From assembly GCF_009931435.1 (NCBI RefSeq), contig NZ_CP043414.1: a stretch of DNA of 64,000 bases. One strand, 5' to 3'. This document shows, piece by piece, positions 1 to 64,000 of the stretch (position 1 is the stretch's first letter; the number at the start of each line of letters is the position of its first letter). This DNA is from Escherichia coli. GTDB lineage: Bacteria; Pseudomonadota; Gammaproteobacteria; Enterobacterales; Enterobacteriaceae. The position numbers and the translations under genes were made by a program. The notes beneath the pieces were generated by a model. That model was not told the DNA's origin. It saw only the letters and a list, made by a program, of their open reading frames with translations, and ran no database searches.

Positions 1-332
1 CTCCGCGATTACGTACGGCGATCCAGTTAGCCCGAAATGTATCTTCCGGCACATGCGAGTATGTGATCAACACAACCAAAGGCGGGAAGGTAATAGCCAA
101 GACGCTGAACAACTGGTGGAATCAGGCTAAACGTGCAGCCGAGCAAAAAGCCGGCGTTCCGTTTGGGTGCAACTTCCATGACATAAAAGCCAAAGGGATT
201 TCAGATTACGAAGGCAGCAGTCGCGACAAACAAATTTTCAGTGGACACAAAACAGAAAATCAGGTGTTGATTTACGATCGTAAAACCAAAATAACACCAA
301 CACTGGATTTGCCGCTTGTGGTCAGTAAGTAG
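1..332 (+). CDS. tyrosine recombinase (phage/island integrase), C-terminal part; 5' end lies beyond the window edge
   Basis: Reading frame is open from position 3 to the stop at 330-332. The tail ...FHDIKAKGISDY...GHKTENQVLIYDRKTK resembles the C-terminal catalytic region of tyrosine recombinases. It sits next to a tRNA fragment. Confidence 0.6.
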   Translation, partial: PRLRTAIQLARNVSSGTCEYVINTTKGGKVIAKTLNNWWNQAKRAAEQKAGVPFGCNFHDIKAKGISDYEGSSRDKQIFSGHKTENQVLIYDRKTKITPTLDLPLVVSK

Positions 333-473
333 GCAATACAGAAAATTTTCTGGCAAAAAGACTTGGTATATTAACTCTGAATAACTCCCTAATATATTGA
401 TTTTTCTTGGTGTCAAGTCTGATTAACTTTTCGGCCATTTTCCGTATTATACTGATTTTTCTTTATTTTTCTT

Positions 474-533
474 CGGTCTTGAAAACCGGCGACCCGAAAG
501 GGTTCCAGAGTTCGAATCTCTGCGCTTCCGCCA
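474..533 (+). other. 3' fragment (about 60 nt) of tRNA-Ser, serT-like: anticodon-loop side through CCA, no 5' half; likely att core copy
   Basis: cGGTCTTGAAAACCGGCGACCCGAAAGGGTTCCAGAGTTCGAATCTCTGCGCTTCCGCCA matches the 3' part of E. coli serT as I recall it. The preceding sequence cannot form the acceptor or D arm. Confidence 0.7.
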
Positions 534-543
534 AATAAGATAA

Positions 544-576
544 GGGGTTAGCTAAATGCTAACCCCTTTTTCTTTT
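544..576 (+). terminator. rho-independent terminator (native serT terminator)
   Basis: Hairpin ggggttagc-taaat-gctaacccc followed by a T-run. Confidence 0.75.
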
Positions 577-739
577 GCCTGTCGAAATTCTCAGGGCGTT
601 ATATTTGCTTAATGACCTGATAATCCGCTGTTAAACCTGTTCCAGATCAAATGCGTAAAGATGGGTAAAACTTCTGGGTACCCTTGCGCATTATTATTAT
701 GCTGCTTAATTAATTACATCTGTCATAGAGAGTGACTCA

Positions 740-1399
740 ATGGATCGTATTGTTAGTTCTTCACATGACCGTACATCGCTGCTTAGCACCCATAAGGTGC
801 TGCGTAATACCTATTTTCTGCTGAGCCTGACGCTGGCCTTTTCGGCGATTACCGCAACTGCCAGTACGGTGCTGATGCTGCCATCTCCGGGTCTGATTCT
901 GACGCTGGTGGGTATGTATGGTTTGATGTTCCTGACCTATAAAACGGCGAATAAGCCGACCGGAATTATCTCCGCATTCGCCTTTACCGGTTTTCTGGGT
1001 TATATCCTCGGACCAATTCTGAATACCTATCTGTCTGCCGGAATGGGTGACGTAATCGCTATGGCACTGGGTGGAACGGCGTTAGTGTTCTTCTGCTGCT
1101 CTGCGTATGTGCTGACCACCCGCAAAGATATGTCGTTCCTTGGCGGTATGCTGATGGCGGGTATTGTGGTGGTGCTGATTGGTATGGTTGCTAATATCTT
1201 CCTGCAGCTGCCTGCCCTGCATCTGGCGATCAGCGCGGTCTTCATTCTGATCTCCTCTGGCGCTATCTTGTTTGAAACCAGCAACATCATTCATGGCGGT
1301 GAAACGAACTATATTCGTGCCACGGTTAGCCTGTATGTTTCGCTGTACAACATCTTCGTCAGCCTGCTGAGCATTCTGGGCTTCGCCAGCCGCGATTAA
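740..1399 (+). CDS. yccA: BAX inhibitor-1 family inner membrane protein, modulator of FtsH
   Basis: 219-aa ORF of hydrophobic multi-TM character; sequence recognised as YccA. Confidence 0.93.
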
Positions 1400-1421
1400 T
1401 CTCACCCGCTAACACTTTCAT

Positions 1422-1452
1422 AGCCTCGCTTTATGCGGGGCTTTGTTTTTTG
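1422..1452 (+). terminator. probable rho-independent terminator after yccA
   Basis: Hairpin agcctcgc-tttat-gcggggct followed by ttgttttttg. Confidence 0.5.
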
Positions 1453-1489
1453 TTACACTGCCGCCAGTCTGATTAAGGTAGTAATAATT

Positions 1490-1819
1490 ATGCTGATCTT
1501 CGAAGGTAAAGAGATAGAAACGGATACCGAAGGCTATCTCAAAGAAAGCAGCCAGTGGAGTGAGCCGCTGGCAGTGGTGATTGCAGAGAACGAAGGGATT
1601 ACTCTGTCACCAGAACACTGGGAAGTGGTGCGTTTTGTGCGTGATTTCTATCTGGAATTCAATACTTCTCCGGCGATTCGTATGCTGGTAAAAGCGATGG
1701 CGAATAAATTTGGCGAAGAAAAAGGTAACAGCCGCTATTTATACCGACTGTTTCCGAAAGGTCCGGCTAAGCAAGCCACCAAAATTGCTGGCCTGCCAAA
1801 ACCGGTAAAATGTATTTAA
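1490..1819 (+). CDS. tusE: sulfurtransferase TusE (2-thiouridine synthesis)
   Basis: 109 aa from the ATG at 1490 ([12 protein letters not shown]...), with an aaggtag RBS. The ORF track's 1433 start is an upstream extension. Confidence 0.9.
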
Positions 1820-2094
1820 TGGATACGAAAATCGGTTAATTCCCCCGAGGGATGATGCGGCTCGCTGAGCACCCGTTCTACACGCGCAGAACGCGGGCCG
1901 CCACTCTTTAACCACTGCATTAATTTTTCTACCTGCCCTTCTTCACCGCAGGCAACCACTTCCACGCTGCCATCGTCAAGATTTTTGGCGTACCCGGCTA
2001 ATCCCAGCTTTTTCGCTTCATACTGCGTGGTATAGCGAAATCCAACGCCCTGAACTCGCCCGTAAACCCAGGCAATTATGCAGACTTTCGACAT
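1816..2094 (-). CDS. yccX: acylphosphatase
   Basis: 92 aa from the internal Met ([21 protein letters not shown]...), an acylphosphatase signature. The 163-aa track ORF is a 5' extension. Confidence 0.88.
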
Positions 2095-2188
2095 TGCTGC
2101 TCTCCTTATCCTTAATGGACGCGTTGCAAATCCATGGAAAACTCCGGACAATGACGCCCATTTCTTTGCATCGACAGAAAAGTAAATT

Positions 2189-3379
2189 ATGAGTGTACGT
2201 TTAGTGTTAGCCAAAGGGCGCGAAAAATCATTACTTCGTCGCCATCCGTGGGTCTTTTCCGGGGCCGTTGCCCGCATGGAAGGTAAAGCCAACCTCGGTG
2301 AAACCATCGATATTGTTGATCATCAGGGAAAATGGTTAGCACGCGGCGCTTATTCGCCAGCTTCGCAAATCCGGGCGCGCGTCTGGACGTTTGACCCGAA
2401 TGAATCTATCGACATTGCTTTTTTTACCCGCCGTTTGCAACAAGCACAAAAATGGCGTGACTGGCTGGCGCAAAAAGATGGCCTCGACAGTTATCGTTTA
2501 ATCGCCGGTGAATCTGATGGCCTGCCGGGAATTACTATCGATCGTTTCGGTAATTTTCTGGTGCTGCAGCTGCTAAGCGCTGGCGCGGAATACCAGCGTG
2601 CGGCATTAATTAGTGCCCTGCAAACGCTCTACCCGGAATGTGCAATTTACGATCGCAGCGACGTTGCGGTACGTAAAAAAGAAGGGATGGAACTGACCCA
2701 GGGCCCCGTTACCGGAGAGCTACCGCCTGCCCTGCTGCCGATTGAAGAACACGGCATGAAGCTGCTGGTGGACATACAGCACGGGCACAAAACGGGCTAC
2801 TACCTGGACCAGCGTGACAGCCGCCTGGCTACCCGCCGCTACGTTGAAAATAAACGCGTACTTAACTGTTTCTCCTATACCGGTGGTTTCGCCGTATCGG
2901 CATTGATGGGCGGTTGTAGCCAGGTTGTCAGCGTTGATACCTCCCAGGAAGCGCTGGATATTGCACGGCAGAATGTTGAGCTGAACAAACTGGATCTGAG
3001 CAAGGCTGAGTTTGTCCGTGATGATGTCTTTAAATTGCTGCGTACTTATCGCGATCGCGGTGAAAAATTTGACGTTATCGTGATGGACCCACCGAAGTTT
3101 GTTGAGAATAAAAGCCAGTTGATGGGCGCGTGTCGTGGCTATAAAGACATCAACATGCTGGCGATTCAGTTGCTGAATGAAGGCGGAGTTCTCCTGACTT
3201 TCTCCTGTTCCGGTCTGATGACCAGCGATTTATTTCAGAAAATCATCGCGGATGCCGCAATTGATGCCGGTCGTGATGTACAATTTATAGAGCAGTTCCG
3301 TCAGGCAGCCGATCATCCGGTGATCGCTACCTACCCGGAAGGGCTATATCTGAAAGGGTTTGCCTGTCGCGTCATGTAA
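2189..3379 (+). CDS. rlmI: 23S rRNA m5C1962 methyltransferase
   Basis: 396-aa ORF with PUA and SAM-methyltransferase character; recognised as RlmI (YccW). Confidence 0.92.
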
Positions 3380-3754
<375 letters not shown>

Positions 3755-3767
3755 TCCCTGAACAAAT

Positions 3768-3800
3768 CCCCGGAAGGTTTTGGCCTTCCGGGGATTTTTT
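3768..3800. terminator. bidirectional rho-independent terminator between convergent hspQ and yccU
   Basis: Hairpin ccccggaagg-ttttgg-ccttccgggg followed by a T6 run. Confidence 0.7.
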
Positions 3801-4212
3801 ATTTGGCCAGGCCCAGGCGAGGGATCTCAATAGCCGGGCAGCGATCCATCACCACATTTAACCCGGCATCCCGTGCCAGTACTGCCGCTTGCTCATTAAT
3901 CACCCCCAGTTGCATCCAGAGGGTTTTCGCGCCAATGGCGATCGCTTCCTGCGCCACGCCCCACGCCGCTTCTGAATTACGGAAAACATCGACCATATCG
4001 ACTTTTTCCGGAACTTCTGCCAGCGTGCCATACCCCTGCTGGCCCAGCAGCGTTTTGCCGGCAACTTTTGGTGAAACCGGAATGACGTGATACCCCTGGT
4101 CGAGTAGATATTTCATCACGCGATAGCTGGGACGATCGGGTTTGTCGCTTGCCCCCACCAGCGCAATGGTATGAGTGGACGTTAAAATGCCTGCAATATC
4201 GGTTTCTTTCAT
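3799..4212 (-). CDS. yccU: CoA-binding domain protein
   Basis: 137 aa from [12 protein letters not shown]..., with a ggagga RBS. The longer track ORF is a 5' extension. Confidence 0.88.
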
Positions 4213-4384
4213 TATTTCCTCCAGACTGTTTAACAAAGTGTACGACAAAGCCGACATGCCAACCATGCAGCTAATACGAATGAATGAGAGCAAAAGCGGG
4301 AATTATGTCTATATGTTAGTAAGTATGATTAAAGAAAAATTTTGACACATTATTATTCGGGCGGTCTTTTGACAGGAGCTACCT

Positions 4385-5047
4385 ATGAAAACCGGCATCG
4401 TGACCACCTTGATTGCATTATGTTTGCCGGTATCCGTTTTTGCCACCACGCTGCGGCTTTCAACCGATGTCGATCTTCTGGTACTCGACGGCAAGAAGGT
4501 TTCCAGCTCTCTGCTGCGCGGTGCGGACAGCATTGAACTGGATAATGGACCACATCAGTTAGTGTTTCGCGTTGAGAAGACGATTCATCTTTCCAATAGT
4601 GAAGAACGGCTGTATATCTCCCCACCACTAGTGGTCAGTTTTAATACCCAGCTCATCAACCAGGTCAATTTTCGCCTGCCTCGCCTGGAGAATGAGCGGG
4701 AAGCTAACCATTTTGATGCCGCGCCGCGCCTTGAATTGTTGGATGGCGATGCGACGCCGATTCCGGTAAAGCTGGATATTCTCGCCATTACCTCAACGGC
4801 AAAAACGATTGATTATGAGGTCGAGGTTGAACGCTATAACAAATCCGCGAAACGCGCTTCACTACCGCAATTTGCCACGATGATGGCAGATGACAGTACG
4901 CTGCTTTCGGGTGTTTCCGAGCTGGATGCTATTCCACCGCAGTCTCAGGTGCTCACAGAACAACGGCTGAAGTATTGGTTTAAACTGGCTGACCCACAAA
5001 CGCGAAATACTTTTCTGCAATGGGCGGAAAAACAACCATCTTCCTGA
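4385..5047 (+). CDS. yccT: DUF2057 secreted/periplasmic protein
   Basis: 220-aa ORF with an N-terminal signal peptide ([20 protein letters not shown]). Confidence 0.88.
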
Positions 5048-5056
5048 GATTTTTGT

Positions 5057-5076
5057 GCCTGTGCGCAGGCTTTTTC
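5057..5076 (+). terminator. probable terminator after yccT
   Basis: Short hairpin gcctgtgcgcaggc followed by tttttc. Confidence 0.45.
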
Positions 5077-5142
5077 GGTCTTTCTCTTGCAGCGATAAGT
5101 GCTTACAGTAATCTGTAGGAAAGTTAACTACGGATGTACATT

Positions 5143-5601
5143 ATGGAACTGACGACACGTACTTTACCTGCGCGGAAACATATTGCGCTGGTGGCACACG
5201 ATCACTGCAAACAAATGCTGATGAGCTGGGTGGAACGGCATCAACCGTTACTGGAACAACACGTACTGTATGCAACAGGCACTACCGGTAACTTAATTTC
5301 CCGCGCGACCGGCATGAACGTCAACGCGATGTTGAGTGGCCCAATGGGGGGGGACCAGCAGGTTGGCGCATTGATCTCAGAAGGTAAAATTGATGTATTG
5401 ATTTTCTTCTGGGACCCACTAAATGCCGTGCCGCACGATCCTGACGTGAAAGCCTTGCTGCGTCTGGCGACGGTATGGAACATTCCGGTTGCCACCAACG
5501 TGGCAACGGCAGACTTCATTATCCAGTCACCGCATTTCAACGACGCGGTCGATATTCTGATCCCCGATTATCAGCGTTATCTCGCGGACCGTCTGAAGTA
5601 A
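5143..5601 (+). CDS. mgsA: methylglyoxal synthase
   Basis: 152 aa from [20 protein letters not shown]...; recognised as MgsA. Confidence 0.93.
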
Positions 5602-5607
5602 TATTAC

Positions 5608-5632
5608 ACAGGTGGCAAACGCCACCTGTTTC
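5608..5632. terminator. hairpin between convergent mgsA and helD (weak U-tract)
   Basis: acaggtggc-aaac-gccacctgt lies between the two stop codons. Confidence 0.45.
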
Positions 5633-7687
5633 CTACGGTTTTCTCGCCACCGGCACATCCAGATTTTTCAGTATTTCGACAAAGGGAGAGGGATTCTCTT
5701 TGTTAAACAATGCCCATACCCGATGGCGTGCCCGGGTCAGCGCCACGTACATTAACCGCCGTTCTTCAGCGTCCGGAAAATCCTCAACCGGGGGTAGTAG
5801 CGCCTCTTCCATAATCGACTCCCGCGCCGCAGCCGGAAAACCATCACTCCCCTCCTGCAAGCCAACGATGATGACGTAATCCGCCTGTTGCCCTTTGCTG
5901 GCATGAATGGTCATAAAATCGATTTGCAACTTCGGCCAGCGTGTTGCCGCTTTTTCCAGGCTGGCAGGCCTCATGTGATGGTAACGCGCCAGGATCAGAA
6001 TGCGCTCTTCCGGTTTGGCATAACCAGAGAGCTTATCCAGCAAAGCATCAAGTTGACTCTCATCCAATAACGTGACGGCTTTTTTGTCTCCATTGGTTAA
6101 GCTGTTTAGCGGCTTTTTCAGCTGGCCAGGGTTCTGCTGAATAAAACGGTTTGCCACCTCACCGATACGACTGTTAAAACGGTAAGTCGTGTCTAAATCA
6201 CAGCGATCGCCTTCACCAAAGTTTTCATGGAAAGCGGTGGTGAGCGACATTTGCGCACCGCTGAAACGGTAAATCGCCTGCCAGTCATCGCCAACGGCGA
6301 ACAACGTCGTTTGACTGTTTTGCTTGCGTAATGCCGCTAACAACGCTGCACGCTGCGGCGAGATATCCTGAAATTCATCAACCAGAATATGCTTCCACGG
6401 GCTGATAAAGCGACCTTTCTCCAGAATCACAATCGCCTGGTGAATAAGGCCGGAAAAATCGACAGCGTTTTCTGCCTTCAGCGCACCTTTCCAGGCTTTT
6501 AATAACGGGGCCATCAACTTGATACGTTTACTGAACAAGTCGCGAATCTCTTCAGGTGCATTGGCAATCATTTCTGCCTGTGCACCGCCGTGCATTCGCA
6601 TCAGACTTACCCAGCGATCGAGGCGAGAAGCAAGACGATGCTGTAATTTCTCATCATCCCAGAAGTTACCTTCTGGCACTGACCACTGCATTTCTTCCGT
6701 CAGCCATTGCCGCCAGCCCTTCGCCTGCGCTTTCTTTTCGCTGCATTGCTTACGCCACTCAGCAATAAAGAGTTCATGACGGGCAGCGGTATCATTTTCT
6801 AGTTTGCTGACTGTCGGAACTTTTTTGCTGCCCTGCTGAATAATATGCAGCGCCAGCGCATGAAATGTGCGTGCGGTAATGTCTTCGGTATGTAGTCGTT
6901 CTCGGATACGCTCGTCCATCTCTTCAGCTGCTTTGCGACCAAACGCCAGCAATAAAATTTGCTCAGGGGACGCTTCACCACGCGCCAGCAACCAGCCTGC
7001 ACGGGCCACCAGCACCGACGTTTTTCCGCTTCCTGCACCGGCCAGCACTAACAGAGAATGCTCGCCGTTAACGACTGCCCGGGCCTGCGCCGGATTCAGC
7101 GGTGAAGACTCAACCTGACGGAAAAAATCCACATACTCGGTAAGCATAGCTTCGGTATACGCCTGATTATGCTGCAACCGAGCGCCTTCAATATCTTTTA
7201 ACCAGGCCTGACATTTACGCCACGCCTCACGGCAGTTATCGAATTCTTCCAGTCGGTTGACCGGCAACGGCAACGCCAACAAAGCCTGGCGGATTTGTTG
7301 CTGCACGCCAGAAGTTTGCTCACGCGTCAGCCATTTATTTTCTCCGGTGCGCGTGGCAATCAAATCCAGTTGCTGGCGTAAAACACCAGCCGCAATTTCG
7401 CTCATCTCAGCACTCCACCGCCGCCAGTGAGCATCAAGATGATGGTAAAAACGCTGCGTCTCGCCCCATTCGGTGCCGTGCAGACGCACCACTTTTTCGT
7501 CCGGCAGTACAAATTCCAGCTCGCCCCATACCAGACCGCGCTTACAGTGAATTGCCAGTAATTGATTGAAAGGAATAAGGTATTCGTGGCGATCGCCGGA
7601 GACTTTAATCCCGGCATTGAGGATCACCGCCCGATCGTAAGGGTGCTGTGCCAGACGTTTTCCAAGCGTTGTCGCTTTCAGTTCCAT
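5633..7687 (-). CDS. helD: DNA helicase IV
   Basis: 684 aa from MELKATTLGKRLAQHPYDR...; UvrD-like helicase with GAGSGKT Walker A. The track ORF has a 31-aa 5' extension. Confidence 0.92.
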   Translation of the reverse strand: MELKATTLGKRLAQHPYDRAVILNAGIKVSGDRHEYLIPFNQLLAIHCKRGLVWGELEFVLPDEKVVRLHGTEWGETQRFYHHLDAHWRRWSAEMSEIAAGVLRQQLDLIATRTGENKWLTREQTSGVQQQIRQALLALPLPVNRLEEFDNCREAWRKCQAWLKDIEGARLQHNQAYTEAMLTEYVDFFRQVESSPLNPAQARAVVNGEHSLLVLAGAGSGKTSVLVARAGWLLARGEASPEQILLLAFGRKAAEEMDERIRERLHTEDITARTFHALALHIIQQGSKKVPTVSKLENDTAARHELFIAEWRKQCSEKKAQAKGWRQWLTEEMQWSVPEGNFWDDEKLQHRLASRLDRWVSLMRMHGGAQAEMIANAPEEIRDLFSKRIKLMAPLLKAWKGALKAENAVDFSGLIHQAIVILEKGRFISPWKHILVDEFQDISPQRAALLAALRKQNSQTTLFAVGDDWQAIYRFSGAQMSLTTAFHENFGEGDRCDLDTTYRFNSRIGEVANRFIQQNPGQLKKPLNSLTNGDKKAVTLLDESQLDALLDKLSGYAKPEERILILARYHHMRPASLEKAATRWPKLQIDFMTIHASKGQQADYVIIVGLQEGSDGFPAAARESIMEEALLPPVEDFPDAEERRLMYVALTRARHRVWALFNKENPSPFVEILKNLDVPVARKP

Positions 7688-7809
7688 GACTCTGTAGATC
7701 CACACGAAATGATTTCTTATCAGTGTAACCGTCAGAGAAAACGTGCTCCAGCCCAAAAAAACGTTACAATTGCCGCCCATTACTGAAAACCACAGTAAAG
7801 CGAGGTTTT

Positions 7810-8256
7810 ATGCGTACCGTTTTGAACATTCTGAACTTTGTGCTTGGCGGATTTGCCACCACTCTGGGCTGGCTGTTGGCGACTCTGGTCAGTATTGTGC
7901 TAATTTTTACCTTACCGCTGACACGATCCTGCTGGGAGATCACTAAACTGTCTCTGGTGCCTTATGGCAATGAAGCTATTCATGTCGATGAACTGAACCC
8001 GGCTGGCAAAAATGTGCTGCTGAATACTGGCGGTACGGTATTGAATATTTTCTGGCTGATTTTCTTTGGCTGGTGGTTATGCCTGATGCACATTGCAACG
8101 GGCATCGCACAATGTATTTCCATCATTGGCATTCCTGTCGGCATTGCGAACTTTAAAATTGCCGCTATTGCACTATGGCCGGTCGGTCGTCGCGTGGTAT
8201 CGGTAGAAACAGCGCAAGCTGCGCGTGAAGCCAATGCACGTCGTCGTTTTGAATAA
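7810..8256 (+). CDS. yccF: inner membrane protein YccF (DUF307)
   Basis: 148-aa hydrophobic ORF; recognised as YccF. Confidence 0.9.
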   Translation: MRTVLNILNFVLGGFATTLGWLLATLVSIVLIFTLPLTRSCWEITKLSLVPYGNEAIHVDELNPAGKNVLLNTGGTVLNIFWLIFFGWWLCLMHIATGIAQCISIIGIPVGIANFKIAAIALWPVGRRVVSVETAQAAREANARRRFE

Positions 8257-8274
8257 TCCACTAATATGGCCTTT

Positions 8275-10428
8275 ATGCTAAGTCCTTTGCTCAAACGCTA
8301 TACCTGGAACAGCGCCTGGCTGTATTACGCGCGTATTTTTATTGCGCTTTGTGGAACCACAGCGTTTCCGTGGTGGCTGGGTGATGTAAAACTGACGATT
8401 CCGCTGACGCTGGGGATGGTGGCAGCGGCGCTGACCGATCTCGATGACCGGCTGGCGGGACGTTTGCGTAACCTCATCATTACGCTGTTCTGCTTTTTTA
8501 TCGCCTCGGCCTCAGTAGAATTGCTGTTTCCCTGGCCCTGGCTATTTGCAATTGGTTTAACGCTCTCTACCAGCGGCTTCATTTTGCTCGGCGGTCTGGG
8601 TCAACGCTATGCAACAATTGCCTTCGGTGCGTTACTGATCGCCATTTACACTATGTTGGGGACGTCACTGTATGAGCACTGGTATCAGCAGCCGATGTAT
8701 CTGCTGGCCGGTGCCGTCTGGTACAACGTCCTGACACTTATTGGTCATCTGCTGTTCCCGGTCCGCCCGTTACAGGACAACCTGGCGCGTTGCTATGAAC
8801 AACTGGCGCGTTATCTTGAGCTCAAGTCGCGCATGTTTGATCCTGATATTGAAGATGAAAGCCAGGCACCGCTGTACGATTTGGCTCTCGCCAACGGTCA
8901 GCTGATGGCGACATTGAATCAGACGAAACTCTCGCTGCTGACCCGCTTACGTGGCGATCGTGGTCAACGGGGAACGCGTCGCACGCTGCATTATTACTTT
9001 GTCGCGCAGGATATTCACGAGCGTGCCAGTTCTTCTCATATTCAGTATCAAACATTGCGTGAACATTTTCGCCACAGCGACGTGCTGTTCCGTTTTCAGC
9101 GACTGATGTCGATGCAGGGCCAGGCGTGCCAGCAACTGTCACGTTGTATTTTGCTGCGTCAGCCTTATCAACATGATCCGCATTTTGAGCGCGCTTTTAC
9201 GCATATTGATGCTGCGCTGGAGCGGATGCGCGATAACGGCGCGCCTGCCGATTTACTCAAAACACTGGGATTTTTGCTGAACAATTTACGCGCTATTGAT
9301 GCCCAACTGGCAACAATTGAATCAGAACAGGCCCAGGCACTGCCCCATAATAATGACGAAAATGAGCTCGCTGATGACAGCCCGCACGGATTGAGTGATA
9401 TCTGGCTGCGTCTTAGCCGTCACTTCACACCGGAATCCGCCCTCTTCCGTCATGCGGTAAGAATGTCGCTGGTGTTGTGCTTCGGCTACGCCATCATTCA
9501 GATAACCGGAATGCATCACGGGTATTGGATATTGCTGACAAGTTTGTTTGTCTGCCAGCCAAACTATAACGCCACGCGCCACCGCCTGAAGTTAAGGATT
9601 ATTGGTACGCTGGTAGGTATCGCCATTGGCATTCCTGTGCTGTGGTTTGTGCCGTCACTGGAAGGGCAGCTGGTGCTGCTGGTTATTACCGGCGTGCTCT
9701 TTTTTGCCTTCCGTAACGTGCAATATGCCCATGCAACGATGTTCATCACACTTTTGGTGCTACTTTGTTTTAACTTGCTGGGTGAAGGTTTTGAAGTGGC
9801 GTTACCTCGCGTAATCGATACGCTGATTGGTTGTGCCATTGCGTGGGCGGCGGTGAGCTACATCTGGCCTGACTGGAAGTTTCGCAATCTGCCGCGCATG
9901 CTCGAACGTGCCACCGAGGCCAACTGTCGCTATCTCGATGCCATACTGGAGCAATACCATCAGGGGCGTGATAACCGTCTGGCGTATCGTATTGCCCGCC
10001 GCGATGCACACAACCGTGATGCTGAACTGGCGTCGGTGGTATCAAATATGTCCAGCGAGCCGAACGTTACCCCGCAAATTCGCGAGGCCGCGTTTCGGTT
10101 GCTGTGCCTTAACCATACGTTTACCAGCTATATCTCAGCCCTCGGTGCTCACCGGGAGCAGTTAACTAATCCTGAAATTCTGGCGTTTCTTGATGACGCA
10201 GTTTGCTATGTTGATGACGCGCTACATCATCAACCTGCTGATGAAGAACGCGTCAATCAGGCATTAGCTGACCTGAAACAGCGGATGCAGCAACTTGAAC
10301 CACGGGCAGACAGCAAAGAACCTCTGGTCGTACAACAAGTCGGGTTATTGATTGCATTACTGCCAGAGATTGGTCGTCTGCAACGCCAGATTACTCAAGT
10401 TCCGCAGGAAACTCCTGTTTCGGCGTAA
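8275..10428 (+). CDS. yccS: putative inner-membrane transporter (FUSC-like)
   Basis: 717 aa from MLSPLLKRYTWN.... An alternative ATG lies at 8266 (720 aa); neither start has a clear SD. Confidence 0.85.
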   Translation: MLSPLLKRYTWNSAWLYYARIFIALCGTTAFPWWLGDVKLTIPLTLGMVAAALTDLDDRLAGRLRNLIITLFCFFIASASVELLFPWPWLFAIGLTLSTSGFILLGGLGQRYATIAFGALLIAIYTMLGTSLYEHWYQQPMYLLAGAVWYNVLTLIGHLLFPVRPLQDNLARCYEQLARYLELKSRMFDPDIEDESQAPLYDLALANGQLMATLNQTKLSLLTRLRGDRGQRGTRRTLHYYFVAQDIHERASSSHIQYQTLREHFRHSDVLFRFQRLMSMQGQACQQLSRCILLRQPYQHDPHFERAFTHIDAALERMRDNGAPADLLKTLGFLLNNLRAIDAQLATIESEQAQALPHNNDENELADDSPHGLSDIWLRLSRHFTPESALFRHAVRMSLVLCFGYAIIQITGMHHGYWILLTSLFVCQPNYNATRHRLKLRIIGTLVGIAIGIPVLWFVPSLEGQLVLLVITGVLFFAFRNVQYAHATMFITLLVLLCFNLLGEGFEVALPRVIDTLIGCAIAWAAVSYIWPDWKFRNLPRMLERATEANCRYLDAILEQYHQGRDNRLAYRIARRDAHNRDAELASVVSNMSSEPNVTPQIREAAFRLLCLNHTFTSYISALGAHREQLTNPEILAFLDDAVCYVDDALHHQPADEERVNQALADLKQRMQQLEPRADSKEPLVVQQVGLLIALLPEIGRLQRQITQVPQETPVSA

Positions 10429-11020
10429 GAGAGTCAGCCCATTCTGCAAGCTCCTGGCGGCGTGCCACCGGGAGCGCAGCTTCATGAATGCCGATAATGG
10501 CCCCTTCAAGCATAAACAGAATCTTTTCTGTCACCAGACTGTTTTGCTGCCGCAGTCGCAACCAACACATTTTTGCCCCAAGTATACGTAACGCCCGTAC
10601 ATCCTTAATCCCCACCTCCCCGAGTATCGCTTCCAGATGAAAAGACATATTGGGCAAATCTTTCAGTCTTTCCCGGGTATTGCGCGTGCTTTTCTCTTTC
10701 AGCGCTGCATCGAGAGAATATTTCGACAGACGCACCAGCTTCAGTTGATTTCGCCATAGACTTTCATCAACCCGATAGTAATTGAGGGTAACGGATCGGC
10801 CACACTTTTTATATGTCAGCCAGACAGGCGGATGTTTTACACAGTACTGTGCACTTTGCTCACAAGCCCGAAGATACAACTCACCATCAGAAACCATCGC
10901 AAACACCGTGTCGTCAACGGTCAGGCTGTAACTACCAAACAATGATCGGTATTCAATTGTGCCCAACGTTGCCAGGTATTCTTGTGATTTATAGATCCGC
11001 TTATAGGAGAGGCTTTTCAT
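10391..11020 (-). CDS. sxy: competence regulator Sxy/TfoX
   Basis: 209-aa ORF recognised as Sxy. Its 3' end overlaps the yccS 3' end by 38 nt. Confidence 0.92.
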   Translation of the reverse strand: MKSLSYKRIYKSQEYLATLGTIEYRSLFGSYSLTVDDTVFAMVSDGELYLRACEQSAQYCVKHPPVWLTYKKCGRSVTLNYYRVDESLWRNQLKLVRLSKYSLDAALKEKSTRNTRERLKDLPNMSFHLEAILGEVGIKDVRALRILGAKMCWLRLRQQNSLVTEKILFMLEGAIIGIHEAALPVARRQELAEWADSLTPKQEFPAELE

Positions 11021-11196
11021 AAAATTCCTTTTAAAATCATAACATAAAAGAATTATTCACATTAACGGATCCGTTAACTACGAAAATAGGCAACTTATTC
11101 TTAAGGGGCAAGATTAATTTATGTTTTCCCGTCACTAACGACAAAATTTGCGAGGCTCTTTCCGAAAATAGGGTTGATCTTTGTCGTCACTGGATG

Positions 11197-11216
11197 TACT
11201 GTACATCCATACAGTA
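11197..11216. promoter_or_regulatory. LexA (SOS) box in the sulA promoter
   Basis: tACTGTacatccatACAGta fits the CTGT-N8-ACAG consensus, about 23 nt upstream of the sulA ATG. Confidence 0.9.
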
Positions 11217-11238
11217 ACTCACAGGGGCTGGATTGATT

Positions 11239-11748
11239 ATGTACACTTCAGGCTATGCACATCGTTCTTCGTCGTTCTCATCCGCAGCAAGTAAAATTGC
11301 GCGTGTCTCTACGGAAAACACTACAGCCGGGCTTATCAGTGAAGTTGTCTATCGCGAAGATCAGCCCATGATGACGCAACTTCTACTGTTGCCATTGTTA
11401 CAGCAACTCGGTCAGCAATCGCGCTGGCAACTCTGGTTAACACCGCAACAAAAACTGAGTCGGGAATGGGTTCAGGCATCTGGGCTACCCTTAACGAAAG
11501 TGATGCAGATTAGCCAGCTCTCCCCTTGCCACACTGTGGAGTCAATGGTTCGCGCTTTACGCACGGGCAATTACAGTGTGGTGATCGGTTGGTTGGCAGA
11601 TGATTTGACTGAAGAAGAGCATGCTGAACTTGTTGATGCGGCAAATGAAGGTAACGCTATGGGGTTTATTATGCGTCCGGTAAGCGCATCCTCTCACGCA
11701 ACGAGACAACTTTCCGGGCTAAAAATTCACTCTAATTTGTATCATTAA
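11239..11748 (+). CDS. sulA: SOS cell-division inhibitor SulA
   Basis: 169 aa from [13 protein letters not shown]...; the LexA box lies immediately upstream. Confidence 0.93.
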
Positions 11749-11971
11749 GTAAATTTAGGAGTAATCCTGGAACTTTTTTTGTCGCCCAGCCAATGCTTTC
11801 AGTCGTGACTAATATTCCTTGCGAAGTCTTGTCTGAAGCGGTTTCCGCGATTTTCTTCTGTAAATTGTCGCTGACAAAAAAGATTAAACGTACCTTATAC
11901 AAGACTTTTTTTTCATATGCCTGACGGAGTTCACACTTGTAAGTTTTCAACTACGTTGTAGACTTTACATC

Positions 11972-12104
11972 GCCAGGGGTGCTCGGCATAAGCCGAAGAT
12001 ATCGGTAGAGTTAATATTGAGCAGATCCCCCGGTGAAGGATTTAACCGTGTTATCTCGTTGGAGATATTCATGGCGTATTTTGGATGATAACGAGGCGCA
12101 AAAA
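11972..12104 (+). promoter_or_regulatory. ompA 5' UTR (about 133 nt, structured; Hfq/MicA target near the RBS)
   Basis: Sequence from gccaggggtgctcggcataagccgaag... to ...gaggcgcaaaaaATG matches the ompA leader as I recall it. Confidence 0.8.
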
Positions 12105-13157
12105 ATGAAAAAGACAGCTATCGCGATTGCAGTGGCACTGGCTGGTTTCGCTACCGTAGCGCAGGCCGCTCCGAAAGATAACACCTGGTACACTGGTGCT
12201 AAACTGGGCTGGTCCCAGTACCATGACACTGGTTTCATCAACAACAATGGTCCGACCCACGAAAACCAACTGGGTGCAGGTGCTTTTGGTGGTTACCAGG
12301 TTAACCCGTATGTTGGCTTTGAAATGGGTTACGACTGGTTAGGTCGTATGCCGTACAAAGGCGACAACATCAATGGCGCATATAAAGCTCAGGGCGTTCA
12401 ACTGACCGCCAAACTGGGTTACCCAATCACTGACGATCTGGACATCTACACTCGTCTGGGTGGTATGGTATGGCGTGCAGACACCAAGGCTAACGTACCT
12501 GGTGGCGCATCCTTTAAAGACCACGATACCGGTGTTTCTCCGGTCTTCGCTGGCGGTGTTGAGTACGCGATCACTCCTGAAATCGCTACCCGTCTGGAAT
12601 ACCAGTGGACCAACAACATCGGTGACGCACACACCATCGGTACTCGTCCGGACAACGGCCTGCTGAGCCTGGGTGTTTCCTACCGTTTCGGTCAGGGCGA
12701 AGCAGCTCCAGTAGTTGCTCCGGCACCAGCTCCGGCACCGGAAGTACAGACCAAGCACTTCACTCTGAAGTCTGACGTTCTGTTCAACTTCAACAAAGCA
12801 ACCCTGAAACCGGAAGGTCAGGCTGCTCTGGATCAGCTGTACAGCCAGCTGAGCAACCTGGATCCGAAAGATGGTTCCGTAGTTGTTCTGGGTTACACTG
12901 ACCGCATCGGTTCTGACGCTTACAACCAGGGTCTGTCCGAGCGTCGTGCTCAGTCCGTTGTTGATTACCTGATCTCTAAAGGTATCCCGGCAGACAAAAT
13001 CTCTGCACGTGGTATGGGTGAATCCAACCCGGTTACTGGCAACACCTGTGACAACGTGAAACAGCGTGCTGCGCTGATCGACTGCCTGGCTCCGGATCGT
13101 CGCGTAGAGATCGAAGTTAAAGGCATCAAAGACGTTGTAACTCAGCCGCAGGCTTAA
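12105..13157 (+). CDS. ompA: outer membrane protein A
   Basis: 346 aa from [21 protein letters not shown]..., with the APAPAPAP hinge and OmpA-C domain. The track ORF at 12033 is an in-frame upstream extension across the 5' UTR. Confidence 0.97.
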
Positions 13158-13172
13158 GTTATCGTCTGATAG

Positions 13173-13201
13173 AAAAACCCCGCAGCTGCGGGGTTTTTTT
13201 C
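13173..13201. terminator. rho-independent terminator after ompA (may also serve convergent matP)
   Basis: Hairpin ccccgcagctgcgggg followed by a T8 run. Confidence 0.8.
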
Positions 13202-13232
13202 GCCTTGCGTAAATTGAACTGACTCTCGACAG

Positions 13233-13685
13233 TTATTCCTTACCCAGTAATGCCTGCAGATCCTGCTTTAAAGAAGACATTTTATTCGCGTATTTCTCTT
13301 TGTTTTCCGCATCTTCAATCAGCTGAACAATCGTTTCGGAAAGTGTTTTACCGCGACGCTGCGCCAGACCAGCCAGACGTTGCCAGACAATAAATTCCAG
13401 ATCGATCGATTTTTTGCGCGTATGCTGGTGTTCCGCATTAAAATGGCGCTTTCGTCTGGCCCGAATGGTCTGCTTCATGCGATTGACCAGTTCCGGATTC
13501 ATATGCTTGTCAATCCAGCCATTTACCAGCACGGGTTCATTTTCCAGCGAGAGCAACACATCGACGGCTTCCTGGGCGGCACTGGCTTCTATGTAACGGG
13601 TGATTAACTCCCCTTCGCGGTGCTTCTTCACCAGATACTTCCATTTCCAACCGCTTTCAAGATTTTCAAGTTGTTGATATTTCAT
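13233..13685 (-). CDS. matP: Ter macrodomain organiser MatP
   Basis: 150-aa ORF recognised as MatP (YcbG). Confidence 0.92.
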
Positions 13686-13870
13686 AGCGATCTCAATGTT
13701 ACCGTGTAACTCTTTACAGAATATCAGCTTTTTAGGCCAGTGAAGAAAAGAATCTCCATCCTGTGAGCTTTAACGCCCATGCCAGGAGTATTGTCGGTGC
13801 TTTCTACGTGTGCTGCAGTGCCGGTTACGGTATAATCGCGGCTTTGACAACAGACTAAAAAACATCAACT

Positions 13871-15631
13871 TTGACCATTACGAAACTTGCATGGCGTGAC
13901 CTGGTTCCTGATACCGATAGCTATCAGGAAATATTTGCTCAGCCACATTTGATTGACGAAAACGATCCTTTATTCAGTGATACTCAACCGCGACTGCAAT
14001 TTGCGCTGGAGCAGTTGCTGCATACGCGAGCATCCTCCTCTTTTATGCTGGCGAAGGCCCCGGAAGAGTCTGAGTATCTGAATCTTATTGCCGATGCCGC
14101 GCGTGCGCTACAAAGCGATGCAGGCCAACTGGTGGGCGGTCACTATGAGGTTTCCGGCCACACCATCCGCTTACGTAACGCAGTGAGTGCAGATGATAAT
14201 TTTGCGACTTTAACGCAAGTTGTCGCTGCCGACTGGGTAGAAGCGGAACAACTCTTTGGCTGCCTGCGCCAGTTTAATGGTGACATTACCCTGCAGCCAG
14301 GTCTGGTGCATCAGGCAAATGGCGGTATTCTCATCATCTCTTTGCGTACACTGCTGGCGCAACCTCTGCTGTGGATGCGGCTGAAAAATATCGTTAACCG
14401 CGAGCGTTTTGACTGGGTTGCGTTTGATGAGTCCCGCCCTCTCCCCGTCTCTGTGCCTTCGATGCCATTGAAGCTGAAAGTCATTCTGGTAGGCGAACGC
14501 GAATCATTAGCTGATTTCCAGGAGATGGAACCAGAGCTTTCAGAGCAGGCTATTTATAGCGAATTTGAAGACACTCTGCAGATTGTCGATGCGGAGTCAG
14601 TAAGCCAGTGGTGTCGCTGGGTGACATTGGCCGCCAGACATAATCACTTACCTGCACCGGGAGCGGATGCCTGGCCGGTACTTATCCGCGAAGCAGCACG
14701 CTACACCGGTGAACAAGAAACACTTCCGCTTAGCCCGCAGTGGATCCTCCGCCAGTGTAAAGAGGTCGCCTCCCTGTGCGATGGCGACACCTTCTCCGGC
14801 GAGCAGCTAAACTTAATGCTGCAGCAGCGTGAATGGCGTGAAGGTTTCCTCGCTGAACGCATGCAGGATGAGATCCTTCAGGAGCAAATCCTGATTGAAA
14901 CCGAAGGCGAACGCATCGGGCAAATTAACGCCCTTTCGGTCATTGAATTTCCGGGTCATCCGCGCGCTTTTGGCGAACCTTCTCGCATTAGCTGCGTTGT
15001 ACATATTGGCGATGGTGAATTCACTGACATCGAACGCAAAGCGGAGCTTGGCGGCAATATCCATGCGAAAGGGATGATGATCATGCAGGCGTTCCTGATG
15101 TCGGAACTTCAGCTTGAGCAACAGATCCCCTTCTCAGCATCGCTGACATTTGAGCAGTCATATAGCGAAGTGGATGGCGATAGTGCCTCAATGGCTGAAC
15201 TCTGCGCCCTGATAAGCGCCCTCGCCGATGTGCCGGTGAATCAGAGTATTGCTATCACAGGTTCAGTCGATCAATTCGGTCGCGCCCAGCCAGTCGGTGG
15301 TTTAAATGAGAAAATCGAAGGCTTCTTTGCTATTTGCCAGCAACGTGAGTTAACGGGGAAACAAGGTGTCATTATCCCCACTGCTAACGTTCGCCATTTA
15401 AGTCTTCACAGTGAACTGGTGAAAGCGGTAGAAGAAGGCAAATTCACCATCTGGGCAGTAGACGATGTGACTGACGCACTGCCGTTATTATTAAATCTGG
15501 TGTGGGATGGCGAAGGCCAAACGACGCTGATGCAAACCATCCAGGAACGTATCGCGCAAGCATCGCAACAGGAAGGACGTCACCGTTTTCCATGGCCATT
15601 ACGTTGGCTGAACTGGTTTATTCCGAACTGA
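13871..15631 (+). CDS. ycbZ: Lon-like protease YcbZ
   Basis: 586-aa ORF starting at a TTG codon; recognised as YcbZ. Confidence 0.88.
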
Positions 15632-15661
15632 TCGGACTTGTTCAGCGTACACGTGTTAGCT
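15626..15661. promoter_or_regulatory. fabA operator region: FadR site (aactgatcggacttgtt) and adjacent FabR palindrome (agcgtacacgtgttagct)
   Basis: Sequence matches the fabA FadR site as I recall it. It overlaps the ycbZ stop codon and sits about 40-75 nt upstream of the fabA ATG. Confidence 0.7.
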
Positions 15662-15699
15662 ATCCTGCGTGCTTCAATAAAATAAGGCTTACAGAGAAC

Positions 15700-16218
15700 A
15701 TGGTAGATAAACGCGAATCCTATACAAAAGAAGACCTTCTTGCCTCTGGTCGCGGTGAACTGTTTGGCGCTAAAGGCCCGCAATTGCCAGCACCGAACAT
15801 GCTGATGATGGACCGTGTCGTCAAAATGACCGAAACGGGGGGGAACTTCGACAAAGGGTATGTTGAAGCAGAACTGGATATCAATCCGGATCTGTGGTTC
15901 TTCGGATGCCACTTCATTGGCGATCCGGTTATGCCGGGATGCCTGGGCCTGGACGCAATGTGGCAGCTGGTAGGGTTCTACCTCGGCTGGCTGGGCGGCG
16001 AAGGTAAAGGCCGCGCACTGGGTGTTGGCGAAGTGAAATTCACTGGTCAGGTTCTGCCGACAGCGAAAAAAGTGACCTACCGTATTCACTTTAAACGCAT
16101 TGTTAATCGTCGTCTGATTATGGGTCTGGCAGATGGCGAAGTGCTGGTTGATGGTCGTCTGATCTATACCGCCAGCGACCTGAAAGTCGGTCTGTTCCAG
16201 GATACGTCTGCCTTCTGA
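15700..16218 (+). CDS. fabA: 3-hydroxydecanoyl-ACP dehydratase/isomerase
   Basis: 172 aa from [19 protein letters not shown]...; the track ORF has a 66-aa 5' extension. Confidence 0.95.
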
Positions 16219-16246
16219 TTGAAATCAGACAGAGTATAAAAAGGCG

Positions 16247-16278
16247 AAACCTCCGCATTGCGGAGGTTTCTTTTTAAA
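16247..16278. terminator. bidirectional terminator between fabA and rmf
   Basis: Hairpin cctccgc-att-gcggagg flanked by T/A runs on both strands. Confidence 0.75.
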
Positions 16279-16287
16279 GAGACAGAA

Positions 16288-16455
16288 TCAGGCCATTACT
16301 ACCCTGTCCGCCATGGCTTCTCGCCAGCCTCCCAGCCATTGTGACCTTTGATTCAGCGTCTGATAGGGACACATTTCTTTTGAGCGTCCGGCGATGCCGG
16401 CCTGATAACCACGTTGATGTGCCCGTTCCAGGCGATCTCGTTTTTGTCTCTTCAT
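16288..16455 (-). CDS. rmf: ribosome modulation factor
   Basis: 55-aa ORF read from the reverse complement (MKRQKRDRLERAHQRGYQAGIAGRSKEMCPYQ...). It is missed by the 60-aa ORF track, and the listed 16274..16471 ORF is a different frame. Confidence 0.9.
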   Translation of the reverse strand: MKRQKRDRLERAHQRGYQAGIAGRSKEMCPYQTLNQRSQWLGGWREAMADRVVMA

Positions 16456-16710
16456 GCCTCGTTTCCCTCATACTGGTTTCTGGTGGAAAAGAAAACAGTG
16501 ATTACTAAATGTGCAATCACAGTTAAGCAATACCGCGAATCATAACTGCCGTCAATGCGCAAAATTCACGCCACTGTCATATTTGTGAGCTACACGGGCA
16601 TGTCGGTTGTACAAAAAATGTGAAGAGGAACAACTTTTTCCGCACGTTAGAAACAAAAAAACCGCCTCAGGCTACATACCGGAGACGGTCATATTTACAA
16701 ATCTTTATAA

Positions 16711-17274
16711 TTAAGGTAGACGCTTTATCTCTTGCGCAATAGAAGCGGCTTCCTGACTCCAGACACTGGCCAGCACCTTAACCATCTCATCGTAACCATC
16801 CTGAGTTTGCACCCCTTCCAGACGGAACGGACGTTTGATCAGTTGTCCCTGGTGGTTCAACAGCCACTCACCACTGACAATGACCTTGCCATCATAGCGC
16901 CCGTTAAACTCCGTTACGGTAACATTGAGCGTATCCTGGGCGCTTCCCAGAGGCTGGGAGGCAACCACCCAGCCGGGCAGTTGCGTGCTCAGGTTGGCAA
17001 CCAGAGTGTTGCGCAACTGTTGATCCAACGGGCTGGCCCACAAGTTGTTGTTGGCAATCACATACTTCACATCACTGGTTTGATAAACCACACCATTTCC
17101 GGCCAGATAGTCAGGAACAGCGACCTGCTCTACCCATAACAGGCGATTACCCTGGCTGGCGGTACTTTGTGTACCGCTCTGCACCACAGGTAACTGGTAA
17201 TAGTTTTTATTGATCTCGCCGGAGCTGCATCCGGCCAGCCACAGTGCCGCAATCGTCACTAGCCACTTTTTCAT
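16711..17274 (-). CDS. pqiC: lipoprotein PqiC (MCE-associated intermembrane transport)
   Basis: 187-aa ORF with a lipobox (LAGC); recognised as PqiC (YmbA). Confidence 0.9.
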   Translation of the reverse strand: MKKWLVTIAALWLAGCSSGEINKNYYQLPVVQSGTQSTASQGNRLLWVEQVAVPDYLAGNGVVYQTSDVKYVIANNNLWASPLDQQLRNTLVANLSTQLPGWVVASQPLGSAQDTLNVTVTEFNGRYDGKVIVSGEWLLNHQGQLIKRPFRLEGVQTQDGYDEMVKVLASVWSQEAASIAQEIKRLP

Positions 17275-18911
17275 TGTTTCGCCCTCTTCGGCTCTGGATC
17301 TTTTTTGTCCTTCGCTTCAAATACCAGCGCGTTACTCTTCTCGTTGAGCGTTTTCAGCACCGGCTGCAGTTCACGCAACACCTGATCAAGGCGCTGCATA
17401 TCCGCCACCATCTTGTTGTAGGCTGCGGAGCCAGGCTGGAAGCCCTGCATACTGCGATTCAACTCACGTAATGTAGACTGCATATCGGTCGGCAACTGCT
17501 GCATCGACTGGCTGGCGAGGATCTTGTTCATGCTATCCAGCGTCGTTTGCAGGTTTTTCATGGTGCGCTGACTTTCAGAAAGCGTACTGGTCGCCTGCTC
17601 AATCATCGGATTCAATGGCAGTTTGTTGATCTTATCCAACGCTTCCATCAGACGCTGCTGGATTTGCGCCAGGCCACCGCTAACGGTCGGGATAATCTGA
17701 TAACCATTAAACTCACGAATACCGGTAATAGCAGGGCTATTTGGATAGAAATCGAGATCAACATACAGTGCGCCAGTGACCAGATTTCCGGTCTTCAGCG
17801 ATCCGCGTAAACCACGTTTCAACAATTCGCCAAGGTGCTCAACAACATCCGCATTTTCACCAAGCTGCATTTTCAGCCGCTCTGGTTCGATACGAATCAG
17901 TACCGGAATACGGTAATCATCGTTAAATGTCTGCCGCATATTCGGCGCAAAGAACGGTACTTTGCTTACGGTACCCAGGCGAATACCCCGGAATTCTACC
18001 GGAGCTCCCGGTTGCAGACCGCGTACCGAATCTTTAAAGAACATCAGATAATCAATGTGATCGGTGTACAACGAATCCTGAATGCTCTTCTGATCATCAT
18101 ACAAAACGAAAGCTGTTTTCGGTGCCACTGGCTGCCCTAAATCCAGACCTTCCGGCACATCAAAGCTGACACCGCCACTAAGCAGCGTTGTCAATGAGCC
18201 CATCTCCACACGCATTCCCGCTGACGTCAAATCAACCGCAATGCCACTATCTTTCCAGAAGCGAACATTGCTGGTCACCAGTCGGTCATAAGGTGCATTG
18301 ATGAACAGTTGATAGCTGATATTGCGTTTTTGCGTATCGAAGGTGCTGGTTTCAACCGAACCTACCCGATAGCCACGGAACAGCACCGGATCTCCTGGCG
18401 AGAGCTGCCCGGCTTTTTTACTATCGAGAATCACACGGATACCTTTTGCATCAGGCGGGGCCAACGGTGGAGAATCCAGCAAATCGTATTTATCCATTTT
18501 GCTGCCTTTCGCACCTGGTTGCAGTTCGATATATACCCCAGACAGCAGCGTACCCAGACCGCTAATCCCTTCTCGACCAATCTGCGGTTTTACCACCCAA
18601 AAGACGGTATCTTTATGCAGCAATTTTTCCATACCGGAATTCAGCCGCGCTTTGATTTCAACGTGCGTCAAATCATCAGCCAGTGTGGCGCTTTCAACCA
18701 CGCCGACGTCAACGCTACGGCTTTTAATGGTGGTTTTACCACCTTCTATTCCTTCCGCATTCGCGGTGATCAGGGTCACTTCCGGCCCCTGATGGCTGTA
18801 ATGATAAAAAAGAACCCAGGCCCCAATGAGCGCCGTGACGATAGGAAATATCCACACGGGAGACCAGTTCTTCACTTTCTGGATTTTGGCTTCCCCATTA
18901 TTAGATTCCAT
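17271..18911 (-). CDS. pqiB: MCE-domain intermembrane transport protein PqiB
   Basis: 546 aa from MESNNGEAKIQKVKNWSPVWIF...; 4-nt overlap with pqiC. Confidence 0.92.
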   Translation of the reverse strand: MESNNGEAKIQKVKNWSPVWIFPIVTALIGAWVLFYHYSHQGPEVTLITANAEGIEGGKTTIKSRSVDVGVVESATLADDLTHVEIKARLNSGMEKLLHKDTVFWVVKPQIGREGISGLGTLLSGVYIELQPGAKGSKMDKYDLLDSPPLAPPDAKGIRVILDSKKAGQLSPGDPVLFRGYRVGSVETSTFDTQKRNISYQLFINAPYDRLVTSNVRFWKDSGIAVDLTSAGMRVEMGSLTTLLSGGVSFDVPEGLDLGQPVAPKTAFVLYDDQKSIQDSLYTDHIDYLMFFKDSVRGLQPGAPVEFRGIRLGTVSKVPFFAPNMRQTFNDDYRIPVLIRIEPERLKMQLGENADVVEHLGELLKRGLRGSLKTGNLVTGALYVDLDFYPNSPAITGIREFNGYQIIPTVSGGLAQIQQRLMEALDKINKLPLNPMIEQATSTLSESQRTMKNLQTTLDSMNKILASQSMQQLPTDMQSTLRELNRSMQGFQPGSAAYNKMVADMQRLDQVLRELQPVLKTLNEKSNALVFEAKDKKDPEPKRAKQ

Positions 18912-18915
18912 ACTG

Positions 18916-20169
18916 TCAGGACTCCTCATGCTCTGATTCAGGTTGACGATCCCACGACAAACGCGGGTCAAACGTCATAGCAGAAAACATTGTCATTATG
19001 ACGACTAAAGCAAACATTAATGCACCCATTGCCGGATAAATACTCATTAAACCTCCCATACGCACCAGCGCCGAGAGCACCGCGATGACGAAAACGTCAA
19101 TCATCGACCAGCGGCCTACAAACTCAACAACTTCATAAATCAAATGCATTCTTTCACTGTCGCGCTTGCCATGTCCTTTAGCATCCCAACACAGCCACGC
19201 GATGGCGATCATCTTTAACGTTGGCACCATAATACTGGCCAGAAAGATAACCGCAGCGACGGGATAAGAGCCTTCGCTCCATAACAGAATAACCCCGGCG
19301 AGAATCGTCGACGGCATCTTCGAGCCTAATAAATCCGTCACCATGATGGGCAAAATATTCGCCGGCAGATACAACATGATGGACGTAACAAGCAGTGCGA
19401 GTGTCCACTGCAGGCTGTTTCTACGACGAACATACCCTTTGGTACTACAGCGCGGGCACACAGGTTCATCAGCAGGAAGGATTGCCGTGCAACAGGAGCA
19501 CGAACGCAGCCCCTGGCGTATCCCCGTGACGCCCGGTTTTAGCGGCTGGCGCAGTTCTGGCATTGGGGCGATATCGTCCCATAACCAGCGACGATCAACG
19601 CACTGAAAGGCGCGCAGTTGCAGGACACAAAATAAACACCAGGGGAGAAAGCTACTGCCGACACCAATGCTGCCGTAAGCCATCAGTTTAACGAAACTCA
19701 CCAGCACACCCGCGAGGAAAATCTCCGCCATTCCCCAGGTTTTGAGTTGAAAAAGCACCCGTGCCAGTTGCTCTTTTAAACGGACCGGTAATTCCGCGCG
19801 ATTCACCAGTAACAGAATGGTTATCAGACAAAACGCGGGAACCAGTTGCACAAACAACAGGAAAAAGGTGCCGAGGCTGGCGTAGTCCTCAGAAAAAAGC
19901 ACGCCGGGAATTTCCAGTAATGTAATTTCACTGGTAACTCCTGCAACGTTCATATTCACAAAAGGAAACAAGTTGGACAGCAACAGCATGAACAGTGCAG
20001 CCAACGCATAGGCGGTAGGACGCTGCCGAGGGGCATCCCACGCCACGGTTAACGTTGTGCCACACCGGGGACATGCCGCTTTCTGACCATGCTCAAGGCG
20101 CGGTAACGCCACCAGCATGTCACACTGCGAGCACAGGATGTGCTTCGCGGCATGATGATGTTCGCACAT
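18916..20169 (-). CDS. pqiA: paraquat-inducible inner membrane protein A
   Basis: 417-aa ORF with Cys-rich N-terminal motifs; recognised as PqiA. Confidence 0.92.
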   Translation of the reverse strand: MCEHHHAAKHILCSQCDMLVALPRLEHGQKAACPRCGTTLTVAWDAPRQRPTAYALAALFMLLLSNLFPFVNMNVAGVTSEITLLEIPGVLFSEDYASLGTFFLLFVQLVPAFCLITILLLVNRAELPVRLKEQLARVLFQLKTWGMAEIFLAGVLVSFVKLMAYGSIGVGSSFLPWCLFCVLQLRAFQCVDRRWLWDDIAPMPELRQPLKPGVTGIRQGLRSCSCCTAILPADEPVCPRCSTKGYVRRRNSLQWTLALLVTSIMLYLPANILPIMVTDLLGSKMPSTILAGVILLWSEGSYPVAAVIFLASIMVPTLKMIAIAWLCWDAKGHGKRDSERMHLIYEVVEFVGRWSMIDVFVIAVLSALVRMGGLMSIYPAMGALMFALVVIMTMFSAMTFDPRLSWDRQPESEHEES

Positions 20170-20298
20170 TGGTACTCCTTAATGATGCGCTATTTTACAG
20201 ATGACGAACAAAGTGTTGGTTTTCATGCCTGATAAACCCAGTGCATCAGGCAATTTTACCGTTGTCAGCTGTCTCTGTTTAAATCGACTATTTTGCGA

Positions 20299-22206
20299 TC
20301 AGCCACCATTTTTTAACGCTTCAAGATACTCCCAGCGTTCAAAGGCTTGCTCCAGCTCCTGCTCTGCAGCAGCCATATCGGCGAGCACTTTTTGTGTCTG
20401 CTCATGGGGCTGACTGAAGAAGGAAGCATCCGCCACCTGCGTCTGTAGGGCTTCCAGCTTCGCCTCCAGATCTTCGAGCAATTGCGGTAGCTGCTCCAGT
20501 TCGCGCTGCAATTTATAGCTTAGTTTGCTACTGCTGCGTTTTACAGTTTCTGCTTTTGGCACGGCGGTTTCTTCGGTTTTTTTCACCGCAGGCTGTTTAA
20601 GCGCCACATACTGTTCTTGCTGACCACGGGCATCATGATAACCGCCGACATAACGACCAATTTTACCGCCGCCTTCGAAGATCCAGCATTCTGTAACCGT
20701 GTTATCGACAAACTGACGATCGTGGCTCACCAGCAATACCGTGCCCTGGTAGCTGTCGATCAGTTCTTCCAGCAATTCCAGCGTTTCGACATCAAGGTCG
20801 TTGGTCGGTTCGTCAAGAATCAATAAATTGCTTGGTTTGAGGAACAAACGCGCCAGCAGCAAGCGGTTACGCTCACCGCCAGATAGCGCACGTACCGGCG
20901 TCATCGCCCGTTTCGGATGGAACAGGAAGTCCTGCAAATAACCCAGTACATGGCGTGGTTTGCCGTTAACCATCACTTCTTGTTTGCCTTCGGCCAGGTT
21001 ATCCATCACCGTTTTATCGGGATCCAGTTCCGCGCGGTGCTGATCGAAATAAGCCACTTCCAGTTTGGTGCCAACGTGAATACGCCCGCTGTCCGCCTGA
21101 AGCTGACCGAGCATCAGTTTCAGCAGCGTGGTTTTGCCGCACCCATTCGGGCCAATCAGGGCAATTTTGTCGCCACGTAGAACCTGGGCAGAAAAATCTT
21201 TTACCAGTTGCTTACCGTCAACCTGGTAGCAAACGTCTTCCATTTCGAAAACGATCTTTCCGGAGCGGCTGGCTTCTTCCACCTGCATCTTTGCGGTACC
21301 CATCACTTCGCGACGCTCGCCACGCTCGCGACGCATTGCTTTCAGGGCGCGTACGCGGCCTTCATTACGGGTACGGCGTGCTTTGATCCCCTGGCGGATC
21401 CACACCTCTTCCTGCGCCAGTTTGCGATCGAACTCGGCATTTTGTAGTTCTTCCACGCGCAGGGCTTCTTCTTTTTCCAGCAGGTACTGGTCGTAATTCC
21501 CAGGATAGGTCACCAACTTGCCGCGATCGAGATCAACAATGCGCGTCGCCATATTGCGGATAAACGAACGGTCGTGGGAGATGAAAATTATCGTCCCATT
21601 GAAGGTTTTAAGGAATCCTTCCAGCCAGTCGATGGTTTCGATATCCAGGTGGTTAGTCGGTTCGTCGAGCAGCAATACGCGCGGATTGCTCACCAGCGCG
21701 CGTCCTAATGCCGCTTTACGCAACCAGCCGCCGGAAAGCGACGACAGCGCAACGTTAGGATCTAACCCCAGTTGCGCCAGCACTTCGTTAATGCGGTTTT
21801 CCAGCTGCCACAGGTTGTGGTGATCCAACTGTTCCTGAACCTTCGCCAGTTCGTTGAGATTTTTCTCGCTCGGGTCGTTCATCACCAGGCGCGAAATATC
21901 GTGATAGCGTTTCAGGTATTCCGCTTGTTCTTCAATGCCTTCGGCAACGAAATCATAAACGCTACCCTCAACGTTACGCGGCGGATCCTGTTGCAGACGA
22001 GCGACAATCAAATCTTGCTCGTAAATAATGCGACCGTCATCCAGCCCTTGTTCACGGTTGAGGATTTTCATTAACGTCGATTTGCCTGCGCCGTTACGGC
22101 CTACCAGACAAACACGTTCGTTATCTTCGATATGCAGTTCTGCGTTATCGAGAAGCGGCGCGTCGCTGAACGACAGCCATGCGCCATGCATACTGATTAA
22201 TGACAT
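20299..22206 (-). CDS. uup: ABC-F family ATPase Uup
   Basis: 635-aa ORF with two ABC ATPase cassettes and a C-terminal coiled coil. Confidence 0.93.
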   Translation of the reverse strand: MSLISMHGAWLSFSDAPLLDNAELHIEDNERVCLVGRNGAGKSTLMKILNREQGLDDGRIIYEQDLIVARLQQDPPRNVEGSVYDFVAEGIEEQAEYLKRYHDISRLVMNDPSEKNLNELAKVQEQLDHHNLWQLENRINEVLAQLGLDPNVALSSLSGGWLRKAALGRALVSNPRVLLLDEPTNHLDIETIDWLEGFLKTFNGTIIFISHDRSFIRNMATRIVDLDRGKLVTYPGNYDQYLLEKEEALRVEELQNAEFDRKLAQEEVWIRQGIKARRTRNEGRVRALKAMRRERGERREVMGTAKMQVEEASRSGKIVFEMEDVCYQVDGKQLVKDFSAQVLRGDKIALIGPNGCGKTTLLKLMLGQLQADSGRIHVGTKLEVAYFDQHRAELDPDKTVMDNLAEGKQEVMVNGKPRHVLGYLQDFLFHPKRAMTPVRALSGGERNRLLLARLFLKPSNLLILDEPTNDLDVETLELLEELIDSYQGTVLLVSHDRQFVDNTVTECWIFEGGGKIGRYVGGYHDARGQQEQYVALKQPAVKKTEETAVPKAETVKRSSSKLSYKLQRELEQLPQLLEDLEAKLEALQTQVADASFFSQPHEQTQKVLADMAAAEQELEQAFERWEYLEALKNGG

Positions 22207-22217
22207 TACTATTCCTT

Positions 22218-24326
22218 TCAGGCTGCGGTAATCAGCCAGCAGTTGTGGATCTGGCGGTTACGGGCGAAATCCTGGGAGAGCGTTTTTTGCGTAATTTCTT
22301 GTGCTTTCAGTCCCAGTTTTGCCAGTCCGTCAAGATCCATACGGAAGCCACGTTTGTTGTTCGAGAACATGATCGTCCCACCAGCACGCAGCAGACGTTT
22401 CAAATCTTTCATCAGCGCCAGATGATCGCGCTGAACATCAAACGCATCTTCCATTCGTTTTGAGTTAGAGAAGGTTGGCGGATCGATAAAGATCAGATCG
22501 AACTGTTCATTTGCCTCACGCAGCCACGCCAGGCAATCGGCCTGAATCAGGCGATGCGCACGCCCGGTTAGGCCATTCAGACGCAGGTTGCGTTCTGCCC
22601 ACTCCAGATAAGTACGCGACATATCCACGGTGGTAGTGCTGCGTGCACCGCCTAATCCCGCGTGCACGGTGGCGCTGCCGGTATAAGAGAACAGGTTGAG
22701 GAAATCTTTGCCTTTGCTCATCTGACCGAGCATACGACGGGCGATACGGTGATCGAGGAACAGACCGGTATCGAGGTAATCCGTCAGGTTCACCCACAAG
22801 TGAGCGTTATATTCGGTGACTTCGAGAAACTCGCCCTTCTCGCCCAGTTTCTGGTACTGATTTTTGCCCTTCTGGCGTTCACGGGTTTTCAGCACCAGTT
22901 TGTTTGGCGCAATCCCCAGTACCGAAATGGTTGCAGCGATAATATCGAACAGACGCTGACGCGCTTTGTGCGCATCAATAGTTTTTGGCGGCGCATACTC
23001 CTGCACCACCACCCAGTCGGCATAACGATCAACGGCAACGTTATATTCCGGCAGATCGGCGTCATACAGGCGGTAACATTCAATCCCTTCCTGGCGAGCC
23101 CACTTCTCGAATTTTTTGAGGTTCTTACGCAGGCGGTTAGCGTAGTCTTCCGCTACCATCGCCGGTTTGCTGTCTGGAGTGCTTTCGGCAACGTGGTAAT
23201 TTTTCTGTACGCAGTCCAGCGGGCCGTTTTTTGCCTTGTACTGTTTGTCTGCACGCAGCTGCAAGCAGCTGAGTAGATCCGGCGAGGCACTAAACAAAGA
23301 GAGATTCCAGCCACCGAACTGGTTTTTCATGATTCGGCCCAGCAGACTATGCAGCGCAATCAGCGCCGGTTCGCTGTCCAGACGTTCACCGTATGGCGGG
23401 TTGCTCAACACTGTACCGTACGGCCCTTTCGGCAGCGGATTGGTCAGTTGCGCAACATCTTTCACCTCAAAGGTAATCAGTTCACCAATCCCCGCAAGAC
23501 GTGCGTTAGTGCGCGCACGTTGAATCACCCGGGCGTCGCTGTCCGAACCGTAAAAATGAGAGCTATACTCAGCCAGGCCTTTACGGGCGCGAGTTTGCGC
23601 TTCCGCTTTCACTTCCTGCCAGATAGCTTCATCATGCTGCGCCCAGCCGCTAAAGCCCCAACGCCCACGGTGCAAACCTGGTGCGCGATCGGTCGCCAGC
23701 ATCGCAGCTTCAATCAGCAACGTACCAGAACCACACATTGGATCGAGCAGCGGTGTTCCCGGCTGCCAGCCGGATCGCATCACAATCGCGGCTGCCAGGG
23801 TTTCTTTGATCGGCGCAATACCAGCACGATCGCGATAGCCACGCAGATGTAAACCATCACCACTGAGATCAAGGGCGATACTGGCAGTTTCTTTATGCAG
23901 CCAGACGTTAACGCGGATATCCGGCGCATCGCGATCAACATTTGGACGCGGCAAATTTTTCCGCGTGAAAGCATCGACGATCGCGTCTTTCACTTTCATC
24001 GCGCCGTACTGGCTGTTGCGAATGGTGTCATTTAAACCACTGAAATGGACAGCGAAGGTCGCGCCAGGATTAAACATCTCTGTCCAGTTGATCGCCTGAA
24101 CGCCGAGATAGAGGTCTAAATCACTGTAAACCTTACACTCGCCCAGCGGCAACATAATACGCGAGGCCAGGCGGCTCCACATCAGGCTCTGGTAAACAAG
24201 CCGTGTGTCGCCCTTAAAATGGACCCCACCCTGAACCACCTGGCATTCAACGGCCCCCAGGTTTTCCAGTTCAGTTTTTAACAGCTCTTCCAGCCCACGG
24301 GCCGTACTGGCAAACAGAGAATTCAT
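22218..24326 (-). CDS. rlmL: bifunctional 23S rRNA m2G2445/m7G2069 methyltransferase
   Basis: 702-aa ORF recognised as RlmKL (YcbY). Confidence 0.92.
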
Positions 24327-24423
24327 ATCGTCACTTTTACTCTAAGAAAATTGTTGCGCATTATAGCTAATAAGCGCGTCATGTCATAAAGTTGAGGGCT
24401 TATTTTCATTTGAGGACCGCACC

Positions 24424-25533
24424 GTGGCGACATTAACCCGGCTTTTTATTCATCCTGTTAAATCGATGCGCGGCATTGGTCTTACACATGCTCTGGCAGA
24501 TGTCAGTGGTCTGGCCTTCGATCGCATCTTTATGATCACGGAACCTGACGGTACGTTTATTACCGCTCGCCAGTTTCCCCAGATGGTACGGTTTACTCCT
24601 TCACCTGTGCATGATGGCTTGCATCTCACCGCACCAGATGGCAGTAGCGCATATGTTCGTTTTGCTGATTTCGCAACACAAGACGCACCAACCGAAGTTT
24701 GGGGCACACATTTTACCGCGCGAATTGCGCCAGACGCGATCAACAAATGGTTAAGTGGATTTTTCTCCCGCGAAGTGCAATTGCGCTGGGTGGGGCCACA
24801 AATGACCCGGCGCGTGAAACGCCACAACACTGTACCTCTGTCATTTGCTGATGGCTATCCTTACCTTCTTGCTAACGAAGCCTCGTTACGTGATCTCCAA
24901 CACCGTTGTCCGGCCAGTGTAAAAATGGAGCAATTCCGCCCCAATCTGGTGGTTTCCGGCGCGTCAGCCTGGGAAGAAGATAGCTGGAAAGTGCTTCGTA
25001 TTGGTGATGTGGTGTTTGATGTGGTTAAACCTTGTAGCCGCTGTATTTTCACCACCGTCAGCCCAGAAAAAGGGCAAAAACATCCGGCAGGCGAACCATT
25101 AAAAACATTGCAATCTTTCCGAACAGCCCAGGATAACGGCGATGTCGATTTTGGTCAGAATTTAATTGCCCGTAATAGTGGCGTGATTCGCGTTGGCGAC
25201 GAGGTGGAAATTCTTGCAACGGCTCCGGCGAAAGTTTACGGCGCAGCTGCCGTGGACGATACCGTCGACGCCGCGCAGCAACCGGACGCAAATGTAGATA
25301 TTGACTGGCAAGGGCAGGCATTTCGTGGAAATAACCAACAGGTTCTGCTGGAGCAATTAGAAAATCGGGGAATTCGTATCCCTTATTCTTGCCGCGCGGG
25401 CATTTGTGGAAGCTGCCGTGTTCAGCTTTTAGAAGGCGAAGTCACCCCGCTCAAAAAATCAGCAATCAGCAATGATGGCACCATTCTTTGCTGTAGTTGT
25501 GTGCCGAAGACTGCGCTTAAACTAGCGCGTTAA
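24424..25533 (+). CDS. ycbX: MOSC-domain protein with C-terminal 2Fe-2S ferredoxin domain
   Basis: 369-aa ORF with a GTG start; C-terminal CxxxxCxxC...C motif; recognised as YcbX. Confidence 0.9.
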
Positions 25534-26072
25534 ACTGCCTGTTCGAGGCTGAAACTGTCAACATTAACCTGCGGTTTCAGCCTGTCATTCATGATTTTGA
25601 TGGCGTCCCCCAACTGCATCGCGCGACCCGCAATAACAACGCAGGGTTGTGCCAGCAGGCACAGTGCGGCATTTTCGCCAGATTCAACGACCAGCAAATT
25701 GACCTGCTCGTAAGTGTCGCTCAACCAAACGCAGGCCGCATCGCCCGGCATGGGCACCCACATTTCACCATGGGAAACAAAATGCCAGCTTTTCGGCATT
25801 TGCGGTTTGAGATAACGAATTGCTACCAGCGCATTAAGCACCAGTTCGGCTTTTTGTTCTTTAGATAAATTAAAATCGCGGCATTTTTCTTCAAATGAGA
25901 AATAGAGCGCGGCGTCGTCAACGCAAAAGCCTGCGGGAGAAAAGGCATCTGGAGTCAACATTTTGCGCGCAAAACGTGAGCGAAATAGCATACCATTGGC
26001 TAAATCGAGCATCATTCGATCGTGCTCTTCATCGTAATACCAACGCCAGTTATCGTCTGGTTTAATTCGCAT
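25530..26072 (-). CDS. zapC: cell-division protein ZapC
   Basis: 180 aa from [19 protein letters not shown]...; convergent 4-nt overlap with ycbX. Confidence 0.9.
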
Positions 26073-26245
26073 TTGCCTCTCCCCTACCCTATAAAACCGC
26101 AGCAACACAATCCATTGTCGCTTCGCTTAATAACCTCAACAATAAAAGTACAAAATGTCTAAATAAGCAACAGCGATGAATATAAAACAACCAGGGCTTA
26201 AAATAAAGCCCTGATTATCTTATAAAGAGGAATTCGAAGAAATAA

Positions 26246-27256
26246 TTAGATATGGGTAACGATTTCTTTAATCAGCGGCGGTCCTTTAAAAATAAAACCA
26301 GAATAAATTTGCACCAGTGAGGCCCCCGCAGCAATCTTTTCACGCGCAGCGATAACCGAGTCAATGCCGCCAACACCGATGATCGGTAAGCGACCGTTTA
26401 ATTCCTGAGACAAACGGCGAATAATTTCGGTGCTTTTTAACTGTAGCGGACGACCACTTAAGCCACCGGTTTGATCACAATTTTTCATTCCCTGAACCAG
26501 AGAACGATCGAGCGTGGTATTGGTTGCAATAACGCCATCAATATTATGGCGAACTAAACTATCGGCAACCTGGATCAATTCTTCTTCAGAAAGATCCGGC
26601 GCGATCTTCACGGCGATCGGCACATATTTATGGTGCATCGCTTGCAAATCATTTTGCTTATTTTTAATCGCGGTTAAGAGATCATCCAGCGCTTCGCCAT
26701 ATTGCAGTGTGCGTAATCCTGGGGTATTCGGCGATGAAATATTGATGGCGATATATCCCGCATAGGCATAGATTTTTTCCATACAAATCAGATAGTCATC
26801 TTTACCCTGCTCCACCGGCGTATCTTTATTTTTGCCGATATTAATCCCCAGAACACCATCGTAATGAGCTTTTTTTACGTTCTCAACGAGGTTATCAACG
26901 CCGAGATTATTAAAGCCCATACGGTTGATCAAACCTTCGGCATCTACCAGACGAAAGAGACGCGGCTTGTCATTACCTGGCTGTGGACGTGGCGTGACGG
27001 TACCGATCTCGATAGATCCAAACCCCATCGCGCCTAACGCGTCAATGCACTCCCCGTCTTTATCAAGACCGGCTGCCAGACCAAGCGGATTTTTAAACGT
27101 CAGGCCCATGCAGTTAACAGGTTTCGCAGGCACTTTCTGCCGCACCAGTGCTTCAAACGGTGTTCCTGTAATACGGCGTAATTGCTGAAAAGTAAACTCA
27201 TGAGCGCGCTCTGGATCGAGCTGGAAAAGGGCTTTACGAACGAAGGGGTAGTACAT
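26246..27256 (-). CDS. pyrD: dihydroorotate dehydrogenase (quinone)
   Basis: 336 aa from [21 protein letters not shown]...; the track ORF has a 9-aa extension. Confidence 0.95.
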
Positions 27257-27492
27257 GAACTCTCCTGGATTCCCGGTGTGCAAACCGGGGGCGTATTATG
27301 TGCGAGTTCGGACCAAAAGGGAATTGACCTACGGCAATAAATAGCAAACGTTTTCTTATTGCGCTTTTTTTATGCTTTTTTTGGCTTTGCTTCGTCAGAT
27401 AAATCATTTCGACTCGCGGACGCCCTCTGTCAGACTGACCAAATTGTTATCAATTTTAACAAAACAAGAACAATTGGTTATAAGGAGAGAGT

Positions 27493-28068
27493 ATGCGTGT
27501 CATCACCCTGGCGGGGAGTCCTCGCTTTCCTTCTCGCTCCAGCTCCTTGCTGGAATATGCGCGGGAAAAACTGAATGGCCTGGATGTAGAGGTTTATCAC
27601 TGGAATCTGCAAAACTTCGCCCCGGAAGATCTGCTTTATGCTCGTTTCGATAGTCCGGCACTCAAGACCTTCACCGAACAGCTGCAACAGGCTGATGGAC
27701 TGATAGTCGCTACACCTGTGTATAAAGCCGCCTATTCCGGTGCGCTGAAAACCCTGCTCGACCTGCTGCCAGAGCGCGCTTTGCAAGGCAAAGTGGTGCT
27801 GCCGCTGGCGACGGGCGGCACGGTGGCTCACCTTTTGGCGGTCGATTACGCCCTTAAACCGGTTTTAAGCGCACTGAAAGCCCAGGAGATCCTGCACGGC
27901 GTGTATGCCGATGACTCACAGGTGATTGATTACCACCACAAACCCCAATTCACGCCAAATCTGCAAACCCGTCTTGATACCGCGCTAGAAACTTTCTGGC
28001 AGGCACTTCACCGCCGTGATGTTCAGGTTCCTGACCTTCTGTCTCTGCGAGGTAATGCCCATGCGTAA
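27493..28068 (+). CDS. ssuE: NADPH-dependent FMN reductase
   Basis: 191-aa ORF with an aaggag RBS; first gene of ssuEADCB. Confidence 0.93.
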   Translation: MRVITLAGSPRFPSRSSSLLEYAREKLNGLDVEVYHWNLQNFAPEDLLYARFDSPALKTFTEQLQQADGLIVATPVYKAAYSGALKTLLDLLPERALQGKVVLPLATGGTVAHLLAVDYALKPVLSALKAQEILHGVYADDSQVIDYHHKPQFTPNLQTRLDTALETFWQALHRRDVQVPDLLSLRGNAHA

Positions 28069-29020
28069 GATCATTAAACTGGCGCTGGCGGGATTGCTTA
28101 GCGTCTCTACACTCGCGATTGCCGCAGAGTCGTCTCCAGATGCGTTACGTATTGGCTATCAGAAAGGCAGTATTGGTATGGTGCTGGCAAAAAGCCACCA
28201 ATTATTGGAAAAACGCTATCCGCAAACAAAAATCTCGTGGGTGGAGTTCCCCGCTGGCCCACAGATGCTGGAGGCGTTAAACGTTGGCAGTATCGATCTC
28301 GGCAGTACCGGGGATATTCCACCAATCTTTGCCCAGGCTGCCGGGGCTGATTTGGTGTACGTGGGCGTCGAGCCGCCGAAGCCCAAAGCCGAAGTGATTC
28401 TGGTGGCAGATAACAGTCCGATCAAAACCGTAGCCGATCTTAAAGGTCACAAAGTTGCCTTTCAGAAAGGTTCCAGCTCGCACAATCTTTTACTACGCGC
28501 ACTACGCCAGGCCGGGCTTAAATTCACGGATATCCAGCCCACTTACCTGACGCCTGCCGATGCCCGCGCCGCGTTCCAGCAAGGTAACGTCGACGCATGG
28601 GCTATCTGGGATCCCTACTACTCCGCTGCGTTATTACAGGGCGGCGTGCGGGTGCTGAAAGACGGCACCGATCTTAATCAAACCGGCTCGTTTTACCTGG
28701 CAGCTCGTCCCTATGCAGAAAAAAACGGCGCATTTATTCAGGGTGTACTGGCAACCTTTAGTGAGGCCGATGCGTTAACCCGCAGCCAGCGCGAGCAAAG
28801 CATCGCTTTACTGGCAAAAACGATGGGCTTACCAACGCCGGTGATTGCCTCTTATTTAGATCATCGCCCCCCTACCACCATCAAACCGGTTAACGCCGAG
28901 GTTGCCGCCTTACAGCAGCAAACGGCAGATCTGTTTTATGAAAACCGTCTGGTACCGAAAAAAGTCGATATCCGCCAGCGCATCTGGCAGCCCACTCAAC
29001 TGGAAGGAAAACAATTATGA
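28061..29020 (+). CDS. ssuA: aliphatic sulfonate ABC transporter periplasmic binding protein
   Basis: 319 aa from [15 protein letters not shown]... with a signal peptide; 8-nt overlap with ssuE. Confidence 0.92.
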
Positions 29021-30162
29021 GTCTGTATATGTTCTGGTTTTTACCGACCCACGGAGACGGACATTACCTGGGAACGGAAGAAGGTTCACGCCCGGTTGAT
29101 CACGGTTATCTGCAACAAATTGCGCAAGCGGCGGATCGTCTGGGCTATACCGGTGTGCTAATTCCCACAGGGCGCTCGTGTGAAGATGCGTGGCTGGTGG
29201 CAGCGTCGATGATCCCTGTGACGCAACGGTTGAAGTTTCTTGTTGCCCTGCGCCCCAGCGTAACCTCACCTACCGTTGCTGCCCGCCAGGCCGCCACGCT
29301 GGATCGTCTCTCTAACGGACGCGCGTTGTTTAATCTGGTCACAGGCAGCGATCCGCAAGAGCTGGCAGGCGACGGCGTATTCCTCGATCATTGCGAGCGT
29401 TACGAAGCCTCGTCTGAATTTACACAGGTCTGGCGGCGCTTATTGCAGGGCGAAACCGTCGATTTTAACGGTAAACATATACATGTACGCGGAGCAAAAC
29501 TGCTCTTCCCGCCAATTCAACAGCCCTATCCTCCGCTTTACTTTGGCGGCTCGTCAGACGTCGCCCAGGATCTGGCCGCTGAACAGGTTGATCTCTACCT
29601 CACCTGGGGCGAACCACCGGAGCTGGTAAAAGAGAAGATCGCGCAAGTGCGGGCGAAAGCTGCCGCGCATGGACGCAAAATTCGTTTCGGTATTCGTCTG
29701 CATGTGATTGTTCGTGAAACTAACGACGAAGCGTGGCAGGCCGCCGAGCGGTTAATCTCGCATCTTGATGATGAGACCATCGCCAAAGCACAAGCCGCGT
29801 TTGCCCGCACCGATTCCGTGGGGCAACAGCGAATGGCGGCGCTACATAACGGCAAGCGCGACAATCTGGAAATCAGCCCCAATTTATGGGCGGGCGTTGG
29901 CTTAGTGCGCGGCGGTGCCGGGACGGCGTTGGTGGGCGATGGTCCGACGGTCGCCGCGCGAATCAACGAATACGCTGCGCTTGGCATCGACAGCTTTGTG
30001 CTTTCTGGTTATCCGCATCTGGAAGAAGCGTATCGGGTCGGCGAGTTGTTGTTCCCACATCTGGATATTGCCATTCCGGAAATTCCCCAGCCACAACCGC
30101 TGAATCCGCAAGGCGAAGCGGTGGCGAATGATTTTATCCCCCGTAACGTCGCGCAAAGCTAA
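29017..30162 (+). CDS. ssuD: FMNH2-dependent alkanesulfonate monooxygenase
   Basis: 381-aa ORF; 4-nt overlap with ssuA. Confidence 0.94.
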
Positions 30163-30172
30163 GGAAGAAATA

Positions 30173-30964
30173 ATGGCAACGCCAGTGAAGAAGTGGTTAT
30201 TGCGCGTTGCCCCCTGGTTTTTACCGGTGGGCATCGTGGCGGTGTGGCAACTGGCCTCCTCGGTTGGCTGGCTGTCGACGCGTATTTTGCCCTCTCCGGA
30301 AGGGGTGGTAATGGCGTTCTGGTCGCTCTCAGCCAGCGGCGAATTGTGGCAGCATCTGGCGATCAGCTCCTGGCGGGCGTTGATTGGTTTTTCAATTGGC
30401 GGATCGCTGGGGTTGATTCTGGGACTGATAAGCGGACTGTCGCGCTGGGGAGAAAGGCTGCTGGATACCTCAATTCAGATGTTGCGCAACGTGCCGCATC
30501 TGGCGCTGATCCCGCTGGTGATTTTGTGGTTTGGTATTGATGAATCCGCAAAAATCTTTCTGGTGGCGCTCGGCACGCTATTCCCCATTTATATCAACAC
30601 CTGGCACGGCATCCGTAATATCGATCGCGGTCTGGTGGAAATGGCGCGTAGCTATGGATTATCCGGCATACCGCTGTTTATCCATGTGATCCTGCCTGGT
30701 GCCCTGCCCTCAATTATGGTCGGCGTACGTTTTGCGTTGGGCCTGATGTGGCTGACGCTGATTGTTGCCGAAACCATTTCTGCCAATTCCGGCATTGGTT
30801 ATCTGGCGATGAATGCGCGGGAGTTTTTGCAAACGGATGTGGTGGTAGTCGCCATTATTCTCTACGCCCTGCTCGGCAAACTTGCTGACGTCAGCGCGCA
30901 GCTGTTAGAGCACCTCTGGCTGCGCTGGAATCCGGCTTATCATTTGAAGGAGGCCACGGTATGA
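30173..30964 (+). CDS. ssuC: aliphatic sulfonate ABC transporter permease
   Basis: 263 aa from [15 protein letters not shown]..., with an aaggaag RBS. Confidence 0.92.
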
Positions 30965-31728
30965 ATACTGCTCGTCTGAACCAGGGCACACCCTTGTTAC
31001 TCAATGCAGTAAGCAAACATTACGCAGAAAATATCGTTCTGAACCAACTGGATTTACATATTCCGGCAGGTCAGTTTGTGGCGGTGGTGGGCCGCAGCGG
31101 TGGTGGCAAAAGTACCCTGCTGCGCCTGCTGGCAGGTCTGGAAACGCCAACCGCAGGCGATGTGTTAGCGGGTACCACGCCGCTAGCTGAGATTCAGGAA
31201 GACACGCGAATGATGTTTCAGGATGCGCGTCTGCTACCGTGGAAATCGGTGATTGATAACGTTGGGCTGGGCCTTAAAGGCCAGTGGCGCGATGCCGCGC
31301 GTCGGGCGCTGGCTGCGGTAGGGCTGGAGAATCGCGCGCGGGAATGGCCTGCCGCACTTTCTGGCGGGCAGAAACAGCGTGTGGCGCTGGCAAGAGCGTT
31401 GATTCATCGACCGGGTTTATTATTGCTTGATGAACCGCTCGGGGCGCTGGACGCCCTGACTCGGCTCGAGATGCAGGATTTGATTGTGTCACTTTGGCAG
31501 GAGCACGGCTTTACCGTACTGTTGGTGACGCATGATGTGAGCGAAGCGGTAGCAATGGCGGACCGGGTGTTGTTAATTGAAGAGGGAAAAATTGGTCTGG
31601 ATTTGACGGTGGATATCCCCCGTCCGCGCCGGTTAGGGTCGGTGAGATTAGCAGAGCTGGAAGCGGAAGTGTTGCAACGGGTGATGCAGCGTGGGCACTC
31701 TGAACAACCGATTCGGCGTCATGGTTAA
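30961..31728 (+). CDS. ssuB: aliphatic sulfonate ABC transporter ATPase
   Basis: 255-aa ORF with Walker [10 protein letters not shown] and an ABC signature; 4-nt overlap with ssuC. Confidence 0.94.
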
Positions 31729-31729
31729 T

Positions 31730-31925
31730 ATGCCGGATGTGGCGCACAAAAACAGCGGTTTCAACGGATTGTAGGCCTGATAAGACGCGTCAAGCGTCGC
31801 ATCAGGCATTTGGGCACGGCTGCCGGATGCGGCGTGAACGCCTTATCCAGCCTACAAAACCAGCATTTTCAACGGACTTGTAGGCCTGATAAGACGCGTC
31901 AAGCGTCGCATCCGGCATTTGGGCT
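31730..31925. repeat. REP/BIME cluster: three REP palindromes in alternating orientation, with an about 55-bp imperfect direct repeat
   Basis: taggcctgataagacgcgtcaagcgtcgcatcaggca (31771-31807), gccggatgcggcgtgaacgccttatccagcctac (31821-31854), and a second gcctgataagacgcgtcaagcgtcgcatccggc copy (31879-31914). Confidence 0.85.
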
Positions 31926-31933
31926 CAAAAGTA

Positions 31934-34546
31934 TCAAGCCAGTGCTTTAGTTATCTTCTCGTACAGATCGCCAGAGAGATTTTCCAGCCCTTTCAACTGC
32001 TCCAGCGCCGCGCGCATTTTCTCCTGACGTTTGGCATCGTAACGCTTCAGGCGAATCAGCGGTTCAATCAGACGTGAAGCCACCTGCGGGTTACGGCTGT
32101 TGAGGTCGGTAAGCATTTCCACCAGGAACTGGTAACCGCTGCCATCTTCGGCATGGAACGCTGCCGGGTTGCTGCCCGCAAACGCGCCAATCAACGAACG
32201 AATGCGGTTCGGGTTGCTCATGGTAAATGAGCGATGCTGCAACAGACCACGCACCGTCTCCAGCACATTCGCCGCCGGGCTGGTGGCTTGCAGGATAAAC
32301 CATTTATCCATCACCAGACCATCCTGATGCCACTTGTCGTCGTACTCCTGCATCAGCGCGTCACGGCATGGCAGCTGTGCAGCAACCGCCGCAGAAAGCG
32401 CGGCCAGCGCATCGGTCATATTGTTTGCTTCATGGAACTGCTTGCTTACCAGCACGTCAGCCAGATGCGTTTCACCAAAAGCGAGGAAGCGCAGGCAGGC
32501 ATTTCGCAGAGTGCGTTTTGCAATATCTTCATGCTCAACGCGATACTCGCTCTGGTAATTCGCGTTGTAAATAGCCAGCAGCTCATCCGCCAGTTCAGTC
32601 GCCAGAGTACGGGTGAGTGCTTCACGCACTTCGGCAATAGCAATCGGATCGATGATATCGAACAGTTCTGCCATTTCATTGACGGAAGGCAGCGTCAGAA
32701 TTTCTGCCGCCAGCGCCGGATCAATCCTCTCATCGAGCAGCACCGCGCGGAAAGCGTCAGCCACATGCACCGGCAGAGACAGCGGCTGCCCTTGCTGATG
32801 ACGGGCGACGTTGAGCTTGATGTAGGTTGCCAGCAGGCTTTGCGCCGCATCCCAGCGGGAGAAATCATTACGCGCATGACGCATCAGGAAGGTCAGTTGC
32901 TGATCGCTCCACTTATATTCCAGTTTCACTGGCGCAGAGAATTCGCACAGCAGTGCGGGCACCGGCTGGAAGTAGACATTATCAAAGACAAAGGTCTGTT
33001 CCGCCTGGGTGACGTTCAGCACCGAATTCACCGGGTGACCGCCTTTCTGCAACGGGATCACTTTGCCTTCGTTGTCATACAGTTCGATGGCAAACGGAAT
33101 ATGCAGCGGCTGTTTTTCTGCCTGATCCGGCGTAGCAGGCGTGCGCTGGCTGATGGTCAGGGTGTACTGCTCGGTTTCCGGATTATAGTCGTCTTTGACG
33201 GTCACAACCGGCGTACCGGACTGGCTGTACCAACGGCGGAAATGGGAGAGATCGACATTTGACGCATCTTCCATCGCCTGAACAAAGTCGTCGCAGGTTG
33301 CCGCACTGCCATCATGGCGCTCGAAATAGAGCTGCATCCCTTTCTGGAAGTTTTCTTCGCCCAGCAGAGTGTGGATCATGCGAATCACTTCCGCGCCCTT
33401 CTCATAAACGGTCAGGGTGTAGAAGTTGTTCATTTCAATAACCATATCCGGGCGGATCGGGTGCGCCATCGGGCTGGCATCTTCCGCAAACTGCAACCCG
33501 CGCATGGTGCGCACGTTGTTGATACGGTTTACTGCGCGGGAACCAAGATCAGAGCTGAACTCCTGATCGCGGAACACGGTTAAGCCTTCTTTCAGGCTGA
33601 GCTGGAACCAGTCGCGGCAGGTCACACGGTTACCGGTCCAGTTATGGAAATATTCATGACCAATAACGCGCTCAATATCGAGATAATCTTTATCGGTCGC
33701 GGTATCGGTGCGCGCCAGTACATACTTAGAGTTAAAGATGTTAAGACCTTTATTCTCCATTGCGCCCATATTGAAGAAATCCACCGCGACGATCATATAG
33801 ATGTCGAGGTCATACTCCAGGCCGAAGCGTTCTTCATCCCATTTCATGGAGTTTTTCAGCGAGGTCATCGCCCATGGCGCACGATCAAGATTGCCGCGAT
33901 CGACGTACAGCTCCAGCGCTACTTCGCGACCAGAACGCGTGGTGAAGGTGTCGCGCAGTACATCAAAGTCACCTGCCACCAGCGCAAACAGGTAGCACGG
34001 TTTCGGGAACGGGTCCTGCCATTGTACCCAGTGGCGTCCATTTTCCAGTTCGCCTTGCGCAACGCGGTTACCGTTGGAAAGCAGGAACGGGTATTTGGTT
34101 TTATCGGCAATAATTTTGGTGGTAAAACGCGCCAGCACGTCCGGGCGGTCGAGATAATACGTAATATGGCGGAAACCTTCGGCTTCACACTGGGTGCAAA
34201 GCGCATCGCCTGACTGATAAAGCCCTTCCAGCGCAGTATTCGCCGCTGGGCTAATTTCATTAACGATCTTGAGCGTAAAACGCTCCGGCAAATTACTGAT
34301 GACCAGTGCGCCCTCTTCTTCTTTCCAGGCGGTCCACGTCTCATCATTAATATGAACAGAAACCAGTTTAAGATCTTCGCCATCAAGACGAAGCGGAGCA
34401 TCTGATGCACCATGACGGACAGCCTGGCTGACCGCGGTAACGACCGTCTTTTGCGCGTCCAGGTCAAAGGTCAAGTCAATATCAGTAATCTGGTAATCCG
34501 GCGCACGATAATCGTGACGGTATTTGGCTTGTGGCTGTTGAGTCAT
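31934..34546 (-). CDS. pepN: aminopeptidase N
   Basis: 870-aa ORF with an M1 zinc-metallopeptidase HEYFHNWTGN motif. Confidence 0.96.
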   Translation of the reverse strand: MTQQPQAKYRHDYRAPDYQITDIDLTFDLDAQKTVVTAVSQAVRHGASDAPLRLDGEDLKLVSVHINDETWTAWKEEEGALVISNLPERFTLKIVNEISPAANTALEGLYQSGDALCTQCEAEGFRHITYYLDRPDVLARFTTKIIADKTKYPFLLSNGNRVAQGELENGRHWVQWQDPFPKPCYLFALVAGDFDVLRDTFTTRSGREVALELYVDRGNLDRAPWAMTSLKNSMKWDEERFGLEYDLDIYMIVAVDFFNMGAMENKGLNIFNSKYVLARTDTATDKDYLDIERVIGHEYFHNWTGNRVTCRDWFQLSLKEGLTVFRDQEFSSDLGSRAVNRINNVRTMRGLQFAEDASPMAHPIRPDMVIEMNNFYTLTVYEKGAEVIRMIHTLLGEENFQKGMQLYFERHDGSAATCDDFVQAMEDASNVDLSHFRRWYSQSGTPVVTVKDDYNPETEQYTLTISQRTPATPDQAEKQPLHIPFAIELYDNEGKVIPLQKGGHPVNSVLNVTQAEQTFVFDNVYFQPVPALLCEFSAPVKLEYKWSDQQLTFLMRHARNDFSRWDAAQSLLATYIKLNVARHQQGQPLSLPVHVADAFRAVLLDERIDPALAAEILTLPSVNEMAELFDIIDPIAIAEVREALTRTLATELADELLAIYNANYQSEYRVEHEDIAKRTLRNACLRFLAFGETHLADVLVSKQFHEANNMTDALAALSAAVAAQLPCRDALMQEYDDKWHQDGLVMDKWFILQATSPAANVLETVRGLLQHRSFTMSNPNRIRSLIGAFAGSNPAAFHAEDGSGYQFLVEMLTDLNSRNPQVASRLIEPLIRLKRYDAKRQEKMRAALEQLKGLENLSGDLYEKITKALA

Positions 34547-34811
34547 AAATAACCTTTAGCATCTTTTATAGAGTCTGGTGTTCAGTCTATTCCTGTTGCG
34601 TAAATCGCGCTATGCAGAATCTTCATCTTTTCAGGTACAAACGCCTTTATTGCTACATTTTTATAACATACACCGCGTAATGCCATCGACCAGAAAGGTG
34701 GCATATGGTGTGATCGGGGTTCAATAAATTGCGAAACAAGGTATACTCCAGCAGTTCCTGAAGATGTTTATTGTACTAAACGCTCCTGTACGAGGACGCT
34801 ACTGCGCACCT

Positions 34812-36014
34812 ATGACACAATTCGCTTCTCCTGTTCTGCACTCGTTGCTGGATACAGATGCTTATAAGTTGCATATGCAGCAAGCCGTGTTTCATCACTA
34901 TTACGATGTGCATGTCGCGGCGGAGTTTCGTTGCCGAGGTGACGATCTGCTGGGTATTTATGCCGATGCTATTCGTGAACAGGTTCAGGCGATGCAGCAC
35001 CTGCGCCTGCAGGATGATGAATATCAATGGCTCTCAGCCCTGCCTTTCTTTAAAGCCGACTATCTTAACTGGCTACGCGAGTTCCGCTTTAACCCGGAAC
35101 AAGTCACCGTGTCCAACGATAATGGCAAGCTGGATATTCGTTTAAGCGGCCCGTGGCGTGAAGTCATCCTCTGGGAAGTTCCTTTGCTGGCGGTTATCAG
35201 TGAAATGGTGCATCGCTATCGCTCACCGCAGGCCGACGTTGCGCAAGCCCTCGACACGCTGGAAAGCAAATTAGCCGACTTCTCGGCATTAACCGCCGGT
35301 CTTGATATGTCGCGCTTCCATCTGATGGATTTTGGCACCCGCCGACGTTTTTCTCGTGAAGTACAAGAAACCATCGTGAAACGTCTGCAACAGGAATCCT
35401 GGTTCGTAGGCACCAGCAACTACGATCTGGCGCGTCGGCTTTCCCTTACGCCAATGGGAACACAAGCACACGAATGGTTCCAGGCGCATCAGCAAATCAG
35501 TCCGGATCTTGCCAACAGCCAGCGAGCTGCACTCGCTGCCTGGCTGGAAGAATATCCCGACCAACTTGGCATTGCGTTAACCGACTGTATTACCATGGAT
35601 GCTTTCCTGCGAGATTTCGGCGTAGAATTTGCCAGCCGCTATCAGGGCTTGCGTCATGACTCCGGCGACCCGGTTGAATGGGGTGAAAAAGCCATTGCAC
35701 ATTATGAGAAGCTGGGAATTGATCCACAGAGTAAAACGCTGGTTTTCTCTGACAATCTGGATTTACGCAAAGCGGTTGAGCTATACCGCCATTTCTCTTC
35801 CCGCGTGCAATTAAGTTTTGGTATTGGGACTCGCCTGACCTGCGATATCCCCCAGGTAAAACCCCTGAATATTGTCATTAAGTTGGTTGAGTGTAACGGT
35901 AAACCGGTGGCGAAACTTTCTGACAGCCCTGGCAAAACTATCTGCCACGATAAAGCGTTTGTTCGGGCGCTGCGCAAAGCGTTCGACCTTCCGCATATTA
36001 AAAAAGCCAGTTAA
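34812..36014 (+). CDS. pncB: nicotinate phosphoribosyltransferase
   Basis: 400 aa from [23 protein letters not shown]...; the track ORF has a 16-aa extension. Confidence 0.94.
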
Positions 36015-36022
36015 TATCATCA

Positions 36023-36048
36023 GGGAGCTAATCGGCTCCCTTTTTTTA
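36023..36048 (+). terminator. rho-independent terminator after pncB
   Basis: Hairpin gggagc-taatcg-gctccc followed by a T7 run. Confidence 0.75.
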
Positions 36049-36182
36049 CCTTTAATTCCGAAATCTTTCGCTGCATTTGCGAATTCTGCTTGTCTGATTG
36101 CAGATGCCAGGTAACATAGGTATCCCCCCATTTACGGGTGGACAAGTGTTTATTTTTTCCGACTATTAACAGAGAGAATATT

Positions 36183-37583
36183 ATGAGCGTTGTGCCTGTA
36201 GCCGACGTACTCCAGGGCCGCGTAGCCGTTGACAGCGAAGTCACCGTGCGCGGATGGGTACGTACCCGCCGAGATTCAAAAGCTGGCATCTCCTTCCTCG
36301 CCGTTTATGACGGTTCCTGCTTTGATCCTGTACAGGCTGTCATCAATAATTCTCTGCCCAATTACAATGAAGACGTTCTGCGTCTGACCACCGGTTGCTC
36401 GGTCATTGTGACGGGTAAAGTCGTGGCGTCGCCAGGACAGGGGCAACAATTTGAAATTCAGGCCAGCAAGGTTGAAGTTGCTGGTTGGGTTGAAGATCCA
36501 GACACTTACCCGATGGCGGCAAAACGCCACAGCATTGAGTATCTGCGTGAAGTCGCTCACCTGCGTCCGCGCACAAACCTGATTGGTGCCGTCGCGCGCG
36601 TTCGCCATACGCTGGCGCAGGCGCTGCATCGCTTCTTTAACGAGCAGGGATTCTTCTGGGTTTCAACGCCACTGATTACTGCGTCTGATACCGAAGGGGC
36701 TGGCGAAATGTTCCGCGTTTCTACGCTGGATCTGGAAAACCTGCCGCGTAACGATCAGGGCAAAGTGGATTTCGACAAAGACTTCTTTGGTAAAGAGTCT
36801 TTCCTGACCGTATCTGGCCAGTTGAATGGCGAAACCTACGCTTGCGCATTGTCCAAAATTTATACCTTCGGCCCGACTTTCCGTGCTGAAAACTCCAACA
36901 CCAGCCGTCACCTGGCGGAATTCTGGATGCTGGAGCCGGAAGTGGCGTTTGCTAACCTGAACGATATCGCGGGTCTGGCTGAAGCCATGCTGAAATATGT
37001 CTTCAAAGCGGTTCTCGAAGAACGCGCTGACGACATGAAATTCTTCGCTGAACGCGTAGATAAAGATGCCGTTTCACGTCTGGAACGCTTTATTGAGGCC
37101 GATTTCGCGCAGGTGGATTACACCGACGCAGTGACCATTCTCGAAAACTGCGGCAGGAAGTTTGAAAACCCGGTTTACTGGGGCGTCGATCTCTCTTCTG
37201 AGCATGAGCGTTATCTGGCAGAAGAACACTTTAAAGCACCGGTAGTGGTTAAAAACTATCCGAAAGATATTAAAGCGTTCTATATGCGCCTTAACGAAGA
37301 CGGTAAAACCGTTGCGGCTATGGATGTTCTGGCTCCGGGCATCGGTGAAATCATTGGTGGTTCTCAGCGTGAAGAGCGTCTGGACGTGCTGGACGAGCGT
37401 ATGCTGGAAATGGGCCTGAATAAAGAAGATTACTGGTGGTATCGCGATCTGCGTCGCTACGGTACTGTTCCGCATTCCGGTTTCGGTCTTGGTTTTGAAC
37501 GCCTGATTGCTTACGTAACTGGCGTGCAAAACGTGCGTGATGTGATTCCGTTCCCACGTACTCCGCGTAACGCCAGCTTCTAA
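36183..37583 (+). CDS. asnS: asparaginyl-tRNA synthetase
   Basis: 466 aa from [25 protein letters not shown].... Confidence 0.96.
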
Positions 37584-37596
37584 TTTAGCGTCTTCA

Positions 37597-37626
37597 AGAG
37601 CCAGCACCCGCTGGCTCTTTTTTTAT
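37597..37626 (+). terminator. rho-independent terminator after asnS
   Basis: Hairpin agagccagc-accc-gctggctct followed by a T7 run. Confidence 0.8.
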
Positions 37627-37974
37627 CCTTTCTGTCAAGTTATCTGTTTGTTAAGTCAAGCAATCTATTTGCAACCCCGCCATAACGATCATCCTGTTAC
37701 GGAATATTACACTGCAACATTTGCGCACAAAAAATAATCCGCATTCTTATTGCGGATTAGTTTTTTCTTAGCTGATAGCACAATTTTCATACTATTTTTT
37801 GGCGTTCTGGATGTCTGAACGAGGATTTAATGCCAGGTCGATAAAGTTTCCATCAGAAACAAAATTTCCTTTTAGTTAATTTAAATATAAGGAAATCATA
37901 TAAATAGATAAAAATTGCTGTAAATATCATCACGCTTCTATGGAAATATGACGGTGTTCACAAAGTTCCTTAAA

Positions 37975-38075
37975 TTTTACTTTTAGTTACATATTTTTTC
38001 TTTTTGAAACCAAATCTTTATCTTTGTAGCACTTTCACGGTAGCGAAACGTTAGTTTGAATGGAAAGATGCCTGC
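37975..38075 (+). promoter_or_regulatory. ompF promoter with tandem OmpR-binding sites (F1-F3 region); transcription start near 38070
   Basis: ttttacttttagttacatattttttctttttgaaaccaaatctttatctttgtagcactttcacgg matches the ompF OmpR-site region as I recall it, at the expected distance from the ATG. A long AT-rich upstream region spans 37626-38184. Confidence 0.65.
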
Positions 38076-38184
38076 AGACACATAAAGACACCAAACTCTC
38101 ATCAATAGTTCCGTAAATTTTTTTTGACAGAACTTATTGACGGCAGTGGCAGGTGTCATAAAAAAACCATGAGGGTAATAAATA

Positions 38185-39273
38185 ATGATGAAGCGCAATA
38201 TTCTGGCAGTGATCGTCCCTGCTCTGTTAGTAGCAGGTACTGCAAACGCTGCAGAAATTTATAACAAAGATGGCAACAAAGTAGATCTGTACGGTAAAGC
38301 TGTCGGTCTGCATTATTTCTCCAAGGGTAACGGTGAAAACAGTTACGGTGGCAATGGCGACATGACCTATGCCCGTCTTGGTTTTAAAGGGGAAACTCAA
38401 ATCAATTCCGATCTGACCGGTTATGGTCAGTGGGAATATAACTTCCAGGGTAACAACTCTGAAGGCACTGACGCTCAAACTGGTAACAAAACCCGTCTGG
38501 CATTCGCGGGTCTTAAATACGCTGACGTTGGTTCTTTCGATTACGGCCGTAACTACGGTGTGGTTTATGATGCACTGGGTTACACCGATATGCTGCCAGA
38601 ATTTGGTGGTGATACTGCATACAGCGATGACTTCTTCGTTGGTCGTGTTGGCGGCGTTGCTACCTATCGTAACTCCAACTTCTTTGGTCTGGTTGATGGC
38701 CTGAACTTCGCTGTTCAGTACCTGGGTAAAAACGAGCGTGACACTGCACGCCGCTCTAACGGCGACGGTGTTGGCGGTTCTATCAGCTACGAATACGAAG
38801 GCTTTGGTATCGTTGGTGCTTATGGCGCCGCTGACCGTACCAACCTGCAAGAAGCTCAACCTCTTGGCAACGGTAAAAAAGCTGAACAGTGGGCTACTGG
38901 TCTGAAGTATGACGCGAACAACATCTACCTGGCAGCGAACTACGGTGAAACCCGTAACGCTACGCCGATCACTAATAAATTTACAAACATCAGCGGCTTC
39001 GCCAACAAAACGCAAGATGTTCTGTTAGTTGCGCAATACCAGTTCGATTTCGGTCTGCGTCCGTCCATCGCTTACACCAAATCTAAAGCGAAAGACGTAG
39101 AAGGTATCGGTGATGTTGATCTGGTGAACTACTTTGAAGTGGGCGCAACCTACTACTTCAACAAAAACATGTCCACCTATGTTGACTACATCATCAACCA
39201 GATCGATTCTGACAACAAACTGGGCGTAGGTTCAGACGACACCGTTGCTGTGGGTATCGTTTACCAGTTCTAA
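38185..39273 (+). CDS. ompF: outer membrane porin F
   Basis: 362-aa ORF ([22 protein letters not shown] | [10 protein letters not shown]...) ending in the porin C-terminal ...VGIVYQF. Confidence 0.97.
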
Positions 39274-39300
39274 TAGCACACCTCTTTGTTAAATGCCGAA

Positions 39301-39329
39301 AAAACAGGACTTTGGTCCTGTTTTTTTTA
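39301..39329 (+). terminator. rho-independent terminator after ompF
   Basis: Hairpin aacaggac-tttg-gtcctgtt followed by a T-run. Confidence 0.8.
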
Positions 39330-39457
39330 TGCCTTCCAGAGCAATCTCACGTCTTGCAAAAACAGCCTGCGTTTTCATCAGTAATAGTTGGAATTTTGTA
39401 AATCTCCCGTTACCCTGATAGCGGACTTCCCTTCTGTAACCATAATGGAACCTCGTC

Positions 39458-40648
39458 ATGTTTGAGAACATTACCGCCGCTCCTGCCGACCCGATTCTGG
39501 GCCTGGCCGATCTGTTTCGTGCCGATGAACGTCCCGGCAAAATTAACCTCGGGATTGGTGTCTATAAAGATGAGACGGGCAAAACCCCGGTACTGACCAG
39601 CGTGAAAAAGGCTGAACAGTATCTGCTCGAAAATGAAACCACCAAAAATTACCTCGGCATTGACGGCATCCCTGAATTTGGTCGCTGCACTCAGGAACTG
39701 CTGTTTGGTAAAGGTAGCGCCCTGATCAATGACAAACGTGCTCGCACGGCACAGACTCCGGGTGGCACTGGCGCACTACGCGTGGCTGCCGATTTCCTGG
39801 CAAAAAATACCAGCGTTAAGCGTGTGTGGGTGAGCAACCCAAGCTGGCCGAACCATAAGAGCGTCTTTAACTCTGCAGGTCTGGAAGTTCGTGAATACGC
39901 TTATTATGATGCGGAAAATCACACCCTTGACTTCGATGCACTGATTAACAGCCTGAACGAAGCTCAGGCTGGCGACGTAGTGCTGTTCCATGGCTGCTGC
40001 CATAACCCAACCGGTATCGACCCTACGCTGGAACAATGGCAGACACTGGCACAACTTTCCGTTGAGAAAGGCTGGTTACCGCTGTTTGACTTCGCTTACC
40101 AGGGGTTTGCCCGTGGTCTGGAAGAAGATGCTGAAGGACTGCGCGCTTTCGCGGCTATGCATAAAGAGCTGATTGTTGCCAGTTCCTACTCTAAAAACTT
40201 TGGCCTGTACAACGAGCGTGTTGGCGCTTGTACTCTGGTTGCTGCTGACAGTGAAACCGTTGATCGCGCATTCAGCCAAATGAAAGCGGCGATTCGCGCT
40301 AACTACTCTAACCCACCAGCACACGGCGCTTCTGTTGTTGCCACCATCCTGAGCAACGATGCGTTACGTGCGATTTGGGAACAAGAGCTGACTGATATGC
40401 GCCAGCGTATTCAGCGTATGCGTCAGTTGTTCGTCAATACGCTGCAGGAAAAAGGCGCAAACCGCGACTTCAGCTTTATCATCAAACAGAACGGCATGTT
40501 CTCCTTCAGTGGCCTGACAAAAGAACAAGTGCTGCGTCTGCGCGAAGAGTTTGGCGTGTATGCTGTTGCTTCTGGTCGCGTAAACGTGGCCGGGATGACA
40601 CCAGATAATATGGCTCCGCTGTGCGAAGCGATTGTGGCAGTGCTGTAA
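39458..40648 (+). CDS. aspC: aspartate aminotransferase
   Basis: 396-aa ORF with the PLP-lysine motif SYSKNFGLY. Confidence 0.97.
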
Positions 40649-40663
40649 GCGTTAAAAACAATG

Positions 40664-40690
40664 AAGCCCGCTGAAAAGCGGGCTTTTTTA
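40664..40690. terminator. terminator between convergent aspC and gloC
   Basis: Hairpin aagcccgc-tgaaaa-gcgggctt followed by ttttta. Confidence 0.75.
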
Positions 40691-40697
40691 TACGTCT

Positions 40698-41345
40698 TTA
40701 CCAGACGGGCATTTCGTCTTGCAGGAAGGGATTATGCAGGCGTTCGTAACCAAGAGTAGATAATGGTCCGTGACCCGGAATAAATGTCACGTCATCCCCC
40801 AGGGGCAGCAATTTATCTTTGATTGAAGAAATCAGTTGATTATGATCGCCACGCGGGAAGTCACTGCGCCCTACTCCGCCTTTGAAAATAACATCGCCAG
40901 AAATCAGCAGTTTTGCCCGATCATCAAAAAACACCACATGACCCGGCGTATGACCAGGGCAATGCAACACCTGTAAAGTCACATTCCCTATGCTGATGGT
41001 GTCTCCTTCGTTCAGCCAACGATCTGGCGTCAGCGGCTGGCACTCTTCCAGACCAAACATACGACTTTGCGCAGGCAAGCCTTGTAGCCAGAACTCATCT
41101 TCTTTTTCCGGGCCAAAAACCGGCACGCCGTAATGTTGCGCCAGTTCCGCCGCTGCGCCAACGTGGTCCAGATGACCATGAGTCAGCAGGATCTGCATCA
41201 GTGTCAGGCCGCTGGCATCAACTTCCTGTTTGATTTTTTCCGCATCGCCGCCAGGATCGACCAGTGCGGCCAGACGGGTTTGTTCACACCAGATCAATGA
41301 ACAGTTCTGGGAGAATGCGGTGACCGGAATAATACGATAGTTCAT
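40698..41345 (-). CDS. gloC: metallo-beta-lactamase-fold hydroxyacylglutathione hydrolase (glyoxalase II paralog)
   Basis: 215-aa ORF with an HxHxDH motif (THGHLDHVG); recognised as YcbL/GloC. Confidence 0.9.
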
Positions 41346-41371
41346 ACTGCCCCTGTTTCGTTAAGCGATTG

Positions 41372-41920
41372 CTACCAGTGCCGTGCTGGCCCGGTATCAA
41401 TATGCACAAAGTTACTACGTGGGTAATATCCTACACCACCTGCGCGCATAGATAACGCGGCTTTGCGAATATTGCTTAACGCGATACCTTCAATATGGAA
41501 ATCCATCGCCTGCCCTTTCGTGTGATAGCTTTTCTTCGCTACTCCACGGCTGCGGGCACGTAGTTCATTGTTGGTATCAATGGAGCGATAACCGGAAATG
41601 AGTTGCACCGGTTTGCGGGTGCCTAACAACCCTTGCAGGCGATACAACTGATCGAATAATCCTGGGTCGATGGACTTTATTTTGTTCGCGCGGTAATCGC
41701 GGAAAAAATGGTTAAGTTTTGCCAATTCTTCCTGAATATAGCCTCTGCCATCGAAAAACTCCGCTTTGATTGACTCTCCGGTATGGAGATTATTGAGTGT
41801 CAAAATACGCGGGCGTGGGGTAGAGAGTGTTGCAAACGCCGGGGTCGGCAGGATGGCGGCACCGAGTGCAACGCCACCAAGCGCCAGCAGTTTGCGGCGA
41901 TTAGCGTCGAATTTGTCCAT
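41372..41920 (-). CDS. mepK: peptidoglycan L,D-endopeptidase (M15 family), Tat-exported
   Basis: 182 aa from MDKFDANRRKLLALGGVALGAAI... with a twin-arginine signal; recognised as YcbK/MepK. Confidence 0.9.
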   Translation of the reverse strand: MDKFDANRRKLLALGGVALGAAILPTPAFATLSTPRPRILTLNNLHTGESIKAEFFDGRGYIQEELAKLNHFFRDYRANKIKSIDPGLFDQLYRLQGLLGTRKPVQLISGYRSIDTNNELRARSRGVAKKSYHTKGQAMDFHIEGIALSNIRKAALSMRAGGVGYYPRSNFVHIDTGPARHW

Positions 41921-42100
41921 GATAATCAAGTCTACAGGTCAATGTTATCGTTTATATGCACTTCTGGCGCACAAGAGGCACCTTAACCGCCCGTAAAGCA
42001 GACGTCAAGATGACTCAACCCCAGCAGTGACGGGGGCTGCAGAGAAGCGCCCCCGATCATGCTAATTATTACGACAACTGATTTCCCCGAACTGCTTCAT

Positions 42101-43948
42101 TTACCTGATTAATTGTTCCGCTTTCGATACGATTTGCGAGCTGGATCGCGCAGGCAGATCATAATTGTAAATATCTGTACGATACTGGGTACGACCATCT
42201 GCACCAACAAAGGCCGTCAGATAGAAGAGATTCACCGGAATCGACTGCCGAATATTGACGTAACGCGTATCGCCCTGCTTCAGCGCATCAGAAATACGTT
42301 TGTCATTCCAGCCTGCATCCTGCAACAGCATATTCGCCAGATCGGAAGCTTTATTCACTCGTACACAGCCTGAGCTCAATGCGCGTGTATCACGCTTGAA
42401 CAGATTATGGTTCGGCGTGTCATGCAAATAAATGGCCTCTGAACTCGGCATATTGAATTTATAGCGCCCCAGCGAGTTCCGTGGGCCTGGAGCCTGCTGG
42501 AAGCGGAACGGTAAATTCGAGGCCGTGATTGTAGACCAGTCAACCTGCCATGGGTCAATCGCTTCTCTGCTGTTCCAGCCGCGCATCACCGTATAGCCAT
42601 GGCTTTCGAGATACCCAGGATCATTGCGCACTTTCGGCAGAATATCTTTGCGTGCCAGAGTTGGTGGTACGTTCCACGGCGGGTTTACCACCACGTTGTT
42701 AAGGGCACTACTCATCATCGGCGTTTTGCGATCGGGGCGACCGACAATGACTCGCGAATCCAGCACCTGATTGCCGTTCTGATAGTAGACCAGCGAATAG
42801 GCCGGAATGTTAACCATGATCCCGGTAGAAAGCTCTGTTGGCAGCAAGCGCAATCGCTGGATGTTGAGTGCCAACACGCCAGCACGCTGGGCGGGCGTTA
42901 CGTTTAACCAGTCACGCGTTGCCGGGCCAATAGCACCATCTGCCCCCAATCCTTGCCATGCCTGAAAACGTTTAACGGCTTCCACCAGTTCATTATCGTA
43001 GGCGGCACGAACGACAGGCGCAGGTTTACTACGAGACGTAGTTTGCTGGTCCATCGGCTTAGTTTCTGCTGTTTCAACAGTAACAGCGGATGGGCTGACT
43101 ACCGCGTCAGTTGGCGTGTCATCGCCAGGTAGAGTAATTTTCGGCCCCCCGTCCAGCATGCCTGTACGCTGCAATATTTCGCGCAACGCCGGTACGTCGT
43201 TACTCCACTGCCCTGGGCGCAACGTTGCTTTGCCGGTCAGTTGGGGCCACGGTTTGGTGTCACTGAGTAAGGCCAGTAACGATTCATGCATCGCCGCATA
43301 TTGCGGATGCTGCGGTGCCAGTCCTGCAACAAACGTCGGCAATTGACCTTTATCCAGCGCCAGCTGCCATTGGTTAATCACCGAGAGCGGCGGCGTGGAA
43401 AGCGCATAAGGTTTACTGCTGTATAGCCAGCGAGTGCCTTTGACCGGAATATTTGCAATGAAATGGAGATAGCCCATCATCGCATCAGAGAGCACCACAT
43501 CGCGTGCCATCCCGTTAATACCAGGATCGGTCAGCAACTCTACCCATTTATTAAACTGCGGCTGGAAACCGGCAATCGCCACCTCTGCCAGCTGTTGCTG
43601 GAAGGCTTTAACAGCATCACGGTTTTCCCACATGGGTTGCATATCGCGTGCGGCATACAACAGTTGAAGCTGGTTAAGATAAACCGGCTTATAGCCTGCA
43701 GGTAATTGAGATTCGATTTGCGTGCGGGCTTTTTCTGCCGCACCTTCAGGCAATGGCTGGATCCCCGCCATTATTGCCGTGACCTGCGCCTGCGGCAGTG
43801 CCTCGCCCTGTTCGCTGACAGCCACCGGGCTGTCGCCAGGGATTACTTCAGGCTCATCGGCCTGAGCATTGAACAGTGGAGCGAATGTTACGGCCACGCA
43901 CAAACTGATTGCCGACAGCCGACGACCACACATCATATTAAGCAACAT
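42101..43948 (-). CDS. ldtD: L,D-transpeptidase LdtD
   Basis: 615-aa ORF with a signal peptide and a YkuD domain with catalytic Cys (LSSGCVRV); recognised as YcbB/LdtD. Confidence 0.93.
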
Positions 43949-44167
43949 CCCTTGCCCCCTGTTTTTATCATACTCTGAATAGCCAGGCTGTTATTTTACG
44001 ACTTGCCTGTACAACGCCAATACTCACGAAAGTATGACGAGCAAGCCTGTTACTCATCAGGCTTATCTTCAGTATATAAACGCCGATACGTTTTTACATA
44101 ACCTAATGTAAAGAAGTTTAAAGAAAAGCGCGCCAGAATGTGGCACTTTTTTAGTGCAGAAACGGAG

Positions 44168-44203
44168 TTTTCAGAAACAGGAAAGGCGGCATCGCTGCCG
44201 CCT
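44168..44203 (-). terminator. probable terminator after mukB
   Basis: Hairpin aggcggc-atcgct-gccgcct just 3' of the mukB stop, with a T-rich tract on the minus strand. Confidence 0.5.
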
Positions 44204-44208
44204 CAATC

Positions 44209-47200
44209 TTAACTCGCCTGGGAAGGCGCTTCGTCAGTTCCTGGAAGCGTTTCAGGGAGTTGCGGTGCAAAACCACGCAGACCGACTACGTGAACGTGTT
44301 CGGTATTCTGGAAGACTTTACGCACCAGTTTATAGGTGGTGCCTTTTTCCGGGCTGATATTTTCCGGCGCTGCGATGATGAGCTGCATTTGCAAACGCTC
44401 ACACAATTCAAACAGCGTGGCGATGGAACGGGCATCCAGTCGCGCTGCTTCATCAAGGAACAGCAGACGGCAAGGAGAGATATCTTTACCGCGCAAGCGG
44501 CGAGATTCATCTTCCCAACTCTGTACCACCATCACCAGAATCGACATACCGGTACCAATAGCCTCACCGGTCGACAATGCACCAGATTCCGCGCGCAACC
44601 AGCCATCGGAACCACGGTTAACCTCAACTTCCATTTCAAGATAGTTACGGTAATCCAGCAGTTCTTCACCGATGGTCTGCGGCGTGCGCTGCCCCATATC
44701 AATCTGCGGATTAAGGCGCTGATACAGTTTCGCCAGCGCTTCCGAGAAGGTCAGACGGTTGCTGTTAAACAGATCCTGATGTTGTTCGTGCTGTTCAGAG
44801 AGCACATCCAGCAGCATGGCGTGCGTTTCACGCACGTTCACGTTGAGGCGCACGCTGTTCACCTGGCCAAACGATACGCTCTGCAAGCCCTGGTTGAGCA
44901 TACGGATACGGTTCTGCTCGCGCTGAATGGTTTTGCGAATAATGTTCGCCACGCTGCGGGAACTGATCGCCAGTTTCTGTTCGCGGGAGGTTAACTCTTC
45001 AGTCAGACGGCTAAGTTCGATCTCCATCTGCTCGATAGCTTCAACCGGATCATCGGTACGAATAATATCCTGACGAATACGCTCGCGCAGATGCTGATAA
45101 ACCGCCACGAAGAACTGAATTTTACGTTCCGGACGTTTTGGATCTTCCGACATACGCAGCACGTCGCGCAGATGTTCGTTATCCGCTACCGCGAGACGCA
45201 ACGCACCCAACGCCTTATCCGACATGGAACGCAAATCATCAGCGGAGAGATAAGCCAGCTCACGACGGTGTAAGCGGCGCTCAACACCGTTATCTTTCAC
45301 CATGCGCATCACTGCACACCAGCCCGCTTTCGCGGTCACTACCTGCTCGCGCATCTCAAAGTAATCACGCTCCAGCTTGCGCAGTTTGCGGGTCAGGTTG
45401 TCCATCTCCGCTTCGCAGAAGGTAAGCGCTTTTTCCAGTTGGTTGCGGCGTGAACGGTTATTGCTCAGTTGCGCGTGCAACTCGTCACGGCGAATACGCG
45501 CCCGCTCTTCTGCCCCGCTATCAGCACGCACGCCGATATCCTGCAATTCACGTTGCAGATCGTTGAGTAGCTCTTTTTTGGTGTCGTAAGAACTTTTCAG
45601 CGAAGCCAGCACCTGGTTGTACTGACTCAACTGCGCTGCGTGTCCGCGCAACGCTTCACGAGCGCGGGTACGCTCCGCTTCCGCCTGTTCCAGACGTTCA
45701 CGCAGTTTTTCGTTGAGATCGCTGTTACCGCTAAGCATTTCTGCCGAGTCAGAGTAGCTAAAGTGCGCACGACGCTGCACCACTTCCGTCAGGGCAAACG
45801 CCTGCTGACGGGCATCGCGCTGCATCTGCTGAGAGTACGCGTAATCTTCTTTTAACTGTTCGAACTGTTCCGGGTCGCTCTGCAATACCGAAACGATCGG
45901 TTCCAGTTTCGCCAGTTGATTGCCAAACTGCTGAACAAAACGCGCGGCTTCCTGGGCTTCATCCAGACGTTCGCGGATTTCATCGACGCGATCTGCCAGG
46001 CTGTCATCAGCCAGCAGGTTAAGACGCGGCAGAATGCGGTTCAGGGCCGTAACGCCCTCTTTCGCCTGCTCAAACTGAATACGCTGCTGCTGGTTATCAT
46101 TTTCATGATTACTCAACGCCCGCTCCAGTTCGACGCGACGGCTGTTCAGTTGACGGATTTCTGCTTCCGGGTCAGACTCAAACGCCACCGCCAGATGACT
46201 ACCTATAAAGCGGCTGAACGCCTGATGCAGACGCTGGGTTTTCTGTACATCAAAAGAGAGTGTGGCGAAGCGTTCGGAAAGCACTTCACGTTCGGCATGG
46301 AGGCTTTCGATGCGGCTTTCGCGAGCAGCACGACCAAACAGCGGCACTTCCGGGAAACGTGAATAACGCCACTGACGATCGGCGATTTTCACCACTACCG
46401 CTTTTTCCAGCTCATCAACGCTGAACACGCTGTCATCGAATGACTGCGGATCCCCTTCGATCAGATAGAGATCTTCCGGGCAATCGGTCAAGCCTTCCAG
46501 GTGTTCGGTTACCTGTGACAGATCTGACACCACGATGGCGTGGCGTGACGGGCCATACAGTGCTGAGAAGTACGGCGCATCTTCCAGGCTAACGTCGTCA
46601 TAAATTTCTGACAGCAACACGCCGCCAAAACGCTCCGCCAGCGCATTCAGACGCTGGTCTTCAGAGCCGCCTGGCTGGCTTAAACGTTCGATCTCTTCAT
46701 CGACGGCGTTTTTGCGTGCGCCAACTTCGTCACGTTCAACAATGGCTTCGCGCTCACGCTCCAGCAACTGTTGCAGATATTCGGTGACGTCCTGGCTTGA
46801 GGAGAATTCTTCGCCGCACTGTTCGCTCAACTGGTTGAGACTGTTTTGCGCTGCCAGCCAAACCGGCGCACGCTGCATCAAACTCTGAATGCGAGACTGC
46901 AGCTGTTCCTGCTCCTGGCGCAGTGCCATCCGCTCTTCTCGGGCGTTAGAGACGCTATCGGAAAGAGAGGCAATGCGTGCTTCCAGCTCCTGATGCAGAG
47001 CTTCCAGTTCATCAATATCAAAATTCTTGCCCTGACGTTTGCAGAAATCTGCCAGCAGACGCTCAGCTTCTTGCTGTTCACGCAGACGCTGTTCCAGTTC
47101 GCTTAAGCGCATCCGCAACGGCTGAACCTGCTCTGCCAGGTGACGCTGATCGACCCCTTCGCGCAATAGTTCGCGAGCGACATCCCACGCCTCGTTACGC

Positions 47201-48669
47201 GCCAGCGGGCCGTTGATTGCCACCACCAGCTGATAAGCCTGCTCAAACTGGCTGTGCGCGGTTTGCGCCATGCTCATTTTCTGCTCAAGAGAGAGCATTT
47301 TTTCGGTCGCTTCCAGCTCTTTCGCCTGGAAGGTTTCCAGCCATTCGGCGGCGCTGTCGGCGGTTAAGTCCGGCAGATGGCACAGTTCTTTGGCACGATT
47401 AAGCGCAGCAATCGCCTGGTTGTACTGGATCGCGCGCGTTTGCTGGACGTCCAGCGCCTGCTGGTAGTCAGCAAGCTGGCTTTTCAGCTCGTCCACTTCC
47501 AGCTCGGCAGCTTCCGCACGAGCCTCGTTCTCTTCCTGGCGTTCGATGGCTTCTGCCACCACTTCGTTTTGCTCTTCCAGACGGATCTGCAGCTCATCGA
47601 GATCCGCTTCGTAGCGTTCGATCTTCTCCTGCTGACGTAGTGCGGTTTGCACCAGGTTCAGGTGATCGCTGGCCGCCTGATAATCCGCTTCCAGATCGCC
47701 TTCGGCACCATTGTGCTCAGCCAGCTCACGCGCCATATCGACATGCTTGTACTGCTCTGCCGCCAGTTGCTGACGCGAAGTGTGAAGCTCACGACGAAAC
47801 TCCAGCGCTTTATCCAGGTGAACACGGCGCTCGTTGGCGTGGCGCATGTAGTCCGCCGCCACGTAGTTAGTCGCTTCGCTGATCAGATGCTTGAACAAGT
47901 CACGGTCAGACTGGGTAACACGAATCGCTTCCAGCGTCATACGGTTTTCACGCAGCGCCGCTTCCATGTCCTGAAACGCTTTACGCACGCCGCTATTTTC
48001 TGGCAACAGGTAGTCGCGCAGAGAACGGGTGATGGCGCTGGAAATCCCGCCGTACAGCGAAGCTTCAATCAGACGATAGAATTTACTACGATCAGACGCT
48101 GAGCGCAGACGACGTGCGATGATGCCCAGATCGAACATCAGCGAGTGGTAATCGGTAATAGAGTTGAACTGCTTAAACTGCACGCCTTCCATCGCTTCGA
48201 GCTTGTCTTTCAGCTCGTTAAGCGGCAGCACGCGCGCCTGACGTTCATTCAGAGTTTCGGTCACCAGTTGTGTCGGCTGCACCGACATCGGCAAGCCCTG
48301 AATGGCAAATGGTTTGATATCAACTTTACGATCGCGCCCGGCAACCTGTTGCAGACGCACACCGACCACTACACGCTGGTGGCGCGAGTTAATGGTGTCG
48401 AGCATCGAATAACAGACACCCGCTTTCAGCTTACCGTGCAGACCTTTATCGCGCGAACCGCTGGTGGCCCCGGCTTCCGTAGTGTTACGGAAATGCAGCA
48501 GGGTCAGGTCGGGGATAAGCGCCGTAACGAACGCCGCCATGGTGGTGGATTTACCCGCCCCGTTACCGCCAGAAAGCGTCGTGACCAGCTCGTCAAGGTC
48601 AAAAGTTCGGGCAAAAAAGCCGTTCCAGTTAATCAGCGTCAGTGAGCGAAATTTACCGCGTTCAATCAT
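44209..48669 (-). CDS. mukB: chromosome partition (condensin) protein MukB
   Basis: 1486-aa ORF with an N-terminal Walker A (GGNGAGKST), long coiled coils and a C-terminal ABC-like head. Confidence 0.97.
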
Positions 48670-49373
48670 TATTCTTCCTCTCCGCTATCTGGCTGATTCT
48701 CTTCGGTTTCATCGTTGAGTTGCAGATGATTTTCAATCGGCATTGCTTCGCCATCACGAATCAGGCGACGCTGTGCTTCACGGGGATCGTCGCCAGCACG
48801 CACATCGGCTCCGAAGCGGAACACCGATTCGGTAATGCGGAACTTGCTGCTGTCGTGGCCCATAAACCACACCATGCCTAAACGACGCAGACGGTTGAGC
48901 GAAGAACGTACTTTCTCCTGCAACTTCTGCCGGTCAACGTCTGAACCGGTTGAACGGTTGTTCACCAGTTTCAGCAGTTTCGCTTCATCGGCCAGGGTGA
49001 GCAGTTCATCGTACAGTTCCTGCTGGGTGAAAATCCCCTCATTCGCCAGCCGTTCCGGGCTGAGATAAAGATAACAGAGGATTTTCCCGACCATCATATC
49101 CAGTTCCGACAAGACGGAACGAGGGATAATAGTGGTGGAACGTGGGCGTAAATAGAAGAACCCCTCCGGTGCGCGAATAAGCTCAACGTTATAACGCGCG
49201 TAAAATTCTTCCAGATATTCCTGAAAATCCATCAGGAATGCATGATTATCCAGTTCGTCAAGGCCAATATGGCGGCCTGAACGTAAGGCGCTATCCAGCG
49301 CCGGAAATAACGGATTCGCCAGCGCCTGCGCCAGCTTAACCGGCATCACTTGTTCAATATTTGTCGATGACAT
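48669..49373 (-). CDS. mukE: condensin subunit MukE
   Basis: 234 aa from [13 protein letters not shown].... Its stop overlaps the mukB start (TAATG), and its 5' end overlaps the mukF 3' end by 20 nt. Confidence 0.9.
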
Positions 49374-50676
49374 GCGCCTGTACCTTGGCTCCGTAATCAT
49401 TAATCGGCTGCCATTTCGCTGGCAGTCCGGTGAAATCTGCTTGCGCTACGCCAAGACGTACCGCCTGATCAATAACAATGCGCGCAACGTCAAAGTGACG
49501 TGCACGCGGATACTGTGACAGATATTCGCGTACCACCAGACCAAGATCCAACGGCACTTGTCTGGTTTTGTACACGGCAAGTTGTTCTTCGATGATCGCC
49601 GCCAGCTGTTCGCGGATCTCGTTAAACTCTTCGTACTCCAGATCCTCAGGAAGTTCCCCAGTCACTTCTTCATCGCGCAGTGCCATCTCTTCGTCACGCA
49701 TATCCAGCAGACGATCGGCATTGGCATAAGTTAGCGCCCACGGTTCATCAAAATAGGTTTGTACCGACTGACGTAACCGCTGAGCAAAGACGCGGTTTTT
49801 ATCCATATCGATAGCGGTACGAATAAATTTGTGTACGTGGCGGTCGTAGCCAATCCATAAGTCGATGGATTGCTGGCCCCAGCTGATAATACGGTCAAGT
49901 TTGCTTTGCAGATCGAACACCAGACGATCGACGAAATGCAGATCATCATGAGTCATCGTCGCATCCTGAATGCGTAACAGATTAGCCTGCAATTTATCAC
50001 CTGCCGCTTCCAACGTATCCTGCAATTCACGCAGCGTTCCGGAAGTTTCCGAAAGCAACAATTCACAGCTGGAAATCGCCGCCCGCCAGTCTTTGTTCAA
50101 CAACTGGGCGATATCATCCTTCACCTGCTGCTGCTGTTCATCCATCAGACGTTGAGTCAGGTCGATACTGTCGAAAATTTCTGCTACCGAATATTTCAGT
50201 GGCGCATAGACATTACGGTGCCAGTGAAACTCATCACCGCCCTCTTCGGCGGCATCTGCCGCGCGTTTCAGTTCGCCCGCCACAATCGACAACTGCATAG
50301 AAAGGCGCAGCGTCGAAAACTCGCGCTGACGGATGTAGTAATCGGTAATACCGATGCCAAGCGGCGTCAGACGGTAAATTGCGTTCCCTTCAGCCTGCTC
50401 GCTGGTAAAGCGGTTCAGCAGACGTTGACGAACCATGTCGTTGATCGCGTTGTTGGCGCGTACGCCGATGGTTTCGCTGGTTTGCTCAAACGCATCACTC
50501 ACATGGCGGAATGCATCCACCAGCTCGCCTTCACTCATCTCACCATCCAGACGCTCGCCGTTCAGCGTGGCAACCGCCAGCAGAAAAGAGAGTCGGTCTA
50601 CCGGCAGCGAGATGGAGAAGTCATTTTTTCTGGCCCAGGCAACCAGTTCGGGGACTGTCTGGGAAAATTCACTCAT
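49354..50676 (-). CDS. mukF: condensin kleisin subunit MukF
   Basis: 440-aa ORF recognised as MukF. Confidence 0.96.
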
Positions 50677-51458
50677 ACTTTATCCTTGCTCTGCGGTTTG
50701 CGCGCGGTGACATGAATATAACGCCCCAGGGTAATATACGGTTCCTGACGGCAATAACGCGTTTCTAATTCAAGTAATGCTTCATAGCAGTCGCGCTGCT
50801 GGTGCTTCTCGCGCAGGTAATCATGAAACACGCGAACGCCGGTCTTACCCATAATTTGCCAACCAGCTTCTTCCAGCCACAGATAAACCTGCGCCGGGTC
50901 GCGTGGATAATCTGGCGAAAGCGTCCGTTTTTTCTTTTTCGGCATTCCCGCCTGCACGTAATCAAAATTCCCTGCAACCATGTTATGCATCAGCAAGCCG
51001 TGCGCATTGTAGAACATTAACGACAACACACCGCCTGGACGCAACACTGACCACAGGGTCTGCAATACGCTGCGGGGATCGGCCACCCACTCGAGCACCG
51101 CATGGAACAATATCAGATCAACGGGCGTTTCCAAATGCGAAGCAACATCCTGAGCGGCGCAATGTATAAATTGCATGTTGTCGCTCACACCTTTTGCTTC
51201 TGCCGCCTGTTTTGCGCGGTCGATCATCTGCGCTGAAAGATCGCATAAAATGACCTGATGCCCACGCTCGGCCATTTTGATTGCGGTCTGCCCTTCTCCA
51301 CCGCCAGCATCCAGCACACGCAGTTTTTGCGAGCCCATTTCCGCCAGCACGCGATCGAGATCCTGCCACAGAATAGCCTGTCGAAGCTGCCCTTTGGTGG
51401 TGCCGTAAATGTTACGGGAAAACTTTTCCGCAATATCATCAAAATTGCGATCCTGCAT
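50673..51458 (-). CDS. cmoM: tRNA cmo5U34 methyltransferase (SAM-dependent)
   Basis: 261 aa from [16 protein letters not shown]... with a SAM-binding motif (VLDAGGGEG); 4-nt overlap with mukF. Confidence 0.9.
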
Positions 51459-51593
51459 TGCTTTCTCCACCGGTTGGCTAAGACGTTTTCTGATAAAGAC
51501 GCTATTTTGTCACAGCCACGGCGAGAATGAACCCGTCTGGTGTAATATCGCTGGCGATCCCTTGCTATATGGTCAAAAAAGGAACCAGAAAGG

Positions 51594-52373
51594 ATGCTTT
51601 TTACACTGAAAAAAGTGATTGGCGGTATGCTGCTGCCACTTCCGCTGATGTTGTTGATTATTGGCGCTGGCCTGGCGCTGCTGTGGTTTAGCCGTTTTCA
51701 AAAAACCGGGAAGATTTTTATTAGCCTTGGGTGGCTGGCGCTCTTGTTATTGAGTTTGCAACCGATAGCCGACCGCCTGCTGCGTCCCATCGAAAGCACC
51801 TATCCGACATGGAATAATTCGCAAAAAGTGGACTATATCGTGGTGCTCGGAGGTGGTTATACCTGGAACCCGCAGTGGGCACCGAGCTCGAATTTAATCA
51901 ATAACAGTCTGCCACGTCTGAATGAGGGTATTCGCTTATGGCGCGAAAATCCGGGATCAAAACTGATCTTCACGGGAGGCGTAGCAAAAACCAATACGGT
52001 GAGTACAGCCGAAGTAGGTGCAAGAGTTGCGCAATCGCTGGGTGTCCCTCGCGAGCAAATTATCACCCTGGATTTGCCAAAAGATACCGAAGAAGAAGCT
52101 GCGGCAGTGAAACAGGCGATTGGTGACGCCCCTTTCCTGCTGGTAACCTCCGCATCACATCTGCCGCGGGCGATGATCTTTTTTCAGCAGGAAGGGTTAA
52201 ATCCGCTGCCAGCCCCGGCGAACCAGTTGGCCATCGACTCGCCGCTTAATCCGTGGGAACGAGCAATCCCTTCTCCAGTCTGGTTAATGCATAGCGATCG
52301 TGTTGGCTATGAAACGCTTGGCCGCATCTGGCAGTGGCTGAAAGGTTCGTCAGGCGAGCCACGGCAAGAGTGA
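51594..52373 (+). CDS. elyC: envelope biogenesis factor ElyC (DUF218)
   Basis: 259-aa ORF with an N-terminal TM segment; recognised as ElyC (YcbC). Confidence 0.9.
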   Translation: MLFTLKKVIGGMLLPLPLMLLIIGAGLALLWFSRFQKTGKIFISLGWLALLLLSLQPIADRLLRPIESTYPTWNNSQKVDYIVVLGGGYTWNPQWAPSSNLINNSLPRLNEGIRLWRENPGSKLIFTGGVAKTNTVSTAEVGARVAQSLGVPREQIITLDLPKDTEEEAAAVKQAIGDAPFLLVTSASHLPRAMIFFQQEGLNPLPAPANQLAIDSPLNPWERAIPSPVWLMHSDRVGYETLGRIWQWLKGSSGEPRQE

Positions 52374-53243
52374 TTTTGATGCCAGATCGAAGTTGCGCCG
52401 ACTAAATCGTCCGGTGTTGACCAGTTGCGCAACTTCATCCCATAACACATACAACCAACGCCGCCAGATGAACGACTCCGCCACTGGCGCGCGTTGCAGA
52501 TAACTCCAGAGCAAATCTTCCGCCAGAGAATTATCCATTAGTCGGAACAGTTCGTATTCTCGCGGTGCCCAAAGCATTAGTCCCGGTCCGACCATCGCCA
52601 GTAACTGATCGCTGCGCGAATCTTTCAGCATGCTGCGTAAACAGAAGTTACCGTGAATCAGCACACAATTGTCGTTAAAGCCTTCAAATAATGCCGGGAG
52701 ACATTCACGGGTGCGAAACAGGATCCGCTTATCCTGCATCGTTAGACCGGTGTTATTGAACTGATTGAGCGTAGTCCATAGCACTTCAACATGTTGCCGG
52801 TACCATGAGGGCCAGAAATTTTCCTGAGTATTGTCGACCGCGCCGACGCAACCACGACTGTCCTGACGGTGCCAGGCCAGTAAGGCTTCAACGATTTGGT
52901 CTTTGAGTTGTTCCCAGCGTTCTGGTGTTCGGGCTGGTGCCTCCACCGAAACACCACGCATTCGCTCCAGTAGCAGGACATCGGGGCCGGGGTGTTCTTC
53001 ATGCGTCATCACACCATAAATAGTCGGCATACGGACAGTCCCACTTCTTGCCAGCATGGTGGTTTTCCATGCCAGTTGTCGGGCTTTTCCGGGCGCACTA
53101 AAGCTTCTTGCCATTAACGGCATTGGGTTTCCCTGGCTGTCATACAAAGCCCACAACGCCGTATCCGCTTTTTCATTGACGCACTCAATACGACTGAGTT
53201 TTTCGCCCAGTAAATGGCTTAATTCGGCACGCAGCTGTTCCAT
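52350..53243 (-). CDS. ycbJ: phosphotransferase (APH-like kinase fold) family protein
   Basis: 297-aa ORF recognised as YcbJ; convergent 24-nt overlap with elyC. Confidence 0.88.
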   Translation of the reverse strand: MEQLRAELSHLLGEKLSRIECVNEKADTALWALYDSQGNPMPLMARSFSAPGKARQLAWKTTMLARSGTVRMPTIYGVMTHEEHPGPDVLLLERMRGVSVEAPARTPERWEQLKDQIVEALLAWHRQDSRGCVGAVDNTQENFWPSWYRQHVEVLWTTLNQFNNTGLTMQDKRILFRTRECLPALFEGFNDNCVLIHGNFCLRSMLKDSRSDQLLAMVGPGLMLWAPREYELFRLMDNSLAEDLLWSYLQRAPVAESFIWRRWLYVLWDEVAQLVNTGRFSRRNFDLASKSLLPWLA

Positions 53244-53396
53244 TCAGATTACCCTCATAAAAGCTACTGCTTTCATAATGAGCGCCAATATAAAAGATGT
53301 CACCTGAATGAGATCAATTGTTGAAAAGAAAAATTGAGGAAAATCGTAACGGTACGACACTCCTCCCAAAATTGGCTGGAGTGTCGTGAAGTGAAA

Positions 53397-54322
<926 letters not shown>

Positions 54323-54373
54323 AGTTCCTCCAGATGGATCGGGTTATGAATGCATAAATCTTATCATAATCAT

Positions 54374-55606
54374 TTATGCGACGGGGTCTATTTCCCAGCC
54401 GGCGCGGCAATCAGTAAAGAGGCCTTGCGGGCAGCGTCCTAATGTCACCCGCGTTGCCTGCTGCCAGTTAGCGAAATCAGTAATCGCCTGACGTAACCCT
54501 TTTTGCAGCGTTGTCGTTGGTTTAATGCCTTCCTGTAACCACAGAGAGATAACTTCAAGGATGCCTGTCTGGCGATGCATTTTGGCATCCATTCGCCCAA
54601 CTAATTGCCCACGATGTAATAACGGCAGAACAAAATAGCCATACTGGCGTTTCGGCGCTGGGGTATAGCACTCCAGCCGGTAGCTAAAATCAAAAAGCTG
54701 CTCCGCGCGTTTGCGATCCCAGACAACAGGATCAAAAGGCGAAAGTACCGCGCTGTGCGTTGCAGTGAGCTTTCCGGCGAGCGCGCGTTCGAGTAGCGGC
54801 AGCAAATCAGCATGCAACCAAAGATTGCCCAATTTTTCAACATGCACAGCAATGATTTGCTGCTGTTCAGCCCTCGCTTCGCGCCAAGCCGCCAGTGCCG
54901 GACGTTTCAGCCGATAGTAATCTGCCAGCCACTGTTCGCGGAATATGCCCAGGCTACGCGCACTGTTATCCAGCATGATGATTTCTGCTTCTGTTTGCGA
55001 AACGAGATCGCGCTCATCATCACAGTCAGGCATGACACGGTGGGTTAAATCATAAACGCGCTGGAAGTTGCGCCGTTCAATCACCATCACCTTTCCAGCA
55101 GTAAATAAACCTTCCAGATGCCGTTTATGCGGCTTCCATTCCCACCAGCCGCTTGCACCTTTACGAGAATGCTCGAAATCGGCTGAACGTACCGGCCCCT
55201 TATCATGAATATGTTGAATTAACTGTGCAATTTCTGCCGCATGTTCCTGCATCCAGGCGTCTTTGTATTTCCAGCCCATTTTTTCAGGTGCCAGCATGCG
55301 GTGGCGAATAAGACGAAAATCGCTACGTGGCATAAAGCAGGCTTCATGCGCCCAGTATTCCATTAATTCGCCACGCGCCAGAGACTCATCCAACCACTGC
55401 GCAGGATAATTTCCCAGACGACTGAAAAGCACCAGATATGGGCTACGGGCAACAATATTGATGGTATCAATTTGCAGCAAGGACATGCGGGAAATCGTTG
55501 CCAGAATATCTTCCAACGACGCTCGACGGCGGGGTTTGTTTAACAGGCCTTGCGCAGCAAGGTGAAGATTACGCGCATCAGCAAGGGAGAGGTGCGGCAG
55601 CGACAT
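54374..55606 (-). CDS. ycaQ: winged-helix DNA glycosylase family protein (interstrand crosslink repair)
   Basis: 410-aa ORF recognised as YcaQ. Confidence 0.88.
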   Translation of the reverse strand: MSLPHLSLADARNLHLAAQGLLNKPRRRASLEDILATISRMSLLQIDTINIVARSPYLVLFSRLGNYPAQWLDESLARGELMEYWAHEACFMPRSDFRLIRHRMLAPEKMGWKYKDAWMQEHAAEIAQLIQHIHDKGPVRSADFEHSRKGASGWWEWKPHKRHLEGLFTAGKVMVIERRNFQRVYDLTHRVMPDCDDERDLVSQTEAEIIMLDNSARSLGIFREQWLADYYRLKRPALAAWREARAEQQQIIAVHVEKLGNLWLHADLLPLLERALAGKLTATHSAVLSPFDPVVWDRKRAEQLFDFSYRLECYTPAPKRQYGYFVLPLLHRGQLVGRMDAKMHRQTGILEVISLWLQEGIKPTTTLQKGLRQAITDFANWQQATRVTLGRCPQGLFTDCRAGWEIDPVA

Positions 55607-55642
55607 TCATGACTCCATCAATCGAACGCTGCCGCGGCGTAA

Positions 55643-56629
55643 CTAGTTGCCAGAAGCCAGCGAGGTTAGTTGCGCAAGCAGTTTCGCTGGTTCATCGCCT
55701 GAAAGCTGTGCGTCAACAGGCAAATACCACCAATTTTCATCTGCAAAGGCCCGGCATTTCACCGCATCTTTTTCAGTCATTACTAGCGTTTGCCCGTCGC
55801 TTACCAACGCGCTGACATCCGTATAATTCAAAGACTGATGATCGGCCAGTGGTACACATTTTTCCGGTTGTACGCCGCACATCTTCAGCGTGGCAAAAAA
55901 GCGCGGCGGATGCCCAATCCCCGCCATCGCCACCACATGTTCAAGTTGAGCAACGTCACAACGCGTACCGGTACGTAAATTCACCGCCTGCCCCGGCAGC
56001 AGATGCATGGGGATTTCACCGCTGCGGGGGACACCGCCGTTGACGATTACCGCATCAACCGACTTTAAGCGCCCCGCTCGCTCACGCATTGGCCCCGCCG
56101 GCAACCACCAGCCATTGCCAAAGCGACGCACGCCATCAATAACGACGATTTCCACATCACGCGCCAGACGATAATGCTGTAAACCGTCGTCGGTTACGAT
56201 GATCTGCACATCAGGGTGTTGCGCCAGAATGGCTTTTACCGCATCAGAACGCACGGGAGAAACCGCAACAGGCGCGCCAGTGCGTTGATAAATCAACACT
56301 GGTTCATCACCCGCCTGTGCTGTGGTGGTATCTACCGACAATAACAGCGGATAAGATTCAGCCTTACCGCCATATCCCCGGGACACGACTCCCACGCGAA
56401 TACCGCGCTGTTGCAACTGTTCCACCAGCCAGACAACGACCGGAGTTTTTCCGTTGCCGCCAGCGGTGAGATTACCAACCACGACAACCGGTACGGGGGC
56501 ACGCCAGGCGCGCTTCAATTTTAGTTTATAGCAAAGACGGATCGCGCCACTTATCAGGCCATACAACCAGGAGAGTGGCAGCAATAGCCGCCACAAAGGG
56601 GATTCACCAGACCAGATTTTTTCGATCAT
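55643..56629 (-). CDS. lpxK: tetraacyldisaccharide 4'-kinase
   Basis: 328-aa ORF with a P-loop ([12 protein letters not shown]). Confidence 0.95.
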
Positions 56630-58374
56630 TGGCCAAACTGCATTTTGTGAAGTTGCGCGTAAACGCCACGGTGCTCAAGCAAATCGTTATGCGTACCGCG
56701 TTCCACAATGACACCATCCTCGACGACCACGATTTCGTCTGCTTTTTCAATAGTAGACAAACGGTGGGCAATCACCAGAGAGGTACGGTTTTTCTGCAAC
56801 TCATCCAGTGCCGCCTGAATCGCACGTTCAGATTCGGTATCCAGCGCCGAGGTAGCTTCGTCCAGAATCAGAATCGGGCTATCACGCAACAAGGCTCGAG
56901 CGATGGCAATACGCTGACGCTGACCGCCAGAGAGCAGCACGCCGTTTTCACCAATCACTGTATCGAGACCGTTATCCATCTTATTGATGAAGTCCATGGC
57001 GTAGGCCATACGCGCCGCTTCTTCAATTTGCTCACGGCTGTACTGTTCTGTCCGTGCGTAAGCAATGTTGTTGGCAACCGTATCGTTAAACAGATGGACA
57101 TTCTGCGACACCAGAGCAACCTGGTTACGTAAAGACGCCAGGGTATACTCGCGCAGATCGTGACCATCCATCAGGATTTCGCCTTCATCAATATCGTAAA
57201 AACGTGTGATTAGGCTGGCGATGGTTGATTTACCTGAACCAGAGCGTCCAACCAGAGCGACCGTTTTTCCTGCCGGAATTTTCAGGTTGATGTTACGCAA
57301 TGCGGGTACATCACGTCCCGGATAAGTAAAGGTGACATTGCGGAATTCTACGTCACCAGTCGCACGTTCGAGCACACGCTTACCTTCGTCTTTCTCCTGC
57401 TCACTGTCCAGAATGGTAAACAGCGTCTGACAAGCCGCCATACCGCGCTGGAACTGGGCGTTAACGTTGGTCAGCGATTTCAGCGGACGCATCAGTGCAA
57501 TCATTGAAGAGAAAACAACGGTAATCGTACCGGCAGTCAGGTTATCCATAACACTTGGGAAGCTCGCCGCATACAGAACAAACGCCAGCGCCAAAGAGGC
57601 GATCAGCTGAATGATCGGATCAGAGATGGAAGAGGCTGAAACCATTTTCATCCCCTGAAGACGCATTCGGTTACTGACTTTATCGAAGCGTTTCGTTTCC
57701 ACTTCCTGACCACCGAAAATCAATACTTCTTTGTGGCCCTTCAGCATTTGTTCTGCGCTGGTGGTCACCTGACCCATGGTGTTCTGCATGTTTTTACTGA
57801 TGTTGCGAAAACGCTTCGATACGACACGAATCGCAATCGAAACAATCGGTGCCAGCACAATTAAAATGATCGACAGTTGCCAGCTGTAATAGAACATCAT
57901 GATGAACAGGCCGATGATCGACGCACCTTCACGCACAACAGTAATCAGTGCGCCGGAAGAAGAAGAAGCAACCTGTTCGGAATCGTAGGTGATACGTGAC
58001 AACAGCGTACCCGTTGACTGTTTGTCAAAGAATGAAACTGGCATTCCCATCATGTGACCAAACAGGCGGCGACGCATGGTCATTACCACCTTTCCTGATA
58101 CCCAGGAGATACAGTAGCTGGAGACATAGCTGGTGATACCACGTAAAATCATTAGCCCGATCACCACCAGCGGCATCCACACCAGCACGGAGCGATCTGT
58201 TTTACCAAAGCCATCATCAAGAAGTGGCTTAAGGAGCGATAACATGAAGGTATCGCTGGCTGCGTTGAGGATTAACGCTACGCCCGCCACGATCAGACCC
58301 GCTTTAAAAGGCGCAATGGTTGGCCACAGTCGGCGGAACGTCTGCCACGTAGAGAGATCTTTGTCGTTATGCAT
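56626..58374 (-). CDS. msbA: lipid A/LPS flippase ABC transporter MsbA
   Basis: 582-aa ORF with an N-terminal 6-TM domain and a C-terminal ABC ATPase ([17 protein letters not shown]); 4-nt overlap with lpxK. Confidence 0.97.
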
Positions 58375-58410
58375 TCAAAAAACCAGCATTTGTTGAAATA
58401 GCCGCATATT

Positions 58411-60675
58411 CTACCCGTTATCCACTGGCACGCCAAACCACTGATGATACCAACGAGGTAAAATTTGCTCTCTGAGGCTGCTAATCCGCCAGCCTTGCGC
58501 TGAAAAATTGACCGTTATTTGACCCTGATGTGGAGTATCAAGCCACTTATAACCCTGTTGTTGATAGCGATGTTTAACTTTGCTTGAGGGCAGTCGCCAT
58601 GCGTTATAGCGCGATGCCGATGCGAGTGCCACTTTTCCATTCACTCGCTGAATTAATGGCAACGATGATGAGGTATTACTGCCATGGTGAGGTACCTGAA
58701 GTAATGTTGCCTGCATTTGCTGCCAGTAACGGCTTAGCATCTTTTGTTCAGCGGGGGCTTCAATATCACCGGTTAGGAGAATGCTATTCGTCCCGTCATC
58801 AACCTTAACCACACAGGAATGGTTATTTCCTTTATCGTTGCTACCTTGTAAAGGCCAGTGCACGCTGAAACGCAATCCTTGCCATTGCCACGCTTCGCCA
58901 CGCACACAGGGCTGATGATGTTCCCAGCTTAAAGGGCTTCTGACCCATAACGTCGGCCAGGCTCGTAATATCGAGTCCAGCCCTCCCCGATGATCCAGAT
59001 GTTCATGACTAAGAATGACGCCTTCTGGTTCAAGATTATGCCAGCGTAGCCAGGGGATAATCAGTTGTTGCCCACTATCCCCCTCCGGCCAGGCCAGTCC
59101 GGTGTCATAGAGAATCGCTTTACCGTTTCTGGCTATCACCATTGCCAGCCCTTGCCCGACATCAAGCATGTACACCTGCCACGCGTCAGGCCGAGGTTTT
59201 TGCCACAGCGGCCAGCACATCAGCAAGCCTCCAGCCACACACATTGCCGGCAACGCTCGCCAGGCGTTTAATCGCCATACCACCAGTAAGAACCATGGGG
59301 AAAATGTTAGCCATTGCCAACGTTCAGCAATGTTGATCCACCCTTCCGGCAAACTCTTTAACCCCCAGAAAAGTAAAGCCAAAGACCGGTCGGCAAGAAA
59401 CCATAACCCTTGTTCCAGAATAAACGGCCCGCTTAAATGCACAACCATCGCGGCGAGAATCAACGGAACCGTGATAAATGTCACCAGGGGAATTGCAAAA
59501 AGATTTGCAATAAACGAGGTCAGACTAATGCCATGAAATATGACAATTTGCACGGGCATAAGCAGGAGGGTGATTCCCAGTTGCAGATGGATGAGGGAAA
59601 CAACCGCGCGCAATGCTGGCGGCAGCTGCCACTCCGGACAGGGAAACCACTGATACCAAAAAATCAGCGCCGCTACCGCAGCGGCAGAGAGCCATAAACT
59701 TTGCGAAAGAATGGCAACAGGATCCATCAGCAAAATTGCCGCCAGACAACATATCCATACATCCCAGCCACTCCATTGTCGTCCACTTAACTTAAGCATT
59801 CCCCAAATGGCAAGCGCCACCACGGTACGCAATGCAGGAGGCTGCATTCCCGTTAGCCAGGCGTAAAAAGCAGCACAGCAGATTCCACCAATTAATGGCA
59901 TTTGCCAGTGGATCCAGCACCCAGGCAGAAAAACTTGCCCACCGCGAATGAGTCCTGCAGCCAGCAACGCCGCAAAAGCGATGTGCAATCCTGATATCGC
60001 CATTAAATGCGCCGTTCCAGTATCACGCATGATATTTTTGATTTCTTTGGGGACGGATAACCGTTCCCCCATACCTAATCCAAGAATAACCGCGTTCCAC
60101 ATATAGGGTTGCAGCGTTGTTTGTAGTGACGCCAGATACTGTGCACGCAGGCTACAATTCGGTTCAATGACACTTGCCTGCAGAAAACGGCCGGTGAGCG
60201 GTTGATGCTGGGCAATGGCATAACGCTGGCTATCAAAGCCGCCATCATTAAGTTGGCCATGAACTGCACGAACTTTGAGTTTCATTGACCATACTTGTCC
60301 GGCACAAACCGCTTGCGGAAGATATTCGCCATACAGTACGAGGCCTGGCGCAGGGAATATACGTCGACCTTGTAGATGAGTAATTTGACCGTAATGAGTG
60401 GTCATGCCGTCAGTAGCAGTGATCTCAACTATTGCATCCTGCGTCGCGCCAGTTAAGGTTTCTCCTGCCCACAAAATTTGCTTTGCCGCTAATATGCCCC
60501 AAAGAAAAAACAGCAGCGTCAGCGCGATATAACGGACGGCTTTAACAGGAATAAATGCCAGTACGCAGGCGAAGACTGTCAGAAACGCAAGGGTTAATGT
60601 CCCAGGCAATTGGGGCAAAATCAACAACGGAAAAATTCCGCAAATTATGCTTACGCCGACTGTCGTTATTTTCAT
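58411..60675 (-). CDS. ycaI: ComEC/Rec2-family DNA internalisation channel homolog
   Basis: 754-aa ORF with a polytopic membrane domain plus a C-terminal metallo-beta-lactamase-like domain (HEHLDHRGG). Confidence 0.9.
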   Translation of the reverse strand: MKITTVGVSIICGIFPLLILPQLPGTLTLAFLTVFACVLAFIPVKAVRYIALTLLFFLWGILAAKQILWAGETLTGATQDAIVEITATDGMTTHYGQITHLQGRRIFPAPGLVLYGEYLPQAVCAGQVWSMKLKVRAVHGQLNDGGFDSQRYAIAQHQPLTGRFLQASVIEPNCSLRAQYLASLQTTLQPYMWNAVILGLGMGERLSVPKEIKNIMRDTGTAHLMAISGLHIAFAALLAAGLIRGGQVFLPGCWIHWQMPLIGGICCAAFYAWLTGMQPPALRTVVALAIWGMLKLSGRQWSGWDVWICCLAAILLMDPVAILSQSLWLSAAAVAALIFWYQWFPCPEWQLPPALRAVVSLIHLQLGITLLLMPVQIVIFHGISLTSFIANLFAIPLVTFITVPLILAAMVVHLSGPFILEQGLWFLADRSLALLFWGLKSLPEGWINIAERWQWLTFSPWFLLVVWRLNAWRALPAMCVAGGLLMCWPLWQKPRPDAWQVYMLDVGQGLAMVIARNGKAILYDTGLAWPEGDSGQQLIIPWLRWHNLEPEGVILSHEHLDHRGGLDSILRAWPTLWVRSPLSWEHHQPCVRGEAWQWQGLRFSVHWPLQGSNDKGNNHSCVVKVDDGTNSILLTGDIEAPAEQKMLSRYWQQMQATLLQVPHHGSNTSSSLPLIQRVNGKVALASASRYNAWRLPSSKVKHRYQQQGYKWLDTPHQGQITVNFSAQGWRISSLREQILPRWYHQWFGVPVDNG

Positions 60676-60830
60676 GCACCTCTCCCTGTTTATGGAAAGT
60701 GTGCAACTTATTTGAACGGCTGTCTGGTGGTAGTTTTATGTTCCCCGAGGTGCGTTCAGAAGAATTTAACGAGAAAGTGAAAACTGCTCAAAACTCTGCG
60801 AGGCAGCTTCCAGTTTCAGATTAGAGAAAT

Positions 60831-60857
60831 GAAAAAAGCACCCGACAGGTGCTTTTC
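60831..60857 (-). terminator. rho-independent terminator after ihfB
   Basis: Hairpin agcacc-cgaca-ggtgct, with a T6 run following on the minus strand. Confidence 0.7.
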
Positions 60858-60881
60858 TCGCGTTCAAGTTTGGGTAAAAAC

Positions 60882-61166
60882 TTAACCGTAAATATTGGCG
60901 CGATCGCGCAGTTCTTTACCTGGTTTAAAGTGAGGAACGTATTTTCCTTCCAGTTCTACTTTATCGCCAGTCTTCGGATTACGTCCGGTACGTGGTGCGC
61001 GGTAGTGCAAAGAGAAACTGCCGAAACCGCGGATTTCAATACGCTCGCCCTGCGCAAGAGTCGAGGCCATATGCTCCAGCATCTCTTTTACTGCATCTTC
61101 AACCGTCTTGGCGGGAATGTGCGATTGCTGGGTGGCAAGTCTTTCTATCAATTCTGACTTGGTCAT
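60882..61166 (-). CDS. ihfB: integration host factor beta subunit
   Basis: 94-aa ORF ([30 protein letters not shown]...). Confidence 0.97.
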
Positions 61167-61325
61167 GATTCCTCCGGTTCCTTAAAGGCAAATTAAGCGG
61201 CTGCTGTTGCTGCATTGATTAAGGGCGGCCGTAGCCGCCCTTAGTGCTTGATTACAGGACGAAACCTGCAATCTGTCAAGTAAACTCAACAAACTTCGGA
61301 ATAAAAATCCCGAAGAGTCAGAGAA

Positions 61326-62999
61326 TTACTCGCCTTTAGCTGCTTTGAAAGCTTCAGCCATTGCGTTGTTGGAGAAGTTTGCATCTTCCTGTTTGTTAAC
61401 AGTTGCGATTGCATCTTTCTCGTCAGCTTCGTCTTTCGCACGAACAGACAGGCTGATTGCGCGGTTTTTACGATCAACGCCGGTGAATTTAGCTTCAACT
61501 TCGTCGCCAACGCTCAGAACCAGGGTAGCGTCTTCAACGCGGTCACGGGATGCTTCAGAAGCACGCAGGTAACCTTCAACGCCGTCAGCCAGTTCTACGG
61601 TTGCGCCTTTAGCGTCAACTGCAGTTACTTTACCGGTTACGATAGCGCCTTTCTTGTTCAGAGCAACCCAGTTGTTGAACGGATCTTCTGCGAGCTGTTT
61701 AACGCCCAGGGAGATACGTTCACGTTCTGCGTCAACCTGCAGAACAACTGCAGCGATTTCGTCGCCTTTTTTGTATTCACGAACTGCTTCTTCGCCTGCA
61801 ACGTTCCAGGAGATGTCAGACAGGTGAACCAGGCCGTCGATGCCGCCGTCCAGGCCGATGAAGATACCGAAGTCAGTGATAGACTTGATTTTACCTTCAA
61901 CACGGTCACCCTTGTTGTGGGTTTCCGCGAACTGCTGCCACGGGTTAGCTTTGCACTGTTTCAGACCCAGGGAGATACGACGACGTTCTTCGTCGATATC
62001 CAGAACCATAACTTCCACTACATCGCCAACGTTAACAACTTTGGACGGGTGGATGTTTTTGTTGGTCCAATCCATTTCGGAAACGTGTACCAGGCCTTCA
62101 ACGCCTTCTTCGATTTCAACGAAGCAGCCGTAGTCGGTCAGGTTGGTCACGCGACCAGTCAGTTTGGTACCTTCCGGATAACGTTTAGCGATAGCTACCC
62201 ACGGATCTTCGCCCAGCTGTTTCAGGCCCAGGGATACACGGGTACGTTCGCGGTCGAACTTCAGCACTTTAACAGTGATTTCGTCGCCCACGTTGACGAT
62301 TTCGCTTGGATGCTTAACGCGTTTCCAGGCCATATCAGTGATGTGCAGCAGGCCGTCAACGCCGCCCAGATCAACGAATGCACCGTAGTCAGTGAGGTTC
62401 TTAACGATACCTTTAACTTCCATGCCTTCCTGCAGGTTTTCCAGCAGCTGATCGCGCTCTGCGCTGTTTTCGGATTCGATAACGGCACGACGAGAAACAA
62501 CAACGTTGTTGCGCTTCTGATCCAGCTTGATTACTTTGAATTCAAGCTCTTTGCCTTCCAGGTGCAGAGTGTCACGCACCGGACGAACGTCTACCAGAGA
62601 ACCTGGCAGGAACGCACGAATACCGTTCAGCTCAACAGTGAAGCCGCCCTTAACTTTGCCGTTGATAACACCGGTAACAGTTTCAGCATCTTCGTAAGCT
62701 TTTTCCAGCGTGATCCAGGCTTCGTGACGTTTAGCTTTCTCACGGGACAGCAGAGTTTCACCGAAGCCGTCTTCTACTGCGTCCAGAGCAACGTCAACTT
62801 CGTCACCTACCTGGATTTCCAGCTCGCCCTGGGCGTTTTTGAACTGCTCAGCCGGGATGGCGGACTCAGATTTCAGACCAGCGTCAACCAGTACTACGTC
62901 TTTGTCGATAGCAACAACAACGCCACGAACGATAGAACCCGGGCGGGTTTCGATTTCTTTTAAGGACTCTTCAAAGAGTTGAGCAAAAGATTCAGTCAT
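61326..62999 (-). CDS. rpsA: 30S ribosomal protein S1
   Basis: 557-aa ORF with six S1 repeats. Confidence 0.98.
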
Positions 63000-63109
63000 G
63001 TTTAATCTTCAGGTTTATATTTAACGTCCACCTGGCTCCATGCCGGATGGGGTTGTTTAACATACCCGCTGTCATTCCATTGCAACGGGGGTACTGCAAA
63101 TTCGGTCGC
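63000..63109 (-). promoter_or_regulatory. rpsA leader / translational operator region (autoregulated by S1)
   Basis: 110-nt cmk-rpsA intergenic leader with no strong SD before the rpsA ATG; assignment rests on established rpsA biology. Confidence 0.5.
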
Positions 63110-63793
63110 TTATGCGAGAGCCAATTTCTGGCGCGCGTATTGTAGCGCTTTTTCAATCACTTGCTCAATGCTTAAGGTGGTGGAATCCAACACTAAAGCA
63201 TCGGCTGCCGGAACCAGTGGCGCTACCGCTCGGTTACGATCGCGGTCGTCGCGTTCTTTGATCTCGGCCAAAAGGCGCTCAAAGTTAACACTAAAGCCCT
63301 TCTCCTGCAACTGTAGCATGCGGCGATGCGCACGTTCTTCCGAGGAGGCGTCAAGGAAAATTTTCACTGGCGCATCAGGGAATACCACCGTTCCCATATC
63401 GCGGCCATCGGCAATCAAGCCTGGTAATTCGCGAAACGCGCGTTGGCGACGCAATAATGCTTCACGAACGCGTGGGAATGCCGCGACTTGTGAAGCAGCA
63501 TTCGCCACTTCCTGAGTACGAATTTCGCCGCTGACATCTTCCCCTTCGAGGATCACTTCCAGATTGCCATTGGTCGACACAAAACGGACATCCAGATGGG
63601 ATGCCAGCGGCACGAGCGCATCTTCCGATGCAACATCAACATGGTGATGTAATGCCGCCAGTGCCAGTACGCGATAAATTGCACCCGAGTCCAGCAGATG
63701 CCATTGCAACGCTTCCGCCATAGCCTTACACAAGGTGCCTTTCCCTGCACCGCTTGGGCCATCAATGGTAATAACCGGGGCAATTGCCGTCAT
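63110..63793 (-). CDS. cmk: cytidylate kinase
   Basis: 227-aa ORF with a P-loop (GPSGAGKGT) and an aaggag RBS. Confidence 0.96.
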
Positions 63794-63965
63794 CTTTATC
63801 TCCTTAAAACAGGCGTACCGTTAACATAACCGCGCGCATTATACGCGCCGACGCCACAAATCGTTAACGTTGTGTGCAAAAACCAGTTTTGTCTGTATTC
63901 AGATGGGGATTTATTGCGCAATTATAGCGGGCTGGCAGAAGACCAGCCCGAAAGATGACAATGAT

Positions 63966-64000
63966 TTACTTACCAGAGGCGATACGATCACGGATGTGTT
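63966..64000 (-). CDS. possible 3' end of the upstream gene (ycaL-like), truncated by the window edge
   Basis: Only 11 codons (...HIRDRIASGK*) are visible. The frame is chosen because a hairpin and a TATAAT element follow it; this is very weak. Confidence 0.3.
   Translation of the reverse strand, partial: HIRDRIASGK

Follow-up and report, generated by a model that had tools for sequence, protein, structure and literature searches.

The ldtD and mepK genes of Escherichia coli: conserved neighbours that are probably transcribed as separate units

In Escherichia coli, the gene for an enzyme that makes the 3-3 crosslinks of peptidoglycan lies next to the gene for an enzyme that cleaves them, which raises the question of whether maker and breaker are expressed together or are controlled separately. 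We considered this question in a 64,000-nucleotide stretch of E. coli DNA (the window), in which the locus comprises three genes and is bounded by two intrinsic terminators:

44183..44204, minus strand: intrinsic terminator of mukB (9-bp stem, T-rich tail), the upstream limit of the ldtD unit
42101-43948, minus strand: ldtD (ycbB), 615-aa ORF carrying a Sec-type signal peptide and the domains Scaffold, PG_binding_1 and YkuD
41372-41920 from the ATG, minus strand: mepK (ycbK), ORF of 182 aa, a Tat-exported M15/DUF882 peptidoglycan L,D-endopeptidase with its RR signal in residues 1-30
40698-41345, minus strand: gloC (ycbL), ORF of 215 aa, a hydroxyacylglutathione hydrolase of the metallo-beta-lactamase fold
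40664..40685, minus strand: intrinsic terminator 3' of gloC, the end of the cluster, on which aspC converges

The ORF in the program-made list for mepK begins at an upstream TTG (41929) and not at the ATG. The initial annotation, made from the letters of the window, had placed mepK 181 bp after ldtD; the adjacency stands, but 181 is a coordinate difference and the true gap between the ldtD stop and the mepK ATG is 180 nt (41921-42100). gloC lies directly downstream of mepK, as had been described, with a gap of 26 nt. The identities of ldtD and mepK, their common strand and the Tat signal were likewise right, as seen from the ORFs, the domain matches and the twin-arginine motif. LdtD matches the YkuD domain PF03734 (E 4.6e-26, 92.6 bits compared with a Pfam gathering score of 23.4) and also Scaffold PF20142 and PG_binding_1 PF01471, a build specific to YcbB. 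It is a full-length equivalog match to NCBIfam NF007891 (1195 bits, cut-off 425), and its residues 31-615 align with PDB entry 6NTW at 1321 bits. Its catalytic motif LSSGCVRV, read from the translation, contains the Cys of S-x-G-C-(I/V)-R, and a conserved His precedes the motif. MepK matches the Peptidase_M15_2/DUF882 domain PF05951 (E 2.8e-61, 206 bits compared with a cut-off of 27) and the NCBIfam MepK equivalog NF053624 (275 bits, cut-off 185). The zinc-ligand motif of LAS/M15 peptidases is S-x-H-x-x-G-x-A-x-D with a distal His, and the MepK translation reads SYHTKGQAMD with a distal VHID (FVHIDTG). The twin-arginine motif DANRRKLLALGG...AFA/T is visible by eye in the translation, and the signal peptide was read as MDKFDANRRKLLALGGVALGAAILPTPAFA/T. 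Finally, GloC matches Lactamase_B PF00753 (E 8.8e-41, 140 bits) and falls below the GloB equivalog cut-off (111 compared with 200.8); it is therefore a GloB paralogue and not GloB itself.

By the literature on the K-12 protein, LdtD should be a periplasmic cysteine (YkuD) transpeptidase that links two meso-diaminopimelate residues into 3-3 crosslinks, and MepK, also by the literature, should be a zinc M15 endopeptidase that is exported folded via Tat and cuts these crosslinks. MepK is a Tat substrate and fails if routed through Sec (PMC8262268). Moreover, deletion of mepK combined with YcbB/LdtD production is lethal, according to Voedts (2021), which cites Chodisetti & Reddy (2019); to this extent the functional pairing of a crosslink maker with the breaker beside it, asserted initially, is borne out. 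It had also been called established rather than novel, and it is: for the K-12 locus, which is nearly identical, the genes and their functions, the routes of export, the genetic dependence and the start sites have all been published already.

The region in the window is the standard Escherichia ldtD-mepK-gloC locus. In E. coli K-12 MG1655 (ldtD b0925, mepK b0926 and gloC b0927) the gene order, the strand relation and the gaps of 180 and 26 nt match those of the window, with identities of 100% for MepK and 99% for both LdtD and GloC. Only three substitutions distinguish the two 180-nt spacers, all of the promoter and terminator elements discussed here are identical and there is no functional difference between the two loci. 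Among 5426 complete E. coli genomes, the one closest to the window lineage is only 98.8% identical to it over 22 kb, and ldtD and mepK are adjacent in 5421 of the 5426. The order mukB-ldtD-mepK-gloC is found in all 80 Enterobacteriaceae loci with enough flank (80/80), and the spacer between ldtD and mepK measures 167-188 nt in the family loci, or 258-259 nt in Salmonella. Such an arrangement could be devoid of functional meaning, an order simply inherited in a stable core region beside mukFEB. The block from mukB to aspC is collinear in all sampled Enterobacteriaceae, so that the order within the family says little on its own, and three of the seven informative distant MepK homologues have no LDT neighbour. 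In the four others, however, a YcbB-type LDT lies immediately upstream of the MepK homologue (42-56% MepK identity), and this pair recurs in unrelated contexts, amid wholly different flanking genes (M75/DUF1513; spermine synthase/TANGO2; gyrA downstream). The published finding that cells producing YcbB depend genetically on MepK also argues against an adjacency without meaning, which we consider very unlikely. Comparison of gene orders instead indicates that the adjacency is more than chance and that ldtD and mepK are an evolutionarily conserved neighbour pair. DUF882-YkuD fusions were considered as 'Rosetta stone' evidence and rejected, the DUF882 proteins of 540-730 aa having no YkuD domain.

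How are these neighbours transcribed? They could form a single ldtD-mepK-gloC operon, read for the most part from the ldtD promoter, in which maker and breaker would vary together. The common strand and gaps of only 180 and 26 nt favour this reading, as does the gap of just 35 nt between the LDT and MepK homologues in one distant relative. Upstream of ldtD, we located the following elements:

44108..44122, plus strand: CpxR-box-like direct repeat GTAAAGAAGTTTAAA, with one mismatch to GTAAA-N5-GTAAA
44064..44076, minus strand: main ldtD promoter and start (-10 TATACT at 44076-44071, start A at 44064, 116-nt 5' UTR; K-12 v2 position 980154)
43955, minus strand: second ldtD start (G, 7-nt leader; K-12 v2 position 980263)

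The main start has a Cappable-seq RRS of 80.0 (Ettwiller, 2016) and 28 reads (Kim, 2012), and the second start has an RRS of 7.4 and 53 reads in the same two maps, respectively. ldtD is induced by Cpx and envelope stress according to the literature. The CpxR-box-like repeat has its centre some 51 nt ahead of the main start and is not significant alone (seven matches in the window compared with 3.4 expected).

At its other end, ldtD is followed by a hairpin:

42031..42055, minus strand: GC hairpin CGGGGGC-11 nt-GCCCCCG, 3' of ldtD, the conserved ldtD terminator

Since RNAalifold gave no consensus structure for the 72 spacers, we assessed this hairpin by a named-structure test and by per-sequence folding. 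Double-sided (compensatory) changes are found in six of the seven stem pairs across the 72 spacers, and the extended hairpin folds at -26 kcal/mol. Its tail is canonical, with at least five T, in 42 of the 72 sequences, and the U-tract is weak in Escherichia; the Citrobacter or Atlantibacter tails read TATTTCCT and TTTTTACT. Two observations here speak for a single operon: the tail in the window, TCACTGCT, has only three T in eight, and a consensus terminator scan called no canonical terminator between ldtD and mepK. Judged by its letters, the Escherichia hairpin is a leaky-looking terminator, and with this weak U-tract some of the mepK mRNA may be a continuation of the ldtD transcript. The published Term-seq supplement contains no entry or 3' end for ldtD or mepK, and Rfam gave no match to the spacer, even with a threshold of E<=1. 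A short reading frame beyond the ldtD stop (ATGAAGCAG..., which in the window is MKQFGEISCRNN) was rejected, as its length and frame vary across genera (MK or MKKFW followed by a stop; no ATG in Atlantibacter).

Further into the spacer, and within mepK itself, lie the elements from which mepK and gloC would be transcribed:

41980..42008, minus strand: sigma-70-type mepK promoter (-35 TTGACG at 42008-42003, 17-nt spacer, -10 TAAGGT at 41985-41980)
41972, minus strand: mepK start (G, 52-nt leader, 8 nt past the -10; K-12 v2 position 982246)
41954, minus strand: strongest start of the locus (34-nt mepK leader; K-12 v2 position 982264)
41420, minus strand: gloC-proximal start near the end of mepK, inside the gene and 75 nt upstream of the gloC ATG (K-12 v2 position 982798)

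The promoter columns CTTGAC and TA..GT are invariant in the 72 Enterobacteriaceae sequences. The start at 982246 has 80 reads, and its upstream sequence is printed (Kim, 2012). The start at 982264 has a Cappable-seq RRS of 481.8, about sixfold that of the main ldtD start (RRS 80), and the gloC-proximal start has an RRS of 136.5 (Ettwiller, 2016), the start-site strengths referring to one growth condition, mid-log M9 glucose. It should be noted that the main mepK start differs between the two published maps, being 41972 in one (Kim, 2012) and 41954 in the other (Cappable-seq). No recognisable -10 or -35 lies at the proper distance from 41954; by eye, none of the sigma-70, sigma-E, sigma-32, sigma-28 and sigma-54 geometries fits, and the sigma-54-like GG-N10-GC spacing nearby would put the start 3 nt off. 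For ycbK of S. flexneri a PhoP box has been predicted; it overlaps the promoter spacer and was also rejected, as it is not conserved beyond Escherichia.

The independent primary 5' ends of mepK and gloC thus argue against a single operon, as do the conservation and covariation of the hairpin, which is a canonical terminator in most genera. In addition, the sigma-E-induced unit of the literature is ycbK-ycbL and not ycbB-ycbK-ycbL, and no ldtD-mepK operon name was found in the literature searched; the same search gave no mepK-gloC operon name. We consider it improbable that the three genes form one operon, and the co-transcription of ldtD and mepK implied by the initial annotation is not supported as the main mode, in view of the hairpin after ldtD and the separate mepK and gloC starts. 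Mapping of promoters and terminators had been suggested as the check, and the published K-12 start maps agree with the comparative footprint described here. We conclude that ldtD and mepK-gloC, although conserved neighbours, are probably insulated from each other transcriptionally and are not a simple operon. Independent transcription with unrelated regulation had been named as what would speak against the pairing; transcription is indeed largely independent, but the regulation is not 'unrelated', since Cpx and sigma-E are distinct but both envelope-stress systems.

In the insulated arrangement, ldtD would be driven by its own stress-responsive (Cpx) promoter, and its transcription would stop at the conserved hairpin, leaky-looking in Escherichia. 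mepK, with gloC, would be transcribed from its own promoters inside the 180-nt spacer, which would exceed the ldtD promoter several-fold in unstressed cells and are reported to respond to sigma-E. The hydrolase would then be present independently of the synthase and ahead of it, so that 3-3 crosslinks would never be induced without an enzyme opening links for growth. Read-through from ldtD may contribute a coupled component.

Read-through RNA could also permit a long-range translational coupling, in which the end of ldtD pairs with the mepK start and masks it. The last ldtD codons and stop (TAATCAGGT, 42111-42103) would form a helix with ACTTGATTA (41932-41924), which immediately precedes the mepK ATG, and ribosomes completing ldtD would open it. 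mepK has no Shine-Dalgarno sequence, and the 9-nt complementarity joins two spacer blocks that are among the most conserved, with 85% of cells paired across the 72 sequences. This score, however, reflects conservation and not covariation, a double change being seen in only two of the nine pairs, and substitutions are uncompensated in Citrobacter (CCTTAATA), Buttiauxella/Cedecea (CCTGGAC) and Kosakonia (AATTTATTA). Moreover, RNAalifold does not predict the helix, an exact 9-mer complement in a 243-nt stretch has an estimated chance expectation of about 0.1 and the 5' partner lies upstream of where most mepK mRNA starts. We see hardly any likelihood in such coupling, and retain the insulated units.

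The remaining question concerns sigma-E. ycbK-ycbL forms its own sigma-E regulon unit, with inductions of 9.7-fold and 6.6-fold (PMC2731931), and a sigma-E ChIP peak is described in the literature for Salmonella ycbK. A scan of ldtD and the spacer for GGAACTT-16-TCAAA at 75 loci gave no conserved match, and no canonical motif in the spacer. The best match to the consensus, GGAACTC-17-TCAAT within ldtD (42480-42452), was rejected, as it is not conserved outside E. coli. The start of the spacer carries a further element:

42070..42096, minus strand: 'block 1', a promoter-like element AGCAGTT-15 nt-TCGTA just 3' of the ldtD stop
42063, minus strand: weak start (A, 6 nt past the block 1 -10, exactly as predicted; K-12 v2 position 982155)

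The positions G.A.TT and GTC..A of block 1 are at least 90% conserved in the 72 sequences, and the start at 982155 has a Cappable-seq RRS of 3.3 (Ettwiller, 2016). As described by Rhodius et al. (2006), promoters of the sigma-E regulon read GGAACTT-16-TCAAA, with -35 and start separated by 25-28 nt. Block 1 resembles that description in its conserved GTC..A -10, its A start, its 26 nt from -35 to start and its AT-rich upstream stretch; it departs from it in its -35, AGCAGTT without the AAC core, and in a spacer of 15 and not 16 nt. It also differs in lying upstream of a terminator hairpin and in the weakness of its start, and it did not pass a scan with a relaxed sigma-E consensus. We therefore describe block 1 as a candidate sigma-E promoter, with sigma-E-like geometry and a poor -35. 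The sigma-E membership of mepK-gloC is reported; it rests on the literature and not on a canonical promoter motif.

The spacer as a whole, with its constant length, might be a conserved regulatory module and not just a terminator followed by a promoter, combining block 1 as a sigma-E promoter with the hairpin as an attenuator or stabilising stem, and/or the pairing of the mepK start with the ldtD stop. Block 1, at the end of ldtD, would fire 8 nt ahead of the hairpin that terminates ldtD, and this hairpin would serve the stress-induced mepK-gloC transcripts as an attenuator or a 5' stabilising stem; in read-through RNA, the region of the mepK start could base-pair with that of the ldtD stop. 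If true, this module would determine how much breaker of 3-3 crosslinks there is relative to maker under Cpx compared with sigma-E stress. We judge it unlikely and put it forward tentatively.

As a discovery, these results carry little weight. Their useful outcome is a corrected model, in which neighbours found across distant bacteria probably form two insulated units that answer to different envelope-stress regulators, the stronger promoter in unstressed cells being that of the hydrolase. This is pertinent to the tolerance of cells for the switch to 3-3 crosslinks that LdtD drives, to beta-lactam bypass and to the survival of outer-membrane assembly defects, and the conserved spacer elements are targets for studying how the maker/breaker ratio is set.

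Finally, the locus can be compared with known systems. The LdtD of the window has the same three-domain build as the YcbB-type L,D-transpeptidases of known structure (PDB entries 6NTW from E. coli, 7KGN and 7KGM) and shares their catalytic SGCVR motif, with no notable difference. In vanHAX-type clusters, an M15 zinc peptidase is encoded beside an enzyme whose product chemistry it complements; these genes are co-transcribed from one regulated promoter, and the peptidase acts on a competing precursor. Both systems genetically link an M15/LAS-type zinc peptidase to a cell-wall synthesis enzyme. Unlike the vanHAX-type genes, ldtD and mepK have separate promoters and an intervening terminator, and MepK cuts the product of its partner.

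Three minus-strand ORFs were read within 40698-43948 of the window, with gaps of 180 nt between ldtD and mepK (41921-42100) and 26 nt between mepK and gloC:

42101-43948, minus strand: ldtD (ycbB), 615 aa, Scaffold, PG_binding_1 and YkuD domains, LdtD-type equivalog matched over its full length
ATG at 41920, stop at 41372, minus strand: mepK (ycbK), 182 aa, Peptidase_M15_2/DUF882 domain, NCBIfam MepK equivalog match
40698-41345, minus strand: gloC (ycbL), 215 aa, metallo-beta-lactamase fold

In the translations, LdtD shows its catalytic cysteine motif (LSSGCVRV), and MepK both a zinc motif (SYHTKGQAMD...VHID) and a twin-arginine signal (DANRRKLL...AFA|T); MepK is a published Tat substrate that is non-functional when rerouted through Sec (PMC8262268). 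The Escherichia coli K-12 counterparts (b0925, b0926 and b0927, respectively) have spacers of the same lengths, with three base differences in the 180 nt stretch, and their proteins are 100% (MepK) and 99% (LdtD) identical to those of the window. ORFs, domains and K-12 layout thus bear out the initial annotation, which had placed ldtD and mepK side by side on one strand with gloC downstream and had MepK exported by Tat; the 181 bp given for their spacing is a coordinate difference. A PDB sequence search with MepK (41372-41920) detected no relative with a solved structure, the sole match (E 7e-4) being due to chance. In gloC, 41202-41219 (TGTCAGGCCGCTGGCATC) is one mismatch away from a PhoB site described inside the K-12 gene, for which a roadblock role has been proposed (PMC10294691).

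The proposed functional pairing of a crosslink maker with its hydrolase is right and meaningful, as published genetics and comparative data agree. Production of YcbB/LdtD is lethal upon mepK deletion (Voedts et al., 2021, citing Chodisetti & Reddy, 2019), and MepK belongs to the smallest set of endopeptidases that supports growth on 3-3 crosslinks (Voedts et al., 2021). The block is present in 5421 of 5426 complete E. coli genomes, and the order mukB-ldtD-mepK-gloC, with aspC convergent, is found in all 80 Enterobacteriaceae loci with enough flank. Beyond this family, among representatives at 41-56% identity drawn from an exhaustive search, four different neighbourhoods have a YcbB-type transpeptidase (Scaffold, PG_binding_1 and YkuD) encoded immediately upstream of the MepK homologue:

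Neighbourhood 1: the pair, its two genes 35 nt apart, follows mukB
Neighbourhood 2: the pair follows M75/DUF1513 genes
Neighbourhood 3: the pair follows spermine synthase/TANGO2
Neighbourhood 4: the pair precedes gyrA

Three distant contexts have no YcbB-type transpeptidase upstream of the MepK homologue and three further contigs are too short to judge the neighbour, in what is a small sample and not a census. Since the pair survives a change of both flanks, it is a conserved unit and not merely an inherited order.

Across Enterobacteriaceae genera (80 loci compared with the window), LdtD identity is only 69-84%, and its neighbours are far more conserved (MepK 87-98%, MukB C-terminus 93-100%, AspC 89-99%); by these figures the crosslink maker appears to evolve much faster than the breaker. 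Many distant DUF882 homologues (P0148, P0158, P0162, P0165, P0173 and others) are 540-730 aa long; their peptidase domain is N-terminal, and the C-terminal extension (about 450 aa) matches no Pfam family.

We aligned the ldtD-mepK spacer of 72 distinct Enterobacteriaceae sequences. Apart from an insertion of about 80 nt in Salmonella, the spacer varies only between 167 and 188 nt in length, and it contains four conserved blocks, namely the mepK start region (TGTAGACCTGATTATCATGG), which lacks a Shine-Dalgarno sequence, and the following three:

42096-42070, minus strand: block 1, a promoter-like element (AGCAGTT-15 nt-TCGTA) just after the ldtD stop
42055-42031, minus strand: GC hairpin with a co-varying stem, 3' of block 1
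42008-41980, minus strand: sigma-70 promoter TTGACG-17-TAAGGT, upstream of mepK

The only fully invariant noncoding columns are those of the sigma-70 promoter (CTTGAC, 17 nt, TA..GT). In the hairpin, six of the seven stem pairs have changed on both sides (one, for instance, is CG in 32 sequences and GC in 26), the folding energy is about -21 to -26 kcal/mol and the tail holds at least five T in eight in 42 of the 72 sequences, often with an A-run upstream; it is the predicted intrinsic terminator of ldtD. The Escherichia tail (TCACTGCT) has three T only, which is why a consensus terminator scan missed the hairpin, and this weak U-tract makes read-through possible in that genus. We also considered whether the two genes are coupled by pairing of the last ldtD codons and stop (TAATCAGGT) with the bases immediately preceding the mepK ATG, which form their exact complement in most genera (ACCTGATTA) and, in the window (ACTTGATTA), pair with one G.U pair. 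Citrobacter, Buttiauxella/Cedecea and Kosakonia carry uncompensated substitutions, which makes such coupling unlikely.

The published K-12 start sites fit this footprint. Both maps, obtained in M9 glucose by modified 5' RACE at mid-log (Kim et al., 2012) and by Cappable-seq (Ettwiller et al., 2016), use U00096.2 coordinates (the current record minus 777), an offset confirmed by the ldtD, ycbK and ycbL coordinates that Kim et al. (2012) give. The ycbB starts are 980154 (116 nt leader) and 980263 (7 nt leader; Kim et al., 2012); the former, of Cappable-seq strength (RRS) 80.0 (Ettwiller et al., 2016), maps to window 44064, an A 7 nt past TATACT, so the coordinate transfer is valid. The ycbK start 982246 (upstream sequence ...CATCTTGACGTCTGCTTTACGGGCGGTTAAGGTGCCTCTTG; Kim et al., 2012) is window 41972, 8 nt past the invariant -10, as predicted beforehand from the alignment. 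Cappable-seq disagrees by 18 nt, placing it at 982264 (RRS 481.8; window 41954, 34 nt before the ATG; Ettwiller et al., 2016). This strongest published start of the locus, about six-fold stronger than that of ldtD in unstressed cells, lies 26 nt downstream of the invariant -10, with no recognizable -10/-35 at the proper distance. A conserved direct repeat (GTGCGC...GTGCAT) lies between the two positions, and in Salmonella enterica subsp. diarizonae and arizonae (L018 and L027, respectively) the insertion of about 80 nt comes right after (3' of) the site corresponding to the E. coli start at 41954, so that the mepK leader is longer in Salmonella.

The Cappable-seq map further lists 982061 (RRS 7.1) inside ldtD, 982155 (RRS 3.3; window 42063) and 982798 (RRS 136.5; window 41420) inside the 3' end of mepK, 75 nt before gloC (Ettwiller et al., 2016). 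The last is fairly strong, so gloC is not simply the tail of the mepK transcript, and by the two maps ldtD, mepK and gloC each have their own primary 5' end. Together with the terminator hairpin and the promoter proper to mepK, these separate ends leave the operon implied by the initial annotation unsupported: to its question of co-transcription, to be settled by promoter and terminator mapping, the evidence mostly answers no, with minor read-through possible in Escherichia.

Regulation is likewise split in the literature. Cpx and outer-membrane assembly stress induce ldtD; 'ycbK ycbL' (b0926-7) is listed among the sigma-E regulon units, with 9.7-fold and 6.6-fold induction, and Salmonella has a sigma-E ChIP-seq peak at ycbK. 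A CpxR-like repeat (44108-44122), not significant by itself, lies about 51 nt upstream of the main ldtD start. In a motif scan, the canonical sigma-E promoter GGAACTT-16-TCAAA was absent from the spacer. The best consensus match (GGAACTC-17-TCAAT, 42480-42452), inside ldtD, was rejected, as it is not conserved even in a divergent Escherichia or in Salmonella. In block 1, at least 90% of the 72 sequences agree at each of the positions G.A.TT and GTC..A and the sequence between and after is variable, a pattern that would be expected of a promoter. Its -10 bears the sigma-E hallmark GTC..A, its -35 lies 26 nt from the start (25-28 nt for sigma-E; Rhodius), and the weak start A 42063 falls on the base predicted from this geometry before the start list was read. 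Against such a role, the -35 lacks the AAC core and block 1 is upstream of the terminator hairpin. The chances that this candidate is the sigma-E promoter are about even; the hairpin, 8 nt downstream of start 42063, could serve as an attenuator or 5' stem-loop.

In the model best supported by these data, ldtD and mepK are conserved maker/breaker neighbours that are probably transcriptionally insulated: ldtD would be read from a Cpx-responsive promoter up to its terminator, perhaps with minor read-through in Escherichia given the weak U-tract, and mepK(-gloC) from stronger promoters of its own, with sigma-E input in addition. We infer that this arrangement may keep the hydrolase available ahead of synthase induction, which would agree with YcbB production being lethal in cells that lack MepK.

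The lineage of the window is poorly represented among the 5426 complete E. coli genomes: identity to the closest is no more than 98.8% over 22 kb (30000-52000), and a single one reaches at least 99% over the 3.7 kb locus. This lineage may be Shigella or a branch lying deep within Escherichia. Elsewhere in the window, Rfam matches at gathering level are the PyrD leader (27251-27324, minus strand, 97.9 bits) and the nucleoid-associated RNA naRNA4/CssrE (31774-31852, minus strand, 82.2 bits); the window contains no tRNA genes.

Compared with the E. coli K-12 locus, the window holds a near-identical copy. Gene identities, biochemical roles, Tat export, genetic dependence, start sites and stress regulons are already published for K-12, so the ldtD-mepK pairing is real but already known, 'established rather than novel' as first described. 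The cross-family spacer footprint and the small synteny sample are the only additions here, and they leave the K-12 picture unchanged.

Follow-up and report, generated by a model that had tools for sequence, protein, structure and literature searches.

Overlapping junctions and ribosome-binding sites in the cmoM-mukF-mukE-mukB operon of Escherichia

The operon and its overlaps

The window, i.e. the whole 64,000-nucleotide stretch of Escherichia coli DNA that was analysed, carries the genes cmoM, mukF, mukE and mukB in this order on a single strand, the minus strand. When the reverse strand is read directly, each of the four is a clean open reading frame with one stop codon. The genes, their junctions and a candidate terminator are located as follows.

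50673..51458, minus strand: cmoM (smtA), first gene of the operon, tRNA cmo5U34 methyltransferase, 261 aa, ATG...TGA
49354..50676, minus strand: mukF, kleisin subunit, 440 aa, ATG...TGA
48669..49373, minus strand: mukE, 234 aa with ATG 49373 as the start, ATG...TAA
44209..48669, minus strand: mukB, SMC-like ATPase, 1486 aa, ATG...TAA
50673..50676, minus strand: cmoM/mukF junction, ATGA, 4-nt overlap in the context GT-ATGA-GT
49354..49373, minus strand: mukF/mukE junction, 20-nt dual-coding overlap, ATGTCATCGACAAATATTGA
48667..48671, minus strand: mukE/mukB junction, TAATG, 1-nt overlap at 48669 in the context GAA-TAATG-ATT
44183..44204, minus strand: candidate operon terminator, a GC-rich hairpin with a T-rich tail 5 nt past the mukB stop, found by consensus scan alone

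The gene names given in the original prediction are correct, as the NCBIfam equivalog models match the products end to end. CmoM matches NF008264 over residues 1-261 of 261 and MukF matches NF003615 over residues 1-440 of 440; MukE matches NF003602, whose profile begins at residue 3, and MukB matches NF003422 over residues 1-1484. MukF, MukE and MukB are all full-length, with scores far over the cut-offs of their respective models. Compared with chain C of PDB entry 3euh, which has the same 234-aa form, MukE shows one substitution (L82I).

The locus was compared with two RefSeq genomes annotated by PGAP, a 99.7%-identical E. coli strain and K-12 MG1655, and the gene order, the boundaries and the overlaps are the same in both. 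The K-12 genes smtA(cmoM)-mukF-mukE-mukB (b0921-b0924) are colinear with the window over 7,250 nt and have the same spacings of -4, -20 and -1 (here and below, negative values denote overlaps in nt) with identical junction sequences; the nucleotide identity is 96.8% and there are 7 amino-acid differences in total. Unlike K-12, the window derives from a divergent Escherichia lineage. The smtA-mukFEB genes are known to form one transcription unit (PMC4332155, PMC9239193). On the coding strand, a consensus scan, which is an insensitive method, found no internal promoter- or terminator-like sites apart from a weak 5-bp match within mukB (45383-45366), and a search of the operon for known RNA families found none. 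The layout is the known, ordinary arrangement of the E. coli chromosome condensin.

The interval to which the original prediction referred, 48667-49373, runs from the mukB ATG to the mukE ATG. The overlaps of 4, 20 and 1 nt that it described are real, both in the open reading frames as read directly and in the RefSeq annotation of K-12 and of the 99.7%-identical strain. Within the mukF/mukE overlap the frame that encodes the end of MukF (...HVIDKY, then the stop) and the frame that encodes the beginning of MukE (MSSTNIE) differ by one base. At the other end of mukE, the TAA is immediately followed by a second in-frame stop (TGA, 48668-48666).

The overlaps are statistically unremarkable, 20 nt being the sole uncommon length among the three. 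In E. coli, 707 of 2,987 co-directional gene pairs are spaced at -8 to +6 nt, with -4 as the commonest value and -1 as the second (PMC10666635). Overlaps occur in 9 of the 30 co-directional pairs found in the surrounding 50 kb, and besides the three described here these are msbA/lpxK, ycaR/kdsB, ssuB/C, ssuD/A, ssuA/E and pqiB/C. The ssu operon alone has spacings of -8, -4, +11 and -4.

The start codon of mukE

Three in-frame ATG codons are available to mukE, at 49400 (243 aa), 49373 (234 aa) and 49346 (225 aa). The figure of 20 nt depends on ATG 49373, so that the choice of the start decides whether mukF and mukE overlap at all. The comparative evidence favours 49373. First, a usable Shine-Dalgarno (SD) sequence is found at 49373 only: the calculated anti-SD duplex is -5.8 kcal/mol there, as compared with -1.8 kcal/mol at 49400 and -0.2 kcal/mol at 49346. 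Second, 104 unique sequences were collected with a metagenome search pattern that fixed the C-terminal amino acids of MukF alone and allowed any synonymous codon. All 104 sequences have CAT, which creates the mukE ATG, as the MukF His codon and GTC as the Val codon, where GTA or GTG would turn codon 2 of mukE into a stop. No stop was seen within the first 13 mukE codons in any of the 104. Third, in Pasteurellales-like and other lineages the orthologous MukE has an N-terminus of equivalent length and no Met at the position equivalent to 49346.

ATG 49400 was rejected as the start, since its SD is weak and the codon is replaced (AAC-G) in Enterobacter, Cedecea, Buttiauxella and others.

A start at ATG 49346 would leave a 7-nt spacer after the mukF stop and hence no overlap. 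This shorter MukE, of 225 aa, was used for two solved structures (PDB 3rpu and 7v8p); its ATG is present in 102 of the 104 unique sequences, and the stretch from the mukF stop to ATG 49346 does not show a clearly codon-like pattern of evolution. However, the codon has no SD and is absent in two lineages, i.e. in the remaining 2 of the 104, whereas the CAT and GTC codons that create the upstream start and hold it open are fixed throughout. The matching length of the orthologue N-termini and the NCBIfam profile, which begins at residue 3, also speak against it, as does the fact that RefSeq has revised the K-12 MukE record to the 234-aa form (NP_415443.2). We regard a start at 49346 as highly improbable, and ATG 49373 is used as the mukE start in what follows.

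Conservation of the junctions and of the initiation sites

The variability of the junctions was followed in 80 species-level loci from Enterobacteriaceae, the only family returned by the genome scan for relatives of MukE. More distant MukE lineages were reached singly via representative proteins, and most of these are metagenomic contigs. Within Enterobacteriaceae the spacings are distributed as follows.

cmoM/mukF: -8 in 36, +3 in 30 and -4 in 11 of the 77 scorable loci
mukF/mukE: -20 in 80 of 80 loci
mukE/mukB: -1 in 63, -4 in 15 and -8 in 3 of 81 sequences (the 80 species loci and the window)

Judged from these sequences, the three junctions evolve differently, two of them being labile and mukF/mukE being frozen. 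The -20 spacing is also found in Rahnella and in the fast-evolving endosymbiont Candidatus Symbiodolus, in which MukE is 60% identical. The labile junctions share a sequence feature: mukF (ATGAGTGA) and mukB (ATGATTGA) both open with ATGAnTGA, so that both alternative frames meet a TGA no more than 8 nt in. The C-terminal tails of CmoM and MukE are variable; a tail that arrives in one of these frames stops at -4 or -8, or a codon sooner at -1, and one in frame 0 stops just ahead of the start. The cmoM/mukF and mukE/mukB spacings would drift in this manner because ATGAnTGA stops alternative-frame reading within 8 nt, and the two short overlap lengths thus look like a by-product of the sequence.

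Outside this family, with starts placed by the gene caller, the mukF/mukE spacings in the distant lineages are +34, +85, +56, +7, +52, +15, +1, -8 and -32, and the mukE/mukB spacings are -1, -1, -4, -11, -8, -17, +138 and +342. Psittacicella and the metagenomic gammaproteobacterial lineages have the same mukF-mukE-mukB order and often a tight mukE/mukB junction (-1 to -17), but they differ in having gaps of +1 to +85 nt between mukF and mukE and, in two of them, of +138 and +342 nt between mukE and mukB. One lineage (L083) has no cmoM upstream of its muk genes. The existence of distant MukBEF operons with such gaps indicates that tight packing is common, yet not required.

The gene in front of each downstream start contains an SD for that start, placed at a working distance, and the synonymous sites in these regions are conserved to different degrees. 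The relevant regions are listed here.

50683..50687, minus strand: mukF SD, AAGGA, within the cmoM coding sequence, 6 nt ahead of the ATG
49374..49398, minus strand: mukE translation-initiation region within mukF, GAUUACGGAGCCAAGGUACAGGCGC, with AAGG at 49386-49383 and GGAG at 49392-49389
48676..48683, minus strand: mukB SD, GGAGAGGA, which also supplies the Gly-Glu-Glu codons in the acidic tail of MukE
50632..50667, minus strand: mukF codons 4-15, the second most conserved synonymous island in the alignment ranking described below

The anti-SD duplexes are -5.2 kcal/mol for AAGGA of mukF, -5.8 kcal/mol for AAGG/GGAG of mukE and -6.6 kcal/mol for the mukB sequence. The AAGGA of mukF is invariant across 29 aligned species, and either GGAGG or GAGG is present ahead of mukB in all junction sequences shown from the Enterobacteriaceae comparison.

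Local RNA structure was assessed at the same positions. Single-sequence folds of the junctions are no more stable than those of shuffled sequences (z-scores of -1.1, -0.4 and +0.6), and alignment folds at the junctions contain almost no covariation (terms of -1.18 and -0.29 kcal/mol). The energy needed to open the initiation region is 7.9 kcal/mol for mukF, 13.6 for mukE and 10.2 for mukB, as compared with a local median of 9.3; in other words, mukF and mukB are ordinary and mukE is moderately high. At mukE a hairpin of -8.3 kcal/mol is predicted, whose loop contains AAGG and whose stem contains the AUG, and at its sole informative pair there is 1 compensatory change versus 5 broken pairs. An occluding RNA structure at the junctions is not supported. 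With an SD at each start, and with local structures that are neither significantly stable nor strongly occluding, independent initiation at each of them is plausible in physical terms.

Synonymous conservation was measured in a 3.5-kb alignment of 77 sequences (the window and 76 species loci), in which 1,110 windows of eight codons were ranked. On average about 7% of the third-codon positions are invariant in this alignment. The eight mukF codons that precede the mukE ATG (49398-49375, GATTACGGAGCCAAGGTACAGGCG) rank first among the 1,110, with a mean non-consensus fraction of 0.013 versus about 0.3 overall, and this stretch is not dual-coding. The initiation regions of mukF and mukB rank 104th and 192nd among the same windows. 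In the 104 unique sequences, five of the seven free synonymous sites ahead of mukE (-20, -17, -14, -11 and -5) are at least 94% fixed, and the other two (-8 and -2) vary freely; the fixed sites are such that GGAG and AAGG are preserved. The simplest reading of this pattern is that the conserved stretch is a selected ribosome-binding site for mukE.

It could also be proposed that the approximately 45 nearly invariant nucleotides around the mukE start (49398-49353) are a dedicated translational operator that does more than an SD, which we consider very doubtful. In one variant, the predicted hairpin with AAGG in the loop and a paired AUG may tune MukE to twice the level of MukF; in another, a protein or a small RNA may bind there and regulate the synthesis of MukE and MukB apart from that of MukF.

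Two further candidates were rejected. A pairing between the two conserved islands, i.e. the 5' region of mukF and the mukE initiation region, gives a duplex of -18.4 kcal/mol versus a shuffle mean of -17.9 kcal/mol (p = 0.43). A MukF-MukE fusion made by programmed frameshifting was dismissed as well, since the overlap CAUGUCAUCGACAAAUAUUGA contains neither an X-XXY-YYZ slippery heptamer nor a prfB-like CUU-UGA with a closely spaced SD.

Translational coupling and subunit stoichiometry

The original prediction took the overlaps to be consistent with translational coupling that fixes the subunit stoichiometry of the condensin. A part of this is plausible: the -4 and -1 overlaps, with an SD in the upstream gene, fall in the class of junctions for which coupling has been demonstrated in other gene pairs. 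The stoichiometric part is overstated, since CmoM is no subunit, the F:E ratio is 1:2 and the -20 overlap is out of range.

The published evidence on coupling is as follows. Termination-reinitiation (TeRe) coupling was shown in four of five tested E. coli pairs that have a -1 or -4 overlap and an upstream SD, and bioBF overlaps without being coupled (PMC6728339). Short overlaps are enriched for subunits of complexes, with a predictive range of -8 to +10 (PMC10666635). In synthetic constructs coupling declines as the overlap gets longer and is gone at -25, the abundance of -4 overlaps is thought to reflect the ease with which they evolve, and phage genes have been described in which ribosomes reinitiate backwards across tens of nucleotides (review, PMC12548453). 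A search of the accessible literature found no paper that tests translational coupling in muk, and no ribosome-profiling, reporter or proteomic measurement of the muk subunits; a text search for subunit copy numbers found counts for MukB only.

Measured against the -8 to +10 range, cmoM/mukF (-4) and mukE/mukB (-1) lie inside and mukF/mukE (-20) lies outside. The muk operon, known here from sequence, resembles the TeRe-coupled pairs of E. coli and Haloferax (Huber et al. 2019, 2023; PMC6728339, PMC10666635) in that the genes are co-directional on a single mRNA, the junctions are of the ATGA and TAATG types, an SD lies in the upstream gene, and MukE and MukB belong to the same complex. It differs from them in its 20-nt mukF/mukE overlap and in the fact that cmoM/mukF joins unrelated functions. 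A second known system is the coat-lysis junction of phage MS2 (PMC12548453). There, as in mukF/mukE, the downstream start lies well ahead of the upstream stop, so that reinitiation would need backward movement or the unwinding of a structure; however, MS2 has a spacing of -50 and a debated mechanism, and at mukE no stable occluding structure is supported.

The strongest form of the coupling idea is that ribosomes are strictly handed over from cistron to cistron at all three junctions and that this fixes the stoichiometry. It draws on the overlapping stop and start codons with their upstream SDs, on the high proportion of tested E. coli pairs that are coupled, and on the fact that MukE and MukB, joined by a -1 junction, are equimolar in the complex. 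The complex is MukB4:E4:F2, i.e. 4:4:2 for B:E:F (PMC8602292). Reinitiation yields at most one downstream start per upstream termination, and strict reinitiation therefore cannot supply MukE at twice the level of MukF; a 1:2 ratio is unattainable by a 1:1 hand-over. CmoM is a tRNA methyltransferase and not a condensin subunit, so the cmoM/mukF overlap is without stoichiometric logic. The -20 overlap is beyond the range of efficient reinitiation, the initiation regions are not strongly occluded, and in distant MukBEF operons the genes are separated by up to 85 nt (F/E) and 342 nt (E/B). Strict coupling at all junctions is thus improbable.

The opposite proposition is that the overlaps are incidental, i.e. 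that they result from compaction and drift, and that each cistron starts at its own SD without functionally relevant coupling. We judge it rather unlikely, though several observations are in line with it. The spacings -4, -1 and -8 are the commonest in E. coli, -4 evolves easily (PMC12548453), and bioBF shows that an overlap need not entail coupling (PMC6728339). Two of the three junctions switch among -8, -4, -1 and +3 in close relatives, and there is an SD at each start. The leaderless regulon attributed to MazF has been disputed. mukE is listed among the mRNAs that are cleaved by MazF and are still associated with polysomes, with the cut at 7 nt from the start (PMC5001579); if this listing is correct, mukE does not need mukF upstream in order to be translated. 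On the other hand, 80 of 80 Enterobacteriaceae keep all their junctions within -20 to +3, which suggests selection for closeness, most of the tested overlapping pairs of E. coli are coupled (PMC6728339), and a ribosome that terminates on a start site cannot avoid influencing that site.

The explanation that we favour, and hold to be probable, is that this is the known cmoM-mukFEB operon with packed cistrons, in which it is the separate initiation sites, and not the overlaps, that determine the subunit ratios. One mRNA of about 7.3 kb would carry the cistrons packed without spacers, every downstream SD sitting in the last codons of the preceding gene and the upstream stop lying at most 20 nt from the next start. 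At cmoM-mukF (ATGA) and mukE-mukB (TAATG) ribosomes would terminate on top of the next initiation site, and some termination-reinitiation coupling is likely at these two junctions beside SD-driven initiation. The conserved C-terminus of MukF supplies the mukE AUG through its His-Val codons (CAU GUC), and the strongly conserved SD region lies ahead of this AUG. We infer that mukE is initiated largely on its own SD and not solely by ribosomes arriving from mukF, since the complex contains MukE and MukF at two to one, assuming that the synthesis rates match the stoichiometry of the complex. A partial reliance of mukE on unwinding by the ribosomes that translate mukF is possible, because its initiation region has a calculated opening energy of 13.6 versus 9.3 kcal/mol. 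Compact packing as such probably keeps ribosomes continuous on a long, short-lived mRNA and co-localises the synthesis of the partners.

The original prediction had recorded the arrangement as known biology, and rightly so: the operon, the overlaps and the general idea of coupling are all established, and the present results carry little weight as a discovery. What they correct is the inference drawn from the overlaps, since an overlap by itself does not fix subunit stoichiometry. The initiation region of mukE is a modest lead on how MukF, MukE and MukB come to be made at 1:2:2 from one mRNA.

Synonymous conservation around the mukE start

Across the 3.5-kb alignment of 77 sequences (the window and 76 Enterobacteriaceae species loci), synonymous conservation is highest in the last eight mukF codons ahead of the mukE ATG, which rank 1st of 1,110 eight-codon windows. 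The two top-ranked islands of synonymous conservation are as follows:

49375-49398, - strand, top-ranked island, mukF codons adjoining the mukE ATG
50632-50667, - strand, second-ranked island, mukF codons 4-15, TTTTCCCAGACAGTCCCCGAACTGGTTGCCTGGGCC

The 49375-49398 island lies in a single coding frame, that of mukF, i.e. there is no dual coding, and within it GGAG and AAGG are kept. For a candidate long-range pairing of GCCUGGGC of the mukF island with a similar cmoM motif about 120 nt upstream, only one-sided changes were seen.

The published MazF regulon includes mukE, cleaved at an ACA 7 nt from the start (PMC5001579), which may be either of the two ACA triplets found here. One of these, at 49379-49381 (-), is 8-6 nt ahead of the favoured start (ATG 49373), and its first A differs among species; the other, at 49351-49353 (-), is 7-5 nt ahead of the alternative start (ATG 49346).

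The ends of the operon

In the cmoM upstream region, CAAAATA with TGA before it (51503-51509, -) is invariant in the 77 sequences. This motif is a possible extended -10 element of a promoter; the consensus scan called no promoter at this position. At the other end, a GC-rich hairpin of 9 pairs with a T-rich tail (44183-44204, -) begins 5 nt past the mukB stop codon and is predicted as the likely intrinsic terminator of the operon. Elsewhere in the window, Rfam matches over the gathering score were found for the PyrD leader (27251-27324, -, 97.9 bits) and the nucleoid-associated non-coding RNA naRNA4/CssrE (31774-31852, -, 82.2 bits).

Divergence and gene junctions

The operon (44209-51458) is only 96.8% identical to that of E. 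coli K-12, and only 6 of 5,425 complete E. coli genomes show at least 99% identity over 48400-51600. The source of the window appears to be a divergent Escherichia lineage. Distant relatives from metagenomes include MukE homologues of 382-501 aa that carry long C-terminal extensions:

L092, 798-2303, long MukE homologue locus
L095, 3001-4359, long MukE homologue locus
L093, 303-1451, long MukE homologue locus

In L092 and L095 mukB lies 138-342 nt downstream of mukE, with no overlap. A separate overlap in the window is that of the convergent genes elyC (+, 51594-52373) and ycbJ (-, 52350-53243), whose 3' ends share 24 nt (52350-52373).

Both mukB (48667-48674, -) and mukF (50669-50676, -) start with ATGAnTGA, so that each of the two alternative frames contains a TGA at most 8 nt from the start; it is because of this that upstream genes in relatives end at -4 or -8, i.e. 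overlap the downstream gene by 4 or 8 nt.

Follow-up and report, generated by a model that had tools for sequence, protein, structure and literature searches.

The DNA analysed here is a 64-kb stretch (64,000 nucleotides) of an Escherichia coli genome, called the window, and all positions are numbered along it. The genes rpsA (61326-62999), ihfB (60882-61166), ycaI and msbA are all located on the minus strand. The ycaI ORF (58411-60675) encodes a 754-aa homologue of the ComEC/Rec2-family inner-membrane DNA channel, which is annotated as "ComEC family protein" by PGAP/RefSeq and in which Pfam recognised the domains Competence (E = 2e-53) and Lactamase_B (E = 4e-24). The gene sxy (tfoX) for the co-activator required at CRP-S sites is present on the same strand at 10391-11020, as identified by its ORF and the Pfam domains TfoX_N and TfoX_C. 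A preliminary description of this region had put ycaI and sxy about 50 kb apart, and the measured distance was 47-50 kb; this separation is without evident meaning.

The terminator scan detected the intrinsic terminator of ihfB at 60831-60859 on the minus strand, the most conserved island of the ihfB-ycaI spacer, and effective termination by this terminator has been reported in Salmonella (PMC8942017). The terminator separates ihfB transcription from the ycaI promoter. It ends 16 nt before the element at 60794-60815 to which the preliminary description had drawn attention, and the element is therefore located in the ycaI promoter region. At the ycaI end of the spacer, the Shine-Dalgarno sequence GGGAGAGG (60679-60686, minus strand) was conserved, reading AGGAGG or GGGAGG in every aligned genus. 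No Rfam family was found at significance in the ihfB-ycaI spacer.

The element, assigned to the minus strand together with ycaI, reads CTCTGCGAGGCAGCTTCCAGTT on the plus strand of the window at 60794-60815 (ctc-TGCGA-ggcagc-TTCCA-gtt; ctcTGCGAggcagcTTCCAgtt as the plus-strand 22-bp CRP register). It consists of TGCGA at 60797-60801, the spacer ggcagc at 60802-60807 and TTCCA at 60808-60812, with the TGCGA half directed toward ycaI and the TTCCA half away from it. The core is located 122-137 nt upstream of the ATG at 60675, and its centre at 60804.5 is 129.5 bp from the ATG, so that both the sequence and the location upstream of ycaI given previously were correct.

Match to the E. coli CRP-S motif

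The part of Sondberg et al. (2019; PMC6728893) that cites Sinha (2009) gives the E. coli CRP-S motif as T4G5C6G7A8-N6-T15T16C17C18A19, which is not palindromic and in which orientation is immaterial. The ycaI site agreed with this motif at 10 of 10 core positions, with both unlike halves exact and a 6-bp spacer between them. The Sxy-dependent CRP-S reading proposed in the preliminary description was hence supported, and had indeed been understated, but its account of a weak site with one poor half did not hold. The second half had appeared poor because the palindromic Haemophilus influenzae sequence TGCGA-N6-TCGCA was used as the yardstick; the TTCCA half agrees with TCGCA at 3 of 5 positions. 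Searching the 64-kb window for TGCGA-N6-TCGCA with up to one mismatch detected neither the ycaI site nor the validated site of the sxy promoter. The second half of CRP-S sites is known to be species-specific (PMC3113591, Bais et al. 2011).

The search for TGCGA-N6-TTCCA with one mismatch also gave TGCGAGGCTCTTTCCG at 11149-11164, the core of the sxy promoter's CRP-S site (attTGCGAggctctTTCCGaaa, 11146-11167, minus strand), which was used as the internal positive control. In this site, the TGCGA half is proximal to the gene and a TTCCG half is distal, in agreement with the published description (PMC6728893). The two sites share the orientation, the octamer TGCGAGGC, a similar distance from the center of the site to the ATG (129.5 bp in ycaI and 136.5 bp in sxy) and a low score as a canonical CRP site. 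They differ in that the sxy-promoter site has TTCCG, a ttt flank and no second site 53 bp downstream, and in that reporter mutagenesis has been used to test it (Jaskolska & Gerdes 2015; Sondberg et al. 2019), whereas the ycaI site is known from sequence. The mutagenesis of the sxy promoter demonstrated that both unlike halves are needed for Sxy dependence: replacement of the weak half by a second TGCGA gave Sxy independence, and two weak halves killed the promoter (PMC6728893).

In K-12, the genes ppdD, ybaV, yifB, yhgH and sxy have TGCGA-containing sites at 127-145 bp from the start codon. The sites of ppdD, ybaV (comEA), yifB (comM), yhgH (comF) and ppdA (Cameron & Redfield 2006; Sinha et al. 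2009) resemble that of ycaI in having the asymmetric motif at 111-145 bp from the start codon, and all of them precede homologues of genes for DNA uptake or processing. Within this K-12 set, the exact TGCGA-N6-TTCCA core was found only in ycaI and yifB, and ycaI lacked the T-rich flank; the ctc preceding TGCGA, instead of the ttt of other CRP-S sites, counts against the ycaI site. The CRP-S (CRE) sites of H. influenzae, including that of rec2, are comparable as they precede the orthologous gene (rec2 = comEC = ycaI), contain TGCGA with C6 and need CRP, cAMP and Sxy. They differ in being palindromic (TGCGA-N6-TCGCA) and single, while the second half in E. coli is TTCCA.

Motif scores and chance expectation

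An unseeded Gibbs sampler was used to derive a CRP-S matrix from the sequences upstream of ten K-12 Sxy-regulon operons, leaving out ycaI. The sampler converged on TTTGCGAGGC..TTC; the site choices were uncertain for hofM, yhgH, yhiR and ssb, which carry weight only as contributions to the matrix. The ycaI site scored 17.0 bits with this matrix, exceeding eight of the ten leave-one-out training scores, and ranked second when both strands of the window, 127,958 positions in total, were scored. The first rank was occupied by the sxy-promoter site, itself a member of the training set. A canonical CRP-N matrix, which was built from classical CRP sites and whose one member located in the window (ompA) matched exactly, gave only 3.0 bits for the ycaI site and 1.3 bits for the sxy-promoter site, compared to 15.7 bits for lac. 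The scoring with both matrices that had been suggested in the preliminary description consequently placed the site above background, as CRP-S and not as CRP-N. Scoring high as CRP-S and low as CRP-N is the signature of Sxy dependence, and the ycaI site behaved as a site that depends on Sxy should. The classical ompA CRP site, ATGCCTGACGGAGTTCACACTT at 11917-11938, showed the top canonical CRP score in the window.

These scores also bear on whether the element is an ordinary CRP-N site for catabolite control that acts without Sxy. TGCGA is only one base different from TGTGA, and CRP-S sites are bound weakly by CRP in vitro without Sxy, as shown for ppdD and yrfD only. Nevertheless, 297 positions in the window scored as high as the ycaI site with the CRP-N matrix, and the core agreed with the canonical TGTGA-N6-TCACA at 7 of 10 positions. 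Moreover, the C at position 6 cuts CRP binding approximately 80-fold, and CRP alone has been found unable to activate CRP-S promoters. A CRP-N site is highly improbable on these grounds.

The exact core TGCGA-N6-TTCCA occurred once in the 64-kb window against an expectation of 0.20, and 17 of 100 window shuffles contained at least one exact match, so that the single match by itself was not significant window-wide. On the argument that a 10-base pattern is bound to turn up somewhere in 64 kb, a match without function had to be considered. Other good CRP-S-like matches were indeed located in coding regions, such as TTTTTGCGAGCCCATTTCCGCC at 51324-51345 (14-18 bits by the CRP-S matrices), which lies inside the cmoM reading frame, some 250 bp upstream of elyC, a divergent gene, and is probably a chance match. 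When scaled to the 206-bp ihfB-ycaI spacer, however, the expectation for the exact core was approximately 6e-4, and the matrix score of the ycaI site was reached by one of 5000 spacer shuffles. A chance match was already disfavoured by these values.

Conservation of the site

The 22-mer of the ycaI promoter in K-12 was identical to that in the window. A 34-base megablast search against 5,426 E. coli genomes was uninformative, as the query included variable flanks, and was replaced by an alignment of seven divergent E. coli genomes and Escherichia albertii. In this alignment, 47 of 208 columns of the ihfB-ycaI intergenic region were variable (23%). The 22-mer had no variable position among the seven E. 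coli, and a single one, in the spacer between the halves, on adding E. albertii. The window itself belongs to a divergent E. coli lineage: 100% identity was found with one genome, that of strain 2020CK-00188, and the other 5,424 matching genomes showed approximately 95-97% identity over 801 bp (60400-61200) and 80-95% over the spacer (60676-60881). The ihfB-ycaI spacer is unusually variable within Escherichia, and that of this strain showed only 90-93% identity to nearly all of the 5,425 other E. coli genomes.

Scanning genomes with IhfB gave 80 loci, and synteny of ihfB and ycaI was observed in 28 Enterobacterales. The sequence TGCGA-N6-TTC[CA][AG] was centred 127-131 bp from the ycaI ATG in eight other loci, those of E. 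albertii, Enterobacteriaceae RIT691, Enterobacter Ag1, Enterobacter Bisph1, Pseudocitrobacter, a soil MAG, Kluyvera and Superficieibacter, with differing spacers and with shuffle P values of 0.006 or lower in six of the eight. An invariant 22-mer where 23% of the spacer columns vary, and an equal distance to the ATG in these eight loci of other genera in spite of different spacers, argue strongly against a functionless match, which we regard as most improbable.

Citrobacter werkmanii had TGGGA in place of TGCGA at the corresponding position, and many of the more distant Enterobacterales (Pantoea, Rahnella, Proteus, Yersinia aldovae) had no convincing site upstream of ycaI; both observations count against the reading as a CRP-S site. 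In Hafnia paralvei, the ihfB-ycaI spacer contained a perfect palindromic Haemophilus-type sequence, TGCGAAGCGTTTCGCA, at -143. In Enterobacter sp. Ag1, the CRP-S site was inverted in place at -131.

The conserved islands in the cross-genus alignment were the ihfB terminator, the CRP-S site, a second CRP-S-like element, a weak sigma-70 promoter and the ribosome-binding site, and the length variation between genera was all upstream of the CRP-S site. As the site follows the ihfB terminator so closely, the conserved block might serve another regulator, or belong to the 3' end or terminator region of ihfB. The block is, however, located beyond the T-tract of the terminator and so outside the ihfB transcript, and the Rfam search gave no significant family. 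Half-sites conserved around a variable spacer are the mark of a DNA-binding protein that acts as a dimer, the bases kept are precisely the bases of the CRP-S motif, and the inversion in Enterobacter Ag1 is of a kind tolerated at CRP-S sites. We consider a function of this other kind very unlikely.

Candidate core promoters and a second CRP-S-like element

Two candidate core promoters were read on the minus strand. The proximal sigma-70 candidate (60698-60726) consists of CAGACA (60726-60721), a 17-nt spacer and CACACT (60703-60698), with a predicted start at about 60691. The pattern xxGACA-17-CAxACT was kept in all aligned Enterobacteriaceae genera and was invariant in Escherichia. The distal alternative (60763-60791), TTGAGC (60791-60786), a 17-nt spacer and TAAATT (60768-60763), directly follows the CRP-S site. 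The consensus promoter scan of 60600-60950 found no promoter; both candidates were below the threshold, as expected for activator-dependent promoters.

The second, degenerate CRP-S-like element was found at 60741-60762 on the minus strand (cttCTGAAcgcaccTCGGGgaa; core 60744-60759, centre 60751.5), 53 bp closer to ycaI than the first site. It scored 10.2 bits with a leave-one-out matrix of six primary sites, being the best secondary match in the ycaI promoter, and only 4.5-6.6 bits with the broader CRP-S matrix. Its half-sites were invariant in Escherichia, while its spacer varied at four positions, and better copies were present at the unchanged position in Pseudocitrobacter, Kluyvera and RIT691.

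Pseudescherichia vulneris and Escherichia sp. ESNIH1 (L010:3286-3464 and L008:3286-3463) had the proximal site only, TACGAggcagcTTCAG, with a score of 15-16 bits. This single site, TACGAggc[ag]gcTTCAG, is located 74 bp from the ATG, and the spacer in P. vulneris (ggcagc) is the same as that of the distal site in Escherichia. From this sequence, it looks as if two directly repeated sites had been fused by a deletion between them.

If transcription starts near 60691, as the proximal promoter suggests, the distal CRP-S site would be centred at about -113.5 and the second element at about -60.5, a class I position. The former is farther upstream than the usual class I range of -62 to about -100, in which CRP is positioned near -62, -73, -83, -93 and -100. 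At 39 or 49 nt past the 22-mer, where a -10 element would have put the site at -61.5 or -71.5, nothing plausible or conserved was found.

The distal site could also be a real CRP-S site acting from the adjacent promoter TTGAGC-17-TAAATT, in which case the second element would be merely transcribed leader. A TTG followed after 17 nt by TAAATT is present at an equal distance after the sxy-promoter site (TTGTCG-17-TAAATT), and PMC3113591 describes a TTG that closely follows CRP-S sites in E. coli. The centre of the CRP site would, however, be at about -48.5, which fits neither class I nor class II, and the -10 element of the distal promoter was poorly kept across genera, in contrast to xxGACA-17-CAxACT. 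In addition, of the two sites and two promoters, Pseudescherichia retains only the proximal one in each case, and the secondary match at +53 recurs in other CRP-S promoters. We judge transcription from the distal promoter to be unlikely, and tentatively favor the proximal promoter.

The recurrence was analysed in seven E. coli CRP-S promoters, in which +53 bp toward the gene was the best offset for a secondary match. The scores were 10.2 bits in ycaI, 10.0 in yifB, 6.7 in ppdA (at +52), 2.9 in ybaV and 0.8 in ppdD, and no secondary match was present at +53 in the sxy and yhgH promoters (K-12 loci L091 for yifB, L087 for ppdA, L086 for ybaV and L084 for ppdD). With ycaI excluded, the rank-based Fisher test for the remaining six promoters gave p = 2.4e-4. 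By eye, a weak sigma-70-like pair was located 14 nt after the proximal 22-mer in ycaI, yifB, ppdA, ybaV and ppdD. In ppdA (K-12, L087:4179-4200), 6 nt separate the end of the predicted -10 element, CATACT, from the ATG of the annotation; either the mRNA is leaderless or the start codon is misplaced.

Discussion

We interpret the element as the main CRP-S site of the promoter of ycaI, the comEC/rec2 homologue, namely a low-affinity, asymmetric and Sxy-dependent cAMP-CRP site, with a probability of roughly 87%. The computed basis for this reading comprises the exact motif, a CRP-S score that is high and a CRP-N score that is low, an orientation and a distance to the ATG like those of the sxy-promoter site, and the strong conservation within and between genera. 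The binding of CRP and Sxy and the Sxy-dependent induction of ycaI are putative, drawn from the literature on CRP-S promoters.

By analogy with these promoters, the C at position 6 of TGCGA would hinder the DNA kink that CRP needs, and the TTCCA half would be intrinsically weak, so that CRP alone should give no activation. Sxy (TfoX) would contact CRP, and probably also the DNA of the weak half, and thereby stabilise the complex. Residues Q194/L196 of CRP are known to contact Sxy, and activating region 1 (AR1) is needed while AR2 is not, which points to RNA polymerase recruitment of the class I type. CRP at the ycaI promoter would accordingly recruit RNA polymerase via AR1 in a class-I-like manner, and ycaI would be switched on along with other DNA-uptake genes. 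The gene would be silent in ordinary culture because Sxy is scarce.

The ycaI site is a member of a known and curated class, and has very probably been published already. A study in 2006 included rec2 orthologues among 33 Enterobacteriaceae promoters, from which 38 CRP-S sites were obtained, expression of sxy induces all E. coli competence-gene homologues (PMC3330819), and RegulonDB v12 curates the CRP-Sxy complex with the asymmetric site. The full-text literature search found no description of the ycaI promoter. The site ties ycaI, the inner-membrane DNA channel homologue, to the cryptic competence regulon of E. coli; as this link was established in 2006-2009 and is curated in RegulonDB, the finding confirms known biology. 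The practical lesson is that CRP-S sites in E. coli should be searched for with the asymmetric E. coli motif and not with the Haemophilus palindrome.

The only part that might be new is the tandem architecture. For ycaI, we infer a weak sigma-70 promoter, which is conserved, with a weak proximal site at about -60.5 and a strong one at about -113.5. Class III CRP promoters of tandem type are known, for example acs P2 with CRP at -69.5 and -122.5, and the putative ycaI arrangement is similar in that a weak sigma-70 promoter is preceded by two CRP-type sites with 53 bp, or five helical turns, between them. It differs in having CRP-S-type elements at both places, with the stronger one distal. Tentatively, and with less than even odds, such an arrangement may be typical of E. 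coli CRP-S promoters including that of ycaI. A strong TGCGA-type site would be located about 113 bp upstream of the start and a degenerate site 52-53 bp closer, at a class I position of about -61 before a weak sigma-70 promoter. Sxy would then stabilise two CRP dimers cooperatively, and the single hybrid site of Pseudescherichia would have arisen by deletion between the repeats. The recurrent second site 53 bp downstream is of possible relevance to how Sxy acts. Within the literature searched, two CRP-S sites in one promoter were mentioned for comA-E and comE1 only.

Insertion sequences were observed in the ihfB-ycaI spacer of two E. coli strains. Strain 98205 carries IS200C in this spacer. 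In strain TUM12357, IS1A (L100:967-1800) is inserted at a point corresponding to about position 60733 of the window, with both CRP-S elements on one side and the proximal core promoter on the other, and should therefore uncouple ycaI from Sxy control.
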